Positions 1 through 64,000 of a stretch of 64,000 nucleotides of DNA are shown here, piece after piece; position 1 is the first letter of the stretch; every line of letters begins with the position of its first letter. Location of the stretch: NCBI GenBank assembly GCA_041690135.1, contig JAWLHY010000002.1:224001-288000 (forward strand), in the 5' to 3' direction. The position numbers were made by a program, and so were the translations under genes. Source of the DNA: Armatimonadota bacterium. GTDB lineage: Bacteria; Armatimonadota; SYMT01. Under the pieces are notes generated by a model that ran no database searches, was not told the DNA's origin, and saw only the letters and a program-made list of their open reading frames with translations.

Positions 1-2028
1 CTCGGCCCCCTTTCCGGGGAGGAGGTTACGGCCTGGGTGCGCGAGGCTCTCCCCGGCCGGGAGGTCCCGGAGCGCGCGCTGGTGGAGCTGGTCGAACGCT
101 CCGGTGGAAGCCCACTTTACCTGGACATGCTCCTGCGGGCCGCGAGGGAGGCCTCCGACCCGCTGGAAGTCCTCACCGCGGTTCCGGACACCGTCTACGG
201 GGTGGTGCAGTCCGAGCTGGATGCCCTGACTTCGGAGGAGCGCCGGATCGCCCAAGTGGCGGCCATCCTGGGGCGCTCCTTTCCGGAGGAATGGCTGGAC
301 CGCCTGCTCTTCCTCAACGCGCGGCCGCTCGCATCACCGGCCTCCTCACCGGCCAACCCGCGTGGCGCACACCCGCCGTGGGCTTCGCTGGAACGGCGGG
401 GGCTCCTGGTGGAACGCAAGCCGCACCCGCACCGGGAATTGGCCTTCCGGCATGGCGTACTCCAGGAAGTGCTCTACGAAGGCATGCTCCGGCGCGAGCG
501 TCGGGAGAGACATGTCGTGGTGGCCGAAATCGCGGCGGATGCCGCCGCGGAACAGCCGGATCTCGCCGCGGTGACCGCCCGCCACTGGCGAGGGGCGGAG
601 AACTGGGAGCAGTCCCTGGCCTGGACGCAGCGGGCGGCCAATCACGCGGCCTCCGTCTACGCCGGTCCGGAAGCGGAGGAGCTTTATCTCCAGTGCCGGG
701 GCTTCGCGCAGCGGCTGGGCCTTCTCCAGGAAGAGGCACGGGCCGTCCGCGGCCTGGCGGAAGTGGCGATGCACCGCGGCGAGTACCCGGCGGCGCTCGC
801 GCATTACGAGCAGGCGCGACGTCTCCTCGCGGAGGAGGCGCCGGAGGATGCCGAAAGCCCCGACTCCCGCACTCTCCAGGCCTCACTGGAGTTGGGTGAA
901 GCGCGGGTCCTCGCCCGGACTGGAGAGTTGACCCGGGCGCTCCCCCTCCTCGAACAGGCGCTCGGGCTTCTGGCGGACCCTCGCGACGAGGACGCCCGTC
1001 GTCTGCAGGTGGAGTGTCTGATCGAGCAGTCCCTCGATTACGCCGACCTCGGCCTCCTGCGAGAGGCGCTCGCCGCGGGGAGCGCCGCCCTGGAGCAGGC
1101 GGAGCGGGCCGGGTGGGCGCGAGAAGAAGCCGCCGCGAACTCCGCATTGGGCCTGATCCATCCGCTCCTGGATGATTGGCCGGCGGCGGAGCGCCACCTG
1201 CGAAGGTCGCTGGAGTTGGCGGAGGCGGCCCACGACTGGAAGGGCGCGGCCGCCGCCTGGAGCAACCTGGGGGCGGGCCTCCAGTCTGCGGGCAGGTTGC
1301 CGGAAGCCGCGGCGGCGTTCGAAAAGGCCTGCACCTACGCCCGCCGCATCGCCGACGTGGAGAAGCTGGCGATCGTACGGATGAACCTGGGGACGGTCTA
1401 CCTGAACCACGGAGACTGGACGGAGGCGGCCGTCGCCTTCCGGGAGAGCCTGGCTTCGTTCCGCGCGATGGGGCACGCCCTCGGAGAGGCGGCCTCGCTC
1501 TACAACCTCGCCGACGCGCTGCGCTGGGGAGGCGAGACCGACGAGGCGGAGCAGGTACTCCACGGAGCGGAACGGAAGTGCGAGACGGTCGACGCCCCCC
1601 ACCTTCAGGTCCACATCCGGGCCGCTCGGGCGGAAATGGAGCTGCACCGCGAGGAGCTTCCCGGCGCCCTGGAGCAGGCGCAGCGCGCCCTCTGGCTGGC
1701 GACGGAGACCGACTACGAAGGCGGCATACGCCTCGCGCGGTTGGTGCTGGGGCGGGTCCAGCGGAAGCGAGGAGACCTAACCGTGGCGGAAGCGGAGCTG
1801 CGCGCCTCCATGGAAAGCTACGCCAACGCCGGAGAGCCCCTGGAAGCCGCCCGCGCCCGCGCCGAGTTGGCCGCCGTTCTCGCCACCGCGGGAGATCCGG
1901 CCACCGCGCGTGCCCTCTACACCGAGGCCCACCAGGCGATCCACGCCCTCGACGCCGCCCCCTGGCTCCTCCACCTTCCACAGAGCGGGGATCTTCTCCG
2001 GAATCAGCGGCGGGAGCCGAGGGTGTAG
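1..2028 (+). CDS. STAND/AAA-type ATPase C-terminal region plus TPR repeats (adenylate/guanylate-cyclase-associated type), 5'-partial
   Basis: Frame is open from base 1 (LGPLSGEEV...). Motifs SGGSPLYL, VPDTVYGVV...LDAL, AAILGRSF and FRHGVLQEVLY precede many TPR-like repeats (AAAWSNLG, MNLGTVYL, SLYNLADAL). Confidence 0.8.
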   Translation, partial: LGPLSGEEVTAWVREALPGREVPERALVELVERSGGSPLYLDMLLRAAREASDPLEVLTAVPDTVYGVVQSELDALTSEERRIAQVAAILGRSFPEEWLDRLLFLNARPLASPASSPANPRGAHPPWASLERRGLLVERKPHPHRELAFRHGVLQEVLYEGMLRRERRERHVVVAEIAADAAAEQPDLAAVTARHWRGAENWEQSLAWTQRAANHAASVYAGPEAEELYLQCRGFAQRLGLLQEEARAVRGLAEVAMHRGEYPAALAHYEQARRLLAEEAPEDAESPDSRTLQASLELGEARVLARTGELTRALPLLEQALGLLADPRDEDARRLQVECLIEQSLDYADLGLLREALAAGSAALEQAERAGWAREEAAANSALGLIHPLLDDWPAAERHLRRSLELAEAAHDWKGAAAAWSNLGAGLQSAGRLPEAAAAFEKACTYARRIADVEKLAIVRMNLGTVYLNHGDWTEAAVAFRESLASFRAMGHALGEAASLYNLADALRWGGETDEAEQVLHGAERKCETVDAPHLQVHIRAARAEMELHREELPGALEQAQRALWLATETDYEGGIRLARLVLGRVQRKRGDLTVAEAELRASMESYANAGEPLEAARARAELAAVLATAGDPATARALYTEAHQAIHALDAAPWLLHLPQSGDLLRNQRREPRV

Positions 2029-2717
2029 CCGGCGCCGAAGCCGAACTTCGGCGTGTCGCTCAGGCCGTTGTTGGCCCAGGTCAGGGCGAGCGTCCAGTCC
2101 TCGCTGGGGCGGTAGGACAGAGTCAGCGCCAGCGGGGTTCCGAACTCCTGGCTCATCCGGGGGCGACCCTCGGCGATGAAACTGAGACGGGAGGAAAGGC
2201 CGATCTCGATCCCCGCATAGGGCTGGAATTCGTGCTTCGAGACGGCATCGATGTAGTCCACGTACTGCACCCCCAGGTGCCCGACGATCCGCCGCGCTCC
2301 GGGTTGGGAGAACGCGTGCCGGACCGCGAGGAACCCCAGACGGGTGTCCACCTCACCGCCGCCCAGTTGGGTAAACCCGACCGCCGCGCTGGTTCCCGCG
2401 TCGTCGCCCCAGAAGCGATACTTGAGAAAGCCACCGGCGGAGGCGTCCCGCTCCCAGCCGGAGACCTTCACCACGGTCGCGCCGATCTCCAGGTCGTCCG
2501 TGAGACCGTAGTCGAGGGTCCCCGAGATCCAGGTCCGGGTATCGTCGAATACCGGGTTATGCTGCGGCAAGACCAGGATCGCCGGGGTGAGCTTCCCCTT
2601 CGGGGGCACGGATGCGGTCGGGTGCAGAAACAGCCCGCCCGGCCCGTAGAGGCTCTGCGCGGAAGCCGGCGCGGCCAGCAGGCTCAACGCGAGTGGAAGT
2701 AGAGAGCGGAGACGCAT
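2004..2717 (-). CDS. Secreted outer-membrane beta-barrel-like protein (YjbH-like)
   Basis: Signal peptide, then SLYGPGGLFLHPTA, YGLTDDLEIGA, alternating amphipathic strands and a C-terminal FGFGAGYTL. Confidence 0.6.
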   Translation of the reverse strand: MRLRSLLPLALSLLAAPASAQSLYGPGGLFLHPTASVPPKGKLTPAILVLPQHNPVFDDTRTWISGTLDYGLTDDLEIGATVVKVSGWERDASAGGFLKYRFWGDDAGTSAAVGFTQLGGGEVDTRLGFLAVRHAFSQPGARRIVGHLGVQYVDYIDAVSKHEFQPYAGIEIGLSSRLSFIAEGRPRMSQEFGTPLALTLSYRPSEDWTLALTWANNGLSDTPKFGFGAGYTLGSRR

Positions 2718-2960
2718 CACCGGGTCCTCACAAGGGGGTGGGTACCTATCGAACAGGCCTCTGGACCGCCCGAGCAGCGGTCAATCACCTCCTCCAGTAT
2801 AGAGCTTCCGGAGCGCTGCGCAAGACGGAGAAACAGTCGCCTTCGGCGTCCACCGGAGCCGGTTCTTCGGGTTCACGGCGATTCCCACCCAGTAAGCGTC
2901 GCCGGCGGGACCCCTGGCGTAAAATGGAAGGGAGTATTCCCAGCCAGGAGATCCCCAACC

Positions 2961-3665
2961 GTGTGCGGACGCTACGCGCTTGTCGATAACCCCGTCAACC
3001 ATCAGGAGCGGACCGACCTGAGCCTCTTCGGAGAGCTCGAGCTGGCGGACCTCCTGCCCCGCTACAACGTGGCGCCCACCTCTCGGATGCCGGTCGTGGT
3101 AGAGTCCGAAGTCGGGCGCGGGTTCGAAGTGATGCGCTGGGGCCTCATTCCCGGCTGGGCGAAGGACGCCTCGGGGGCGGCGCGGATGATCAACGCCCGC
3201 GCGGAGACGGCGGCGGAGAAACCGGCGTTCCGGAGCGCCTTCCAGCGCCGCCGCTGCCTGGTTCCCGCCTCCGGCTACTATGAGTGGATGACGACCCAGG
3301 ACGGCAAACAGCCCCAGTGGATCCACCCGCGGGACGGTGGCCTGCTATGGTTCGCCGGTCTCTGGGAGCAGTGGCATTCCCCGGACGGCCCTCTCCGCAC
3401 CTACGCCATCCTCACCAAGACCGCTGAGGGCATCGCCGCCGAGATCCACCATCGCATGCCCGCCCTGCTCCAGGGGGAAGAGCTCCTTCAATGGCTGGAC
3501 CCCGGCACCGCCCCGCTGCACCTCCACGCCCTGCTGCAGCCCCGCCCCCATCCGGAGCTCGCCGCCTACCCAGTGACCCGCGCCGTCAACCGCGTGGGCT
3601 ACGAAGACCCGGAGGCCCTCTTGCCGGTTGAGAGGACCGTTCAGGCAACGCTGGATTTTGAGTAA
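2961..3665 (+). CDS. SOS response-associated peptidase (SRAP/YedK/HMCES family)
   Basis: N-terminal MCGRY, RYNVAPT, MRWGLIP, INARAET, RRCLVPASGYYEW, IHHRMP; AGGAG RBS. Confidence 0.95.
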   Translation: MCGRYALVDNPVNHQERTDLSLFGELELADLLPRYNVAPTSRMPVVVESEVGRGFEVMRWGLIPGWAKDASGAARMINARAETAAEKPAFRSAFQRRRCLVPASGYYEWMTTQDGKQPQWIHPRDGGLLWFAGLWEQWHSPDGPLRTYAILTKTAEGIAAEIHHRMPALLQGEELLQWLDPGTAPLHLHALLQPRPHPELAAYPVTRAVNRVGYEDPEALLPVERTVQATLDFE

Positions 3666-3824
3666 AAGAACAAAGGGCGGTCCGCATAACTGCGAACCGC
3701 CGCACGGCTCAATACCGGGGGCTGGTAGGGAGCGCTGGTATGGCGACGTCGAACTGCCTGACGTCTTGCTTGGGGGAGGCCGGGTGGGGGAAACCGCCCG
3801 ACAGGGGTGAGGACTTGCGGCCCG

Positions 3825-4001
3825 TTAGCGCGTGCAGCTATCCGGGAGCTTCCAGGAAACCCAGTTGTGCTGGCAATCGGGGCAGTAGTAGCTGGCCTGG
3901 CGCGCGTAGGTCATCGGCTCGCGGACGATCCCATCCAGGATCCGATTCTCGTGCTTGCAGCGGAGCTTATGAAACCACTGACGGATTACCTTAAACAGCA
4001 T
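3825..4001 (-). CDS. Small (58 aa) putative zinc-binding protein
   Basis: ATG at 4001 preceded by GAGGAAAG; CxH...CxxC (LRCKH ... YYCPDC) pattern. Confidence 0.55.
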   Translation of the reverse strand: MLFKVIRQWFHKLRCKHENRILDGIVREPMTYARQASYYCPDCQHNWVSWKLPDSCTR

Positions 4002-4119
4002 GGCTTTCCTCGTTCCAAAATTGGGCGCCCGCCAGGGGTAAACGGGCAACAACTACTATGTCGGTCTTAAACGATGGAACTCCAGAAATCGAAAGGATGA
4101 ATCTGGAGCTATTTTTTCG

Positions 4120-4159
4120 GAGCGTGGGGCACGGCCGTGAACGGCCGTGCCCCACGCTC
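4120..4159. repeat. Perfect 18-bp inverted repeat, REP-like
   Basis: GAGCGTGGGGCACGGCCG-TGAA-CGGCCGTGCCCCACGCTC, just downstream of the transketolase genes. Confidence 0.8.
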
Positions 4160-4169
4160 AATGGATGGC

Positions 4170-5123
4170 TTAAAGGAGCTCGCGAGCGGCGCGGACTACG
4201 TTCTGGTAGTTCATGCCGTACTTCTCGAGCAGCGCGGCCGGCGAGCCGGACTCGGCGAACTGGTCGCCCAGGTTCACGAAGCGCATCGGCACGGGGTGGT
4301 TCGCGGCAATCGCCATGGAGACGGCGCTGCCCAGGCCGCCGTGGGCCAGGTGCTCTTCCACCACCACCACCTTCCCGGTCTCCCGGGCGGCCTTGGTGAT
4401 CGCTTCCACGTCCAGCGGCTTCACGGTGTGGACGTCCAGGACGCGCACGGATGCGCCGTCCTTCTCCAGGGCGGCGGCGGCTTCCAGGGCGGCGGCAACC
4501 ATCAGCCCGTTGGTGATGATCGTGAGGTCGCTGCCGTCGCGGAGCTGGTTCGCCTTGCCCAGGGTCCACTCCGCGCCGTCCTGGTAAATCACGGGCGCGT
4601 TGGGGCGGCCGGTGCGCAGGTAGGCGGGGCCCTTCAGCGCGTGGATGGCGCGCACGGCGGCGCGGCAGGAGTACTCGTCGCAGGGGACCACCACCACGAA
4701 CTCCGGCAGGGAGCAGGCGAGGGAGACGTCCTCGATGCCCATCTGGGAGGGGCCGTCCTCACCGATGCTGATGCCGCTGTGGCTGCCGACGACCTTCACG
4801 TCCCACTTCGGGAATGCCACCGACATGCGGAGCTGGTCGTAGGCGTTGGAGACCACGAAGGTGGCAAAGGAGGCGCACCAGGCCTGCTTGCCGGAGGCCG
4901 CGAGGCCCGCCGCCACGCCGACCATGTTGCTCTCGGCGATGCCGACGTTGAAGAACCGGTCCGGGTGGGCCTTGGCGAAGATGTCGGTGCGGGTCGAGTT
5001 GTTCAGGTCGGCGTCGACCACCACGATCGACGGGTCTTCCGCGCCGAGATCCCGCAGGGCCTCGCCGAACGCCACGCGCGTGGCCTTGCCGCTCGTCAGG
5101 CCGATCGTCTTTCCTAGCTCCAT
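4170..5123 (-). CDS. Transketolase C-terminal subunit (pyrimidine-binding/C domain)
   Basis: ATRVAFGEAL, DADLNNST, FFNVGIAESNM, GEDGPSQM, VKPLD, EEH; overlaps the stop of the N-subunit gene. Confidence 0.93.
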   Translation of the reverse strand: MELGKTIGLTSGKATRVAFGEALRDLGAEDPSIVVVDADLNNSTRTDIFAKAHPDRFFNVGIAESNMVGVAAGLAASGKQAWCASFATFVVSNAYDQLRMSVAFPKWDVKVVGSHSGISIGEDGPSQMGIEDVSLACSLPEFVVVVPCDEYSCRAAVRAIHALKGPAYLRTGRPNAPVIYQDGAEWTLGKANQLRDGSDLTIITNGLMVAAALEAAAALEKDGASVRVLDVHTVKPLDVEAITKAARETGKVVVVEEHLAHGGLGSAVSMAIAANHPVPMRFVNLGDQFAESGSPAALLEKYGMNYQNVVRAARELL

Positions 5124-5968
5124 CCCAGTTCCTCCAACGCGCGCAGGCGCTCTTCCTGCGTGAGCGGCTTCCCGTGGTAGCCGTAATCCTTCTCGACGAA
5201 GCTGACGCCCTTGCCCTTCAGCGTGCGGGCGATGATGCACTGCGGCTTGCCGTTGTTGGCCTCGCCCGCCTTCTGGAGAGCGGGGAGGAGGGCCGCGAAG
5301 TCATGGCCGTCCACGTCCTGCACTTCCCAACCGAAGGAGGCCCACTTCTCGGCCTTCGGCTCGGTGGGGAGCACGTCCTTCGTGTAGCCCGTCTGCTGGG
5401 CGGTGTTGGCGTCCACGATGGCGATCAGGTTGCCGGTGCCGTACTTGGGCGCGGCGAGCGCGGCCTCCCAGATCTGGCCCTCGTCGATCTCGCCGTCGCC
5501 GAGCACCACCCAGATGCGGCTGGGGGAGTTGTCCAACTTGGCCGCCAGCGCCATGCCGAGGCCGATGGAGAGGCCCTGGCCCAGGGAGCCGGTGCTGGCC
5601 TCGATGCCGGGCAGCCGGCGCACGTTCGGGTGACCTTCCAGCGGGCTGCCCAGCTTGCGCAGGGTGATGAGCTGGTCCACCGGGAAGTAGCCCGTCTCGG
5701 CCATCGCCGCGTACAGGGTCGGCACGGCGTGGCCCTTGCTCATGATGAAGCGGTCGCGCTCGGGCCAGGTGGGGTTCTGCGGATCGTGGCGGAGAATGCC
5801 GCCGAAGTAGAGGGCGGTCACGATCTCGGTGCAGGAGAACGAGCTGCTGGGGTGCCCCGAGCCCGCTTCCGTCGTCATATCGACGATGTGCTTACGGATC
5901 AAGCGCGCCTTATCGGTGAGCGCTTCGATCGAGAGCGCCCCGGAGGGCGCTTCGGCAGTGGTTGCCAT
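5114..5968 (-). CDS. Transketolase N-terminal subunit (TPP-binding)
   Basis: SGHPSS, RDRFIMSKGH, LEGHP, TGSLGQG, GDGE...EG...N TPP motif, TLKGKG. Confidence 0.95.
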   Translation of the reverse strand: MATTAEAPSGALSIEALTDKARLIRKHIVDMTTEAGSGHPSSSFSCTEIVTALYFGGILRHDPQNPTWPERDRFIMSKGHAVPTLYAAMAETGYFPVDQLITLRKLGSPLEGHPNVRRLPGIEASTGSLGQGLSIGLGMALAAKLDNSPSRIWVVLGDGEIDEGQIWEAALAAPKYGTGNLIAIVDANTAQQTGYTKDVLPTEPKAEKWASFGWEVQDVDGHDFAALLPALQKAGEANNGKPQCIIARTLKGKGVSFVEKDYGYHGKPLTQEERLRALEELGWS

Positions 5969-5970
5969 AT

Positions 5971-6591
5971 CTAGAGACTTTCTTCCGTGAGACTTCCTTC
6001 AGCCCGGCCCGCTTCCGGTTTGGGACCTTCCGGGTTTTCTCCGGCCAAAGGAGAGAGACTCGCGTCGCTGGGGAGCTGCTGGTGCTTGCGCGTCAGCTCC
6101 TCCAACCAACTTTCGTTCCAGGTGAAGTAAGCACCCCCGTGCTGGTCCAGCCGCGTCAGGAAATCTTCCGGGTATGGCTGAACCAGGGGCGGCAACTCCG
6201 CCGGGGGGAAATAGCGGATCTCGACGGCTTCCCCGTCGACTGCCTCCAGTTTCCCGCCCACTACCCGGCACTCGAACACCAGCAGGGTCGGCTCGACCTG
6301 GTCTCCATTCGGGTACGTGTAGTGGTAGCGGCTTCCCGCGAAGGCCCCCGCTAGGCGCACGGGACGGACGAGCAGGCCCGTCTCCTCCCAGCACTCGCGC
6401 GCGGCAGCCTGTGCCGGCTCTTCCCCCGGGTCGAGCCCACCTGCCGGCAGGCTCCACATCTGATCTTCACGGCGCCGGATGAGCAGGATCCGTCCCGCCT
6501 CATCCCGAACGATCGCGGCCACGCCCGGCAGCAGCAGGGAGGTGGGTCCCACCCTGGCTCGCAGGTCCCGGAGGTAAGCGGAGATCGGCAT
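5971..6591 (-). CDS. NUDIX hydrolase
   Basis: YLRDLRARVG, Nudix box GGLDPGEEPAQAAARECWEETGL, YPNGDQV; probable start MPIS at 6591. Confidence 0.9.
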   Translation of the reverse strand: MPISAYLRDLRARVGPTSLLLPGVAAIVRDEAGRILLIRRREDQMWSLPAGGLDPGEEPAQAAARECWEETGLLVRPVRLAGAFAGSRYHYTYPNGDQVEPTLLVFECRVVGGKLEAVDGEAVEIRYFPPAELPPLVQPYPEDFLTRLDQHGGAYFTWNESWLEELTRKHQQLPSDASLSPLAGENPEGPKPEAGRAEGSLTEESL

Positions 6592-6616
6592 GAAGCTCCC
6601 GTCGTCGCCGCCGCTA

Positions 6617-6643
6617 TTGACGCACGGCGACCTGTGGTACAAT
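6617..6643 (+). promoter_or_regulatory. Putative sigma70 promoter (extended -10) for the TPR/AAA genes
   Basis: TTGACG-15 nt-TACAAT with TG extension; the spacer is short. Confidence 0.4.
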
Positions 6644-6763
6644 AAACTGCTCACCGGCCCACCCGTTCCCGGCGGAGGCGTTCCGCGGTCGAGTGCGGGG
6701 GGCGGTTCCGGCGCATCGCTGCCGGTCATTTCTTCACAACCGGCGGGACGGGCAAGTTTATCA

Positions 6764-7627
6764 ATGCGTGGGGGTCGCTGGCAACATCTGGACCGCAGAA
6801 AGGACGACAGTTCCCCACCCGCCGTGCCCTCCCAGCAGGCGCCCGTTGAACCGGCGGACGGGCGCGATGGCGTGGCTGAAACGCCGTCTCCGGCCGTCCC
6901 GCCGGCCCTGCATCCGGCCCTGCAGCTCGCGGTGGGCTACTACGCGCTGAAGCAGTATCAACAGTGCGCGGATACACTGGAGACCGCCCTGCGTGACACG
7001 CCGCTGCTGCCGGGCGCGCACCGGCTGCTGGGTCTCTCCCTCGGCCGCCTCGACGATCCCGCCGGCGCGGTGAGAGCCCTGGAGCAGGCGTTTGAAGAAG
7101 ACCCGGAAGACCCGGAACTGGAGGCCAGCCTCATCTCCGCGCATCTGCAGACCGGACAGCCCTATCCGCGACCGGTGAACCGGGCGAAGGGCTCACGGGC
7201 CGAGTTGGTGGCCGCCTCGCTCTGGCTGCGGGGGCGGCAACTGTTGGAGGCGGGACGGCCGCGCGAAGCGGCGCGGACGTTTGGGGAGGCGGCGGAGCTC
7301 TTCGCCCAGGCCTCGCCGCCGGACCTGGCCGGGGAACGCGTGGCGGCGAGCCTGATGGGACAGGCGATCAGCTACCTGGTGGCGGGGGAGCTGGTGCCGG
7401 CGCAGCAGAGTTATGCCCGGTATTCCCGGCGGGTGCAGTTTCCGGAGAGCGCGCAGTTGTTTGCGCGGCAGGTGTACGAGCTGGCGGAAGAGGCCCGCGG
7501 CCTGACGGAGGCCGAGCGCGGCCCCGCCCTGGCGCCCCTGGGAGAACTGCTCCTCGGCGTGCGGCTGATGGTCCGCTTTTACGACCAGGTTCGGCCCGTG
7601 GCCATGCATTGGGAAGGATTGCCGTAG
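6764..7627 (+). CDS. Tetratricopeptide-repeat protein
   Basis: TPR-like helices (AHRLLGLSLGRLDDPAGAVRALEQAFEEDPED); start uncertain; ends 6 nt before the AAA gene. Confidence 0.7.
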   Translation: MRGGRWQHLDRRKDDSSPPAVPSQQAPVEPADGRDGVAETPSPAVPPALHPALQLAVGYYALKQYQQCADTLETALRDTPLLPGAHRLLGLSLGRLDDPAGAVRALEQAFEEDPEDPELEASLISAHLQTGQPYPRPVNRAKGSRAELVAASLWLRGRQLLEAGRPREAARTFGEAAELFAQASPPDLAGERVAASLMGQAISYLVAGELVPAQQSYARYSRRVQFPESAQLFARQVYELAEEARGLTEAERGPALAPLGELLLGVRLMVRFYDQVRPVAMHWEGLP

Positions 7628-7633
7628 TACCAG

Positions 7634-9157
7634 ATGAGTACGTATAAGGAACTGGAGCTGGCGATCCGCGCCCGGATCCCCCTGATCGCGCTGGTGACCC
7701 CGGAGGAAGCGCGCGCCGAGGAGCGGCTGCTGATTCCGCTGGCGCGGGAGTGGCGGGAGGGGCGAATCTATGCCTGGACCACCACCCATGGGTACGTGCC
7801 GCTGGGGGACTGCGACACCTGCGGCGCCGGGTTCGCGGCTCCGGACCCGCTCTCGGCGCTGGAGGTCGTCTCCGCCCACGAGGAGCCGTGCCTCTTTGTC
7901 CTGAAAGACTTCCATCACTACCTGGACAACGCGGCCCTGATGCGGAAGCTCCGCGATCTTTCCCAGGATCTCGTGCCGACCGGTCGGAACCTCATCTTCC
8001 TAGGGCCCCGCTTCAAGGTGCCGGAAGACCTGGAAAAGGAGATTCAGGTCATCGACTACCCCCCGCCGGACCTGGAGGAGCTGGAGGAGTTGCTCGTGTC
8101 CCTCCAGGAGGCCTTCGCGGAGGAGGGGGAGGACGGCGAAACGGGAGCGGCGACCATCGACCTTTCCCCGGAGGGCCGCGAGCGCCTGCTGAAGGCCGCG
8201 CTCGGGCTGACCCTGGGGGAAGCCGAGGCGGTCTTCGCCAAGGCGTTCGTCCGCGACGGCGCCCTGACCGACCGTGGGGTCGACCTGGTCCTCGCGGAGA
8301 AGAAGCAGATCGTCCGGCGCAGCGGGATCCTGGAGTTCTATGAGACCCAGGAAGGGCTAGACGACGTCGGCGGCCTGGACGCCTTGAAAGGCTGGCTCCG
8401 CCGACGGCACGGCGCGTTCACGGAAGAGGCGCGAGAGTTCGGCCTGCCCCTGCCGCGCGGCATCCTGCTGCTGGGAGTCCAGGGGTGCGGTAAGAGCCTG
8501 GTCGCCAAGGCGATCAGCCGGGCCTGGGGCATGCCGCTCCTGCGGCTCGACGTGGGGCGCATCTTCGGCAAGTACATCGGCGAGAGCGAGGGCGCTATCC
8601 GGCGCGTGATCCAGACCGCCGAGGCGATCGCGCCCTCCATCCTCTGGATCGACGAGATCGAGAAGGGGTTCGCCGGAGCCAGCTCGGAAGCGCACGATAC
8701 CGGCGTCAGCGCGCGGGTACTGGGCACCTTCCTCACCTGGATGCAGGAGAAGCGGAAGCCGGTATTCGTTTTCGCCACCGCCAACCAGATCCGCAACCTG
8801 CCCCCCGAATTGCTCCGCAAGGGCCGCTTCGACGAGCTGTTCTTCGTGGACCTTCCCAGCGCGGAAGAGCGCCGGGAGATCTTTGCCGTCCACCTGAGAA
8901 AGCGGGGCCGCGATCTCAGCGGCTACGATCTCGACGCTCTGGCGACAGCCACCGAGGGCTTCACCGGTGCCGAGATCGAGCAGGTGGTGAACGAGGCCCT
9001 CTTCGCCGCTTTCTCCGACAACCGCCGCCCCCTGGCGCAGATCGACCTGGAAGCCGCGGCCCGGGAGGTGATCCCCATCGCAGTGACAATGAAGGAGTCG
9101 ATCACCGCCATGCGCCATTGGGCCACGAACCGTGCCCGCCGCGCCTCCGAGGCGTGA
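7634..9157 (+). CDS. Ycf46-like AAA+ ATPase
   Basis: LKDFH N-domain, EKKQIVRRSGILEF, VGGLDALKGWL, Walker A GVQGCGKS, Walker B WIDEIEK, PELLRKGRFDE. Confidence 0.92.
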   Translation: MSTYKELELAIRARIPLIALVTPEEARAEERLLIPLAREWREGRIYAWTTTHGYVPLGDCDTCGAGFAAPDPLSALEVVSAHEEPCLFVLKDFHHYLDNAALMRKLRDLSQDLVPTGRNLIFLGPRFKVPEDLEKEIQVIDYPPPDLEELEELLVSLQEAFAEEGEDGETGAATIDLSPEGRERLLKAALGLTLGEAEAVFAKAFVRDGALTDRGVDLVLAEKKQIVRRSGILEFYETQEGLDDVGGLDALKGWLRRRHGAFTEEAREFGLPLPRGILLLGVQGCGKSLVAKAISRAWGMPLLRLDVGRIFGKYIGESEGAIRRVIQTAEAIAPSILWIDEIEKGFAGASSEAHDTGVSARVLGTFLTWMQEKRKPVFVFATANQIRNLPPELLRKGRFDELFFVDLPSAEERREIFAVHLRKRGRDLSGYDLDALATATEGFTGAEIEQVVNEALFAAFSDNRRPLAQIDLEAAAREVIPIAVTMKESITAMRHWATNRARRASEA

Positions 9158-9262
9158 CCCCAACACACAGCCAACCTCGGTTCGCAACCACCTTGCGGAA
9201 ACTCCGTGACCTTCCCTGTGTCAGTGGCATAACGAGAGGTATTCCAAAGGAGAGCGGGTCGC

Positions 9263-11566
9263 ATGCGGTGGATCGCAGGGATTTCAGTCAGCCTGGCGCT
9301 GGGAGCCGGAGCGGCGCTGGCGTGGGCCGCGGAGCCGTTGCCGGAGGGGAAACCGGTGCCTCCAGCCAGTGTCCCGGTGGCCACCGGCGAGACCGCAAAG
9401 TTCTTCGAGACCCGGGTGCGCCCGGTCCTGGCGCAGCACTGCTTCGCGTGCCACGGCGAGAAGGCGCAGAAAGGCGGGCTGCGGCTGGATACGGCCGCCG
9501 GTTTCTTCAAAGGCGGCGACACCGGCTCGCTGGTCACCCCCGGCGATCCCGAAAAGAGCCTGCTCCTCCATGCGGTCCGGTACGACGGCCCGGTGAAGAT
9601 GCCCCCGCACGGCAAGCTGTCGCCCCGCCAGATCGAGGATCTCGCCGCCTGGGTCAAGCTCGGCGCGCCCTGGCCGGAGTATGGGGGCAGGGGGTCAGGA
9701 GTCAGGGGCCAGGGGGGGAAGGGGAAATTGACAATTGACAATTCGCAATTGTCAATTGTCAATTCGGGGACCGCACGCAATTGGTGGTCGTTTCAGCCGG
9801 TAAAGGCTCCTGCGATCCCCAGGGTCAAAAATGCGGCCGCGGTGCGGAACCCGATCGATGCTTTCGTGCAGGCGAAGCTCGCGGTGAAGGGGCTCAAGCC
9901 CTCTCCGGAAGCCTCGAAGCGGGAGTTGATCCGGCGTGCTACCTTCGAACTGATTGGCCTGCCGCCCACTCCGGATGAGGTGGACGCCTTCCTGGCGGAT
10001 CAGTCGCCGGAAGCCTATGAGAAGCTGATCGACCGGCTGCTGGCGCGGCCGCAGTACGGGGAGCGGTGGGGACGGCACTGGCTGGACGTGGTCCGCTTCG
10101 CGCAGACGAACGGCTACGAGCGCGACGCAGAGAAGCCGTTCGCCTGGCGCTACCGCGACTACGTCATCCAGAGCTTCAATGAAGACAAGCCTTACGACCA
10201 GTTCGTCCGCGAGCAGATCGCGGGCGACGAACTGGACACCGTGACCGACGCCTCCCTCGTCGCGACTGCCTTCTACCGGCTGGGTGTGTGGGACGACGAG
10301 CCGGACGACGCGCGCCAGGCGGAGTTCGACAACCTGGACGATATGCTCTCCACGCTTGGATCGGCGTTCATGGGCCTCACGGTCGGCTGCGCCCGCTGTC
10401 ACGACCACAAGTTCGATCCGATCTCGCAGGCGGAGTACTACTCGCTCCTGACGTTCCTTCGCAACATCAAGCGGTATGTGAAGCATGACGACAAGAGCGC
10501 CGACCAGGTGATCTTCGCGCCCCTGAAGGGAGGCGAGAAGACCCTGGCGGTGGTGGAGAATGGCGCGGTCCCGCCGAAGACCCATGTGCTCATCCGTGGG
10601 AGCGCCGCCACACCGGCCGCGGAAGTGCAGCCGGGGTTCATCCGTGTCCTGTGCGGCTCAGAGGCGGCCACGCAGCCGGTCATTCCCGCCGCCCAGCCGG
10701 GTGCGAAGACCAGTGGCCGGCGGCGCGTTCTGGCCGAGTGGCTGGCGAGCCCGCACCACCCCCTCACTGCCCGGGTAATGGCCAATCGCCTGTGGCACTA
10801 CCACTTCGGGCGCGGCCTGGTGGCGACCCCCAACGACTTCGGGCGCACCGGCCTGGCGCCCACCCATCCGGAACTGCTCGATTACCTGGCTTCCGAGCTG
10901 GTTGAGGGCGGCTGGAAGCTCAAGCGGATGCATCGCCTGATCATGCTCTCCGCTACCTACCGGCAGGCCTCGCGGGCGGAGAACCCGAAGGCGGTGGCGG
11001 TAGACCCCGGCAACCGGCTGCTCTGGCGCCAGAACCTGCGGCGGCTCGAGGCGGAAGCGATCCGGGACGCGATCCTGGCGACCAGCGGCAAGTTGAACCT
11101 GGCGATGGGCGGGCGGGGAGTCTTCCCGGCGCTACCGCCGGAGGTGCTGGCCACCCAGTCCGCACCCGGATCCGGCTGGGGGAAGTCGGATGAAGCGGAG
11201 CGTTCCCGGCGCAGCGTCTACATCTTCATCAAGCGGACCCTGGGGGTGCCGCTGCTGGAGACGTTCGACCTGGCGACGCCGGACAACTCCATCGCGGCTC
11301 GCGCCACGACCACGGTCGCGCCGCAGGCCCTGATCCTGCTGAACAGCACCTTCGCGGACGAACAGGCGGCGGCCTTCGCCCAGCGGCTGGAAAAGGAAGC
11401 AGGTGCGGGAACGGATGCCCGGATTGAGCGCGCCTTCCGGCTCGCCCTCGCCCGGCGCCCGACCCCTCGGGAGCTGGAGATTGCCCGTTCTTATATCGAT
11501 CGCCACACGCTTGCGGCCTTCTGCAAGGTGGTGCTGAACTTGAATGAGTTCGTGTACATAGATTGA
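9263..11566 (+). CDS. PSD1 / planctomycete cytochrome c domain protein (PSCyt1-DUF1549-DUF1553)
   Basis: Signal peptide, CFACH and CARCHDHK heme motifs, NPIDAF, YGERWGRHWLD, HPELLDYLA, RLEAEAIRD, PQALILLN, NEFVYID. Confidence 0.95.
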   Translation: MRWIAGISVSLALGAGAALAWAAEPLPEGKPVPPASVPVATGETAKFFETRVRPVLAQHCFACHGEKAQKGGLRLDTAAGFFKGGDTGSLVTPGDPEKSLLLHAVRYDGPVKMPPHGKLSPRQIEDLAAWVKLGAPWPEYGGRGSGVRGQGGKGKLTIDNSQLSIVNSGTARNWWSFQPVKAPAIPRVKNAAAVRNPIDAFVQAKLAVKGLKPSPEASKRELIRRATFELIGLPPTPDEVDAFLADQSPEAYEKLIDRLLARPQYGERWGRHWLDVVRFAQTNGYERDAEKPFAWRYRDYVIQSFNEDKPYDQFVREQIAGDELDTVTDASLVATAFYRLGVWDDEPDDARQAEFDNLDDMLSTLGSAFMGLTVGCARCHDHKFDPISQAEYYSLLTFLRNIKRYVKHDDKSADQVIFAPLKGGEKTLAVVENGAVPPKTHVLIRGSAATPAAEVQPGFIRVLCGSEAATQPVIPAAQPGAKTSGRRRVLAEWLASPHHPLTARVMANRLWHYHFGRGLVATPNDFGRTGLAPTHPELLDYLASELVEGGWKLKRMHRLIMLSATYRQASRAENPKAVAVDPGNRLLWRQNLRRLEAEAIRDAILATSGKLNLAMGGRGVFPALPPEVLATQSAPGSGWGKSDEAERSRRSVYIFIKRTLGVPLLETFDLATPDNSIAARATTTVAPQALILLNSTFADEQAAAFAQRLEKEAGAGTDARIERAFRLALARRPTPRELEIARSYIDRHTLAAFCKVVLNLNEFVYID
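9683..9764. repeat. In-frame heptamer-repeat and palindrome insertion within the PSD1 gene
   Basis: GGTCAGG/AGTCAGG/GGCCAGG units, then perfect IR AATTGACAATTGACAATT-CGC-AATTGTCAATTGTCAATT (9726-9764). Confidence 0.85.
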
Positions 11567-13059
11567 GGGTGGAGATGGCACGTAAAAACTGCATCGGCAC
11601 GCGACGCCAGTTCCTCTGGGAGATGGGGGCGGGGTTTACGGGCCTGGCGCTAGCCGACCTCCTGGACCGGGACGGGTTCTTCACGGGTCCCGCCGCGGCG
11701 GCACAACCCGCGAAGGCAGGGGGGAGTTACACCCACCCGCTGGCCCCGCGCGAGGCGCACTTCGCGCCGAAGGCGAAGCATGTCATCTTCTTCTTCCTGT
11801 ACGGCGGCCCGCCCTCGATGGATACCTTCGACTACAAGCCCGAGCTCCAGAAGCGGGACGGGCAGACGGTCGACATCGAGATCCGCCGGGGCTCCATCCA
11901 GAAGCAGACCCTGCTCGCCTCCCGCCGCAAGTTCGCGCAGTACGGGAAGTCCGGCCTCTGGTGCAGCGATGCCTTCCCGAACATCGCGAAGCACATGGAC
12001 GAGCTCTGCGTCATCAAGAGCCTCTACGCGGATACTTTCGCCCACGGCTCGGCGATGATCCAGATGAACAGCGGCCGGATCATCCAGGGTTACCCCTCCA
12101 TGGGCTCATGGCTGAACTACGGCCTGGGCAGCATGAACCAGAACCTGCCGGGCTACGTGGTGATGCTCGATCCGCGCGGCGGCCCGATCTCCGGGGCGGC
12201 GAACTGGTCGAGCGGTTTCATGCCGGCGGCCTACCAGGGCACCTACCTCCGCAGCAAAGGGGAGCCGATCCTCGACCTGGCGCCGAAGAATGGGATGTCG
12301 CCCGCGGCCCAGCGGGAGCAGATCGACACCCTGAACGCACTGAACGCGGAACACCTGAAGTCCCGCCCCGGCTACTCCGAGCTGCAGGCGCGCATCGCCA
12401 GCTACGAGCTCGCCTTCCAGCTCCAGACGACCGCGCCGGAGGTGATGGACCTCTCCCAGGAGAGCGAGAAGACGCTGGAGAGGTACGGCATCCACCAGCC
12501 CAAGCCGAACACGCACCCGCTGGCACAGGGCCCCTCCTACTTCGGCCGCCAGTGCCTCACCGCGCGGCGCCTCATCGAACGGGGGGTGCGCTACGTGCAG
12601 ATCTACTCCGGCGGAGGTCACCAGCAGGAGAACTGGGACGCGCACGAGGGGGTGGAGCAGAACCTGCTGATCCACGCGCCGGAGATCGACCAGCCGATCC
12701 ATGCGCTGCTGACCGATCTGAAGCAGCGGGGGCTACTCGAAGAGACCCTGCTGGTGTGGGGCGGGGAGTTCGGACGGCAGCCGGTGACGCAGGGCCAGCA
12801 CCAGGGGCGCGACCACAACCCGAAGGGCTTCTGCTACTGGCTGGCCGGCGGCGGCGTGAAGGGCGGCACCAGCTACGGCGAAACGGACGAACTGGGCCAC
12901 GAGGCGGTGGTCAACCGCACCCACATCCGCGACCTGCATGCCACCATCCTTCACCTCATGGGCCTCGACCATAACAAGCTGACCTACTTCTACGGTGGCC
13001 TGGACCACAAGCTCACCGGGGTTCAGGAAGCGCACGTGATCCGGGAGATCCTGGCGTAA
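11563..13059 (+). CDS. DUF1501 domain protein (Tat-like signal)
   Basis: TRRQFL, AKHVIFFFLYGGP...DTFDYKP, YELAFQLQ, ARRLIERGVRYVQ, WDAH, GEFGR, GRDHNP, DLHATILHLMG; typical partner of PSD1. Confidence 0.95.
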   Translation: MRVEMARKNCIGTRRQFLWEMGAGFTGLALADLLDRDGFFTGPAAAAQPAKAGGSYTHPLAPREAHFAPKAKHVIFFFLYGGPPSMDTFDYKPELQKRDGQTVDIEIRRGSIQKQTLLASRRKFAQYGKSGLWCSDAFPNIAKHMDELCVIKSLYADTFAHGSAMIQMNSGRIIQGYPSMGSWLNYGLGSMNQNLPGYVVMLDPRGGPISGAANWSSGFMPAAYQGTYLRSKGEPILDLAPKNGMSPAAQREQIDTLNALNAEHLKSRPGYSELQARIASYELAFQLQTTAPEVMDLSQESEKTLERYGIHQPKPNTHPLAQGPSYFGRQCLTARRLIERGVRYVQIYSGGGHQQENWDAHEGVEQNLLIHAPEIDQPIHALLTDLKQRGLLEETLLVWGGEFGRQPVTQGQHQGRDHNPKGFCYWLAGGGVKGGTSYGETDELGHEAVVNRTHIRDLHATILHLMGLDHNKLTYFYGGLDHKLTGVQEAHVIREILA

Positions 13060-13070
13060 GTGGAACCCTC

Positions 13071-13392
13071 CAGGTGGGGCTGGTCGTCAACGGGGAAGCG
13101 GTAGCCGCGCAGGCAGTGTCAGCGGACGACCGGATGCATGCGCTGCGATTCCGGGTAAAGATCGACCGGAGCAGTTAAGTGGCGCTGCGGCAGTTCCCGC
13201 AGTTGCATACGAACCCGGTGAACGTGCTGATCGGTGGGAAACCGATCCGGCCCTTGTGCCGGAGCGATCGAGCAGTTGTGGCGGAACCGGGAGCGGTCCA
13301 TTCGACCGGAGAAGCGGGAGGAGGCAGGCCGGACCTATGCCCGAGTGCTCGAGCAGTACCGGCGGATCGTTTCCGAGGCGGCCGTGGATTGA
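13071..13392 (+). pseudogene. Fragment resembling the C-terminus of CehA/McbA-family metallohydrolases
   Basis: QVGLVVNGEAVAAQAVSADDRMHALRFRVKIDRSS*VALRQFPQLHTNPVNVLIGGKPIR (in-frame TAA 13176-13178), then a frameshift to CAGAIEQLWRNRERSIRPEKREEAGRTYARVLEQYRRIVSEA*; no N-terminus. Confidence 0.65.
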
Positions 13393-13637
13393 CGCCGGGG
13401 TGATCCCAGAGTGGAGTTTTGGGGCTGGGGTGCGGCGGATCGCGCACCCGGACTCTCGCAGGGCTGAACCCCTGCGCTCTGCAACCGCACCGTCCCCGCA
13501 CCCACACCCACTCCGTGGGTACCCGGGCGTAAACCTGCGCGGGCACGTTCGACGCACATTGGGTGACCTTCGGACACGAGTGATACCCGCGCATAATCCA
13601 AGGGTTCTGCCACTGCTTTGAATACGGACCGATACTG

Positions 13638-14177
13638 ATGGAACAGCGTATGCAGGTGGCGCAGTGCGAGGAACCAGTACCGGCGTCGGAATTGTCACCC
13701 AGGCGGGTGGCGGCGCTGCTGGTGGTGCTGGCGGCACATCTGGTGGCGGCGCTGGGGTTGTGGTGGGCGGACCGGGCGCAGTGGCTCGATACATTAAGTT
13801 GGGCGGTGGCGCCCGGTTTCGGGCTGCTCGGCTATTTCCTGCTGCTTGGGTTCATCAGCGCCGGGTGTGGGGTCCCCGCGAACCGGGTCGCGGCGGTGCT
13901 GGTGTGCTACGGGGCGGCGTTCTCCACGGATGCCCTCCTTCCCTGGCTCTGGCCGCTCTCCGCCGGCCTGCCGGTAGAGCCGGACCACCTGGGGATGGTC
14001 CTGGGCGTGTTCCCGGTGCTGGCGGCCGCGGTGCTTGTTTACGAACTGCCGCGTATCCCCTTCGCAGCGAAACCGGCCTTCTGGATTGCGGGGGTCTACC
14101 TGATCGCTATCCACCTTTACAACGGCCTGGACCCTTACGAGCAGATGCGCTTGTTCGGGGGCGGGGAGATCGTTTGA
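13638..14177 (+). CDS. Hypothetical integral membrane protein
   Basis: About five hydrophobic segments; start uncertain. Confidence 0.6.
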   Translation: MEQRMQVAQCEEPVPASELSPRRVAALLVVLAAHLVAALGLWWADRAQWLDTLSWAVAPGFGLLGYFLLLGFISAGCGVPANRVAAVLVCYGAAFSTDALLPWLWPLSAGLPVEPDHLGMVLGVFPVLAAAVLVYELPRIPFAAKPAFWIAGVYLIAIHLYNGLDPYEQMRLFGGGEIV

Positions 14178-14305
14178 AGGATGAAGGCGGAAGGATGAAG
14201 GATGAAGGGTGCCTTCGGCCGATCAGGATGAGGATTACGATTAAGATCAGGAGAGAGACGCCTGATGGTGGGAGTGGGAGTGGGAGTAGGAGTAGGAGTA
14301 GGAGG
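14175..14305 (+). repeat. Purine-rich short tandem repeats (7-mer and 6-mer blocks)
   Basis: (A)TGAAGG-type heptamers, GAT[C/G/T]A[G/C/A] hexamers and GGAGT[G/A] hexamers in succession. Confidence 0.8.
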
Positions 14306-14451
14306 GGGCAAGGAGCCGTGTTGCTGGTCGCACGCAGGAGGGCCGCGGCATTGGGGCGAAGATTCTCCTTCGGGCTGGTGCGCCCTGGGGCAGTGGGGTT
14401 GAGTTCTTCTTCCGCTCCCCGAACTCGATTTGTTGAAGGAGCAAAGAAGCG

Positions 14452-15114
14452 ATGAACCGAAGGATGGTCCTCCGCGCGGCGGGTCTGGGGCTGGCGGGCC
14501 TGGCGGCGCTGCCCGTGGCCGCGCAGGAAAAAAAGAAGAAGGGCTGGGTGGTGCTGTTCGACGGCAAGACCCTGGAAGGCTGGACGCAGAAGAACGGCAC
14601 CGCCACCTACCGGGTGGAGGACGGCGTCGTCGTGGGCAAGACGAGCGAGGGGAGCCCCAACTCCTTCCTCTGCACCAACAAGGAGTACGGCGACTTCGAA
14701 CTGACCTTCGAGGTCAAGGTGGATGACGAGCTGAACTCGGGCGTCCAGATCCGCTCGGCCAGCAAGACGGAGTTCAACAACGGCCGGGTCCACGGCCCGC
14801 AGGTGGAGATCGCCACCAACGGCACCGCCGGCTTCATCTACGGTGAGGGGCTGAACACCGGCTGGCTCAGCGAGGACCGCACCAACGCGGCTGCGGTCGC
14901 CGCTTTCAAAAAGGGCGAATGGAACAAGTACCGCGTGGTGGCGAAGGGCAAGTCGATCAAGACCTGGGTCAACGGGGTGCCCGTGGCGGACCTGGTGGAT
15001 GAGAAGACCAACATGGCCTCCGGCTTTATCGGCCTGCAGGTCCACAGCATCAAGAAGGGGACCGGCCCCTACGAGGTGCGCTGGCGCAACATCCGGATCC
15101 GCGAAGCGAAGTAA
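14452..15114 (+). CDS. DUF1080 (3-keto-disaccharide hydrolase-like) secreted protein
   Basis: NRRMVL Tat-like signal, LFDGKTLEGW, YGDFEL, NSGVQIRS, GEWNKY, GFIGLQVH, WRNIRIRE. Confidence 0.92.
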   Translation: MNRRMVLRAAGLGLAGLAALPVAAQEKKKKGWVVLFDGKTLEGWTQKNGTATYRVEDGVVVGKTSEGSPNSFLCTNKEYGDFELTFEVKVDDELNSGVQIRSASKTEFNNGRVHGPQVEIATNGTAGFIYGEGLNTGWLSEDRTNAAAVAAFKKGEWNKYRVVAKGKSIKTWVNGVPVADLVDEKTNMASGFIGLQVHSIKKGTGPYEVRWRNIRIREAK

Positions 15115-15253
15115 CGGGATCGCGGCGGCCCGTTAGCAGTCGCCTTCATAATCGATGTCGTTCCGAGGTGCGGGGCGCGCGTGTTCTCTCCGGAGAAGAC
15201 CCGCGCCCCGCCTCGCATGGGGCAGGGCAATACGAGAAGGAGGCGGGAAGAGC

Positions 15254-16135
15254 ATGCAGGAGCGAGCGCTGGAGGGAGCGGTTGCGGTAGTCACGGGCGC
15301 CAGCCGGGGTGCGGGCCGGGGGATTGCGCTGGAGTTGGGCGCCGCCGGGGCGACGGTTTACGTGACGGGTCGCAGTGTGCGGGGAGAGCCGGGATCCGGT
15401 TACGAGCGGTTTCTGGAGCATCACCGGATGGAGCAGGCGCCGGGCACGATCGAGGAGACGGCGGAAGAGGTGTCGCGCCTGGGCGGGCGGGGGATCCCCG
15501 TGCGCTGCGACCACACGAATGAAGCGGAAGTGGCCGCGCTGTTCGAGCGGGTCGAGCGGGAGAGCAGTAAGCTGGACCTCCTGGTGAACAACGCCTGGGG
15601 CGGCCATCAGAACCCGATCGGCCGGGGTCCGTTTTGGGAAGAGCCGCTGGGGCACTGGGAGGGCATGTTCCAGTCCGGGCTGCGGAACCACCTGGTAGCC
15701 TCCTACTGTGCGGCGCCGCTCCTGGTCCGCCAGCGGCACGGGCTTGTCGTCACCATTACCTTCTGGGACCGCGATCGCTACATCGATAACCTCTTCTACG
15801 ATCTGGCAAAAGCCGGGATGACGCGCCTCGCGTTCGGGATGGCGCAGGACTTCCGACCGCACCAGGTGGCGTCGATCGCCCTTTCCCCCGGCTGGATGCG
15901 CACGGAGCTGGTGCTGGGGGTCTCCGGCACGGATGAGGAGCACTGGAAGGAATCCCCGGAGCTTCAGGGGACCGAAAGCCCGCGATATGTCGGCCGGGCA
16001 GTGGTCGCACTGGCGACGGACCCGAAGGTGATGGAGAAGTCCGGGCGGGTTTTCCGCACCGGCGACCTGGCAAAGGAGTACGGTTTTACGGACATTGATG
16101 GCCGGTGGATTCCGCCGTTCGAGATTGGGGACTGA
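15254..16135 (+). CDS. Short-chain dehydrogenase/reductase (DHRS1-like)
   Basis: [18 protein letters not shown], YxxxK (YDLAK), [18 protein letters not shown]. Confidence 0.92.
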
Positions 16136-16212
16136 ACTTCATCCGGATGGGGGCTCTAGCCAGGGATAGCAGTCCACTCTATAATCGGGGCAGCGATGGA
16201 GAGACTGCCGGA

Positions 16213-18147
16213 ATGAGCAACAAATTCGACGTGATCGTGGTGGGGACGGGGCACGCGGGCTGTGAGGCCGCGCTGGCGTCGGCACGGATGGGCCGCCGGA
16301 CGCTGGCCGTGACCCTGAACCTGGACAATATCGGCCACATGCCGTGCAACTGCTCGGTCGGGGGACCGGCCAAGGGGCATGTGGTCCGGGAGATCGACGC
16401 CCTGGGTGGGGAGATGGGGGTGAATACGGACCACACCCTCACCCACATGCGGATGCTCAACACCGGCAAGGGACCGGCGGTCCAGGCCCTGCGCGCGCAG
16501 GCGGACAAGCAGCACTACCAGGACCGCATGGGCCAGGTGCTGCGTGCCCAGCCGAACCTCACCCTCGCCGGCGAGATCGTCGCTGAGTTAATTGTGGAGG
16601 GCTGCGCCGACGGCCAGGGGCCAGGGGCCAGGGGCCAGGGGGGAGAGGGGCAGGCGTACCGTATTCTGGGAATCCGCTGTGAGTCGGGGGCCGAGTACTT
16701 CGCGCCGGCGGTGATCATCACCACAGGGACGTTCCTGCGGGGCCTCTGCCATATCGGGGAGGAGAAGGTGCAGGCCGGCCGCCACGGCGAGCCACCCGCC
16801 ATCTCGCTCTCGGACCACCTGCGCGCGCTGGGTTTCGAGGTGTCGCGGTTCAAGACCGGGACGACGCCCCGGATCGCCATGGAGTCGCTCGATCTGAGCC
16901 GCACGGAGTTGCAGCCCTCGGACGACGATCCGGAGCCGTTCAGCTATCTCCACGACCAGCTGGAGCAGGAGGGGCTGCTGCCCTGCTGGCAGACGTACAC
17001 GACGCCGGAAACGCACCGGATCATCCGCGAGAACCTGCACCGCTCCGCGATGTACGGCGGCCATATCGAGGGGGTGGGCCCGCGCTACTGCCCGTCCATC
17101 GAGGATAAGGTCGTCAAGTTCCCGGACAAGGACCGCCACGGAATCTTCCTGGAGCAGGAGGGCTGGCACACGAACTGGATCTACGTGCAAGGAATGTCGA
17201 CCAGTCTCCCGGCGGAGATCCAGCTCAAGTTCCTCCACTCCATTCCGGGGTTGGAAGCGTGCGAGATGCTCCGCCCCGGTTACGCGGTGGAGTACGACTG
17301 CGTGCTGCCCACCCAGCTCACGCCGTGGCTGGAGACGAAGCGGGTCCGCGGTCTGTTTCTGGCCGGCCAGATCAACGGCACCTCCGGCTACGAAGAGGCG
17401 GGGGGCCAGGGCCTGATCGCGGGGATCAACGCCGCGCTCCGTGCCGAGCGGGAAGATGCCGAGCCGTTTACACTGGACCGGGGGGAATCGTACATCGGCG
17501 TGATGATCGACGACCTGGTGACGAAGGGGACCTTCGAGCCGTACCGGCTGCTCACCTCGCGCGCCGAGCACCGGCTGATCCTGCGCCACGACAACGCGGA
17601 TCTCCGCCTCACCGCGAAGGGCCGCGCGCTGGGCCTTGTCTCGGACGAGCGGTGGAGCCGGTTCCTGGAGCGGCAGTCCACACTTGAAGACGCGAAGCAG
17701 CGCCTGGGGCGGGTGAACCTGCAGCCCGGCTTTTCGTTTGGGGGGCTGCGCGGACCGGTGACGTTGGACAAGCAGGCGCAGGGTCCACAGTTCCTGCGCC
17801 GGCCGGACGTGGATCACCATGTGCTGCGCCGGGAGTTTCCGCAGTTCGCGGAGACGCCTCGGTTCGTGCTCCGCGACCTGGAGATCCACGCCAAGTACGA
17901 GGGGTACATCGAGCGCCAGCACGAGGAAGTGGAGCGCCAGCGGCGGATGGAGAGCCGCGCGATCCCGGACGATCTCGACTACCGGGAGATCCACGGGCTC
18001 TCCACCGAAGGGCGCGAGAAGCTGATCCGGCTCCGACCGCGCAGCCTGGGTCAGGCCGCGCGGATCCCAGGCCTCACCCCGGCGGATATCAGCGTGCTGA
18101 TGATCGCCCTGGAAGCCGCCCGGAGACGCGTTCCCGTTAAGGGATAA
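16213..18147 (+). CDS. mnmG: tRNA uridine-5-carboxymethylaminomethyl(34) synthesis enzyme MnmG
   Basis: [70 protein letters not shown]. Confidence 0.97.
16612..16639 (+). repeat. (GGCCAGG)4 heptamer array inside mnmG
   Basis: Four exact copies within the segment translated as [11 protein letters not shown], in a presumed loop. Confidence 0.85.
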
Positions 18148-18901
18148 CCAGCCTCCCCACCACCAGGGACTTCTGGGTCTGGTCGTAGAAGGTGGAGTAC
18201 TTGCTGGTGCTCCAGCAGTGCCCCACCACCTGGTCGTCCGCGGCATCCGCAAAGACGACCATCTTCCCCGCGCCGACGCCATTGTCCGGGCCGTTGGTGT
18301 CGGGTCGGGTCTTTCGGGTGTCGTCGGCGCCGTGGTAACTGGAGCTGGAGTCGATCACCAGCACCTCATACTTGCGGATCCCGTTCGTTTCGGAGACCAG
18401 TTGCGGCGCGGCGGCAATCATCGCTACGTGGCCCGTGCTGCTCGACTGGACGGCGATGTTCTTGATGGCGATGAAGTCGCCCGGCTGCCAGTCGCCGACC
18501 CGGCCCATCACCACGAAATTCAGGCGCCGGTGCGGGCGCGTGCTGTAGCTCTGCTGTGGCCCGATGAACCAGTCGTGGTATTTCGCCGCCGTTGGGCTCG
18601 TGGAGCCCATGTTCCGGTAGAAGTCCGACTCGGTGTAACCGTAGGTGTGCTGGATCAGCCGGGAGACGAACTGGGAGCAGACCGTCCGGTTCGACGGAGG
18701 CGCATCTGTGCCCACCCAGCTCACCACGCTATCTTTGTTGTAGATGTTGTCGGCCGGCTCGATGGTCGCGACCAGAGCTTCCGCCTCCAGTTGGTGGATG
18801 GGGGCGCCGGTGGCATTCCCCCGCGCTGCCACGGCCAGGGGCAGGCTGAGAGCCGCCGCGCAGACCATTCCCCGAACCCACTTGCCGCGGGTTTTGTTCA
18901 C
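18137..18901 (-). CDS. Secreted protein, possible NlpC/P60-like cysteine amidase fold
   Basis: GTG start after GAGGAGG; signal peptide; TVCSQFV (Cys), PGDFIAI, TGHVAMI (His), VIDSS. Confidence 0.6.
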
Positions 18902-19082
18902 TGCCGTTTCCTCCTCTTGCCGCGCCGGTCGTCCCTGACGGTGCGCGGGCTGTTGTTTGCGTTCCCAGAGGCCGGCTAGTTCGCCCGGCCAGGCAGAGTA
19001 TGCACGCCAGGCGACAGTGGAGGCTGTGGCAGGGTTCACAGGCGGGAGGTGAACCGCTCGCAAGCACGGCCGGCGGTACAAG

Positions 19083-19115
19083 AAAAAGCCCGCCGGAAGT
19101 ACTGCATCCGGCGGG
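19083..19115 (-). terminator. Putative intrinsic terminator
   Basis: 9-bp stem CCCGCCGGA/TCCGGCGGG followed by CTTTTT on the minus strand, downstream of the GNAT gene. Confidence 0.6.
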
Positions 19116-19260
19116 AAGCGGTCCCTCCCCCATGCAGGCGAGACCGCGGGTTAAGAGGCTCCCACAGCCAGCATACCCGCTGGGCCCGCGAGCGTGACAG
19201 AGATTCCGTTAGCCCGTTTCGTCTTGATCCTGGAAGTGGCTTTCGGGCCTGGAAGGCGTG

Positions 19261-28502: not shown

Positions 28503-29087
28503 ATGAGCTGGGTGGAGATTATTGCGGACCGGAAGGTCCGGGATGCACAGGAAGAAGGGGTATTCGACAACCTGCCGGGCAAGGGAAAGCCTCTCAACCT
28601 GGAGATCGATCCCCGGGTGCCGCCGGAACAGCGAGCGGCCTACCGCCTGATGCGGGAGGCACAGCTACTGCCGGATTGGATCCAGATCGACAAAGACATC
28701 CGGACCCGCCTGGAACAGTGGGAAGCGCGGGTGGAGCAGTATGCGCGAGGCCGCGAGTTGGACCTGAAGCGTCTCGAGACGTCGCCGGGACCCCAGGCAC
28801 GGGAGACCATCGACCGGCTGCGGGAGCGGTTTCTCGTACAGGCTACAAAGAGCCTGCGGGAGATCAATCGCCAGATCGAGCGGCTGAACCTGATCGCGCC
28901 CACCCCGGCGCAGCAGAAGATCCGGATCGACGTCGAGCAGCGGATCGTCGCGCTCGAAGAACGGTTCCCCCGGATTCTCGCCCCCCAGGGAGATGCGCCT
29001 CCAGAGTGGCGAGCCCTGCTGGACGACAGGCCCACGGGCGCGGCCAATCTGGGTAACCGCATGCCCCTGCGGCGGCGACGGCTGTGA
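28503..29087 (+). CDS. DUF1992 / DnaJ-family-domain protein
   Basis: IADRKVRDAQEEGVFDNLPGKGKPL, LPDWI, INRQIERLNL. Confidence 0.88.
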   Translation: MSWVEIIADRKVRDAQEEGVFDNLPGKGKPLNLEIDPRVPPEQRAAYRLMREAQLLPDWIQIDKDIRTRLEQWEARVEQYARGRELDLKRLETSPGPQARETIDRLRERFLVQATKSLREINRQIERLNLIAPTPAQQKIRIDVEQRIVALEERFPRILAPQGDAPPEWRALLDDRPTGAANLGNRMPLRRRRL

Positions 29088-29250
29088 GGATAAAGATCGT
29101 GAGGATAAAGATAAGGATAAGGAACTGGGGGCCTGAGGATTAGGAGTTGGGGGCGGGATGATGAGGGTTGGGAGATGAAAAGCAGGCTCAGGGGTTGAAG
29201 ATGGGGAGATGCGGAGGCGGATCTGGGGCCGAGAGGGTGAGGAAGGTGGG
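29088..29250 (+). repeat. Purine-rich degenerate short repeats upstream of the four-helix-bundle gene
   Basis: GTGAGGATAAAGAT x2, GATAAG repeats, strong G/A strand skew. Confidence 0.55.
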
Positions 29251-29258
29251 GAGCAAGC

Positions 29259-30212
29259 GTGGCGGATTATAAAGATTTGAAGATCTGGCAGGAGGCGCTG
29301 TCGTTCGCCGAGCGCGTGCAGCGCCTTGCGGCGGGATCGAAAGCCCCGGAGGCCCGGAGCACGCTGGGGCGACTTTCCGATGCCGCCGCGGGCGTGCCGG
29401 GACGGATCGCGCAGGCGTGGAGGCGTGCTCAGGCCGGCGAGGATCCGGCCGCGTTGCTGCAGCAGGCGGAGAGCCGCTTGTTGGACGCGGAAACTTACCT
29501 GCTGCTGTCCGTACGCCTGGGATACCTGGAGCAGGAAGCGGTAAACCGAGTCCTGACCATTCAGGCTGGGCTTCTCAGTCATTTGACGGCCGCGGATTGG
29601 ACCGGTCCGGCGAACCAGGCGAGTTCGCCCACGGCGGTTGAGCTGTCCTCTCCAGCGCCGGCTCCGCGTGTCGCGTCCGAGGCGCCTCGTCGGCCACGGC
29701 CTTCCCCCCAGTTGGCCGAGGAGTACCACGAGCCGGTCGATCGCCTGGTGGTGGACGGCTGCAACTTCCTGGGCTGCGCCGCCGGCTACTCGTTGGGCGA
29801 CGAGCGGAGCCGGGACCGGCTGCTGTTCCGACTGCAGGAGTACGCCCGCCGGCATCCCGCGCACCGGGTGGTGGTTTTCTTCGACGGCCAGCGAGCCAGC
29901 CGGCGCCTCACCGCCGGCGTGGAAGAGCGGGTCACCAGCGGCAACCGGCCGGCCGACGACGTGATCATCGACTTCCTTGATGGTCTGCCACCCCAGGACC
30001 GCCCGCGGTGCACCCTGGTCACCGATGACCGGGAGCTGGTACAGCGGGCCAAACGCGTGGGCACGCGGGTCGAGGGAATCGGCGACCTGGCGGGGAAACT
30101 CGCGCGGCATGCGTCCGGCTTCAAACAGCGCGAGGATGGGTTGAACCAGGGGGCGCTCGCGGAGTGGGAAGAGTTCTTCAGCCACCCACCCAAGCGGCCC
30201 GGCAAGGGATAA
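29259..30212 (+). CDS. Four-helix-bundle (23S rRNA IVP/Avd-like) domain fused to NYN/YacP-like PIN ribonuclease domain
   Basis: N-terminal YKDLKIWQEA...AAGVPGRIAQ...ETYLLLSVRLGYL; C-terminal LVVDGCN, VVVFFDG, ADDVI, LVTDDREL. Confidence 0.8.
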   Translation: MADYKDLKIWQEALSFAERVQRLAAGSKAPEARSTLGRLSDAAAGVPGRIAQAWRRAQAGEDPAALLQQAESRLLDAETYLLLSVRLGYLEQEAVNRVLTIQAGLLSHLTAADWTGPANQASSPTAVELSSPAPAPRVASEAPRRPRPSPQLAEEYHEPVDRLVVDGCNFLGCAAGYSLGDERSRDRLLFRLQEYARRHPAHRVVVFFDGQRASRRLTAGVEERVTSGNRPADDVIIDFLDGLPPQDRPRCTLVTDDRELVQRAKRVGTRVEGIGDLAGKLARHASGFKQREDGLNQGALAEWEEFFSHPPKRPGKG

Positions 30213-30217
30213 ACACT

Positions 30218-30625
30218 ATGAATCAGGACCTGGCGCGGGAGATGCCGACGTGCGTGGCGATCATCATCTGCAATGAGGTGATCGAGGATAAGTGGACCAA
30301 CAACAAGACGCTGGTGGGTCTGTTCAACAGCGTCGGCGCGCCCACGCTGCCCGCCAATCACCCGCGGATGTTCATCATGGCGTCGCTGACGGATGGGCGG
30401 GGAGAATGGCCGTTCGTCCTTCAGATCGAGGGGCCTTCGGGCCAGCCGCTCTTCAAGGCGGAAGGACAGATCCGCTTCGAGAACCCGCTGGTGGTCCACG
30501 ACCTGGTGATCGAGGTCCGCGGCCTACCGGTGCCGGAGGCGGGTGAATACCGGGTGGAGCTTCGCTGCGGGAACCGCCCTCTGTCCAGCCGGCGGTTCAG
30601 CGTCGTGCAGCAGCAGGCGCAGTAG
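30218..30625 (+). CDS. DUF6941-like hypothetical protein
   Basis: IIICNEVIED..TNNKTLVGLFN and PEAGEYRVEL pattern. Confidence 0.7.
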   Translation: MNQDLAREMPTCVAIIICNEVIEDKWTNNKTLVGLFNSVGAPTLPANHPRMFIMASLTDGRGEWPFVLQIEGPSGQPLFKAEGQIRFENPLVVHDLVIEVRGLPVPEAGEYRVELRCGNRPLSSRRFSVVQQQAQ

Positions 30626-30648
30626 CTTCCTGTCGGAGGAGGCGTAGC

Positions 30649-31146
30649 TTATGGCTGCGCCTCTTTTTCCGCCGACAGCTTTCCGGTGAGGCGGAGCGCC
30701 TTGCGGACCCTCGCATCGCCTCGGGGATCCTCGCCTTTGAAAAAGTCAGCCGAGGGGTAGCCCAGTTGAATGCGGAGCTGGTTGGGCGCGAGCTTTTCGT
30801 CCGCGGCCCGGAAGCCGATCAGGACGACCGGCGCGTTGAAGCTTTTCGATGAGATCACGCTGGTCAGGATGCCGCGGTAGACGGGCTTTCCCCCGACGGC
30901 GAGGGTGAAGGGAACTCCCGAGGCGAGCTCCCTACTCCGCAGCAGCCGGGTCGAAAGGCGGTCGATGACTTTCGGCGCCAGTGTGAGGGTGTGGTCTTCC
31001 CAGTTGTAGGCGCGGATCTGGTTGGCGGCGATCAGCACCTGGCCGTCGGCGGTGCGGAGGTCGACGGCGGGCGGCGGGGCAGCCATCGCCGGGATGGTCG
31101 TGAGCCAGATTGTGGCAAGTAGCGGGATAGGTTTCGAGGTGATCAT
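30649..31146 (-). CDS. Hypothetical secreted protein
   Basis: Signal peptide after GGAG RBS; IRAYNWEDHTLTL, IQLGYPS..F.GEDPR.D.RV..AL. Confidence 0.65.
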   Translation of the reverse strand: MITSKPIPLLATIWLTTIPAMAAPPPAVDLRTADGQVLIAANQIRAYNWEDHTLTLAPKVIDRLSTRLLRSRELASGVPFTLAVGGKPVYRGILTSVISSKSFNAPVVLIGFRAADEKLAPNQLRIQLGYPSADFFKGEDPRGDARVRKALRLTGKLSAEKEAQP

Positions 31147-31578
31147 GGTCTCTCCGCGACCCTGAACGGTCGCGCTACGGTACTGCACGCTGCCCACACC
31201 CCCTCGGGGCGTAAACCTGCGTGGGCGCCCGGTCCACATTTAGAACGGCGGTTTGTAGGACAAGGGGGTTGCCGCGACCCTACCCTCCGCACCGCCATCC
31301 CACGCCGGCTTTGCAGAACCTACCACGGAACCCCTGGCCGGAGGGAACTCCCTGGATCACAGGCCAGGCACGTACACCAGGGGGATTGCCACGCCCCGCA
31401 GAGGACGCAACTCGCATCCGAGGGGTTTGCACACCAAAGCGTATCCAGGTTGTCACGGGTGGTCCGGTCGGGGCTCGCAATGACGCCATCTAGTTCTGCG
31501 GAAGCACCCCATCTGCGTGCGGTTTGCGCGCAATTGTCCTGGGTGTCCCCTAATAGAGACGGTAGAACCCAGCCGGGG

Positions 31579-32394
31579 TTACGGGCCGGAGGGTGGGGCG
31601 GTGATGGCCGCGATCAGGGCTGCTGCCCGTTGGGGATCGATGCCGCGGCCAGCGATGCCGTTGTGGGCGATGGCGCTGCCGACGATGGCTCCGTCCGCGA
31701 TGGCCAGCGCTTCCGAGGCGGTCTCGGCGCTGATGCCGCTGCCGATGAAGAGGGGGGCCGCAGGGAGAGCGCGCTTGAGGAGATCGACCCGCGCGAGATC
31801 GGTCGGCTTGCCGGTGCCGCTGCCGGTGACCACCAGGGCGTCGGCGAGGCCCCGGTAGTAGAGGTCCTCGGCGGCCTGCTGCAGCTCCGTGCCGGGAAAG
31901 GGGGCCGCGTGCTTGACCCACACGTCGGCGAAGATCGCCACCTCCGCATTCAGGCGGGCGCGGAGCCGGATCGTCTCATGCGCCTTACCGGTTAGGAGGC
32001 CCTGGTCCGTCGCCATCACGCCCGTGTGGACGTTGATCCTCACGAACCGGGCGCCGGTCGCCACCGCGATCCCCAGGGCCGACGGACCGTCGTTCCGGAG
32101 CACGTTGATTCCGACCGGCAGCCGGGTGGCGCGGGTCACTTCGCGCACGCAGACCGCCATCGCCGCGACGGTCTCCGCGGGCACGCGTTCCGGGTAGAAC
32201 GGCACGTCGTTATAGTTCTCCACCAGCACCCCGTCGAACCCGGCCGACTCGAGGGCCGCCGCGTCTTCCACCGCCCGTTCCACCACCGCCGCCAGGGAGC
32301 CCTCCCAACCGGGAGATCCCGGCAGGGCGCGGAGGTGGATCATGCCGATTAGCGGCCGCGAGGGTGCAAAGATGGATTGGAGGGAGATGCGCAT
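31579..32394 (-). CDS. BtpA/SgcQ family TIM-barrel protein
   Basis: IGMIHLRALPGSP, VENYNDVP, GINVLRND, ADVWVKHA, ADALVVTGSGTG, GSG, ADGAIVGS. Confidence 0.92.
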   Translation of the reverse strand: MRISLQSIFAPSRPLIGMIHLRALPGSPGWEGSLAAVVERAVEDAAALESAGFDGVLVENYNDVPFYPERVPAETVAAMAVCVREVTRATRLPVGINVLRNDGPSALGIAVATGARFVRINVHTGVMATDQGLLTGKAHETIRLRARLNAEVAIFADVWVKHAAPFPGTELQQAAEDLYYRGLADALVVTGSGTGKPTDLARVDLLKRALPAAPLFIGSGISAETASEALAIADGAIVGSAIAHNGIAGRGIDPQRAAALIAAITAPPSGP

Positions 32395-32405
32395 CACGTA
32401 AGAGG

Positions 32406-32864
32406 TCAATCCTCATCCGGGAAGAGCGGCTCCGGGGTCCACTCGGTGGGGAGGCGGATCATGGCATCCTCGATCATCCAGGCATCCCAGCCGCGCGCCG
32501 CCTGGCAAATGGCCCGCCAGTTGGAAGGGTGGGCGTTCGCTAGTTCCCAGGCCAGGGCCATCACGAACCGTTCCATCGGCAGCGCAGGGCCGCTGTCGCC
32601 TCCCTCGTCCTCCTCCAGATCGAAGGGGGAGGCGGTGGAAGCGGGCATTAGCCGGGGGAACGTGATCGGCTCCAGCAGCGCCTCACCGGCGTGGGTCACC
32701 TCGACTTCGTACAGGTCTTCTTCGTCCGGATCTCCTCCGGCTCGTTCATCAAAGAGACCCTCGGAAAGGAAAGTGGCCCGGATACTCAACAATCCGGGCA
32801 CTTCCAGGTCCACGTCTTCGGCGTGGCTTGTCAGGATGGGGCGAGGGATCCTGGCCATGGTCAC
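32406..32864 (-). CDS. Acidic hypothetical protein, translationally coupled to lon
   Basis: GTGA overlap with the lon stop; coding-like composition. Confidence 0.7.
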
Positions 32865-35272
32865 GCAGTACCGGGGCTCGCGGAGGCGTAGGCCGGGCTG
32901 GGCCGCGGGCTTTCCACCAGGGCCAATTGCAGCACCTGGTCCATGTGGTCCACGAAGTGGAACTCCAGGTCGTCCTGCACGTTCTGGGGGATCTCCTCCA
33001 GGTCGCGCTCGTTCTCGCGCGGCAGCAGCACCACCTTCATGCCGGCCCGGTGGGCGGCTAGGACCTTCTCCTTCACCCCGCCGATCGGGAGCACCTTGCC
33101 GCGCAGGGTGATCTCCCCCGTCATCGCCACGTCCTTGCGGATGGCGCGCCGGGTAACGGCGCTGGCGAGGGCGGTGGCCATGGTGATGCCCGCGGAAGGC
33201 CCATCCTTCGGCACGGCTCCCGCCGGCACGTGGATGTGGACTTCCATCCGGTCGAAGAAGTCATCCGGGAAGTTAAGCACGCGCGCCCGGGAGCGGACGT
33301 AACTGAGCGCCGCCATGGCGCTCTCCTTCATCACTTCGCCGAGTTGGCCGGTGAGGGTCAGCTTCAACTCGTGATGCTTCATCAGCGTGGCTTCCACGGA
33401 GACGATGTCGCCACCGAACTCGGTGTAGACGAGCCCGGTCGCCGCGCCGATCTCATCCATTTCTTCCGCGCGCCCGTAATGGTAGCGGCGCATCCCCAGG
33501 AACGGCTTGATGTCGTTTTCGGTGATCGTTACCTGGTCTGTCTTTCCGCTCGCGACCTCCTTGGCCACCTTGCGGCAAACCGTGGCGACCTCCCGCTCCA
33601 GGTTCCGGACACCGGCCTCGCGAGTGTATTCGCGGATGATCTTCATCAGGCCGTCGTCCGTGAAGACTAGGTGCTCCTCCGTGATGCCGTTCTCCTTGCG
33701 CTGCTTGGGCACGAGGAAGTCGCGGGCGATCGCCAGCTTCTCATCCTCCGTGTATCCGGGGAAGTGGATCACCTCCATCCGGTCTTTCAGCGCGGGCGGG
33801 ATGGGGTCCAGCAGGTTCGCCGTGGTGATGAACATCACGTTCGCCAGGTCGAACGGCACTTCCAGGTAGTGGTCGCTGAAAGCGTTGTTCTGCTCCGGGT
33901 CGAGCGCCTCGAGCAGGGCCGACGAAGGATCGCCGCGGAAGTCCATGCCGAGCTTGTCGATCTCATCGAGCATGAACACCGGATTGTTGGAACCCGTGGT
34001 CTTGATGCCCTGGATGATGCGACCCGGCATGGCGCCGATGTAGGTGCGCCGGTGGCCCCGGATCTCCGCCTCGTCGCGGACGCCGCCCAGGGAGACGCGG
34101 ATGAACTTGCGGCCCAGCGCCCGTGCGATGCTCTTCCCGATGGAGGTCTTGCCCACTCCGGGAGGGCCGGCGAAGCAGAGGATCGGGCCGCGCATCTCCT
34201 GGGTGAGCTTGCGCACCGCCAGGAACTCCAGGATGCGCTCCTTGACCTTGGCGAGACCGTAGTGATCCTGGTCGAGGACCTCCTGTGCCGTCGGAATGTC
34301 CAGGGTCTCTTCCGTCGAGGTGGTCCAGGGCAGGGCCGTGAGCCAGTCCAGGTAGGTGCGGACGACCACACCCTCCGGGGCCTGGAACGGCATCTTCTCC
34401 AGCCGGTCCAGCTCCTTGAGGGCGCGTTCCTCCACCTCTTCGGGCATTTTGGCGTTCTGGATCTTCTCCCGGTACTCGTCGATCTCCGAGCCCCGGTCGT
34501 CCCGCTCGCCCAACTCCTGCTGTATGGCCTTGAGCTGTTCCCGCAGGATGAACTCCCGCTGGGTGTCGCCCATTTCCTTTTCGACCTTGTTGCGGATGTT
34601 CCGCTGGATCTCGAGAACTTCCGTCTCCTTTTTCAGGATGAAGTTCAGCTTCTCCAGGCGGTCCCGCACGGAGATGGTCTCCAGCAGGTCCTGCATCCGC
34701 TCGACCTTGGGGCGCAGGTGGAGGTAGGGAATGATGGTGTCGGCGAGCCGCCCCGGGTCATCGATGTTGACGACCTGCACGAGCGCCTCCGGCGGAATAT
34801 CTTTTCCGAGCTCGACCACCTGCTGGAACTGGGTGATGACGCTGCGCATCAGCGCCTCGACCTCGGCGGAGCGTTCCTCCGCTTCTGGCAGGAGCTCGAT
34901 CCGCACGCGGAAGAAGGGGTCGGACTGGAGGTACTCTCGGATGCGGGCGCGGGCCTGGCCTTCCAGCATCACGCGCACGGTGCCGTCCGGAAGGTTGAGG
35001 ACCTGCATCACCTCGGCGACGGTCCCGACCTGGTAGATATCCTCAGAGGTCGGGTCGTCGATCGCCATCTGGCGCTGGGCCACCAGGAAGATGTAACGGT
35101 CATGCCCCCGAGCCTCTTCCAGCGCCCGGATCGACTTATCCCGCCCGACGAAGAGAGGGAAGATGTTGTGCGGGAAGTAGACCGGCTCCCGGATCGGCAG
35201 CAGGGGCAGAATCTCCGGCACAGCCGGGTCCACAGAAAGCAGGTCGTCATCAAGTTCGGTCACGTCGGTCAC
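32861..35272 (-). CDS. lon: ATP-dependent protease La
   Basis: LON N-domain, Walker [36 protein letters not shown] (catalytic Ser), GGVKEK. Confidence 0.98.
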
Positions 35273-35293
35273 TAAGGGTTCTCCCTGGAGCCG

Positions 35294-36556
35294 CTACGAA
35301 GCGTTCTTGAGCTGGTTCACGGTGATGATCGCCGGCTCGGCTTTATTGGTGATGGTCTCGCGGGTAATGACTACGCGCTTCACGTCGCGGCGGGACGGAA
35401 TTTCGAACATCAGGTCCTGCATCACTTCTTCGATGATGGACCGCAGGGCACGCGCGCCGGTGCCACGCTTCAGCGCCTCTTCGGCGATGGCGGCCAGGGC
35501 ATCCTCGGTGAACACCAGGTCCACGTTGCCGTCCATCGCGAAGAGCCGCTGGTACTGCTTCACCAGCGCGTTCTTCGGCTCGACAAGGATCCGGATCAAC
35601 GCTTCTTTGTCCAACTGATCCAGCGAGGTAATCACGGGCAAGCGGCCGATGAACTCGGGGATCAGGCCGAAGCGGACCAGGTCTTCCGGCAGCACCTGGC
35701 TGAGCAGGCTCTCCTCGTTTTCGTCCTTCTGGTGCGACACCCGGAAGCCGAGGGTCTGGCGGTTAAGCCGGGCTTCGATGACGGGCAGGAGGCCGTCGAA
35801 AGTGCCGCCGCAGATGAAGAGAATGTTGCTGGTATTGATCTGGACGTATTCCTGCTGCGGGTGCTTGCGGCCGCCCTGCGGCGGGACGTTCGCCACGGTG
35901 CCTTCGAGGATCTTCAGCAGCGCCTGCTGCACCCCTTCGCCGGAAACGTCACGCGTGATCGACGGATTGTCGCTCTTGCGGGAAATCTTGTCGATTTCGT
36001 CGATGTAGATGATGCCGCGCTCGGCATTCTGGATTGCCTGCTGTGGGTTGCTGCTCTCCGCGGCCTGGATGAGGCGGAGGAGGATGTTCTCCACGTCCTC
36101 ACCGACATAACCCGCCTCGGTCAGCGCCGTGGCGTCCACGATGGTGAACGGCACGTTCAGCATCCGCGCGAGGGTCTGCGCCAGGAGCGTCTTGCCCGAG
36201 CCGGTGGGGCCGATCAGCAGGATGTTGCTCTTGGCCAGCTCAACGTCCGACTGCGCGAAGTGCACCCGCTTGATGTGGTTGTAAACCGCTACGGACAGCG
36301 CCCGCTTCGCCCGTTCCTGACCGACGACGTAGAGGCCGAGTACCTTGTAGATATCCTTCGGTTTCGGCAGGGAGTCCGCGAACTGGTCGTAGTTGAGAGG
36401 GAACTCCTCCCCCTGGATCACGTCGTTGCAGAGGTCCACGCACTCGGCGCAGATGCCCCCGTGCAGCCCGAGGATGAGCTTGGAGACCTCCTCTCGCGAC
36501 TTGCCGCAAAGCACGCACCGGCGCATCTCATCCCGATCCAGATTAGTTCTTGCCAC
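35294..36556 (-). CDS. clpX: ATP-dependent Clp protease ATP-binding subunit ClpX
   Basis: C4 zinc finger, [42 protein letters not shown]. Confidence 0.98.
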
Positions 36557-36698
36557 GCTAATAGTACTCCGAGGTAACTTGCTCTCCGCCGACCAGGAGG
36601 CGGTTTGATCCGGACCTTAACTCCCGCCTGACTCGATCCTGTTTTAGACCCTAACCTTCGCTGCTTTGGCCTCACCCACCTGCTTGCCACGTGCCGGT

Positions 36699-36784
36699 GC
36701 AGGAAGGGATGAGATGAAAACGGGCAAAAGGCCCACGCCGGAGCGCGGCTTTTTGCCTCCGTTCTTCCATTCTTCCCTTCCTGC
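36699..36784. repeat. Long imperfect hairpin between clpP and clpX
   Basis: GCAGGAAGGGA/TCCCTTCCTGC outer stem and GGCAAAAGGCC/GGCTTTTTGCC inner stem. Confidence 0.65.
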
Positions 36785-36821
36785 GAACCCTGCACTCCCG
36801 AGGTGGAGCGGCGGAACTCGC

Positions 36822-37517
36822 CTACAACGAATCGGGAGCCGGTTGACTCTCGGTCTGCTGTTCGTGCTCGGCCCGGCTCATCACCCGGTCCACGATCCCA
36901 TAGCTCAGGGCCTCCGGCGCGGACATGAAGTAGTCGCGCTCCGTATCTCGCGTTACCTGCTCCACCGTCTTGCCGGTGTGCCGGGCCAGGATCTCGTTGA
37001 GGAGCGCCTTGTAGCGCAGGATCTCCCGCGCCCGGATCTCCACATCGGTTCCCTGCCCGAACGGAACGCCCGCACTGACCTGGTGAATCATTACCCGAGC
37101 GTGGGGGAGACAGTAACGCTTTCCTTTCGCGCCGGCCGCAAGTAGCAGCGCGCCCATCGAGGCAGCCATTCCCATGCAGATGGTGGAGACGTCCGGCTTG
37201 ATGAACTCCATCGTGTCGTACATCGCCAGCCCCGCGTCCACTGCCCCACCCGGGGAGTGGATGTAGAGCATGATGTCTCCATCCGGGTCTTCATATTCCA
37301 GGAAGAGCAGCTGTGCGATGATGAGGTCGGCCATCATATCGTGCACTTCGCCGCTCAGAAATACTATTCGGCTCTTTAGCAGGCGAGAATAGATGTCATA
37401 TGAGCGCTCGCCGCGAGCCGTTTGCTCGACCACAATCGGTACGAGGTGGTTCTTGGGGGTCCAGAGCTCAGGATGCTGGTTGGCCTGCTCCAGGACTCTC
37501 CAGTTGTGGCGGTTCAT
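36822..37517 (-). CDS. clpP: ATP-dependent Clp protease proteolytic subunit
   Basis: [36 protein letters not shown] (Ser), MIHQ (His), TERDYFM (Asp); AGAAAGG RBS before ATG 37517. Confidence 0.97.
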
Positions 37518-37763
37518 CGCTAGCCTTTCTGTGGTGTCCGCCCCGGCCGGTACTGCATGGGGCGAACAGGTCGAACACACTTTAACACAGTTTCGTGCGC
37601 CTGGAAAAAGGCGCAAAAAAACGGGACGACGGCCCGGTTCATTGCCCGAGCCGCTAACCTCTGCCCGCCTGTTCTACCCACACCCGCGCCGGAAATCGCC
37701 TATAAATCCGCAGGCTACCGGTGCCACAGGGCGCTGTAAGCCCGGGATGTTGCAAAACTTGCA

Positions 37764-37800
37764 AAACCGGGGTGTCTCGTAGAACGAGACACCCCGGTTT
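37764..37800. repeat. Perfect 17-bp inverted repeat
   Basis: AAACCGGGGTGTCTCGT-AGA-ACGAGACACCCCGGTTT; preceded by TTGCAAAAC x2. Confidence 0.8.
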
Positions 37801-37805
37801 GCGGT

Positions 37806-37930
37806 GAGAATGGAAGAACTGGGGAATGGGTGAATGGGCGACGCAATGAAGCGAGGAGGAATGGGAGAGTGAGAGCCGCTTGCGTTTCGGCATCTTCCCT
37901 TCTCCCATTCCTCCTCACTCCCATTCACCC
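37806..37930. repeat. Octamer (GAATGGGN-type) repeats followed by inverted copies
   Basis: GAATGGAA/GAACTGGG/GAATGGGT/GAATGGGC, then CCCATTC units in the opposite orientation. Confidence 0.65.
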
Positions 37931-37961
37931 TCTGGCAGAACGGACCGGCCGAGGCGCCAGA

Positions 37962-39272
37962 CTAGGCTTCGGTTTCCTGGATCTCCGCCTGGGAGCGCAG
38001 CAACTGGCCCACCTTGCGGAAGAAGATCTGCGTTTGCAGGTTATCCAGCTCCCCGTTATCCGCCAGCGTCCGGCGCATCTGGGCCGGCTTGACGCCCTCG
38101 GCCTCGGCGCGGAGATTGATCTCCTGCTCCACATCTTCCAGGTTCACCCGCACGTTGTTCTGGTGCCCGAACTCGATCAGCACCAGCGACTCGGTCAGCG
38201 TGTCGCGGGCCTGCGCCTGGAGGGCGTTCTCCAGGGCGGCGAGATCGGTCTTCTGGGATTCCAGGTAATCCTCCAGCGTGGCGCCCTGGTGCTCCAGATT
38301 ATGGACCAGGCGCTTCAAGCGCTCGGAGGCTTCGCGCGTCACCATCTCGTCGGGGAACTCCACCGAGGAGCGGCGTACGAGCTCGTGCACCAGGTCGTGC
38401 TCCATTTCGCTGTCGGCCTGGGCTTCCGCCTGCGCTTCGAGGATCTCCCGGAGCCGCGCGCGGAGAGCCTCCGCCGTGTCCAGGCCCAGGCGCTGGGCAA
38501 ACTCGTCGTTCACTTCCGGCAGAGTACGCCGCAGCACCTCGAAGACCTTCACCGAAACGGACGCGGTCTGCCCCCGCTTCTCCTCGTCCTCATAGTCCTC
38601 CGGATAGGTGAACTCGAACGTCTTCTCTTCTTCGGCCTTCAGCCCGAGGATCCCCTGGTCGAACTCCGCCAGGTTGGCGCCGACCTGCAGGATCAACGGC
38701 TCCTCTTCCGAGGCGTCGACGAGCGCTTCGTCGCCAACGGTGATCTTCAGCGCGGCCCGGATGCGGTCTCCCTCGGCGACGGGTTCTTCCGTGGCTTCAA
38801 ACGTGGCGCCACGCTCCCGGATGCGGGTGAGCTCCGTTTCCACGTCTTCATCGGTGATCTTCACCACGACGCGCTTGGCGCTCAGGCCCTCGGTATTACC
38901 GAGCGTGATCTTGGGCTCCAGGGCGAGCGTGGCCTTGAAGGTAACGCCCTTCTGAAGGTCGAGCTCTTCCTCACCGAGATCGATCTGGGGCTCGGCGTAG
39001 CGGTAAGGCTCCACTCCGGTCTGCTTTAGGGCATCCCGGTAGGCGTTGGTAAGGACCTCCTCCATCGCGAGGTCCCGGACGCGGCCTTCGTCGATGTACC
39101 GCTTCACCAGGTGGCGGGGCGCCTTCCCCGGACGGAAGCCCGGCACGGCGGTCCGCTTCGCGAAACGGTTGAACACCGTCTCCATGGCGCGGTTCACGTC
39201 TTCCGGCGGCACCTCGATGGTGAGAGCGACCCGGCACGGCTCCAGTTGCTCCTGTTGCACTTGCACTGGCAT
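37962..39272 (-). CDS. tig: Trigger factor
   Basis: Ribosome-binding signature VPGFRPGKAP, FKBP-like domain (FTYPEDY), LPEVNDEFA; upstream of clpP-clpX-lon. Confidence 0.95.
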   Translation of the reverse strand: MPVQVQQEQLEPCRVALTIEVPPEDVNRAMETVFNRFAKRTAVPGFRPGKAPRHLVKRYIDEGRVRDLAMEEVLTNAYRDALKQTGVEPYRYAEPQIDLGEEELDLQKGVTFKATLALEPKITLGNTEGLSAKRVVVKITDEDVETELTRIRERGATFEATEEPVAEGDRIRAALKITVGDEALVDASEEEPLILQVGANLAEFDQGILGLKAEEEKTFEFTYPEDYEDEEKRGQTASVSVKVFEVLRRTLPEVNDEFAQRLGLDTAEALRARLREILEAQAEAQADSEMEHDLVHELVRRSSVEFPDEMVTREASERLKRLVHNLEHQGATLEDYLESQKTDLAALENALQAQARDTLTESLVLIEFGHQNNVRVNLEDVEQEINLRAEAEGVKPAQMRRTLADNGELDNLQTQIFFRKVGQLLRSQAEIQETEA

Positions 39273-39464
39273 CGGATCTGTTCCTGTGGGTTAGGGGCGC
39301 TGTGCACTTGGACCCGGTCCGGCCACACATAAGAACACCCCGCCGACCCCGGAGGGCACGACGAGGCGATAGTCAGGCCGGCGAGTGCAATTAAGCACGG
39401 CGCCTATGACGATACTCGGGCGATGAACCATCGCGGAGGCGTACCTGCCGCTCGGATCCGCCGA

Positions 39465-39536
<72 letters not shown>

Positions 39537-39573
39537 GTATTCCATCCATTCGACTGCTAGCCAGGACTAACAG

Positions 39574-39655
39574 TGGGCGAGGTGGGACTTGAACCCACAC
39601 GGTTTGCACCACTAGATCCTAAGTCTAGCGCGTCTGCCAATTCCGCCACTCACCC
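39574..39655 (-). tRNA. tRNA-Leu(TAG)
   Basis: GGGTGAGTGGCGGAATTGGCAGACGCGCTAGACTTAGGATCTAG..., long variable arm, GGTTCAAGTCC. Confidence 0.96.
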
Positions 39656-39677
39656 GAAGGCCCGGATCGACTGACGA

Positions 39678-39750
<73 letters not shown>

Positions 39751-39826
39751 GGATCGGGAGGTTTCCGGTTTCGGCCTCCCACACCCGCGCTCTGCAGGTA
39801 TCCAGCCGTCTTTCCCGACGGGCAGG

Positions 39827-39855
39827 AGTATAGCACAGGCGCCGAGGGGGTGCAA
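39827..39855 (-). promoter_or_regulatory. Sigma70 promoter for the tRNA cluster (possibly reading into tig)
   Basis: TTGCAC-17 nt-TATACT with TG extension. Confidence 0.75.
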
Positions 39856-40080
39856 TACCCGATTTTCAGATCATTTCGAGCCACAGCGAGCGGGGCCGTG
39901 TGGGGAAGAAAAGGGGGGCCTGGAGGGGATGCCCAGGCCCCCGATACAGTCAACCGTCGCTGCTTGACCGCGCCGCGTCGGGCCCGGTCGTGGACCTATT
40001 CGACGGGAAGGGCACGGGACTAAAGTGTCGATTGCGGGTGGTTTTTCGGGGCGCGACAGGGGGTGTGGGCGGGTTGTATC

Positions 40081-40328
40081 GTGGTGCAGTACGGGATCTG
40101 CGACAGGGTGTCGAACCCGGTTGGGGTTCGCGGCAGCGGTTCGCGATGCAGTACGGGTGCGGAGGCAGGGTCCTGGTCGGGGACGGCGACGCCGACCCTA
40201 CGGTGTGCATTACGGCTACCGGGGTGCAGTACGGGTGCATGGACAAGGACCAGGTTGGGGACGGCGGCGGGGTGTTACTGCTTTGTCCCCTACCGGCTAC
40301 CGAGGCGGGCGAGACGCCCGCGCCACTG
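40081..40328 (+). repeat. Dispersed composite repeat, copy 2
   Basis: Colinear with 20550-20793; three TGCAGTACGGG cores. Confidence 0.75.
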
Positions 40329-40573
40329 CTGCCGGCTGAGGAGGTGCGGTACCGGTACGGAGGCAGTATCCTTGGCGGCGGTGGCGGGTGAAGGGCCTGC
40401 CTTGGTAGGGGAGGGGTTGTGGGGACGGGGGGGCCGGAAAATTTTGCGGTGACACGCTTTCAGGCGGGGCGTAAGAGGGAGTGGCACAGTTATGTCCTAT
40501 GCGCCGAATCGAAAATAGCAATGATCCGGTGCGCCGCCTGGGACTTCACTCTCCAGAACAAAGAGGAGACGAC

Positions 40574-40879
40574 ATGAGGCACATCCTGCTGACCCTGGCC
40601 GCCGGCCTGCTGGCCGTTTCCGCCTATGCCGCGAATGTCAAGTCCGGGCTCGAGCCCGGCAAGCGCGTGGGCGCTTTCGGCGTGGTGGATGTTTCCGGTC
40701 CCAACAAGGGCACCCAGTTCTGCTACCGCTGCAAGTTCGGCAACGCGCCGGTGGTGGCTGCCTTCATCAAGAGCGGCGCCAAGAAAACGGGCGAAGTGGT
40801 GGCCCAGTTCCCGGCCCGCAAGAACCCCGCGGATGCCGACGTGGCCGAGGTGATCGAGCGGGAGCTGGCGGCGAAGTAA
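40574..40879 (+). CDS. Short secreted redoxin-like protein, apparently internally deleted or chimeric
   Basis: AGAGGAG RBS, signal peptide, KSGLEPG..VGAF.VVDVSGPNKG.Q.CYRC.FG..PVV; the ORF then ends abruptly. Confidence 0.6.
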   Translation: MRHILLTLAAGLLAVSAYAANVKSGLEPGKRVGAFGVVDVSGPNKGTQFCYRCKFGNAPVVAAFIKSGAKKTGEVVAQFPARKNPADADVAEVIERELAAK

Positions 40880-40888
40880 GGAGATGGG

Positions 40889-41509
40889 GTGTCGGTCCTC
40901 CTGACACAATTTGCCGGGTATGAGGACGACCTGGTCCGGCTGCTGGAGACCCTGGTACGGACGGAAGAGATTACGGACACTCTCCCCTGGAGCACGGAGC
41001 TCTCCCCGCCGGACCGGGCGCGTCTGCGTCACGATCTCGCCCTGCTGCTGGCGGAGCCGGAGACGACGGGCGAACTGCTGGACTGGAGCGAGGTGGAGGA
41101 CGTCCTCGCGGAGTTTGCCGGCCTGGCGGGCTGGGACGGCCCACTCCTGGGTTCGGCGCCCCAACTATCCGCGGAGCCGGTTTACCGGATCGAGGTCCGA
41201 CGCCAGGACCTGCGACTCCTGGAGCGCGCCTCCCCCGCCGTCCGCCAGGTGGCCCAGGAGGTGCTCTCGCGCTTCCTGCCGCTCCATCCCACCGCGGGGG
41301 ACCGTCTCACCCGGGGGCAGTTCAAGCGGCTTCCGGACCGCGGTCTCTGGCAGATCGACCTCCCGGATGGATACCGGCTCCGGTTCTTCCTCGATGAGGG
41401 GGCGCGCACCGTGCACGTGGTCTACCTCGGACCCCACCCGGAGGGGGAAGTCCGGGGACGGGAGGAGCGGGTGAGGGCGGCGGTCAATCGGGTGCGCTGC
41501 GGGGGGTGA
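40889..41509 (+). CDS. Putative antitoxin-like N-domain fused to RelE-like toxin domain
   Basis: AAGGAG RBS; C-terminal YRIEV...FKRLPDRGLWQIDLPDGYRLRFFLDEGARTVHVVYLGPH fits the RelE/ParE pattern. Confidence 0.55.
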   Translation: MSVLLTQFAGYEDDLVRLLETLVRTEEITDTLPWSTELSPPDRARLRHDLALLLAEPETTGELLDWSEVEDVLAEFAGLAGWDGPLLGSAPQLSAEPVYRIEVRRQDLRLLERASPAVRQVAQEVLSRFLPLHPTAGDRLTRGQFKRLPDRGLWQIDLPDGYRLRFFLDEGARTVHVVYLGPHPEGEVRGREERVRAAVNRVRCGG

Positions 41510-41651
41510 ACTCCGGGAGCCGTTCGTAAGGGGTGTGTGGAAGTAGCAGAGCGGGTACGGTTCGGCTCGCAGAGGAAGACAAACCGGGTTTCCCTTCGCG
41601 GGGTGCGGGGAAAGGACGAGTATTCTCGTTCTCGTGAAGCAGGTTCCTCGC

Positions 41652-41837
41652 ATGTCCCAGGCTCGCACTGCCCCTCGTGTCCCGGCGCAGACCGGAAATA
41701 ACAGCACGCTTTGGCCCTTCGTCAAATCCGGGGTCGCCTTCGTGGGTCGGGTCCTGTTCTATGCCGTGATCCTCACCCTGTCGTTCTGGGTTCTGGAAGC
41801 CCACATCAACGAGGCCTTCCTGTACGAAGGCTTCTAG
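41652..41837 (+). CDS. Small single-TM protein, DltX-like
   Basis: FVGRVLFYAVILTLSFWVL...AFLYEGF. Confidence 0.5.
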   Translation: MSQARTAPRVPAQTGNNSTLWPFVKSGVAFVGRVLFYAVILTLSFWVLEAHINEAFLYEGF

Positions 41838-41920
41838 GCTGTGACTCTCGTCACTTCGCGGCCGTCCGTGCAGAGATCCCCCGGATAACATCTGTTCAGC
41901 GAGGTTTCCTCGCTAACTCG

Positions 41921-42057
41921 ACGCCTAATCCCACCAGGGAACGGGGGACCCAACCCCAGGGGCTAAGGACGCTTTCCTCCGCTTCCGCCGGAGGCCGTTC
42001 CGGGTGACTCTTCCTACCCGCGCCCGTCAGCTAACCTCGTCGGCGTGGTGTGAAGAG
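41921..42057 (+). promoter_or_regulatory. c-di-AMP (ydaO/yuaA) riboswitch
   Basis: CGCCTAATCCC..GGGAACGGGGGACCCA...GGGGCTAA...GGG.GACTCTTC..CCCG..CCCGTCAGCTAACCTCGTCGGCG..GAAGAG matches the class consensus, including the CTCTTC/GAAGAG pseudoknot. Confidence 0.9.
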
Positions 42058-42215
42058 ATCGCAGGTGCGCGCCGTGGTTTCCGGAACCCCAAGAGGCTCC
42101 GGTAGGTTTCCGGCGCCTGCCCCGCGCGCTTTCCCGCCACGCGTTCCGCGTGGCTTTTGTGTTTTCTGCAGCGCGTGCGGCAGCCTGCCCTGCCTGGCTG
42201 ATGAAAGGAACATGC

Positions 42216-43448
42216 ATGTTTAATGCTACCGAACCGGCTTCCCCCGGGTTGGTGCCGCTCCAGTCCCTGCTTCCCGCGCCCGCGTCCCCCCTCGACGGGG
42301 AGAGCGCCGTTCGCGCTTCGGTCCGCACTTCCGCTACGGTCAAGAACCGCTCCGCCATCCGCAAGGTCCGCTACATCCGCAGCGTGGACCAGATCGAGAA
42401 GATCTCGGAAGCCGATCGCGAGCTGTTGCGCGAGGTGAGCAAGAAGTATGCCTTCCGCGCCAACGATTACTACCTCAGCCTGATCGACTGGTCCGATCCC
42501 CAGGACCCGATCCGTCAGCTCATCATCCCGCGCCGGGAGGAGCTGAGCGACTGGGGCCGCCTCGACGCGTCCAACGAGGCGGCCGTTACCGTGGCCCGGG
42601 GCGTGCAGCACAAGTACCCGCACACGGTCCTGCTGCTTTGCAACGAAACCTGCGGCGCCTACTGCCGGTACTGCTTCCGCAAGCGGCTCTTCATGAACGA
42701 CAACGAGGAGGTGTCGCTCGACGTCTCGGCGGGGATCCGCTACATCGCCGCGAACCCGCAGGTGACCAACGTTCTGCTCACCGGCGGGGACCCGCTCATT
42801 CTGGCGACCCGCCGCCTCACGGAGATTCTCCGGGCGCTGCGGGAAATTCCGCACGTTCAGATCATCCGGATCGGCACCAAGATGCCGGCGTTCAACCCGT
42901 GGCGGGTGCTGGACGATCCGGACCTGCTGAACGCGGTCGAGACTTACTCCACCACGGAGAAGCGGATCTACGTCATGGCGCACTTCGACCACCCGCGGGA
43001 GTTGACCGAGCCCGCGGTGGAGGGCATCGCCGCGCTCCTCCGGGCGGGCGCCATCTGCGTGAACCAGTGCCCGCTCATCCGCGGCGTGAACGACGATGCC
43101 GAAGTACTGGCCGCGATGTTCCGGAAGCTCTCCTTCATCGGCTGCCCGCAGTATTACCTGTTCCAGGGGCGGCCGACGGCGGGAAATGAGCCGTACGAAC
43201 TGCCGATCGCGCGGGGCTACGCGCTGTTCGAGGCGGCCAAGAAGCAGGTCTCCGGACTGGCGAAGCGGGCGCGTTACTGCATGTCTCACGAGAGCGGCAA
43301 GATCGAGATCGTCGGGATGGACGCCCGCCACTTCTACCTGCGTTACCACCGGGCGAAGAACCCGGCGGACGAAGGCCGGTTTATGGTCTTCCAGCGGGAC
43401 GACGAGGCGTACTGGCTCGACGATCTGAAGCCGGTGGAGGTGAACTGA
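42216..43448 (+). CDS. KamA-family radical SAM aminomutase-like enzyme
   Basis: YYLSLID..DP.DPIRQ, HKYP, CxxxCxxC (CGAYCRYC) FRKR, TGGDPL, IRIGTK, HFDHPRE, NQCPLIRGVND, YYLFQ, SGKIEI; GAAAGGA RBS. Confidence 0.92.
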   Translation: MFNATEPASPGLVPLQSLLPAPASPLDGESAVRASVRTSATVKNRSAIRKVRYIRSVDQIEKISEADRELLREVSKKYAFRANDYYLSLIDWSDPQDPIRQLIIPRREELSDWGRLDASNEAAVTVARGVQHKYPHTVLLLCNETCGAYCRYCFRKRLFMNDNEEVSLDVSAGIRYIAANPQVTNVLLTGGDPLILATRRLTEILRALREIPHVQIIRIGTKMPAFNPWRVLDDPDLLNAVETYSTTEKRIYVMAHFDHPRELTEPAVEGIAALLRAGAICVNQCPLIRGVNDDAEVLAAMFRKLSFIGCPQYYLFQGRPTAGNEPYELPIARGYALFEAAKKQVSGLAKRARYCMSHESGKIEIVGMDARHFYLRYHRAKNPADEGRFMVFQRDDEAYWLDDLKPVEVN

Positions 43449-43451
43449 CGC

Positions 43452-44651
43452 ATGCAGAGCCACGAGCGCATCTCGGCGAAGCTGGAGAAGTTCCGCCCCT
43501 CGCTCACCCTGGCGCTCAAACAACTGGTCGAGGACCGGAAGGCCGCGGGCCTTCCGGTCTACGACTTCGGGCTGGGCGAAACGAAGGGCGAGCTGGACGA
43601 CGATATCCGGGAGGCGGGCATCCGGGCCTTCCGGGACGGCGACACGATGTACGCCAACCCGGGCGGCATTCCCGAGCTGCGCGAAGCGATTCTGGAGTGG
43701 TTGGGGCTGCAAGGCCAGTACGACCCGGAGTGCGTGGTGGTGACGGCCGGGGCGAAGCAGAGCCTGTTCAACGTTTTCCTGGCGCTCTGCAACCCGGCGG
43801 ACGGGGTACTCTTCGATGCCGCCCCGTGGGTGAGTTACCAGCCCCTGGCGGTCGCCGCCTACGCGTTCCCCGTGATGGCGCTGCCGTTCTACTCCGAGTG
43901 GCTCAAGGTCACGCCGGAGGATCTGGAGCGCAACTTCAGCACCCGGCCGCTCAAGCTGTTTCTGCTGAACAACCCCTGTAACCCCACCGCCCAGCTTTAC
44001 GACGCGGACGAACTGGAAGCGCTGCTGAGGGTCTGCGTGAAACATCGGGTCTATTTCGTCCTCGACCGCCTCTACTGGCGGATCCTGTTCGACGGGCGCG
44101 AGTACCCCGAGCCGCGGATAGATGAAGAAACGAAACCGTGGCTGATCCAGGTAGACGGGCTCTCCAAGAACTGGCGGCGCACCGGCGGCCTGCGTGTCGG
44201 CTGGTCCGTGGCGCCGCCGGACGTGGCGCGGGCCATGACCAACCTCCAGAGCCACTATACGGCGGGTCCGGCGGTGCCCACCCAGTATGCCGCCCTGGCC
44301 GCCATCAGCGGGGAGTACAACGACAGCCTCGTGCGGGAGCTGGAGGCGAAGCGCAACCTGCTGCAGGAGCACGCGCAGGGACTCCCCGGCGTGCAGGTGT
44401 GGCCCACGCCGGCGACCTTCTACTCCTTCTGGAACGTGCGGTCGCTGGTCGGCTGCCGGACCCCGGATGGGGAGCTGCTGCGGACCTCCGATGACATCGC
44501 CTCCTATCTTTGCCGGAGTGAGGGGGTGGTGACCGCGAGTGGCGGGGCCTTCCTGCAGGACGGTTATCTCCGGCTGAGTTTCGCGACCAGCGACGAACAG
44601 ATCATCGGCGGCATGGAGGCGGCGCGGAAAGCGCTGGCGGCACTCACCTGA
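43452..44651 (+). CDS. PLP-dependent aminotransferase class I/II
   Basis: GIPELREAI, TAGAKQSL, PWVSY, NNPCNPT, GLSK (PLP Lys), GLRVGW, YLRLSFA. Confidence 0.93.
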   Translation: MQSHERISAKLEKFRPSLTLALKQLVEDRKAAGLPVYDFGLGETKGELDDDIREAGIRAFRDGDTMYANPGGIPELREAILEWLGLQGQYDPECVVVTAGAKQSLFNVFLALCNPADGVLFDAAPWVSYQPLAVAAYAFPVMALPFYSEWLKVTPEDLERNFSTRPLKLFLLNNPCNPTAQLYDADELEALLRVCVKHRVYFVLDRLYWRILFDGREYPEPRIDEETKPWLIQVDGLSKNWRRTGGLRVGWSVAPPDVARAMTNLQSHYTAGPAVPTQYAALAAISGEYNDSLVRELEAKRNLLQEHAQGLPGVQVWPTPATFYSFWNVRSLVGCRTPDGELLRTSDDIASYLCRSEGVVTASGGAFLQDGYLRLSFATSDEQIIGGMEAARKALAALT

Positions 44652-45910
44652 TGAACACACGCAGTAGTCATCGCCTGCTAATCGGCATCGTGGCCGCCAT
44701 TGCGCTGGCCTTCCTGGGGATCACCCTGTTCGGCCCGCGGATGGCCGCCTTCGCCTGGATGGGGACCCTTTTCCTGAAGGCCCTGAAGATGCTGATCATC
44801 CCACTCGTGGTGTCTTCGATGGTGGTCGGTATCACCTCGCTTGGCGACGTCCGCCGCCTCGGGCGGGTGGGGCTGTTGACGCTGGGGTACTACACGGCGA
44901 CCACGGGAATCGCGGTGGGTCTTGGCATCCTGTTCGTGAACCTGATCCGCCCGGGGGCCGGCATGCCGCTGGATAACCTGGTGGTTCCGGAGCGGGTTGA
45001 GGGCAAGGAGGTGTTGGGCGCGCAGGACCTGATCCTCTCCTTCGTGTCGGACAACATCGTGAAGTCGATGGCGGAGATGGACGTCCTGCCGGTAATCGTC
45101 TTTTCGCTCCTCCTCGGCGGCATCCTGACGACGATGGAAGAGCGCGGGCGGCCGGTCATCGCCTTTTTCGAGGCCCTGAACGAGGCGGTGATGAAGATGG
45201 TCCACTTGCTGATGTACCTGGTGCCGTTCGGGGTGTTCGGGCTGGTGGCGGGGCGCTTCGCGGACACCGGGGATCTCCTGCGGGCCGCGACCGCACTGGG
45301 GAAATACATGGGCACCGTCCTCGCGGGGCTGGCGGTCCATGGCCTGGTGGTCCTCCCGCTCCTTCTGTGGCTTTTTGGTCGCCGGAGCCCGCTGCGCTAC
45401 CTGGGGAACATGGGCGCGGCTCTGCTGACCGCGTTCTCCACCGCTTCCTCTTCGGCTACCCTCCCGCTGACGATCCAGTGCGCGGAGGAGAAGAACGGGG
45501 TGTCGAAGCGGTCCGCCTACTTCGTGCTGCCGCTGGGCGCGACCGTGAATATGGACGGGACTGCCCTTTACGAGGCGGTCGCCGCCATCTTCATCGCGCA
45601 GGCGGTCGGCATGACGCTGGGGATGGAGCAGCAGGTGATCATCTTCCTCACTGCCACGCTCGCGGCCATCGGCGCGGCGGGCATACCCGAGGCCGGCCTG
45701 GTGACGATGGTGATTGTACTACGGGCCGTCGGCCTCCCGCTGGAGGGGATCGGCCTGATCCTGGCCGTGGACTGGCTGCTCGATCGCTTCCGCACCACCA
45801 TCAACGTTTGGGGCGATGCGGTCGGGGCCGCAATCGTGGACCGGGTAGCAACGGACGGCAAATGGATGCCGGCGGCCGCCCCGGAAGTGAAACCGGTGCA
45901 CTCCGGGTAG
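44651..45910 (+). CDS. Dicarboxylate/amino acid:cation symporter (DAACS, GltP/GltT-like)
   Basis: FLKALKMLIIPLV, AFSTASSSATLP, PLGATVNMDGTALY, IGAAGIP, DWLLDRFRT..NV.GD; TGATG coupling to the aminotransferase. Confidence 0.95.
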   Translation: MNTRSSHRLLIGIVAAIALAFLGITLFGPRMAAFAWMGTLFLKALKMLIIPLVVSSMVVGITSLGDVRRLGRVGLLTLGYYTATTGIAVGLGILFVNLIRPGAGMPLDNLVVPERVEGKEVLGAQDLILSFVSDNIVKSMAEMDVLPVIVFSLLLGGILTTMEERGRPVIAFFEALNEAVMKMVHLLMYLVPFGVFGLVAGRFADTGDLLRAATALGKYMGTVLAGLAVHGLVVLPLLLWLFGRRSPLRYLGNMGAALLTAFSTASSSATLPLTIQCAEEKNGVSKRSAYFVLPLGATVNMDGTALYEAVAAIFIAQAVGMTLGMEQQVIIFLTATLAAIGAAGIPEAGLVTMVIVLRAVGLPLEGIGLILAVDWLLDRFRTTINVWGDAVGAAIVDRVATDGKWMPAAAPEVKPVHSG

Positions 45911-46005
45911 TGCCTACCGCATAGGAGCTTACAAGACCTATTTTCTATCCCATGGCGCAGCGGCCAATTGGGGCCGTATTCGCCGCATTTGAAAGGAGCA
46001 GACCC

Positions 46006-46566
46006 ATAGCACGCTTCAAGAGAAGCTATCAGAGACTCCCCCAGGACCTGGGGCCGCGCAGAAACTACCGCATCCGCATTCCCGCGGTGCGCGTGATCGA
46101 CGCCGAGGGCAACCAGCTCGGCGTAATGGAGACCCGGGAAGCGCTCCAACTGGCGCAGCAGGCCGGGCTCGACCTGGTGGAAGTGGCTCCCCAAGCCCAG
46201 CCGCCCGTGTGTCGCATCCTCGACTACGGCAAACACACCTACGAGCAGGCGAAGCGCCAGCGGGAGGCGCGCCGCCAGCAGCAGGAGAGCGGCACGGTCC
46301 GCAGCGGCGGCATCAAAGGGGTCCGGATCCGCTTTGGCACGGATAGCGGAGACCTGGATTACCGCGTCAAAGACGCCCGGCGTTTCCTGGAAGAGGGCAA
46401 CAAGGTGGAGGTGACCCTCCTCTTCCGCGGGAGGGAGCGCACCCATCCCGAAATCGCGGAAGCCCAGTTGAGCCGCATCTCCGAGGCGCTGGTCGACATC
46501 GCCATGGTGGAGCAGACGCCTCGCGTTGACGGTCGCCGCATGACCATGCTCCTCGCACCGCGCTAG
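46006..46566 (+). CDS. infC: Translation initiation factor IF-3, probable ATA start
   Basis: N.RIR...VRVIDAEGNQLGVM, LDLVEVAP.A.PPVCRILDYGK, FLEEGNKV.VTL.FRGRE; GAAAGGAG lies 7 nt before the in-frame ATA at 46006. Confidence 0.93.
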   Translation: MARFKRSYQRLPQDLGPRRNYRIRIPAVRVIDAEGNQLGVMETREALQLAQQAGLDLVEVAPQAQPPVCRILDYGKHTYEQAKRQREARRQQQESGTVRSGGIKGVRIRFGTDSGDLDYRVKDARRFLEEGNKVEVTLLFRGRERTHPEIAEAQLSRISEALVDIAMVEQTPRVDGRRMTMLLAPR

Positions 46567-49355
46567 GGACTTACCCGTAGGACGACGATGGCGATGTCGT
46601 CCGCGGGATGGCCGTGCTGGAACTCCAGCACGGCCCGCTCGATGCGCCGGACGATTTCCTGGGCATCGCAGCCGGCGCACTCACGGACGAGGGCCTCCAG
46701 GCGCTCCTCGCCAAAGAGTTTGCCGCCGGTCCGCGCTTCGGTGACCCCGTCCGTATAGAAGATCACTGCGTCCCCAGCGGACAACTCCACGGCCCGGTCC
46801 TTCAGCTCGATTGCCGGCTGGAGACCCAGCATGAAACCCGGTTGATCCAGCCGCTCGAACGATCCGTTGCGCCGGAGGACCAGGGGGGGAAGATGTCCGG
46901 CCGAGGAGAACCGCAGCCGGGCCTTCCTTTGCAGCGGCGTGAACCGCGCGCAGAGGGCTGTGGAGTAGTATTCGCCGGCAATCTGGTCCATGATCATCGC
47001 ATTTGCTTGGGCGAGGATCTGGGCCGGCCACCGTAAACGCACTGCCAGGGCGCGTATCGTGTGCCGGATCAGGGACGTGATGGTGGCGGCCGAGGGACCC
47101 TTTCCGGTAACGTCCCCGATGACGACGGTCCAACTCCCGCCGGGAGTCTCGAACAGGTCGTAGAAGTCGCCCCCCACCTCGATCCCTTCTCCCGCCGCGC
47201 GGTAGGCGGCGGCGACCTCCAGGCCGGGGATCTGGGGAAGCGTGGGCGGGAGCAGGTTCTGCTGCAGGGTACGGGCGATCTCCTGTTGGACCCGGTACAG
47301 ACGCGCGTTGTCGAGCGCCAGGGCCGCCGTCCGGGCCAGTTCCTCGGCGACCTCCAGGTCGTCCCGGCTGAAGGGACGCTCCGGGGTCGTGCGGACGAAG
47401 GTGATCGCGCCCAGCACCCGATCGCGCGCCATCAACGGGGCGCACATCAGGGCCTGCGGGTGCAACTCTTGCAGCATCAGCAGTTCGGCCGGGTAACGCG
47501 CCTGGAGAATGGAGGCCAGGCGCGCGGGATCGGCAAAGAGCGCGGGCCGTCCGGAGGGAGCCTCGCCTGCCATATCGATCAGGCCACGGTGCTCCGTGGG
47601 GTAGTGGACTTCCTCCACTGCCACGACTCCCGATTCGGCGTCGGCCAGCCGAGCACAGAGGCGGCGGATGGAATGATCCGGCTCCAGCACGTCGACGACA
47701 CAGTGGTCACCCAGTAGAGGGACGGCCAGGCGGGCCATCCTCTCGACCGTGCTCCGGTAATCGAGCGACGAGGAGAGCACCCGGCCGGTCCTCAGGAGAA
47801 ACAGCAGGCGATCCCGCGCCGCCGCCATCTCCTCCCGGGCCGCACGTTCCCGTTCCAACAGGGCGGCATTCTCCGCCTCTCGCCGTTTTCGCTCGGTGAT
47901 GTCGCGCGCGATGCCGAAGATGCCGGTGACTCGTCCCTCGATCTGGATCGGTACGGTGGTGACCTCTAGCTCGACCCGTTGCCCGGAAGCATTGATGATC
48001 GCCGCATCCCGAGACACAGTCGCCCCGTTCAAGGTGAGCAGGAACCCTTCTTCAGCCAGGTCCAGGCGATCGGGTGGAACCAGCTCCGAAAAGAAGCGCC
48101 CGAGCAGCTCCTCTCGGCAAAAACCCGAGATCCGTTCGCCAGCCGGATTGCAGTCCACCAGCCGGCCCTCGGGATCCAGGGTGAATACGGCGTCGGTGTT
48201 CAGGTCGATCAGGCAGCGGAGCCGTTGCTCGTTTTCCTGAATCTGCTGTTCCCAGCGCTTCCGGTCGGTAATATCGGTGACGACGGCGCAGGCCGCGGCG
48301 AGCTTCCCGCTCTCATCCAGGACCGGGCGCGCGGAAAGGATGCCCCACCCTTCCGAACCGTCGGGGCGATGAAAGCGGAAATCGCGGTGATCGCCATCGC
48401 CTCGACGCAAATGCTCCAGCAGGCCTTCGAGCTCCGCGCGGTCCTCGGTCGGGAGCAACTCCAGTACCGGACGGCCCAGTATCTCTTCGCGGGCCCAGCC
48501 GAGCATCTGGGCGAGCCTGGGGTTGAGATAATCGCTGCGGCCCTCCGCGTCCAGGCTCCAGAGGCCCTCCTGCGCCAGTTCCGCGATGCGGCGGAACCGC
48601 TCCTCGCTGGCGCGCAGCGCCTCCTCGGAACGTTTACGAGGCGTGATCTCCAGCGAGATACCCAGGACGCGTCCGCCACCCGGTCTCCCGGTCGGCTGAA
48701 TCTGCAGCAGATCCCACCACCACTGGATCTCCCCCTCGGGCAGGTGAACAGGATACTCGATGTGTCGCCACCGGTCGTGACCGTTGGCCGCCGGCCGTAT
48801 TGCGGTGAGGAGGCGCGGTCGGTCTTCCTCGGGAATGCCGTGGAAAAACGGGTGCGGTTGCCGGAAGCAGCGGCGGGCAGTACCGAAAATCCGGTCGGCT
48901 AGGGGACAGGACTGGTGGACCATGCTGGCGGCGCGCCCCCCTTCCCAGAGGACGAGGCTAGGCGCATTCTCCGGAATGCCGGGTGCCGGTGCCTGGGCCG
49001 GAGAAGGATCGGGGTCCCGCAGGGCGCGCAGCGCGGCCTCACGGGTGGTAAACAGGGGCAGGCCTTGTTCCCAGCGGAGGAGCTCCAACGGACGGCAGAC
49101 CCAGCGGTTGCCGCCGGTAACCACCCCCCATGGCACGCCCTCCGCCGTCGCCTCGTGGTGGAGCCGGAGGAGGAGCCGGGCACCGCGACCATCGAGGAAC
49201 GTGATGCGGCTCAAATCGACCAGCACCACCGGCGGTCGCGACTCGAGCACCGTCCTCCAGCGGGAATGTACCTGTGACACCCGGCTGAGATCGAGATCTC
49301 CGATCAACACCAACCCGACGTAGCCAACCGCGCGCACCACGTCCAGATGGAACAC
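46563..49355 (-). CDS. STAS-PAS-PAS-GAF-PP2C (SpoIIE-type) phosphatase, paralog 1
   Basis: GDLD/VDLSRITFLDGRG STAS, PAS repeats ending DITxRK, GAF (ALALDNARLY), LQQNLLP, VGGDFYD, GDVTGKG, AGH, YTDGVTE, DD; GTG start after GGGAGG aligns with paralog 2. Confidence 0.9.
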   Translation of the reverse strand: MFHLDVVRAVGYVGLVLIGDLDLSRVSQVHSRWRTVLESRPPVVLVDLSRITFLDGRGARLLLRLHHEATAEGVPWGVVTGGNRWVCRPLELLRWEQGLPLFTTREAALRALRDPDPSPAQAPAPGIPENAPSLVLWEGGRAASMVHQSCPLADRIFGTARRCFRQPHPFFHGIPEEDRPRLLTAIRPAANGHDRWRHIEYPVHLPEGEIQWWWDLLQIQPTGRPGGGRVLGISLEITPRKRSEEALRASEERFRRIAELAQEGLWSLDAEGRSDYLNPRLAQMLGWAREEILGRPVLELLPTEDRAELEGLLEHLRRGDGDHRDFRFHRPDGSEGWGILSARPVLDESGKLAAACAVVTDITDRKRWEQQIQENEQRLRCLIDLNTDAVFTLDPEGRLVDCNPAGERISGFCREELLGRFFSELVPPDRLDLAEEGFLLTLNGATVSRDAAIINASGQRVELEVTTVPIQIEGRVTGIFGIARDITERKRREAENAALLERERAAREEMAAARDRLLFLLRTGRVLSSSLDYRSTVERMARLAVPLLGDHCVVDVLEPDHSIRRLCARLADAESGVVAVEEVHYPTEHRGLIDMAGEAPSGRPALFADPARLASILQARYPAELLMLQELHPQALMCAPLMARDRVLGAITFVRTTPERPFSRDDLEVAEELARTAALALDNARLYRVQQEIARTLQQNLLPPTLPQIPGLEVAAAYRAAGEGIEVGGDFYDLFETPGGSWTVVIGDVTGKGPSAATITSLIRHTIRALAVRLRWPAQILAQANAMIMDQIAGEYYSTALCARFTPLQRKARLRFSSAGHLPPLVLRRNGSFERLDQPGFMLGLQPAIELKDRAVELSAGDAVIFYTDGVTEARTGGKLFGEERLEALVRECAGCDAQEIVRRIERAVLEFQHGHPADDIAIVVLRVSP

Positions 49356-49906
49356 ATCGCCCTCCCGCATACCCTGGAGCAACAGCCGCCAACTCCCCGA
49401 GGCCGGAGCCAAGCGGGGTTTTGCACGAAATGCGCCGCACTTCCCCTCCGGAACTTCCGGAACACAGGGTCGATCCTTCCGCACCTCGTGGTGTGCGGAG
49501 AGATCTGTCGGCCATGTTCGATTTCGTGTGGATCCAAACCGGGAGCCGGGTCCCGGAAGTTGGTGCCGCGCACTGTGGCGCGGCTAGCCGTCGTTGCGGC
49601 CTTGTTGTTGTCCGTCGCGGGGTGGTGTTGATTTGGGTGCTCTTGCCTCCTGCCGCTCACGGCAAGACGGCAACAGCCCCTTGGTTGGTCAGACGCGGAC
49701 TATACCCTGAATGGGTCGCAGGCGCCCGACATGTTAAGACTACAATATGTAAGAGGGAACGTCCATCTTAGCTCCATTCTGAGTTCGGGCTTCCCTGCAT
49801 GTACAGTAACTGGCCGTTCAATCCGGGCGGGGTGAGCGGTAACTATAGAGTTACCCACGCCCGATGCGGATAAACTCGGGAGTCGCGGAGATTCCGGCGA
49901 GGGAAC

Positions 49907-52705
49907 TCAGGTGTTGAACCGGAGGGCCACCACCGCCAGATCGTCGGCCGGTTGACCGTGCTGGAACTCCACAACCACTCGCCGGATGCGGTCGACGATC
50001 TCGGCCGCGGAACATCCGGCGCATTCGCGCACGAGTTCCGCCAGCCGTTCCTCGCCGAATAACCGTCCGGCGATCCGGGCCTCCGTGACCCCGTCCGTGT
50101 AAAGAACCAGCGTATCCCCAGGCTCTAATTCCAGCCGCCGCTCCGAAAGCGTGATTTCCGGAAGGCCTCCCAGGAGTATCCCTTCGAGATCGATCCGTTC
50201 TACCCGGCCATCGTGCCGGAGGACCAAGGGAGGCACGTGACCCGCAGAGGCCAGCCGGAGCCGAGCGCGCCCCCCCATGGAGCGGAACTGTACGAACAGG
50301 GCGGTGCTGAAGCATTCATCCGTAACCTGGTCCTGGATGGCCACGTTCGTCCGCTCCAGGATTCGGTGCGGACGTCGGGCGTGCATCGCCACGGCCCGCA
50401 GCGTGTGACGAAGCAGGGAAGTAGTGGAAGCGGCCCGGGGTCCCTTACCGGTAACGTCGCCGATGACCACGGCCCATGCACCACCCGGCATTTCGAAGAG
50501 GTCGTAAAAGTCGCCGCCGACCTCCGTGCCCAGGCTCACCGCTTGATAAGACGCCGCCACTTCGAACCCTGCGATTTCCGGCAGGCGTGGTGGGAGCAGG
50601 CTCTCCTGAAGCGTGCGGCAGATCTCGCGCTGGGCGGTGAAGAGACGTGCGTTCGTCAATGCCAGGGAGACGCTGCGGGCCAGTTCTTCGCCCAGCGCAC
50701 GGTCTTCGGCCGAGAAGGGCCGGTCCGGTCCCGTGCGGACCAGGGTTAAGGCCCCGAACACCTCACTGCCGGCGGCCAGCGGGAGGCAAAGCAGTGCACT
50801 CGGCAATGGTTCCCCGTTGCAGCCCGCCTCATCCGCAACAGAGAGACCTTCCGCTCCGGAAGGGGCGTATTCGGCGATGGCCTGTCCCGTCCGCAGGACT
50901 TCTTCCAGAGGTCCGGGAGGACGAGCATCGGGGGGGAAGGGCCATCGGGTATGAAGGGCTGCGGCAAGGGTGCTTCCGGTCGGAGCGACAGACCATCGGC
51001 GAAAGCAGCCGTCGGTATCCCACCCGTCGATGACGCAGTAATCCGCCAGTTTCGGAACCGGCAATTGCGAAGCGTGTTGCGCGGCGCTCTCGAAGTCGAG
51101 CGTTAGAGACAACATCCGGCTGCACTGTGTGAGGAAATGGAGCCGTTGCTCTGCCGCCTCCGCGAGGCGGCGTGCTTCGTGCTCGCGGGCCAGCAACACC
51201 CGGCACTCCACCTCCGCGCGTTTGCGGGCGGTGACGTCCCTGGCAACGCCGAAGATGCCGGTGACTTGCCCCTCCACGATGGCGGGGACGGTGGTGATTT
51301 CGAGCTGGATGGGGAAGCCGCGTGCGTGGAGGATCGCGATCTCTCCCGGCGCCGATCTCCCGTTCAACGCCGCTTCCAGCAAGTGGAAGCCCTCCGCCCT
51401 CTCCTCCGGGCTTAGCAGTTCCGCGAAGTGCTTGCCCAGCAGGTCCTCCCGACGGTAGCCGGAGAGCTGCTCCGTGGCCCGGTTGCATTCGACCAGGCAA
51501 CCCTGCAGGTCGAGCTGGAACACGGCATCGCCGTTGTATTCCACCAGCGAGCGCAGCAGTTGCTCGCGACCCCGGATTCGCTCCTCTTCGGCTTTGCGAT
51601 CGGTGACATCGATAGCCACCACGCAGGCACGGGTGATTCTCCCAGTGTCATCGGTCAAAGGACGCGTGTCCACGCTACTCCAGCGAGGAGGGCCGTAGGA
51701 ACTCCGGAACCGCAAATCGTAGTGAGCGCCCTCTCCATGCCGGAGAGCCCGCAGAAGCTCCCTGACTGCCGGATGGTCCTCCGGATCGACCAGGTCCAGG
51801 AGCGAACGGCCGATGATCTCCTCGCACGGCAATCCCAGCATCTGACTCATCCGGCGGTTGGCGTACTCGCATCGACCGTGGGTGTCCATACTCCAGACCG
51901 CCTCCTGTGCCAGGTCCACCAGCGTGCGGAAGTGCTGCTCGCCCACGCGCAGTCGCTCTTCCTGGGCCTTGCGCTCGCTGACCTCATAGGTGAAGACCCG
52001 CAGAGAAGTACGCCGGCGGCCGCGAGGGGGCGAGAGATAGAGATCACACAGCCAAACGGTGCTCCCGCTCGGATCCGTTACGCGATACTCCAGACCGTCT
52101 CGTGGATGCGGCCGCCGCTGCGGATCGCACGCCGCGAGTACCCTGGCCCGGTCCTCCTCCAGGATGCAAGTGAGGAGTGGGTGGGGTGCGTCGAACCGAG
52201 AGCCCGCAGTGGACCCCAGCAGGGAATCGACCAGCGACGAACGCTTCCCGAGTCGAGAACGCCGGCCGTCGGTCCGCCAGACAAAGAGGCCCTGTGCGGA
52301 AAAGTCTTGTGGGGTGGAAGCGGCCAGGACCGACATAGAGAGTGATTCCGCCGGGCTCCAGCGCCCCGGGAGGGAATTGAGGGCCGCGGTGCGACTGGTG
52401 TAGAGGGGTAGCCCGTCGATCCAGCGAAGTAACGTGAGCGGTCGCTCCACCCAACGGTTGCCTCCTGTGAGGATGGACAGCGGGATTGATTTCGAGACGG
52501 CCTCCCGGTAGCACTGTAGAAGAAAGCGTGCTCCCCGCCCGTCCAGAAAGGTGACCCGGCGCAGGTTAAGGAGAACCCCCATAGGCGGGTTGTTCAGGAC
52601 TTCATCCCAGTGGCCGCGGGCTTGGGGCTCGGTGCTTGCATCCAGATCCCCCGCGAAGATCACCTCGACGAGGCCCCGCAAGCGGGCTTTCTCCACCTCA
52701 AGCAT
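49907..52705 (-). CDS. STAS-PAS-PAS-GAF-PP2C (SpoIIE-type) phosphatase, paralog 2
   Basis: Same architecture: AGDLD, LNLRRVTFLDGRG, TGGNRWV.RPL, PAS domains, VGGDFYD, GDVTGKG, YTDGVTE, ADDL. Confidence 0.9.
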   Translation of the reverse strand: MLEVEKARLRGLVEVIFAGDLDASTEPQARGHWDEVLNNPPMGVLLNLRRVTFLDGRGARFLLQCYREAVSKSIPLSILTGGNRWVERPLTLLRWIDGLPLYTSRTAALNSLPGRWSPAESLSMSVLAASTPQDFSAQGLFVWRTDGRRSRLGKRSSLVDSLLGSTAGSRFDAPHPLLTCILEEDRARVLAACDPQRRPHPRDGLEYRVTDPSGSTVWLCDLYLSPPRGRRRTSLRVFTYEVSERKAQEERLRVGEQHFRTLVDLAQEAVWSMDTHGRCEYANRRMSQMLGLPCEEIIGRSLLDLVDPEDHPAVRELLRALRHGEGAHYDLRFRSSYGPPRWSSVDTRPLTDDTGRITRACVVAIDVTDRKAEEERIRGREQLLRSLVEYNGDAVFQLDLQGCLVECNRATEQLSGYRREDLLGKHFAELLSPEERAEGFHLLEAALNGRSAPGEIAILHARGFPIQLEITTVPAIVEGQVTGIFGVARDVTARKRAEVECRVLLAREHEARRLAEAAEQRLHFLTQCSRMLSLTLDFESAAQHASQLPVPKLADYCVIDGWDTDGCFRRWSVAPTGSTLAAALHTRWPFPPDARPPGPLEEVLRTGQAIAEYAPSGAEGLSVADEAGCNGEPLPSALLCLPLAAGSEVFGALTLVRTGPDRPFSAEDRALGEELARSVSLALTNARLFTAQREICRTLQESLLPPRLPEIAGFEVAASYQAVSLGTEVGGDFYDLFEMPGGAWAVVIGDVTGKGPRAASTTSLLRHTLRAVAMHARRPHRILERTNVAIQDQVTDECFSTALFVQFRSMGGRARLRLASAGHVPPLVLRHDGRVERIDLEGILLGGLPEITLSERRLELEPGDTLVLYTDGVTEARIAGRLFGEERLAELVRECAGCSAAEIVDRIRRVVVEFQHGQPADDLAVVALRFNT

Positions 52706-53009
52706 GGTGAGAGTCCTTCCCTTCGGACCTGCTCAAAGACTAAGATTTGGTAAAGCTGAGATAAAGATGGCGTAAAGAAGACGCTCATCGGGTAAAACCA
52801 TCCGGCGTCCACCAGGCGGTCACGGGGTTGCTCGTTAGTGTGATGAGTAACTGTTCGGCCTGGAATCCTGTCGCAAGTGGAGTGTGCCTGGCAAAGGGAG
52901 TATGCGGAAACGAGGACGCCAGGGAACCTTTTGCCATCGTATCGGGTCGTGAAGAGTGAGCCCTCTGTAACAGGGATGGCTCGCTGGAAAGGGGAGCACA
53001 CTCCTACCA

Positions 53010-53426
53010 ATGATTACCTGCAAATCGTTCGCATTCACGGTCCGTGGCGATGTGAGTCAGATATCCGGTGCTCGAGGTAAGTTGCTTGGCCGCCTGGCTT
53101 CGAGTTCCCTCACAGCCCAGCAGGCTGACGACCTGGTCAGCGCCGTCTCGGAACTTCTGGCCCTGGTGTTTGCCGCACCCGAGGGTCGACCTGCGGAGAT
53201 TGCTATCAACGGAGTGGAACTGGGCTCTCTCGTGCGGGTGACGGTCAGCTGGTTGGACGCACCTCTTTCCCCGGGCTCACCGGACCCTTCTCCCTTCGCC
53301 ACGGCCGAAGCCACGCACCGCTTCCTGTCGGAAACCTACGTCGATCGGTGGAGTTACACGCAGGATCAGGGCCGTTCCCAGGTCATTCTGGAAAAGTACC
53401 CGGTACCTGACATGTGCCAGCGCTAA
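53010..53426 (+). CDS. Degenerate anti-sigma-factor-like (RsbW/HATPase_c_2) protein
   Basis: DDLVSAVSEL, VRVTVS, ...VDRWSY...Q.RSQVILEK; GGGGAG RBS; N-box Asn and G-boxes absent. Confidence 0.6.
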   Translation: MITCKSFAFTVRGDVSQISGARGKLLGRLASSSLTAQQADDLVSAVSELLALVFAAPEGRPAEIAINGVELGSLVRVTVSWLDAPLSPGSPDPSPFATAEATHRFLSETYVDRWSYTQDQGRSQVILEKYPVPDMCQR

Positions 53427-53909
53427 AGGTCTCTTGACCTGTGACGTCCCTGCCGGGTTCGGGTTCAAAAATATTCTGAGGCCTTCGGGTGCGCTCTCGT
53501 CCACCGATAATGGCAGCTGATTTGTGCGTGTTCATACAACATTAGTACGAGCGGGCGAGCCTTCGGGTAGGAAACAGATTGGCTTGGAAACTGCCGTTGG
53601 GAGGTTGCTACTCCCAGCCCCGAGGGGCCGACGGTATCTCTCGGGGCCGCCAGGCCCTACACCATAAGTGTCAATTTGTGGCAGGTACGATCTTCCCCCT
53701 CGCCGCTTGCCGGAAACCGGATTCCTGCTGGGTCCGGGCGATCAGACAGGGTGGGATGGCGGTGGTATTGGAAGGGGAATACAGTAAGGTGTTGTCGGAA
53801 GTCGCTCCACACGATGCCACCAATCCGACTCCCCTCCAATGGCATCACGTGAGTGCAGGATCCGGAGTGAAAGCTATGCCCCTCTCAGTGGGAAGCGGAC
53901 CGGTGGTAG

Positions 53910-54089
53910 ACTGAAAAACGCCGCAAAGGCTCAATGACCGAGGAAGAGTACCAGGAGTTGCTCCAGCGGTCGGTTGAGCTTGAGGAATGGAATGCCCCCC
54001 GCCTGGGCTTTCTCGTTCAATTCACCGCGCGAGGCATCGCAGCCGCCAAGGAGTTTGCCAGGGCCGAGGATGCGATCCGCGAGGCCTGA
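53910..54089 (+). pseudogene. Remnant of a small antitoxin-like gene
   Basis: After a TAG: TEKRRKGSMTEEEYQELLQRSVELEEWNAPRLGFLVQF, resembling KRR..TLT.EE.QELL...E..NA.RL proteins usually next to HNH genes (from recall). Confidence 0.35.
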
Positions 54090-54387
54090 AGAGTAGGGAA
54101 TGGGATGCCATTCCGTCGTCGGTGAAGCAGAGCCCATACGTCAAGCCGAACCGGTCCAGAACCTTTGTTGCCACGAGTTTGCAGAACGGGATCAGTTCCA
54201 GTCCGGCGGAACGCTGCGGCCCTAACTTCGCCGGGAGTATGAGACGTCCTCTACCGCTACCACCTGCCCAACGTTGTCGAATTGGCTCAGGTCCGGCCCC
54301 TCCCCCGGATGTGTCCCGCCGTAGCAGCGGTCCGATCTTCCCCCACCGGAAACACCCGCCATGGCTGGGTCTCGGAAAGGTCCCATG

Positions 54388-56511
54388 TACGATAGCTCGT
54401 TCTTGCCCAGGGCGCTCCTGGAGTTTGTCGTCCTCTCCGATACGCACTACGTGAGCCGGCCGGGCACGGCCACGACGGAGTTCCCTTCTCGATTGAAGCA
54501 GTCCGGAAGGGCCGAGGCGGCGTTCCGGTTCGCGCGGGCGCTCGACCCGGCGTTTATCATCCACCTCGGGGATCTCGTCCAGGAATACCCGGAGTCGCCC
54601 GGGTTTCCGCAAGCAATCCGCCTCGCCCAGGAGCAGATGGAGCGGTGCGGCGTGCACCCATTCCTGGTGGCGGGCAACCACGACGTGGGGGATAAACCCG
54701 ACCCCACCATGCCGACGGAACCGGTGACGCCGGAGAGCCTGACCGCCTATCACGCCCGGTTCGGCCGGTCCTGGTACAGCTTCGAGCGGGCCGGCTGCCG
54801 GTTCGTCATTCTCAACTCACAGATCTTCAACACCGGGCTGCCGGAGGCGCGGGAGCAGTGGGACTGGCTGGAAGCGGAGTTGACGGAGCACGCGGGCCGA
54901 CGGATCTTCCTGTTCCTCCACATGCCGCCCTACCTGGTGGCGCCCTCGGAGCCGGCCCTTGGCCACTACGATCTTCTCGACGATCCGGACCGAAGTCGGC
55001 TGCTGGAGCTGCTCCGGCGATACCCGGTCGAAATTATGGCCGCGGGTCACGTGCACTTCGCGTTCTACGACCGGCTGGGCGCCACCCGCTACCTGGTGGC
55101 CGCCTCCCCCGCGTTTACCCGCCCTGGCTTCCCCCACCTTTTCACGGCCGCCCCGCCGCCCGAGAGAGGCCGGGACGACAGCCCCAAACTGGGTTTCTAC
55201 CTGTTCCGCGTGCTGGAGGACCGGACCGACATTCACTTCCTGCGCACGGGAGGGGAGGAATGGGGAGTGGAGGGTGGAGAGGCGACGGTGGAGGGTGGAG
55301 GGGAGTTGGAGGGTGGAGAGTGGAGGGGGAAGCGGACGCCGGCGATGGGTGTTTCTACAGAACTCCGGCGGGTAGTGACGCGGGTCCCCGCCGGGCTGCC
55401 TTCTTCCTCGCTGGGCGTGACGCTGCGGGCTCCGCTGGCGAACCTGGTGGAGATCCCGGCGGCGTGGCCCGCCATCGTCCGCGAAAGGGCCCGGAACGAT
55501 TACCCGCTGCTGGCATGCCTGGAGATGGGTGTGGGGCAGATCCGCTTTCCGTGGACGGACCTGGACGACCCGTTCCAGCGCGAGCGGCTGCGGATCCTGC
55601 GCCAGGAGAGTGTTCGCCTGGTACCGACCTGGTTCGGCCGGGACCTGGGTGAGTTAATCCCGTACCTTGAGCGTCACGCGGGGGCTGTGGATGGTCTGGA
55701 GATTCAAATTGCCGCACCCTCGGGTCGTGCTCTCCCGGACGCGTCCACGCTTGAGGAACTCCAGCGACTGCGCGACCGGAGCGAGGTTCCGCTTTGCCTG
55801 AGCTGCGTGGCCCCGCGGGAGACGATTGCGGGGAAACAGCACCCGCGGACCCGGATTGGTTTCACAACGGAAGAACTGGGGCTGCTTTGCGGGCTGTTGG
55901 CGGACAGCGGTTGGGCACGGGTGCTCTGCCGGGTGGCGGCGGATGTGGCTCCTTGGGACGAAATGGCTCACGTGCGGCAGGCGCCGGCAACGCCGTTTCG
56001 GGTCGACAGGCGAGTCGAGCTGGCCACCGAAGACGACTTTCTCCACGCGAACCGCGTGGCGGAAGCGCTGTTTGCCGCCGCCCTTTCGCCCGGCACCCGG
56101 GTGTACCTGGACCCGCTCGTCGATCTGGATCGTACCATGGATGCCTGCCATGGCCTGCTCGACCCGCTCTGCAATCCGCGCCCCGCTTTCCACGTCGCGC
56201 GCATGCTGACCACCCTCCTTCACGACCTTCCCGCGCCCCGCACCCACGCTGTAGTGCGGACCACCGAGGACCTCCGCATCCTGGAGATCGGTCTGGCGAC
56301 CGGCGCACGCCTTCTGGTCCTGCCCCAGCACCCGGACGTGGCCGCGCGGTCCGTCCTGGAGACCCTTCCCGAACTCGAGCGCGGCACACTGCGAACCTTC
56401 CACCTGACAGAGGGCACGGTAGTGGACGGCTTCGCAGTTTCGGATGCTGAAGAGCGTCTCATGAGCCCCCTTCTGGTCGAAACGAAATGTCAAACCGCAA
56501 AGGCGGAGTGA
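54388..56511 (+). CDS. Calcineurin-like metallophosphoesterase with large C-terminal domain
   Basis: LSDTH, HLGDLV, AGNHD, FLHMP, AGHVH motifs. Confidence 0.88.
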   Translation, partial: YDSSFLPRALLEFVVLSDTHYVSRPGTATTEFPSRLKQSGRAEAAFRFARALDPAFIIHLGDLVQEYPESPGFPQAIRLAQEQMERCGVHPFLVAGNHDVGDKPDPTMPTEPVTPESLTAYHARFGRSWYSFERAGCRFVILNSQIFNTGLPEAREQWDWLEAELTEHAGRRIFLFLHMPPYLVAPSEPALGHYDLLDDPDRSRLLELLRRYPVEIMAAGHVHFAFYDRLGATRYLVAASPAFTRPGFPHLFTAAPPPERGRDDSPKLGFYLFRVLEDRTDIHFLRTGGEEWGVEGGEATVEGGGELEGGEWRGKRTPAMGVSTELRRVVTRVPAGLPSSSLGVTLRAPLANLVEIPAAWPAIVRERARNDYPLLACLEMGVGQIRFPWTDLDDPFQRERLRILRQESVRLVPTWFGRDLGELIPYLERHAGAVDGLEIQIAAPSGRALPDASTLEELQRLRDRSEVPLCLSCVAPRETIAGKQHPRTRIGFTTEELGLLCGLLADSGWARVLCRVAADVAPWDEMAHVRQAPATPFRVDRRVELATEDDFLHANRVAEALFAAALSPGTRVYLDPLVDLDRTMDACHGLLDPLCNPRPAFHVARMLTTLLHDLPAPRTHAVVRTTEDLRILEIGLATGARLLVLPQHPDVAARSVLETLPELERGTLRTFHLTEGTVVDGFAVSDAEERLMSPLLVETKCQTAKAE
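55259..55330 (+). repeat. In-frame GTGGAGG-type heptamer repeats in the metallophosphoesterase linker
   Basis: GTGGAGG GTGGAGA ... GTGGAGG GTGGAGG ... TTGGAGG GTGGAGA GTGGAGG. Confidence 0.75.
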
Positions 56512-56569
56512 GGATTGAGGAACGGCATCCGCGGATAACAAGCGATAGGAAAACGGGCCTGGAATAGGG

Positions 56570-57673
56570 ATGGGGGATACGGAGATGCGGATGCGCACGG
56601 GACAGGTAGTGCTGGGACTACTGGCAGTGGCGGCGGTGGGGACGGCCGGATCGCTGCCTCGACAGGCAGAGGCGCGCGGAGCCCAGGCCGAGGCTCCGGC
56701 GAAGAAGAAGACCGTCATCACGCTTGACGATCTGGCTCGCCAGGTAGAGAGCGACGGCCTCAAGGGCACGATGCACGGCGCTCGCCACCCGCTGGGCACG
56801 TACGTTTTCACCTGGTACCACCCGGAGGACTTCTTCCAGAGCCGGCAGTTCTCCCTGGCGCCGGGAAGCGAAGAGGTCGCACGCCAACTGTCCACCCTGG
56901 ACCGGCACCAGCAGGTGACCCTGCGCGGCCGGTTTCTTCGCAACGGCGCCGCGCAGCCGCACATCCGGGTCGAAACCCTCACCCCCGGTCCCAAGTGGGA
57001 TCCCGGCGTGAAAGTCTCGCCCCCGCCTGCTCCGGTGGGCAACCTGCGCGAAACGCTGCCCCGTGAGGGCCGCATCCATGCGATGGTCCACGCCCTGGAA
57101 GAGACCGGCGACGTGCTGGTCATCGAGTACCAGGAAGCCGTGCTCCCGGTGCGGGTGCCCCAGAACGCCGCGCTGCGGAAGGCGGTGGGGAACCTCTACC
57201 GGGGGGACCGGATCGAGATCGCCTACCGGGTTGCGGAGTTTCCGAGGCGCCCCATGCACCTGGAGCTTCTCCCCACCACGGAGGGGGAGCGCTCTGCCCT
57301 GGTGGTCACCGACCGCATCGCCGCCCAGCATGAGAAGCAGCGGACGGTGGAAGGTCAGCTCGTCCTCTTCCCGAAGAGCCCGGTTCTCAGCCGCTCCCTG
57401 TGGGGCGTGGAGGAGAAAGGCCCCGATGGCCTGCACCGCTACTTCACCATCTTCAACTTCGAGGACCTGAAAGACCAGGGCAAGATCGATACGCTGCTCG
57501 ATGGCGCCTGGAAGGGCACGCCGGAGGGCGTGATCGACGGGCGCAACAAGTATATTCACACCGCCGTGCGAGTGCGGGTGAGCGGCCTGGCCAGCAACCC
57601 CGCGAAGAACCAGGCTAACCCGACCCTGATCACCGACTCGACGCGGGTCACCGTGTTGCCTGCGGCGGATTAG
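56570..57673 (+). CDS. Hypothetical secreted protein
   Basis: Signal peptide; beta-rich segments resembling OB-folds (QVTLRG, GDRIEI, VRVSG). Confidence 0.75.
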   Translation: MGDTEMRMRTGQVVLGLLAVAAVGTAGSLPRQAEARGAQAEAPAKKKTVITLDDLARQVESDGLKGTMHGARHPLGTYVFTWYHPEDFFQSRQFSLAPGSEEVARQLSTLDRHQQVTLRGRFLRNGAAQPHIRVETLTPGPKWDPGVKVSPPPAPVGNLRETLPREGRIHAMVHALEETGDVLVIEYQEAVLPVRVPQNAALRKAVGNLYRGDRIEIAYRVAEFPRRPMHLELLPTTEGERSALVVTDRIAAQHEKQRTVEGQLVLFPKSPVLSRSLWGVEEKGPDGLHRYFTIFNFEDLKDQGKIDTLLDGAWKGTPEGVIDGRNKYIHTAVRVRVSGLASNPAKNQANPTLITDSTRVTVLPAAD

Positions 57674-58159
57674 TCTCTTATCAGTGCACCTCTGCGCAAA
57701 ACATACAGTGGGTGTCGTTTGGGAAAGCTAGCGCGCGTCATTGCGAGCCCCGACCGGACCGCCGCTAGGCACGCCTGCGGTGCTTTTGTGTGGGTCGCTT
57801 TCACGTGCGAGGTCCGTCCTCTGCGGGGCGTGGCAATCCCCCTGGTGACCGCAGCGGGGCTTGACTCCCGTCCGTCACCCTCCGGCCCACAAGTTCCGCA
57901 GCGAATTCTGCAAAGCGGGCGAACAGGGCGAAGGTGGCGGCGCGGAGAGCAGGGGGATTGCCGCAGTCGCTAAGGCTCCTTCAATGATGTCCTCTCCGTT
58001 GTACATACGTATCTCTGACGATGCCTCTCCAACGGAACCGTACTCGGAGCATCCCCGCGCTCCATTCCAACGACAACATCGCCCGGCAGATGACGTCTAC
58101 ATGGGAGGTCTAACATTCCGGAAGTCTCCCCCCTCCGGATCCGTCTGTCGGGAACCTCG

Positions 58160-60019
58160 ATGCGCGAACGCCTGCCGTACCACTACCTCGCCCTTTCCGT
58201 CGTCAGCCTGCTCCTTCCGCCCGCTCATCTGGCCCACGCCCAGGCCAGTACGACTGCCGCCCCGTCTCCCGCGGCGACCGCGGCACTGCCGGACCTGAGT
58301 GGGTTTCGGACCGTGGACACGGCGCTCCAGACGCAGATCCGGCCGGCGGCAAATGGGCGTACCATGCCCGGTTACCTGGGCGTGCAGGTGGAAGCAGACG
58401 CCAAAGGTCGGATGGTGGTGACCGAGGTAGCGGACAACTCCCCGGCGGCGGGCGCCGGTCTTCAACCGGGCGACCTGCTGTTGAAGGTCGCCAACCAGGA
58501 GTTCCCCACGGTGGGGGCCTTTCGGGACTGGCTCCGCTCCCGCTCGCCCGGAGAGTCCCTGGCGTTGCTGGTCCAGCGCGGAAAGAAGAAGCTGAACCTT
58601 ACGGCGGCGCTGGTGCCCGTGAGCCGTCCCCGGAGCCCCCAGCGGGCGATCCTGGGGATCCAGGTGGAGGACGAAACGGACGGGCAGGGCGCGGCGATCC
58701 GCCGGGTGACGCCGAACTCCCCTGCGGCCGGTGCCGGGATCCGGCCGGGCGACCGGATCCTGAAGCTGGACGGAGCCGCGCTCCCGGACGGCAACCGCCT
58801 GATCGATGCCCTTTCGGAGCGGCAGCCGGGCGAGACGGTGAGCCTGTGGCTGAAGCGAGAAGACCGGGAGATGGAGCTCAAGGTCCGGCTTTCCGCCGCG
58901 CCGGAGTTCGAGGCCGGGGAGCGGGAGCTGCCGCTGTTCCGGAAAGAAGTCTACCGGCTGGCAGTGATCCCTATCGCCTATCCGGACACGGAGCCGAACA
59001 GCACCATCGCGCTGAAGGACTGGGAAGAGGCGCTGTTCAGCCAGGGAACCTACGCGAACCGCAGCAGTGCTACCGGGCAGCCAGTGTTCGGCAGCCTGAA
59101 CGACTACTACCGGGAGCAATCGAACGGCAAGCTCCGGGTCGAGGGAAAGGTGTTCGATTGGGTCCGCGTGAGCAAGAACCGCGATGCCTACGCGCAGGAC
59201 ACCGGCCGGCGCAGCCGCGGAGCCCTCTTCGGGGAGGCGCTGGATCTGCTGCTGGCCCAGGACCCCAACGCGCTGGTGGGGTACGACGGCCTCTTCTTCC
59301 TCTATGCGGGCGACCGGTTCCGCACCTCACGCGGCGGGCTCTACTGGCCGCACCGGTCCACCGTCTCGCACCGGGGCCGGAGCTGGCCCTACTTCATCGT
59401 CCCCGAGGGCGGGCGGCGCATGACCGATATCAGCGTCATCTGCCATGAATTCGGTCACCTGCTGGGCCTGCCGGACCTCTACGCCCGCCCGGAGAACCCC
59501 GGCTCGGAGGGGCTGGGCGCCTGGTGCGCTATGTCCAACCAGGCGGGCAACGGTCGCCCGCAGCACATGAGCGCCTGGTGCAAGGAACAGCTCGGCTGGT
59601 TGAAGCCGGCGGTGATCGATCCTACCGTCAAGCAAAAGCTGATCCTGGGGCCGGTCAACGGCTCCGGCAAGGAGTGCTACAAGGTGCTGGTCCGCCCGGA
59701 CGGCAGCGAGTACCTGCTGCTGGAGAACCGCCGCAAGACCGGCTTCGACGCCAGCCTTCCGGGAGAGGGTCTGCTGATATGGCGGGTGGTGGTGCGCCGG
59801 CCGGTGCTGGAGGAGTCGCACGGGGTGGACGGCCCCGCCGGTCCGCGGATGTATCTCGGCGCCGTTCCCTACCCCAGCAGCGCCAACGATGCCTACACTC
59901 CGTACACCCTCCCCTCCAGCCGCTCGCAGCTCGGCGGCGGGCTGCCGGTCCACATCACAAACATCCGGCAGCTTCCGGACGGGCGGATTTCGTTTTACCT
60001 GGGGTACGAGTTCGACTAG
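58160..60019 (+). CDS. Secreted M6-family metalloprotease with two PDZ domains
   Basis: GYLGV..VADNSPAAGAGLQPGD, V.PNSPAAGAGIRPGD; SLNDYYREQSNG, HEFGHLLGLPDLY, W.AM, SAWCK..LGW, LLENR. Confidence 0.9.
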   Translation: MRERLPYHYLALSVVSLLLPPAHLAHAQASTTAAPSPAATAALPDLSGFRTVDTALQTQIRPAANGRTMPGYLGVQVEADAKGRMVVTEVADNSPAAGAGLQPGDLLLKVANQEFPTVGAFRDWLRSRSPGESLALLVQRGKKKLNLTAALVPVSRPRSPQRAILGIQVEDETDGQGAAIRRVTPNSPAAGAGIRPGDRILKLDGAALPDGNRLIDALSERQPGETVSLWLKREDREMELKVRLSAAPEFEAGERELPLFRKEVYRLAVIPIAYPDTEPNSTIALKDWEEALFSQGTYANRSSATGQPVFGSLNDYYREQSNGKLRVEGKVFDWVRVSKNRDAYAQDTGRRSRGALFGEALDLLLAQDPNALVGYDGLFFLYAGDRFRTSRGGLYWPHRSTVSHRGRSWPYFIVPEGGRRMTDISVICHEFGHLLGLPDLYARPENPGSEGLGAWCAMSNQAGNGRPQHMSAWCKEQLGWLKPAVIDPTVKQKLILGPVNGSGKECYKVLVRPDGSEYLLLENRRKTGFDASLPGEGLLIWRVVVRRPVLEESHGVDGPAGPRMYLGAVPYPSSANDAYTPYTLPSSRSQLGGGLPVHITNIRQLPDGRISFYLGYEFD

Positions 60020-60103
60020 GAGGGTACGGTTGCTTCCGCGGTTGCGCGTCCTGCATCCCTCCTCGTACAATAAGGATAGGCGCGAAACGCCGGGAGGAAG
60101 TTA

Positions 60104-60808
60104 ATGATGGCCATCGCACCCCCCATAACGCAACCATCCCCGTCCGCGATCCCGCCGCTGGAGAACGGCGACCACCTTACCCGCGACGAGTTCGAGCGCC
60201 GGTACCAGGCGATGCCGGGGGTCAAGAAGGCGGAGCTCCTGGAAGGAATCGTCTACATGCCATCTCCCGTCCACTTCCGGGGGCACTCCCGGCCACATCA
60301 GGATATCAACGCCTGGATCGCAGTTTACCGGGCGGCAACTCCCGGATTACTGAGCGGAACGGACGGATCCGTGCGGCTGGACGTGGATAACGAGCCGCAG
60401 CCCGACGTGTTCCTGTTTCTTCCCAAATCGGCAGGAGGCCGGGCCGAGGTCGATGCGGACGACTACGTGGCCGGCGCCCCCGAACTGGTGGTGGAGGTGG
60501 CGGCGAGCACCACCAGCCGGGATCTCCACGTGAAGCGGCACGTTTACCGCCGGAACGGGGTGCGCGAGTATCTGGTGTGGCGCGTGCGCGAGCAGGCCGT
60601 GGACTGGCTGGTGCTGCGGGGCGGCGAGTTCGTCCCGATGGATCCAGGACCGGACGGCATCCACCGCAGCGAAGTCTTTCCGGGTCTCTGGCTCGACACT
60701 GCGGCCCTGCTCCAGGGGGACCTTGCCGGGGTGCTCCGCGTGCTGCACCAGGGTCTCGCCTCTCCCGAGCATGCGGATTTCGCCGCGCGGCTTGCTGCCA
60801 CGGAATAG
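60104..60808 (+). CDS. Uma2 family (DUF820) endonuclease-like protein
   Basis: LENGDHLTRDEFERRY, AELLEG.VYM.SP, EPQPD, GAPELVVEVA, Y.RNGVREY.VW, S.VFPGLWLD. Confidence 0.93.
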   Translation: MMAIAPPITQPSPSAIPPLENGDHLTRDEFERRYQAMPGVKKAELLEGIVYMPSPVHFRGHSRPHQDINAWIAVYRAATPGLLSGTDGSVRLDVDNEPQPDVFLFLPKSAGGRAEVDADDYVAGAPELVVEVAASTTSRDLHVKRHVYRRNGVREYLVWRVREQAVDWLVLRGGEFVPMDPGPDGIHRSEVFPGLWLDTAALLQGDLAGVLRVLHQGLASPEHADFAARLAATE

Positions 60809-60823
60809 GCCAACCCTTTGTGC

Positions 60824-61300
60824 CTACCGCCGCTCGCGCCGCTCGCGGCGAGCCCGGACCAGTCCCGCCAGCACCACTTCGGCCCGCTCCCTGGTCCCGT
60901 AGCACTCCACCAGCGACTGGACCATCTCCGGGTGCGGTAGGACACAGGCACGACACGCCAGAAGGGTACGGAAGGCCTCTTCCAGCCCGGCGCCCTCTTC
61001 GTGCAAGTAGGCGGCCAGTACGGTGGGTGAGCGGCTCATTCCGCGCCCGCAGGTAACGAGCACCTTCCGCCCCCGGGCCCGCTGTTCCCGGATCAAGGCG
61101 GCGCCGCGGCGCAGGATCTCGCTCGCGACCGGTTTGCCGTCATCGAACGGCAGGTGGAGGACCTCCGCGCAGTCGGGAACCGGCGGGTTCTCCGCGTCCG
61201 GCCAGTAGATCTGCAGCACGGCTTCGATTCCCGCCTCCGGGAAGGAAGCCGGCCAATCGCCTACCCCCGCCAGGGCGAGGTCGTCGGTGATCCAGTCCAT
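60824..61300 (-). CDS. Dual-specificity protein phosphatase family
   Basis: PFDD acid loop and CxxGxxRS P-loop (VLVTCGRGMSRS); AGGAG RBS. Confidence 0.85.
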   Translation of the reverse strand: MDWITDDLALAGVGDWPASFPEAGIEAVLQIYWPDAENPPVPDCAEVLHLPFDDGKPVASEILRRGAALIREQRARGRKVLVTCGRGMSRSPTVLAAYLHEEGAGLEEAFRTLLACRACVLPHPEMVQSLVECYGTRERAEVVLAGLVRARRERRERR

Positions 61301-61431
61301 GGTTTACTCCTGGGGCGGCAGGTCCGGGGCGCGGGTGCGGGCAACGTTCAGATGGCCCGGTTCATGATAAACCCACCGGCCCCATCCGGCATCCAGCGGG
61401 AATCGTGTTGCGTAGCGAGGGAGATGCGAGA

Positions 61432-62193
61432 ATGCCAGAACGGGAAAAGCCGATCCGGGATATCCGCTTCTTCGAGCGGGCCGCGGACGGTTCGCAGGAC
61501 GGAGAATTGTTGTCGGACTACTTAGGGAAGGTCTATCCGCTGGTGGAGCCTCGCGAAGCCGTGGCGCTGGGGGTCCGCTACGCTCTGCGGCTGGCCGAGC
61601 GCGGGTTCCGCACCCGGGGCTACGATCATCTCTACGTGGCCCTCTCTCCCACGCTGCCCGCGGGGGAAGTGCGGGCTGCCGTCGAGCGGATCGAGCCCTG
61701 GATGCAGATCGTGGAGGTGGGGGTCCCGCTGGATACCTGGCCACGGGAGACGGTCGAGGCGCAGGACCGGTGCCTCCTGCGGGCGGCCACCCTGGCGCTG
61801 GAGCATTTGTCCGCGCTCCAGGAGTGCGATGCCGGCGTGCTTCCGGAGGTGGAAGCGGAACTGGCGGAACGGGGGACGGCCGTGGAGATTACCCGCCTTG
61901 TCAAGGAGACGGCCGCAGGCACGCTTCGGGTCACCTACCAGGTGCTGCCCTACGGAACGCCGAGCCCGGTGTTCGTGGAGTACCACGAGCACGCCACCGG
62001 CCGGAGCGGAAAAGTCGAGGCGATGCGGGTGCAGGATTCCGAGGACGTCTTCCCCCTCATCGCGACCGCCGGCATCTCGCGGGGGATGGTCACCCTGAAG
62101 CCCCGCGCCTCCTTCCGCGCGAACCTCACCACCCGCAACTACAAGACCCCGATCCAGATACCCCTCTCGCGGGTGCTGGGTGATCCGGCCTGA
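61432..62193 (+). CDS. Hypothetical protein
   Basis: Coding-like ORF with GAGGGAG RBS; no family recognised. Confidence 0.7.
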   Translation: MPEREKPIRDIRFFERAADGSQDGELLSDYLGKVYPLVEPREAVALGVRYALRLAERGFRTRGYDHLYVALSPTLPAGEVRAAVERIEPWMQIVEVGVPLDTWPRETVEAQDRCLLRAATLALEHLSALQECDAGVLPEVEAELAERGTAVEITRLVKETAAGTLRVTYQVLPYGTPSPVFVEYHEHATGRSGKVEAMRVQDSEDVFPLIATAGISRGMVTLKPRASFRANLTTRNYKTPIQIPLSRVLGDPA

Positions 62194-62210
62194 AGGGCGG
62201 CGCTTACAGA

Positions 62211-62780
62211 ATGACCGAACGAGAGAAGATGCTGGCGGGGGAGTTGTACCTCGCCTCCGACCCGGAGTTGGTCGCGGCGCTCAAGCGGGCTCGCCGCCTC
62301 TCCCGCCTGTACAACGCCACCACGGAAGAGGAACCGGAGCGCCGGGTGGAGATCCTGCGGGAGTTGCTCGGCGCGGCCCACGCGGACACAGTCATCGAGC
62401 CGCCGTTCCACTGCGACTACGGGTCGCACATCTATCTGGGACGGAAGTTCTTCGCCAATTTCGGGCTGATCGTTCTGGACTGCGCCGAGGTGCGGATCGG
62501 GGACCAGGTGATGCTGGGTCCCTCCGTTCAGATCTACACCGCCACCCACCCCGTGGATGCCGCCACGCGCTGCGCCGGCCCGGAGCTGGCCCGCCCAATC
62601 ACCATCGGGAACCGCGTGTGGATCGGCGGCGGCTCGATCCTCTGCCCCGGCGTCACCATCGGGGAGAACACCACCATCGGAGCCGGAAGCGTGGTGACCC
62701 GGGACATCCCGGCGAACGTGGTCGCCGCCGGGAATCCCTGCCGGGTCCTCCGCGAGCTTTCGCCTCCCGCGGGAGGCTGA
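62211..62780 (+). CDS. maa: Maltose O-acetyltransferase family
   Basis: MTEREKMLAGELY, IEPPFHCDYG, IYTATHP, PITIGNRVWIGG, GAGSVVTRDIP.NVVAAGNPCRV. Confidence 0.92.
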   Translation: MTEREKMLAGELYLASDPELVAALKRARRLSRLYNATTEEEPERRVEILRELLGAAHADTVIEPPFHCDYGSHIYLGRKFFANFGLIVLDCAEVRIGDQVMLGPSVQIYTATHPVDAATRCAGPELARPITIGNRVWIGGGSILCPGVTIGENTTIGAGSVVTRDIPANVVAAGNPCRVLRELSPPAGG

Positions 62781-62790
62781 CCTGGGGACA

Positions 62791-64000
62791 CTATTTCCCC
62801 GGAGACGTAACGGAGAACCCCTTCTCCACGATGTTGGTGCCCAGGGTCGACTCCCGCGCCGAGCCGAGTGCCGCGGCGGGCACCCGCTCCGGCGCCTTCC
62901 AGCTCAGGTCCGTCATCACGTTCCCGTCCACCAGCACCCGCCGGCACTCTCCTTCGGTGACCACGGCATGCCGGCTCAGGCCGCTGAAGCTGTTGCCGGT
63001 CACCACCACATCGGCGGTGTTCTGCAGCACGATGCCGGTCGCCGGATCCTGGATCACGGTCTTCCCGCCCACGTAGCTGTTGCAGAAGTTATTCCCGGTG
63101 ATGGTGATACGCCCGCTCTGGGAGCCGACCGCCACGGCCCGGGAGGCGACCAGCGGAAAGGTGTTGGCGGAGATGGCGCAGCCCCACGCATCGCGGAGAT
63201 CGATCCCGGCGGCGTTGTGGGCGATCACGTTGGCGCTGATGGTGTCGCCGTAGCAGTCGCGGTCCAGGATGATCGCGGTCCCTTTGCACTCCTCGATCAT
63301 ATTCCCGGAGAGCACCGAGCCGTAGGTGTTCTCGATGACGATGCCGTGGCGCAGGTGGTCGTCGACGTTGTTGCCGTTCATGCAGAGGTTGAAGCTGTCG
63401 ATGCAGCGGACCGCATCCTGGTTCTCCTCGAACTGGTTGGCATTCACCACGATATCGTGGTTCCGCAGGATGTTCAGCCCCGCCTGACCGTTGTAGGTGA
63501 GGATGGAGTCGGAGACCCGCGGGTCTTCCAGGCAGTCCACCAGGTTGATCCCGTGGCCGCCGTTGTGGTCCACCGCCACGTTGTGGATCAGCAGCTCGTT
63601 GGCGGCCTCGGCCAGGATGCCGTCCCCGCTCTTCGGATTGCCGCTGACCCGGAAGTCTGCGAGCTGCACCCGCCAGATCCGCGCCCGCGCGTTCTCGGCC
63701 CGGGTTGCCGGCCGGATTACCAGGGCGGGCTGCCCGTCCTCCGACTTGTTGACGAGGTGCGTTGCCGCGCCCGACCCTTCGATGCGCGTATTCTCGCGGG
63801 TTAATACCAGGGGTCGAGTCAGCTCATACTGGCCTGGTGGGATCCGCACCACGCCGCCCGCCGTGGGCACGGCATCCAGGGCCGCCTGCAGCGTGGGGTA
63901 CCGCGCCGCATCGATGGTAACCGCCTTCGCGCTCTCCTGCGCCTGCGCCGACGGCACCGCTCCACCTCCCCGCAGCGACCCGGCCGCAAATGCCAGTGCA
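62791..64000 (-). CDS. Right-handed parallel beta-helix repeat protein, 5'-partial
   Basis: LQAALDA....GGVVRIPPG.Y and many I.GN.. PbH1 repeats; frame runs off the window end. Confidence 0.85.
   Translation of the reverse strand, partial: ALAFAAGSLRGGGAVPSAQAQESAKAVTIDAARYPTLQAALDAVPTAGGVVRIPPGQYELTRPLVLTRENTRIEGSGAATHLVNKSEDGQPALVIRPATRAENARARIWRVQLADFRVSGNPKSGDGILAEAANELLIHNVAVDHNGGHGINLVDCLEDPRVSDSILTYNGQAGLNILRNHDIVVNANQFEENQDAVRCIDSFNLCMNGNNVDDHLRHGIVIENTYGSVLSGNMIEECKGTAIILDRDCYGDTISANVIAHNAAGIDLRDAWGCAISANTFPLVASRAVAVGSQSGRITITGNNFCNSYVGGKTVIQDPATGIVLQNTADVVVTGNSFSGLSRHAVVTEGECRRVLVDGNVMTDLSWKAPERVPAAALGSARESTLGTNIVEKGFSVTSPGK

Follow-up and report, generated by a model that had tools for sequence, protein, structure and literature searches.

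The window, a 64,000-nucleotide stretch of DNA from an Armatimonadota bacterium, contains a ydaO-class c-di-AMP riboswitch followed by three tightly packed genes, as the original prediction had it (Table 1). The likely ATG start of the first gene gives a protein of 410 amino acids; an alternative GTG start at 42150 lies within the terminator. A spacer of 3 nt separates the stop codon of this KamA-like gene from the aminotransferase gene, which overlaps the carrier gene by 1 nt. The gene downstream of the operon is infC, and the three scanned upstream ORFs had no Pfam match. In line with the original prediction, we saw no efp, epmA, ablB, or lysine-fermentation genes next to the operon. No acetyltransferase gene was found near it, and no ligase gene adjoins it in the window. 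The source genome yielded no EpmA above the cut-off and no second KamA-family gene.

Table 1. Features of the operon and its 5' leader in the window
Feature	Coordinates	Strand	Evidence
c-di-AMP riboswitch aptamer (ydaO class, RF00379)	41912..42059	+	cmscan
Antiterminator strand GCGUGGUG	42043..42050	+	RNA fold of 42036-42146
Intrinsic terminator	42136..42164	+	terminator scan; hairpin part 42136-42154, then TTTTGTGTTT
KamA-family radical-SAM/PLP aminomutase, R-clade; candidate glutamate 2,3-aminomutase	42216..43448	+	ORF list, Pfam, alignments, tree
Class I aminotransferase, AspAT subgroup-Ib-like, 399 aa	43452..44651	+	Pfam, NCBIfam, PDB match
DAACS/SDF acidic-amino-acid carrier, 419 aa	44651..45910	+	Pfam, PDB matches, motifs

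The aptamer matched RF00379 over the whole model (positions 1-134 of 134; E = 1.4e-16) and scored 78.6 bits, the gathering score being 38; it can be aligned with four other RF00379 copies in the same genome. Within its 3' tail, the strand GCGUGGUG overlaps the 3' strand of P1 (cmscan structure line) and pairs with CGCCACGC at 42135-42142, which is the left arm of the terminator. The terminator consists of an 8-bp stem (7 G-C) and a 3-nt loop followed by TTTTGTGTTT, and folding of 42120-42170 also recovered its hairpin (-17.5 kcal/mol, z -2.59). The presence of aptamer, antiterminator, and terminator supports the logic of an OFF switch, with switching and ligand response as its predicted behavior. 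The diadenylate cyclase that the original prediction asked about is represented in the source genome by one domain (140.4 bits).

By sequence, both operon partners of the aminomutase are of the Glu/Asp type. The aminotransferase matched PF00155 (149.7 bits); its top NCBIfam match was aspartate transaminase (209.6 bits, cut-off 617), and its top PDB match was AspAT 6F77 (186 bits), with the SK, NPxNP, D..Y, and C-terminal R motifs aligned. The carrier matched PF00375 (418.3 bits), with EAAT1 and EAAT3 as top PDB matches (318-331 bits) and a score of 226.3 against the NCBIfam model for GltP (cut-off 638). The motifs predicted for the two proteins were found: the carrier has NMDGT and D..RT, its AVDWLLDRFRT being identical to EAAT1, and the aminotransferase has an atypical DRLY where a solved AspAT reads DDMY. 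Nothing, however, suggests that the aminotransferase turns over beta-glutamate, as had been proposed. Its orthologues lacked a KamA-like neighbor at 7 of 7 metagenome loci, which gives it the appearance of an ordinary Asp/Glu transaminase that was recruited to this operon.

What does the aminomutase act on? Pfam gave a Radical_SAM match and detected no LAM_C domain. The protein fell under all NCBIfam cut-offs, including those of the glutamate 2,3-aminomutase (EAM) equivalog TIGR04368 (204.5 bits, cut-off 650) and the lysine 2,3-aminomutase (LAM) model TIGR03820 (204.7, cut-off 525.4). Among solved structures, LAM 2A5H comes closest (phmmer against PDB, E = 4.5e-51), with residues 78-370 aligned against 30-322. 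This protein and the R-clade, the group to which it belongs, retain CxxxCxxC, the Arg that comes next, and the PLP Lys (MAFFT, HHalign). In the phmmer alignment, LAM YYIYQCD stands opposite YYLFQGR, as it does with MAFFT and HHalign; Asp293, the residue that binds the lysine side-chain amine in LAM, is therefore replaced by Arg. Around Asp330, MAFFT placed Ser opposite the Asp (CMS-HESGK versus VVDAPGGGGK), and HHalign left Asp330 in a 2-residue gap (CM--SHESGK). Asp330 is thus absent from a shortened loop under both alignments, and its replacement by Ser is not secure. The original prediction of Arg and Ser in place of the lysine-binding Asp residues stood for Arg (three alignments) and for the loss of Asp330, the Ser being alignment dependent; neither Asp was retained with phmmer, MAFFT, or HHalign.

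Arg occupies the Asp293 column in all 91 R-clade rows of a 112-sequence MAFFT alignment, including members 36-50% identical to the query. As predicted, the two positions read Lys and Asn in the EAM members above the TIGR04368 cut-off (12/12; YYIFHAK and I(I/L)NAPxGxGK). The invariant Arg supports an acidic rather than a basic substrate. Arg at a single position does not settle the substrate, which might also be 2-aminoadipate, glutamine, or another anionic amino acid.

Phylogenetic analysis placed the R-clade as a deep separate clade outside LAM and EAM (SH-aLRT 99 for the separating branch), separate from EpmB too. The phylogeny called for by the original prediction thus set the enzyme apart from LAM and EpmB but did not place it inside EAM, and membership of the EAM family is ruled out by score, residues, and tree. 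Because the protein fails the EAM equivalog and lies outside the LAM and EAM clade, homology does not justify assigning it EAM chemistry. The R-clade seems to be an enzyme lineage without any characterized member. It is widespread, the related loci being drawn from many phyla, and the KamA-like gene is patchy among relatives (2/40; 0/6 in the same family).

We found RF00379 at the aminomutase gene in none of 80 related loci from many phyla, most of which had no informative neighbor, so that only certain lineages show riboswitch control. In the Bacillota genome G027, one R-clade gene is monocistronic and has RF00379 (86.1 bits) directly upstream. Across that order, a c-di-AMP riboswitch precedes the R-clade gene at 26 of 29 assessable loci, a count that, like the others for riboswitches, comes from related genomes that are not independent. 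With model R1, which was made here, 25 of the 30 loci had the riboswitch, one had a copy cut by the contig end, one lacked upstream DNA, and three lacked the riboswitch. The gene is mostly alone there, with a terminator-like hairpin after it in 14/30 loci (crude scan). Bona fide EAM genes were preceded by the riboswitch in 9 of 12 cases (model R1), with hallmark aptamer motifs visible in the matches. No riboswitch was found before the 23 LAM-type genes (4 Bacillaceae LAM, 3 other Asp/Asp-type, and 16 further LAM-type genes; 0 in each). The 5' leaders of two R-clade genes (L031 and L040) contain nhaA-I (Li+/Na+) riboswitches; the tree makes these genes sisters (SH-aLRT 94), so the elements may represent one event. 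The regulatory signature common to the R-clade and true EAM, without LAM, supports a salt/osmolyte role.

Some R-clade neighbors likewise suggest a link with glutamate or osmolytes. At L155 the R-clade stop codon is overlapped by a glutamine synthetase gene (ATGA), a BCCT osmolyte carrier gene follows the R-clade gene at L165, and genes for gamma-glutamyltranspeptidase, 7TM_transglut, and a Ddl-like ATP-grasp protein adjoin it at nine Phycisphaerae loci, L079, and L080. Conservation does not extend to the three-gene module: the aminotransferase is downstream of the aminomutase in 5/80 related loci and the carrier in 0/80, and the operon is locally assembled. For the beta-glutamate osmolyte system originally predicted, the OFF logic, acidic substrate, and salt role gained support, but a conserved three-gene system did not.

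On balance, the R-clade enzyme is probably a glutamate 2,3-aminomutase of a second type that makes beta-glutamate at low c-di-AMP, a reading in which we infer ligand response, substrate, product, flux direction, and physiological role. With c-di-AMP bound, the aptamer would keep its 3' tail, the terminator would form, and transcription would stop. At low c-di-AMP, in a cell needing K+ and solutes, the tail would pair with the terminator's left arm, and transcription would run on through the three genes. The EAAT/GltP-like carrier would take up glutamate or aspartate, and the AspAT-Ib-like transaminase would fill the glutamate pool by exchanging amino groups between aspartate and 2-oxoglutarate. 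The KamA-family enzyme would then use its [4Fe-4S]/SAM radical and PLP to move the 2-amino group to C3, yielding beta-glutamate, a metabolically inert anionic compatible solute.

Could the product instead be a building block? We regard it as unlikely, though worth weighing, that a beta-amino acid made from glutamate or another anionic amino acid is mainly incorporated by ATP-grasp ligases into a peptide, polymer, or envelope component. Control by c-di-AMP would then reflect the link of this riboswitch class to cell-envelope genes, and the window carrier and transaminase would do no more than provide precursor. R-clade genes do adjoin ATP-grasp ligase genes from two distinct families. A Ddl-like one, with gamma-glutamyltranspeptidase and 7TM_transglut, flanks the gene at nine Phycisphaerae loci, L079, and L080. 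A YheC/D-like one lies beside it at L075, with PEP mutase, TPP decarboxylase, and class V aminotransferase, and at L081 and L140. One other RF00379 copy of the source genome precedes the gene of a secreted NAGPA-domain protein. These recurrent neighbors are as compatible with a building block as with a free solute. However, the ATP-grasp loci have no riboswitch, the window operon has no adjoining ligase, and neither does the R-clade gene of G027, in whose order the riboswitch-controlled gene is mostly alone. Moreover, the BCCT and nhaA-I associations point to salt stress, not envelope synthesis.

It is more doubtful still that the operon is catabolic or homeostatic, importing Glu/Asp (or beta-glutamate), with the aminomutase forming alpha-glutamate or draining glutamate and the transaminase delivering the carbon as 2-oxoglutarate. 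In that case the operon would yield no compatible solute, and c-di-AMP would feed back on the balance of glutamate and K+. A carrier with a transaminase is typical of utilization operons, 2,3-aminomutase reactions are reversible, c-di-AMP is linked to glutamate uptake in Bacillus subtilis, and L161 has its downstream asparaginase/glutaminase gene. Yet the two L161 genes are set apart by a hairpin with T-run, most riboswitch-controlled R-clade and EAM genes have no catabolic partner, and the partners at L165 (a BCCT uptake carrier in the same unit) and L155 (a translationally coupled glutamine synthetase) serve anabolism or osmoprotection. An OFF switch that opens at low c-di-AMP also suits solute accumulation better than removal. 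Close to refuted is the reading as an ordinary LAM, serving lysine fermentation or the synthesis of beta-lysine or N-epsilon-acetyl-beta-lysine as an osmolyte, or as an EpmB-type enzyme for EF-P modification. Several metagenome homologues bear the source name "lysine 2,3-aminomutase," the nearest solved structure is a LAM, and a published c-di-AMP-controlled gene is annotated ablA (PMC9337991), but both lysine-binding Asp residues are lost, scores fall far short of the cut-offs for LAM and EpmB, the tree sets the clade apart from both, no EpmA above cut-off or nearby acetyltransferase or lysine-fermentation gene was found, and LAM-type genes have the riboswitch in 0/23 cases.

Among known systems, GltP/EAAT carriers and AspAT Ib resemble the window proteins in family scores and substrate-site motifs, although both window proteins are under the NCBIfam equivalog cut-offs and riboswitch control together with an aminomutase occurs in 0/80 related loci. 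LAM (KamA/AblA, 2A5H, TIGR03820) shares the radical-SAM and PLP motifs; unlike LAM, the window enzyme has Arg for Asp293 and lacks Asp330, and LAM-type genes lack a c-di-AMP riboswitch at the 23 loci sampled. In Dehalobacter sp. CF, a tandem Na+-I/c-di-AMP riboswitch precedes and controls a gene annotated ablA, and Na+ riboswitches also occur with eam (White et al. 2022, PMC9337991). As described there, the Dehalobacter gene resembles ours in its c-di-AMP OFF switch with its own terminator, in antiterminator logic whereby the P1 right shoulder pairs with the terminator left arm, and in being a KamA-family gene read as osmolyte synthesis. The window differs in its single riboswitch, with no Na+ aptamer found by cmscan, and in its three-gene operon, and that paper regards the ablA product as a lysine enzyme.

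Methanogens provide a further parallel, as described in a 2005 review (PMC1224877). Their N-epsilon-acetyl-beta-lysine system, ablA-ablB, produces a salt-responsive beta-amino-acid solute via a 2,3-aminomutase. Beta-glutamate is itself an osmolyte that glutamine synthetase turns into beta-glutamine, a step matching the overlap of R-clade and glutamine synthetase genes at L155; early NMR work cited there spoke against methanogens making beta-glutamate with an aminomutase. The window differs in lacking an acetyltransferase partner, in belonging to a bacterium, in riboswitch control, and in the expected substrate.

EAM (Eam, TIGR04368, Clostridia type) shares the superfamily, CxxxCxxC, the PLP Lys, the Arg after the cluster motif, a cationic residue at the LAM Asp293 position, an upstream c-di-AMP riboswitch (9/12 EAM loci), and the proposed reaction. 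In contrast, the window enzyme is ~29-33% identical to EAM, scores 204.5 against 650 bits, has no detected LAM_C, and lies across the SH-aLRT 99 branch from LAM and EAM; where EAM has Lys and NAPxGxGK, the R-clade has Arg and a shortened MSHxxGK loop. As a separate clade with an invariant Arg for Asp293, the R-clade would therefore be a second, independently derived glutamate 2,3-aminomutase; if it is isofunctional with EAM, the function arose independently.

What reaction might the KamA-like protein of the operon catalyze? The protein has a radical-SAM domain and is the product of the single KamA-family gene in the source genome. Against the NCBIfam models of all characterized KamA subfamilies, it gave near-equal scores far under the cut-offs: 225.8 bits versus 396 for AblA_like_2, 204.7 versus 525.4 for lysine 2,3-aminomutase (LAM; TIGR03820), 204.5 versus an equivalog cut-off of 650 for glutamate 2,3-aminomutase (EAM; TIGR04368), 204.1 versus 600 for arginine aminomutase, and 164.9 versus 369.3 for EpmB, the EF-P beta-lysylation enzyme (TIGR03821). 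The TIGR00238 subfamily was narrowly missed (192.2 bits, 192.7 in the genome search, versus 199.2), and homologues nevertheless bear the NCBI name "KamA family radical SAM protein". The ESM Atlas returned "KamA family" clusters only. The CxxxCxxC motif, the Arg that follows it, and the PLP-binding Lys, whose roles we assume to be those known from LAM structures, are all conserved, so that aminomutase chemistry on a free alpha-amino acid would be the expectation.

In LAM, Asp293 and Asp330 bind the epsilon-amine of lysine. Using MAFFT and HHalign, we aligned the query CGAYCRYCFRKR and ...SGK with LAM CSMYCRYCTRRR and ...GGGGK. The references were four Bacillaceae LAM genes, which score about 480-496 bits against TIGR00238, twelve EAM genes that exceed the TIGR04368 cut-off, and five EpmB genes above their own cut-off; the class of comparison genome G306 yielded no EpmB references (0 of 26), and the class of G307 was used instead. 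In the MAFFT alignment of 112 family members, LAM rows read YYIYQCD and VVDAPGGGGK, EAM rows read YYIFHAK and I(I/L)NAPxGxGK, and the query and all of its relatives, whether close or distant, have YY.F..R (mostly YYxFQGRPTAGN) and MS-HxxGK. In these proteins, referred to here as the R-clade, the Asp293 column is always Arg, and the motifs hold even in members 36-50% identical to the query. The original prediction had read Arg and Ser in place of the two Asp residues. The Arg for Asp293 and the absence of Asp330 were borne out, whereas the Ser proved alignment dependent: opposite Asp330, MAFFT placed a Ser and HHalign of two profiles a two-residue gap. The safe statement from these alignments is that Asp330 is gone, the loop is shortened, and Ser-His is invariant. 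Membership in the EAM family was rejected on the basis of the score under the cut-off, the Arg and short loop versus Lys/Asn, and the position outside the EAM clade. EpmB was rejected on its TIGR03821 score and because no EpmA in the genome was above the cut-off (best genX/EpmA match, a 516-aa frame, 229 versus 286.9 bits). The query protein, though not an EAM by family, may still function like one.

We then placed these proteins in a maximum likelihood tree (IQ-TREE, quick search, LG+G4) of 71 rows, from which every second R-clade row was omitted. The 50 R-clade rows fell on one side of a branch (SH-aLRT 99), and LAM, EAM, and other Asp/Asp-type proteins grouped on the opposite side (SH-aLRT 97), with EpmB as the outgroup; the tree tool flagged long-branch joins, and the root is therefore uncertain. 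The R-clade has many members and is highly conserved: matches at E <= 0.001 numbered 7079 among 7999 scored candidates, and the best 120 were 66-80% identical and spanned phyla. Near the source genome, the clade is patchy, with members in 2 of 40 relatives and in 0 of 6 that share the family of that genome. For the arrangement of genes, we compared 80 genome loci from Planctomycetota, Acidobacteriota, Myxococcota, Gemmatimonadota, Bacillota, and others. By tblastn, the aminotransferase was adjacent to the R-clade gene in 5 of these 80 (L010, L013, L021, L022, and L025), and L056 gave a weak match at 30%; the carrier was adjacent in none of the 80. A conserved three-gene module was rejected on these counts. 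So was any other conserved neighbor, as all-against-all ORF clustering and Pfam assignments counted over 71 downstream ORFs revealed lineage-specific synteny only.

The ydaO-class riboswitch predicted upstream of the operon was confirmed by cmscan against Rfam at 78.6 bits (gathering threshold, 38), with the match covering model positions 1-134 of 134. The diadenylate cyclase expected along with it is encoded in the genome by one DAC domain (PF02457; 140.4 bits) on contig C8. A terminator-like hairpin with its T-run spans 42136-42164, beginning 77 bases 3' of the aptamer. When 42036-42146 was folded alone, GCGUGGUG (42043-42050) paired with CGCCACGC (42135-42142), which gives a computed alternative helix between the 3' tail of the aptamer and the left arm of the terminator. 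According to the cmscan structure line, this antiterminator tail overlaps the 3' strand of P1. Because P1 and the antiterminator share the tail, the bound aptamer should free the terminator (OFF) and the unbound aptamer should allow the antiterminator (ON). From this purely computational platform, we infer that the leader may switch in a ligand-dependent manner. The same OFF/antiterminator logic is described for a c-di-AMP element of Dehalobacter sp. CF in excerpts of a published study (PMC9337991).

The source genome (9.1 Mb, 25 contigs) has five RF00379 copies, and the aptamer 3' tail GGCGTGG(C/T)G(C/T)GAAGAG is common to all five. Small STAS-domain proteins, similar to anti-sigma-factor antagonists, sit behind three of the four other copies; we know of no description of STAS proteins as a ydaO regulon class. 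Behind the remaining copy lies a gene for a phosphodiester glycosidase (NAGPA) domain protein with an N-terminal hydrophobic stretch, which is probably envelope related.

Features of the window and of the comparison loci (window positions unless a locus handle is given; L002, L003, L004, and L006 are the other riboswitch loci of the source genome)
Feature	Sequence	Positions	Strand	Basis or remark
Three-tRNA gene cluster	window	39465-39750	-	~2 kb upstream of riboswitch
c-di-AMP aptamer, ydaO class RF00379	window	41912-42059	+	cmscan vs Rfam
Terminator-like hairpin GCCACGCG-TTC-CGCGTGGC	window	42136-42154	+	terminator scan; then TTTTGTGTTT
KamA-like gene	window	likely start ATG 42216; ends 43448	+	ORF; AAAGGA precedes ATG
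Aminotransferase	window	43452-44651	+	ORF; 3-nt spacer after KamA-like gene
SDF carrier	window	44651-45910	+	ORF; 1-nt overlap with aminotransferase
infC (IF-3)	window	45952-46566	+	begins 41 nt past carrier stop codon
STAS-PAS-PAS-GAF-SpoIIE (PP2C phosphatase) protein, 973 aa	window	46563-49484	-	beside infC, convergent with operon
Aptamer	L002	1501-1636	-	
STAS ORF	L002	980-1456	-	
Aptamer	L003	1501-1634	-	
STAS ORF	L003	734-1516	-	
Aptamer	L004	1501-1653	+	
STAS ORF	L004	2013-2429	+	
Aptamer	L006	1501-1635	+	
ORF, 342 aa	L006	1745-2770	+	NAGPA domain PF09992
nhaA-I riboswitch RF03057, Li+/Na+ class	L031	4837-4889	+	R-clade leader
nhaA-I riboswitch RF03057, Li+/Na+ class	L040	4831-4884	+	R-clade leader
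EAM genes with upstream c-di-AMP riboswitch	L108-L112, L115-L118			
c-di-AMP-model match	L159	90-259	-	
c-di-AMP-model match	L159	365-559	-	
Gene string with R-clade gene (Phycisphaerae)	L042	1361-7835	+	
Gene string with R-clade gene (Paenibacillus sp. NEAU-GSW1)	L075	893-7585	+	

A GTG at 42150 lies inside the terminator, and the downstream ATG is thus the likely start of the KamA-like gene. The terminator scan found no terminator-like site between the carrier stop codon and infC; read-through from the riboswitch-controlled operon to infC is possible. To judge from the SpoIIE-type protein next to infC and the STAS proteins under riboswitch control, the genome may have an enlarged partner-switching network. 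Among sequencing runs, a search for the locus listed no RNA run; it listed three DNA runs, at small shares (0.05).

Is the riboswitch found with R-clade genes elsewhere? Conservation of the pair across phyla was rejected, as Rfam detected RF00379 in 0 of the 80 related loci, and R1, a covariance model that we built from the five aptamers of the source genome, found none in those 80 or in an additional locus (L130). R-clade genes are present in 5 of 401 sampled Bacillota genomes. In one of these five, G027, RF00379 (86.1 bits) lies directly upstream of a monocistronic R-clade gene, and 68 of 201 genomes of its order carry an R-clade gene. In counts that, like those for EAM and LAM below, are non-independent, being drawn from related genomes, and with a model compared with Rfam on G027 only, R1 placed the riboswitch in the leader of 25 of 30 fetched loci from this order, plus a further copy truncated at a contig end; of the other four loci, one had no upstream DNA and three had no riboswitch. 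All 30 read YYFF(V/I)NR and MSH(T/S)SGK. R1 also matched upstream of 9 of 12 canonical Bacillota EAM genes, with the hallmark aptamer motifs visible. No LAM-type gene had a match: this holds for 4 Bacillaceae LAM genes, 3 other Asp/Asp-type genes, and 16 more LAM-type genes taken from the same phylum sample, each of the 16 with VDAPxGGGK. It found none upstream of four Bacillaceae and Paenibacillus R-clade genes. Several EAM-linked aptamers have long insertions (192-216 nt in L112, L116, and L117).

The aptamer of the window is much closer to the copies in its own genome (112 bits) than to the Bacillota ones (41.7-59.1 bits), and the KamA-like gene is nearest to homologues without a riboswitch; control was therefore probably recruited independently. 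An nhaA-I riboswitch was located in the 5' leader of two R-clade genes, from Tepidisphaeraceae (L031) and from a Bacillota metagenome-assembled genome (L040), and because these genes are sisters in the tree, the pair may represent a single event. Excerpts of a published study identify nhaA-I as the Li+-I/Na+-II class (PMC9646797). Downstream of the R-clade gene of L159 lie two more c-di-AMP-model matches in tandem, oriented toward a gene outside the locus; they are a possible tandem riboswitch.

We think it fairly likely that R-clade proteins are glutamate 2,3-aminomutases of a second kind and that the operon would raise the glutamate pool and convert it to beta-glutamate at low c-di-AMP; its substrate, product, and ligand response are predictions from sequence. 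In locus L155, the R-clade stop codon is shared, at an ATGA junction, with an overlapping gene for glutamine synthetase (Gln-synt_C; 416 bits), and in L165, a BCCT osmolyte carrier follows the R-clade gene by 62 nt in a riboswitch-controlled unit. In excerpts of a 2005 review, glutamine synthetase converts beta-glutamate to beta-glutamine, beta-glutamate is an established anionic compatible solute, and early NMR work is cited as arguing against an aminomutase route in methanogens (PMC1224877). Genes for gamma-glutamyltranspeptidase, 7TM_transglut, and a Ddl-like ATP-grasp protein adjoin the R-clade gene in nine Phycisphaerae loci, L079, and L080 (Pfam on representatives, BLAST clustering for the others), and YheC/D-type ATP-grasp genes are present in L075, L081, and L140. 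It is at these loci that the main rival explanation, in which ATP-grasp products are the chief destination of the beta-amino acid, finds its evidence; it seems to us unlikely.

The Phycisphaerae string, conserved in L042 and eight others, consists of gamma-glutamyltranspeptidase, 7TM_transglut, Ddl-like ATP-grasp, the R-clade gene, and a gene whose product has an N-terminal methylation motif. L079 and L080 encode the ATP-grasp protein as a fusion of ~729 aa, with the gamma-glutamyltranspeptidase gene next in line. The ATP-grasp gene of L075 lies among phosphonate biosynthesis genes, in the order PAP2 phosphatase, R-clade, YheC/D ATP-grasp, PEP mutase, TPP decarboxylase, and class V aminotransferase. 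No riboswitch was found in L075; the locus resembles a phosphonate cluster of the 2-aminoethylphosphonate type and may serve to ligate a beta-amino acid.

The aminotransferase (PF00155, fold-type I; 149.7 bits) is closest to subgroup Ib of the aspartate aminotransferases (6F77, Thermus AspAT, and prephenate aminotransferases) and scores 209.6 bits versus the aspartate transaminase equivalog cut-off of 617. Aligned to 6F77 (LSKNW/VSKAY, NPCNPT/NSPSNPS, DRLY/DDMY, and LRLSFATS/FRISYATS), it has the PLP Lys (SK), cofactor-site Asn, Asp, Tyr, and C-terminal Arg of subgroup Ib. The Lys of the GGKQ/GAKQ motif, which presumably binds the distal carboxylate, is kept. The carrier (PF00375; 418.3 bits) is under the GltP equivalog cut-off (226.3 versus 638) and closest to EAAT1, EAAT3, and a bacterial aspartate transporter; the acidic-substrate site (NMDGT; D...D..RT), for which the original prediction had named NMDGT and D..RT, is indeed present, with AVDWLLDRFRT identical to EAAT1 by phmmer. 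With an AspAT Ib-like aminotransferase and an EAAT-like carrier, both partners thus point to acidic amino acids.

A dedicated, beta-glutamate-specific aminotransferase was dropped as a candidate, since all 7 of the 7 metagenome loci that contain an orthologue (65-72% identity) lack a KamA-like gene within 0.8-4 kb on each side. No orthologue was found in five R-clade genomes without an adjacent copy (best match of 30-34% in three, none at E <= 1e-40 in two). We read the enzyme as an ordinary Asp/Glu transaminase, a predicted substrate range, recruited to the operon rather than a beta-amino-acid enzyme. Such partners would also suit a catabolic or homeostatic operon, a role to which we give little credence next to beta-glutamate synthesis. 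The nearest solved relative of the KamA-like protein is LAM 2A5H (E 4.5e-51). Assignment of the query to LAM was rejected on the Arg at the Asp293 column, the absence of Asp330, and the TIGR03820 score, and a lysine-type function is very improbable.

Joining these results with the beta-glutamate reading gives a broader proposal, for and against which we find the balance about even. The R-clade would be an independently evolved, Arg-type glutamate 2,3-aminomutase, patchy over at least 10 phyla (by record titles). Synthesis of beta-glutamate and beta-glutamine would be a widespread bacterial output of c-di-AMP and Na+/Li+ riboswitches and not a methanogen peculiarity; c-di-AMP riboswitches would be a marker of glutamate aminomutases of either kind and would not accompany lysine aminomutases; and some lineages would feed the beta-amino acid to ATP-grasp ligases and gamma-glutamyltranspeptidase to make beta-glutamyl compounds.

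If R-clade proteins make beta-glutamate, many genes labeled "KamA family" or "lysine 2,3-aminomutase" in Planctomycetota, Acidobacteriota, Myxococcota, Gemmatimonadota, Bacillota, and other phyla would gain a function. The clade would then be a natural case of convergent substrate recognition in radical-SAM enzymology, with Arg versus Lys/Asn, and c-di-AMP signaling, besides acting on K+ and osmolyte transport, would have a direct link to the production of an anionic compatible solute. For annotation, we offer a rule: the riboswitch accompanies EAM and R-clade genes but is absent from LAM genes. The question can be put to a direct test in the G027 order, whose cultivable members have a simple riboswitch-gene unit. 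Our literature search found no description of the Arg-type clade, of a second glutamate aminomutase type, or of the c-di-AMP/EAM rule; its sole relevant match was White et al. 2022 (PMC9337991, in excerpts), and the primary ydaO papers and all supplements, which lay outside the search, may already tabulate the association. That study describes one KamA-family gene, annotated ablA, under c-di-AMP control, and it associates Na+ riboswitches with ablA and eam.
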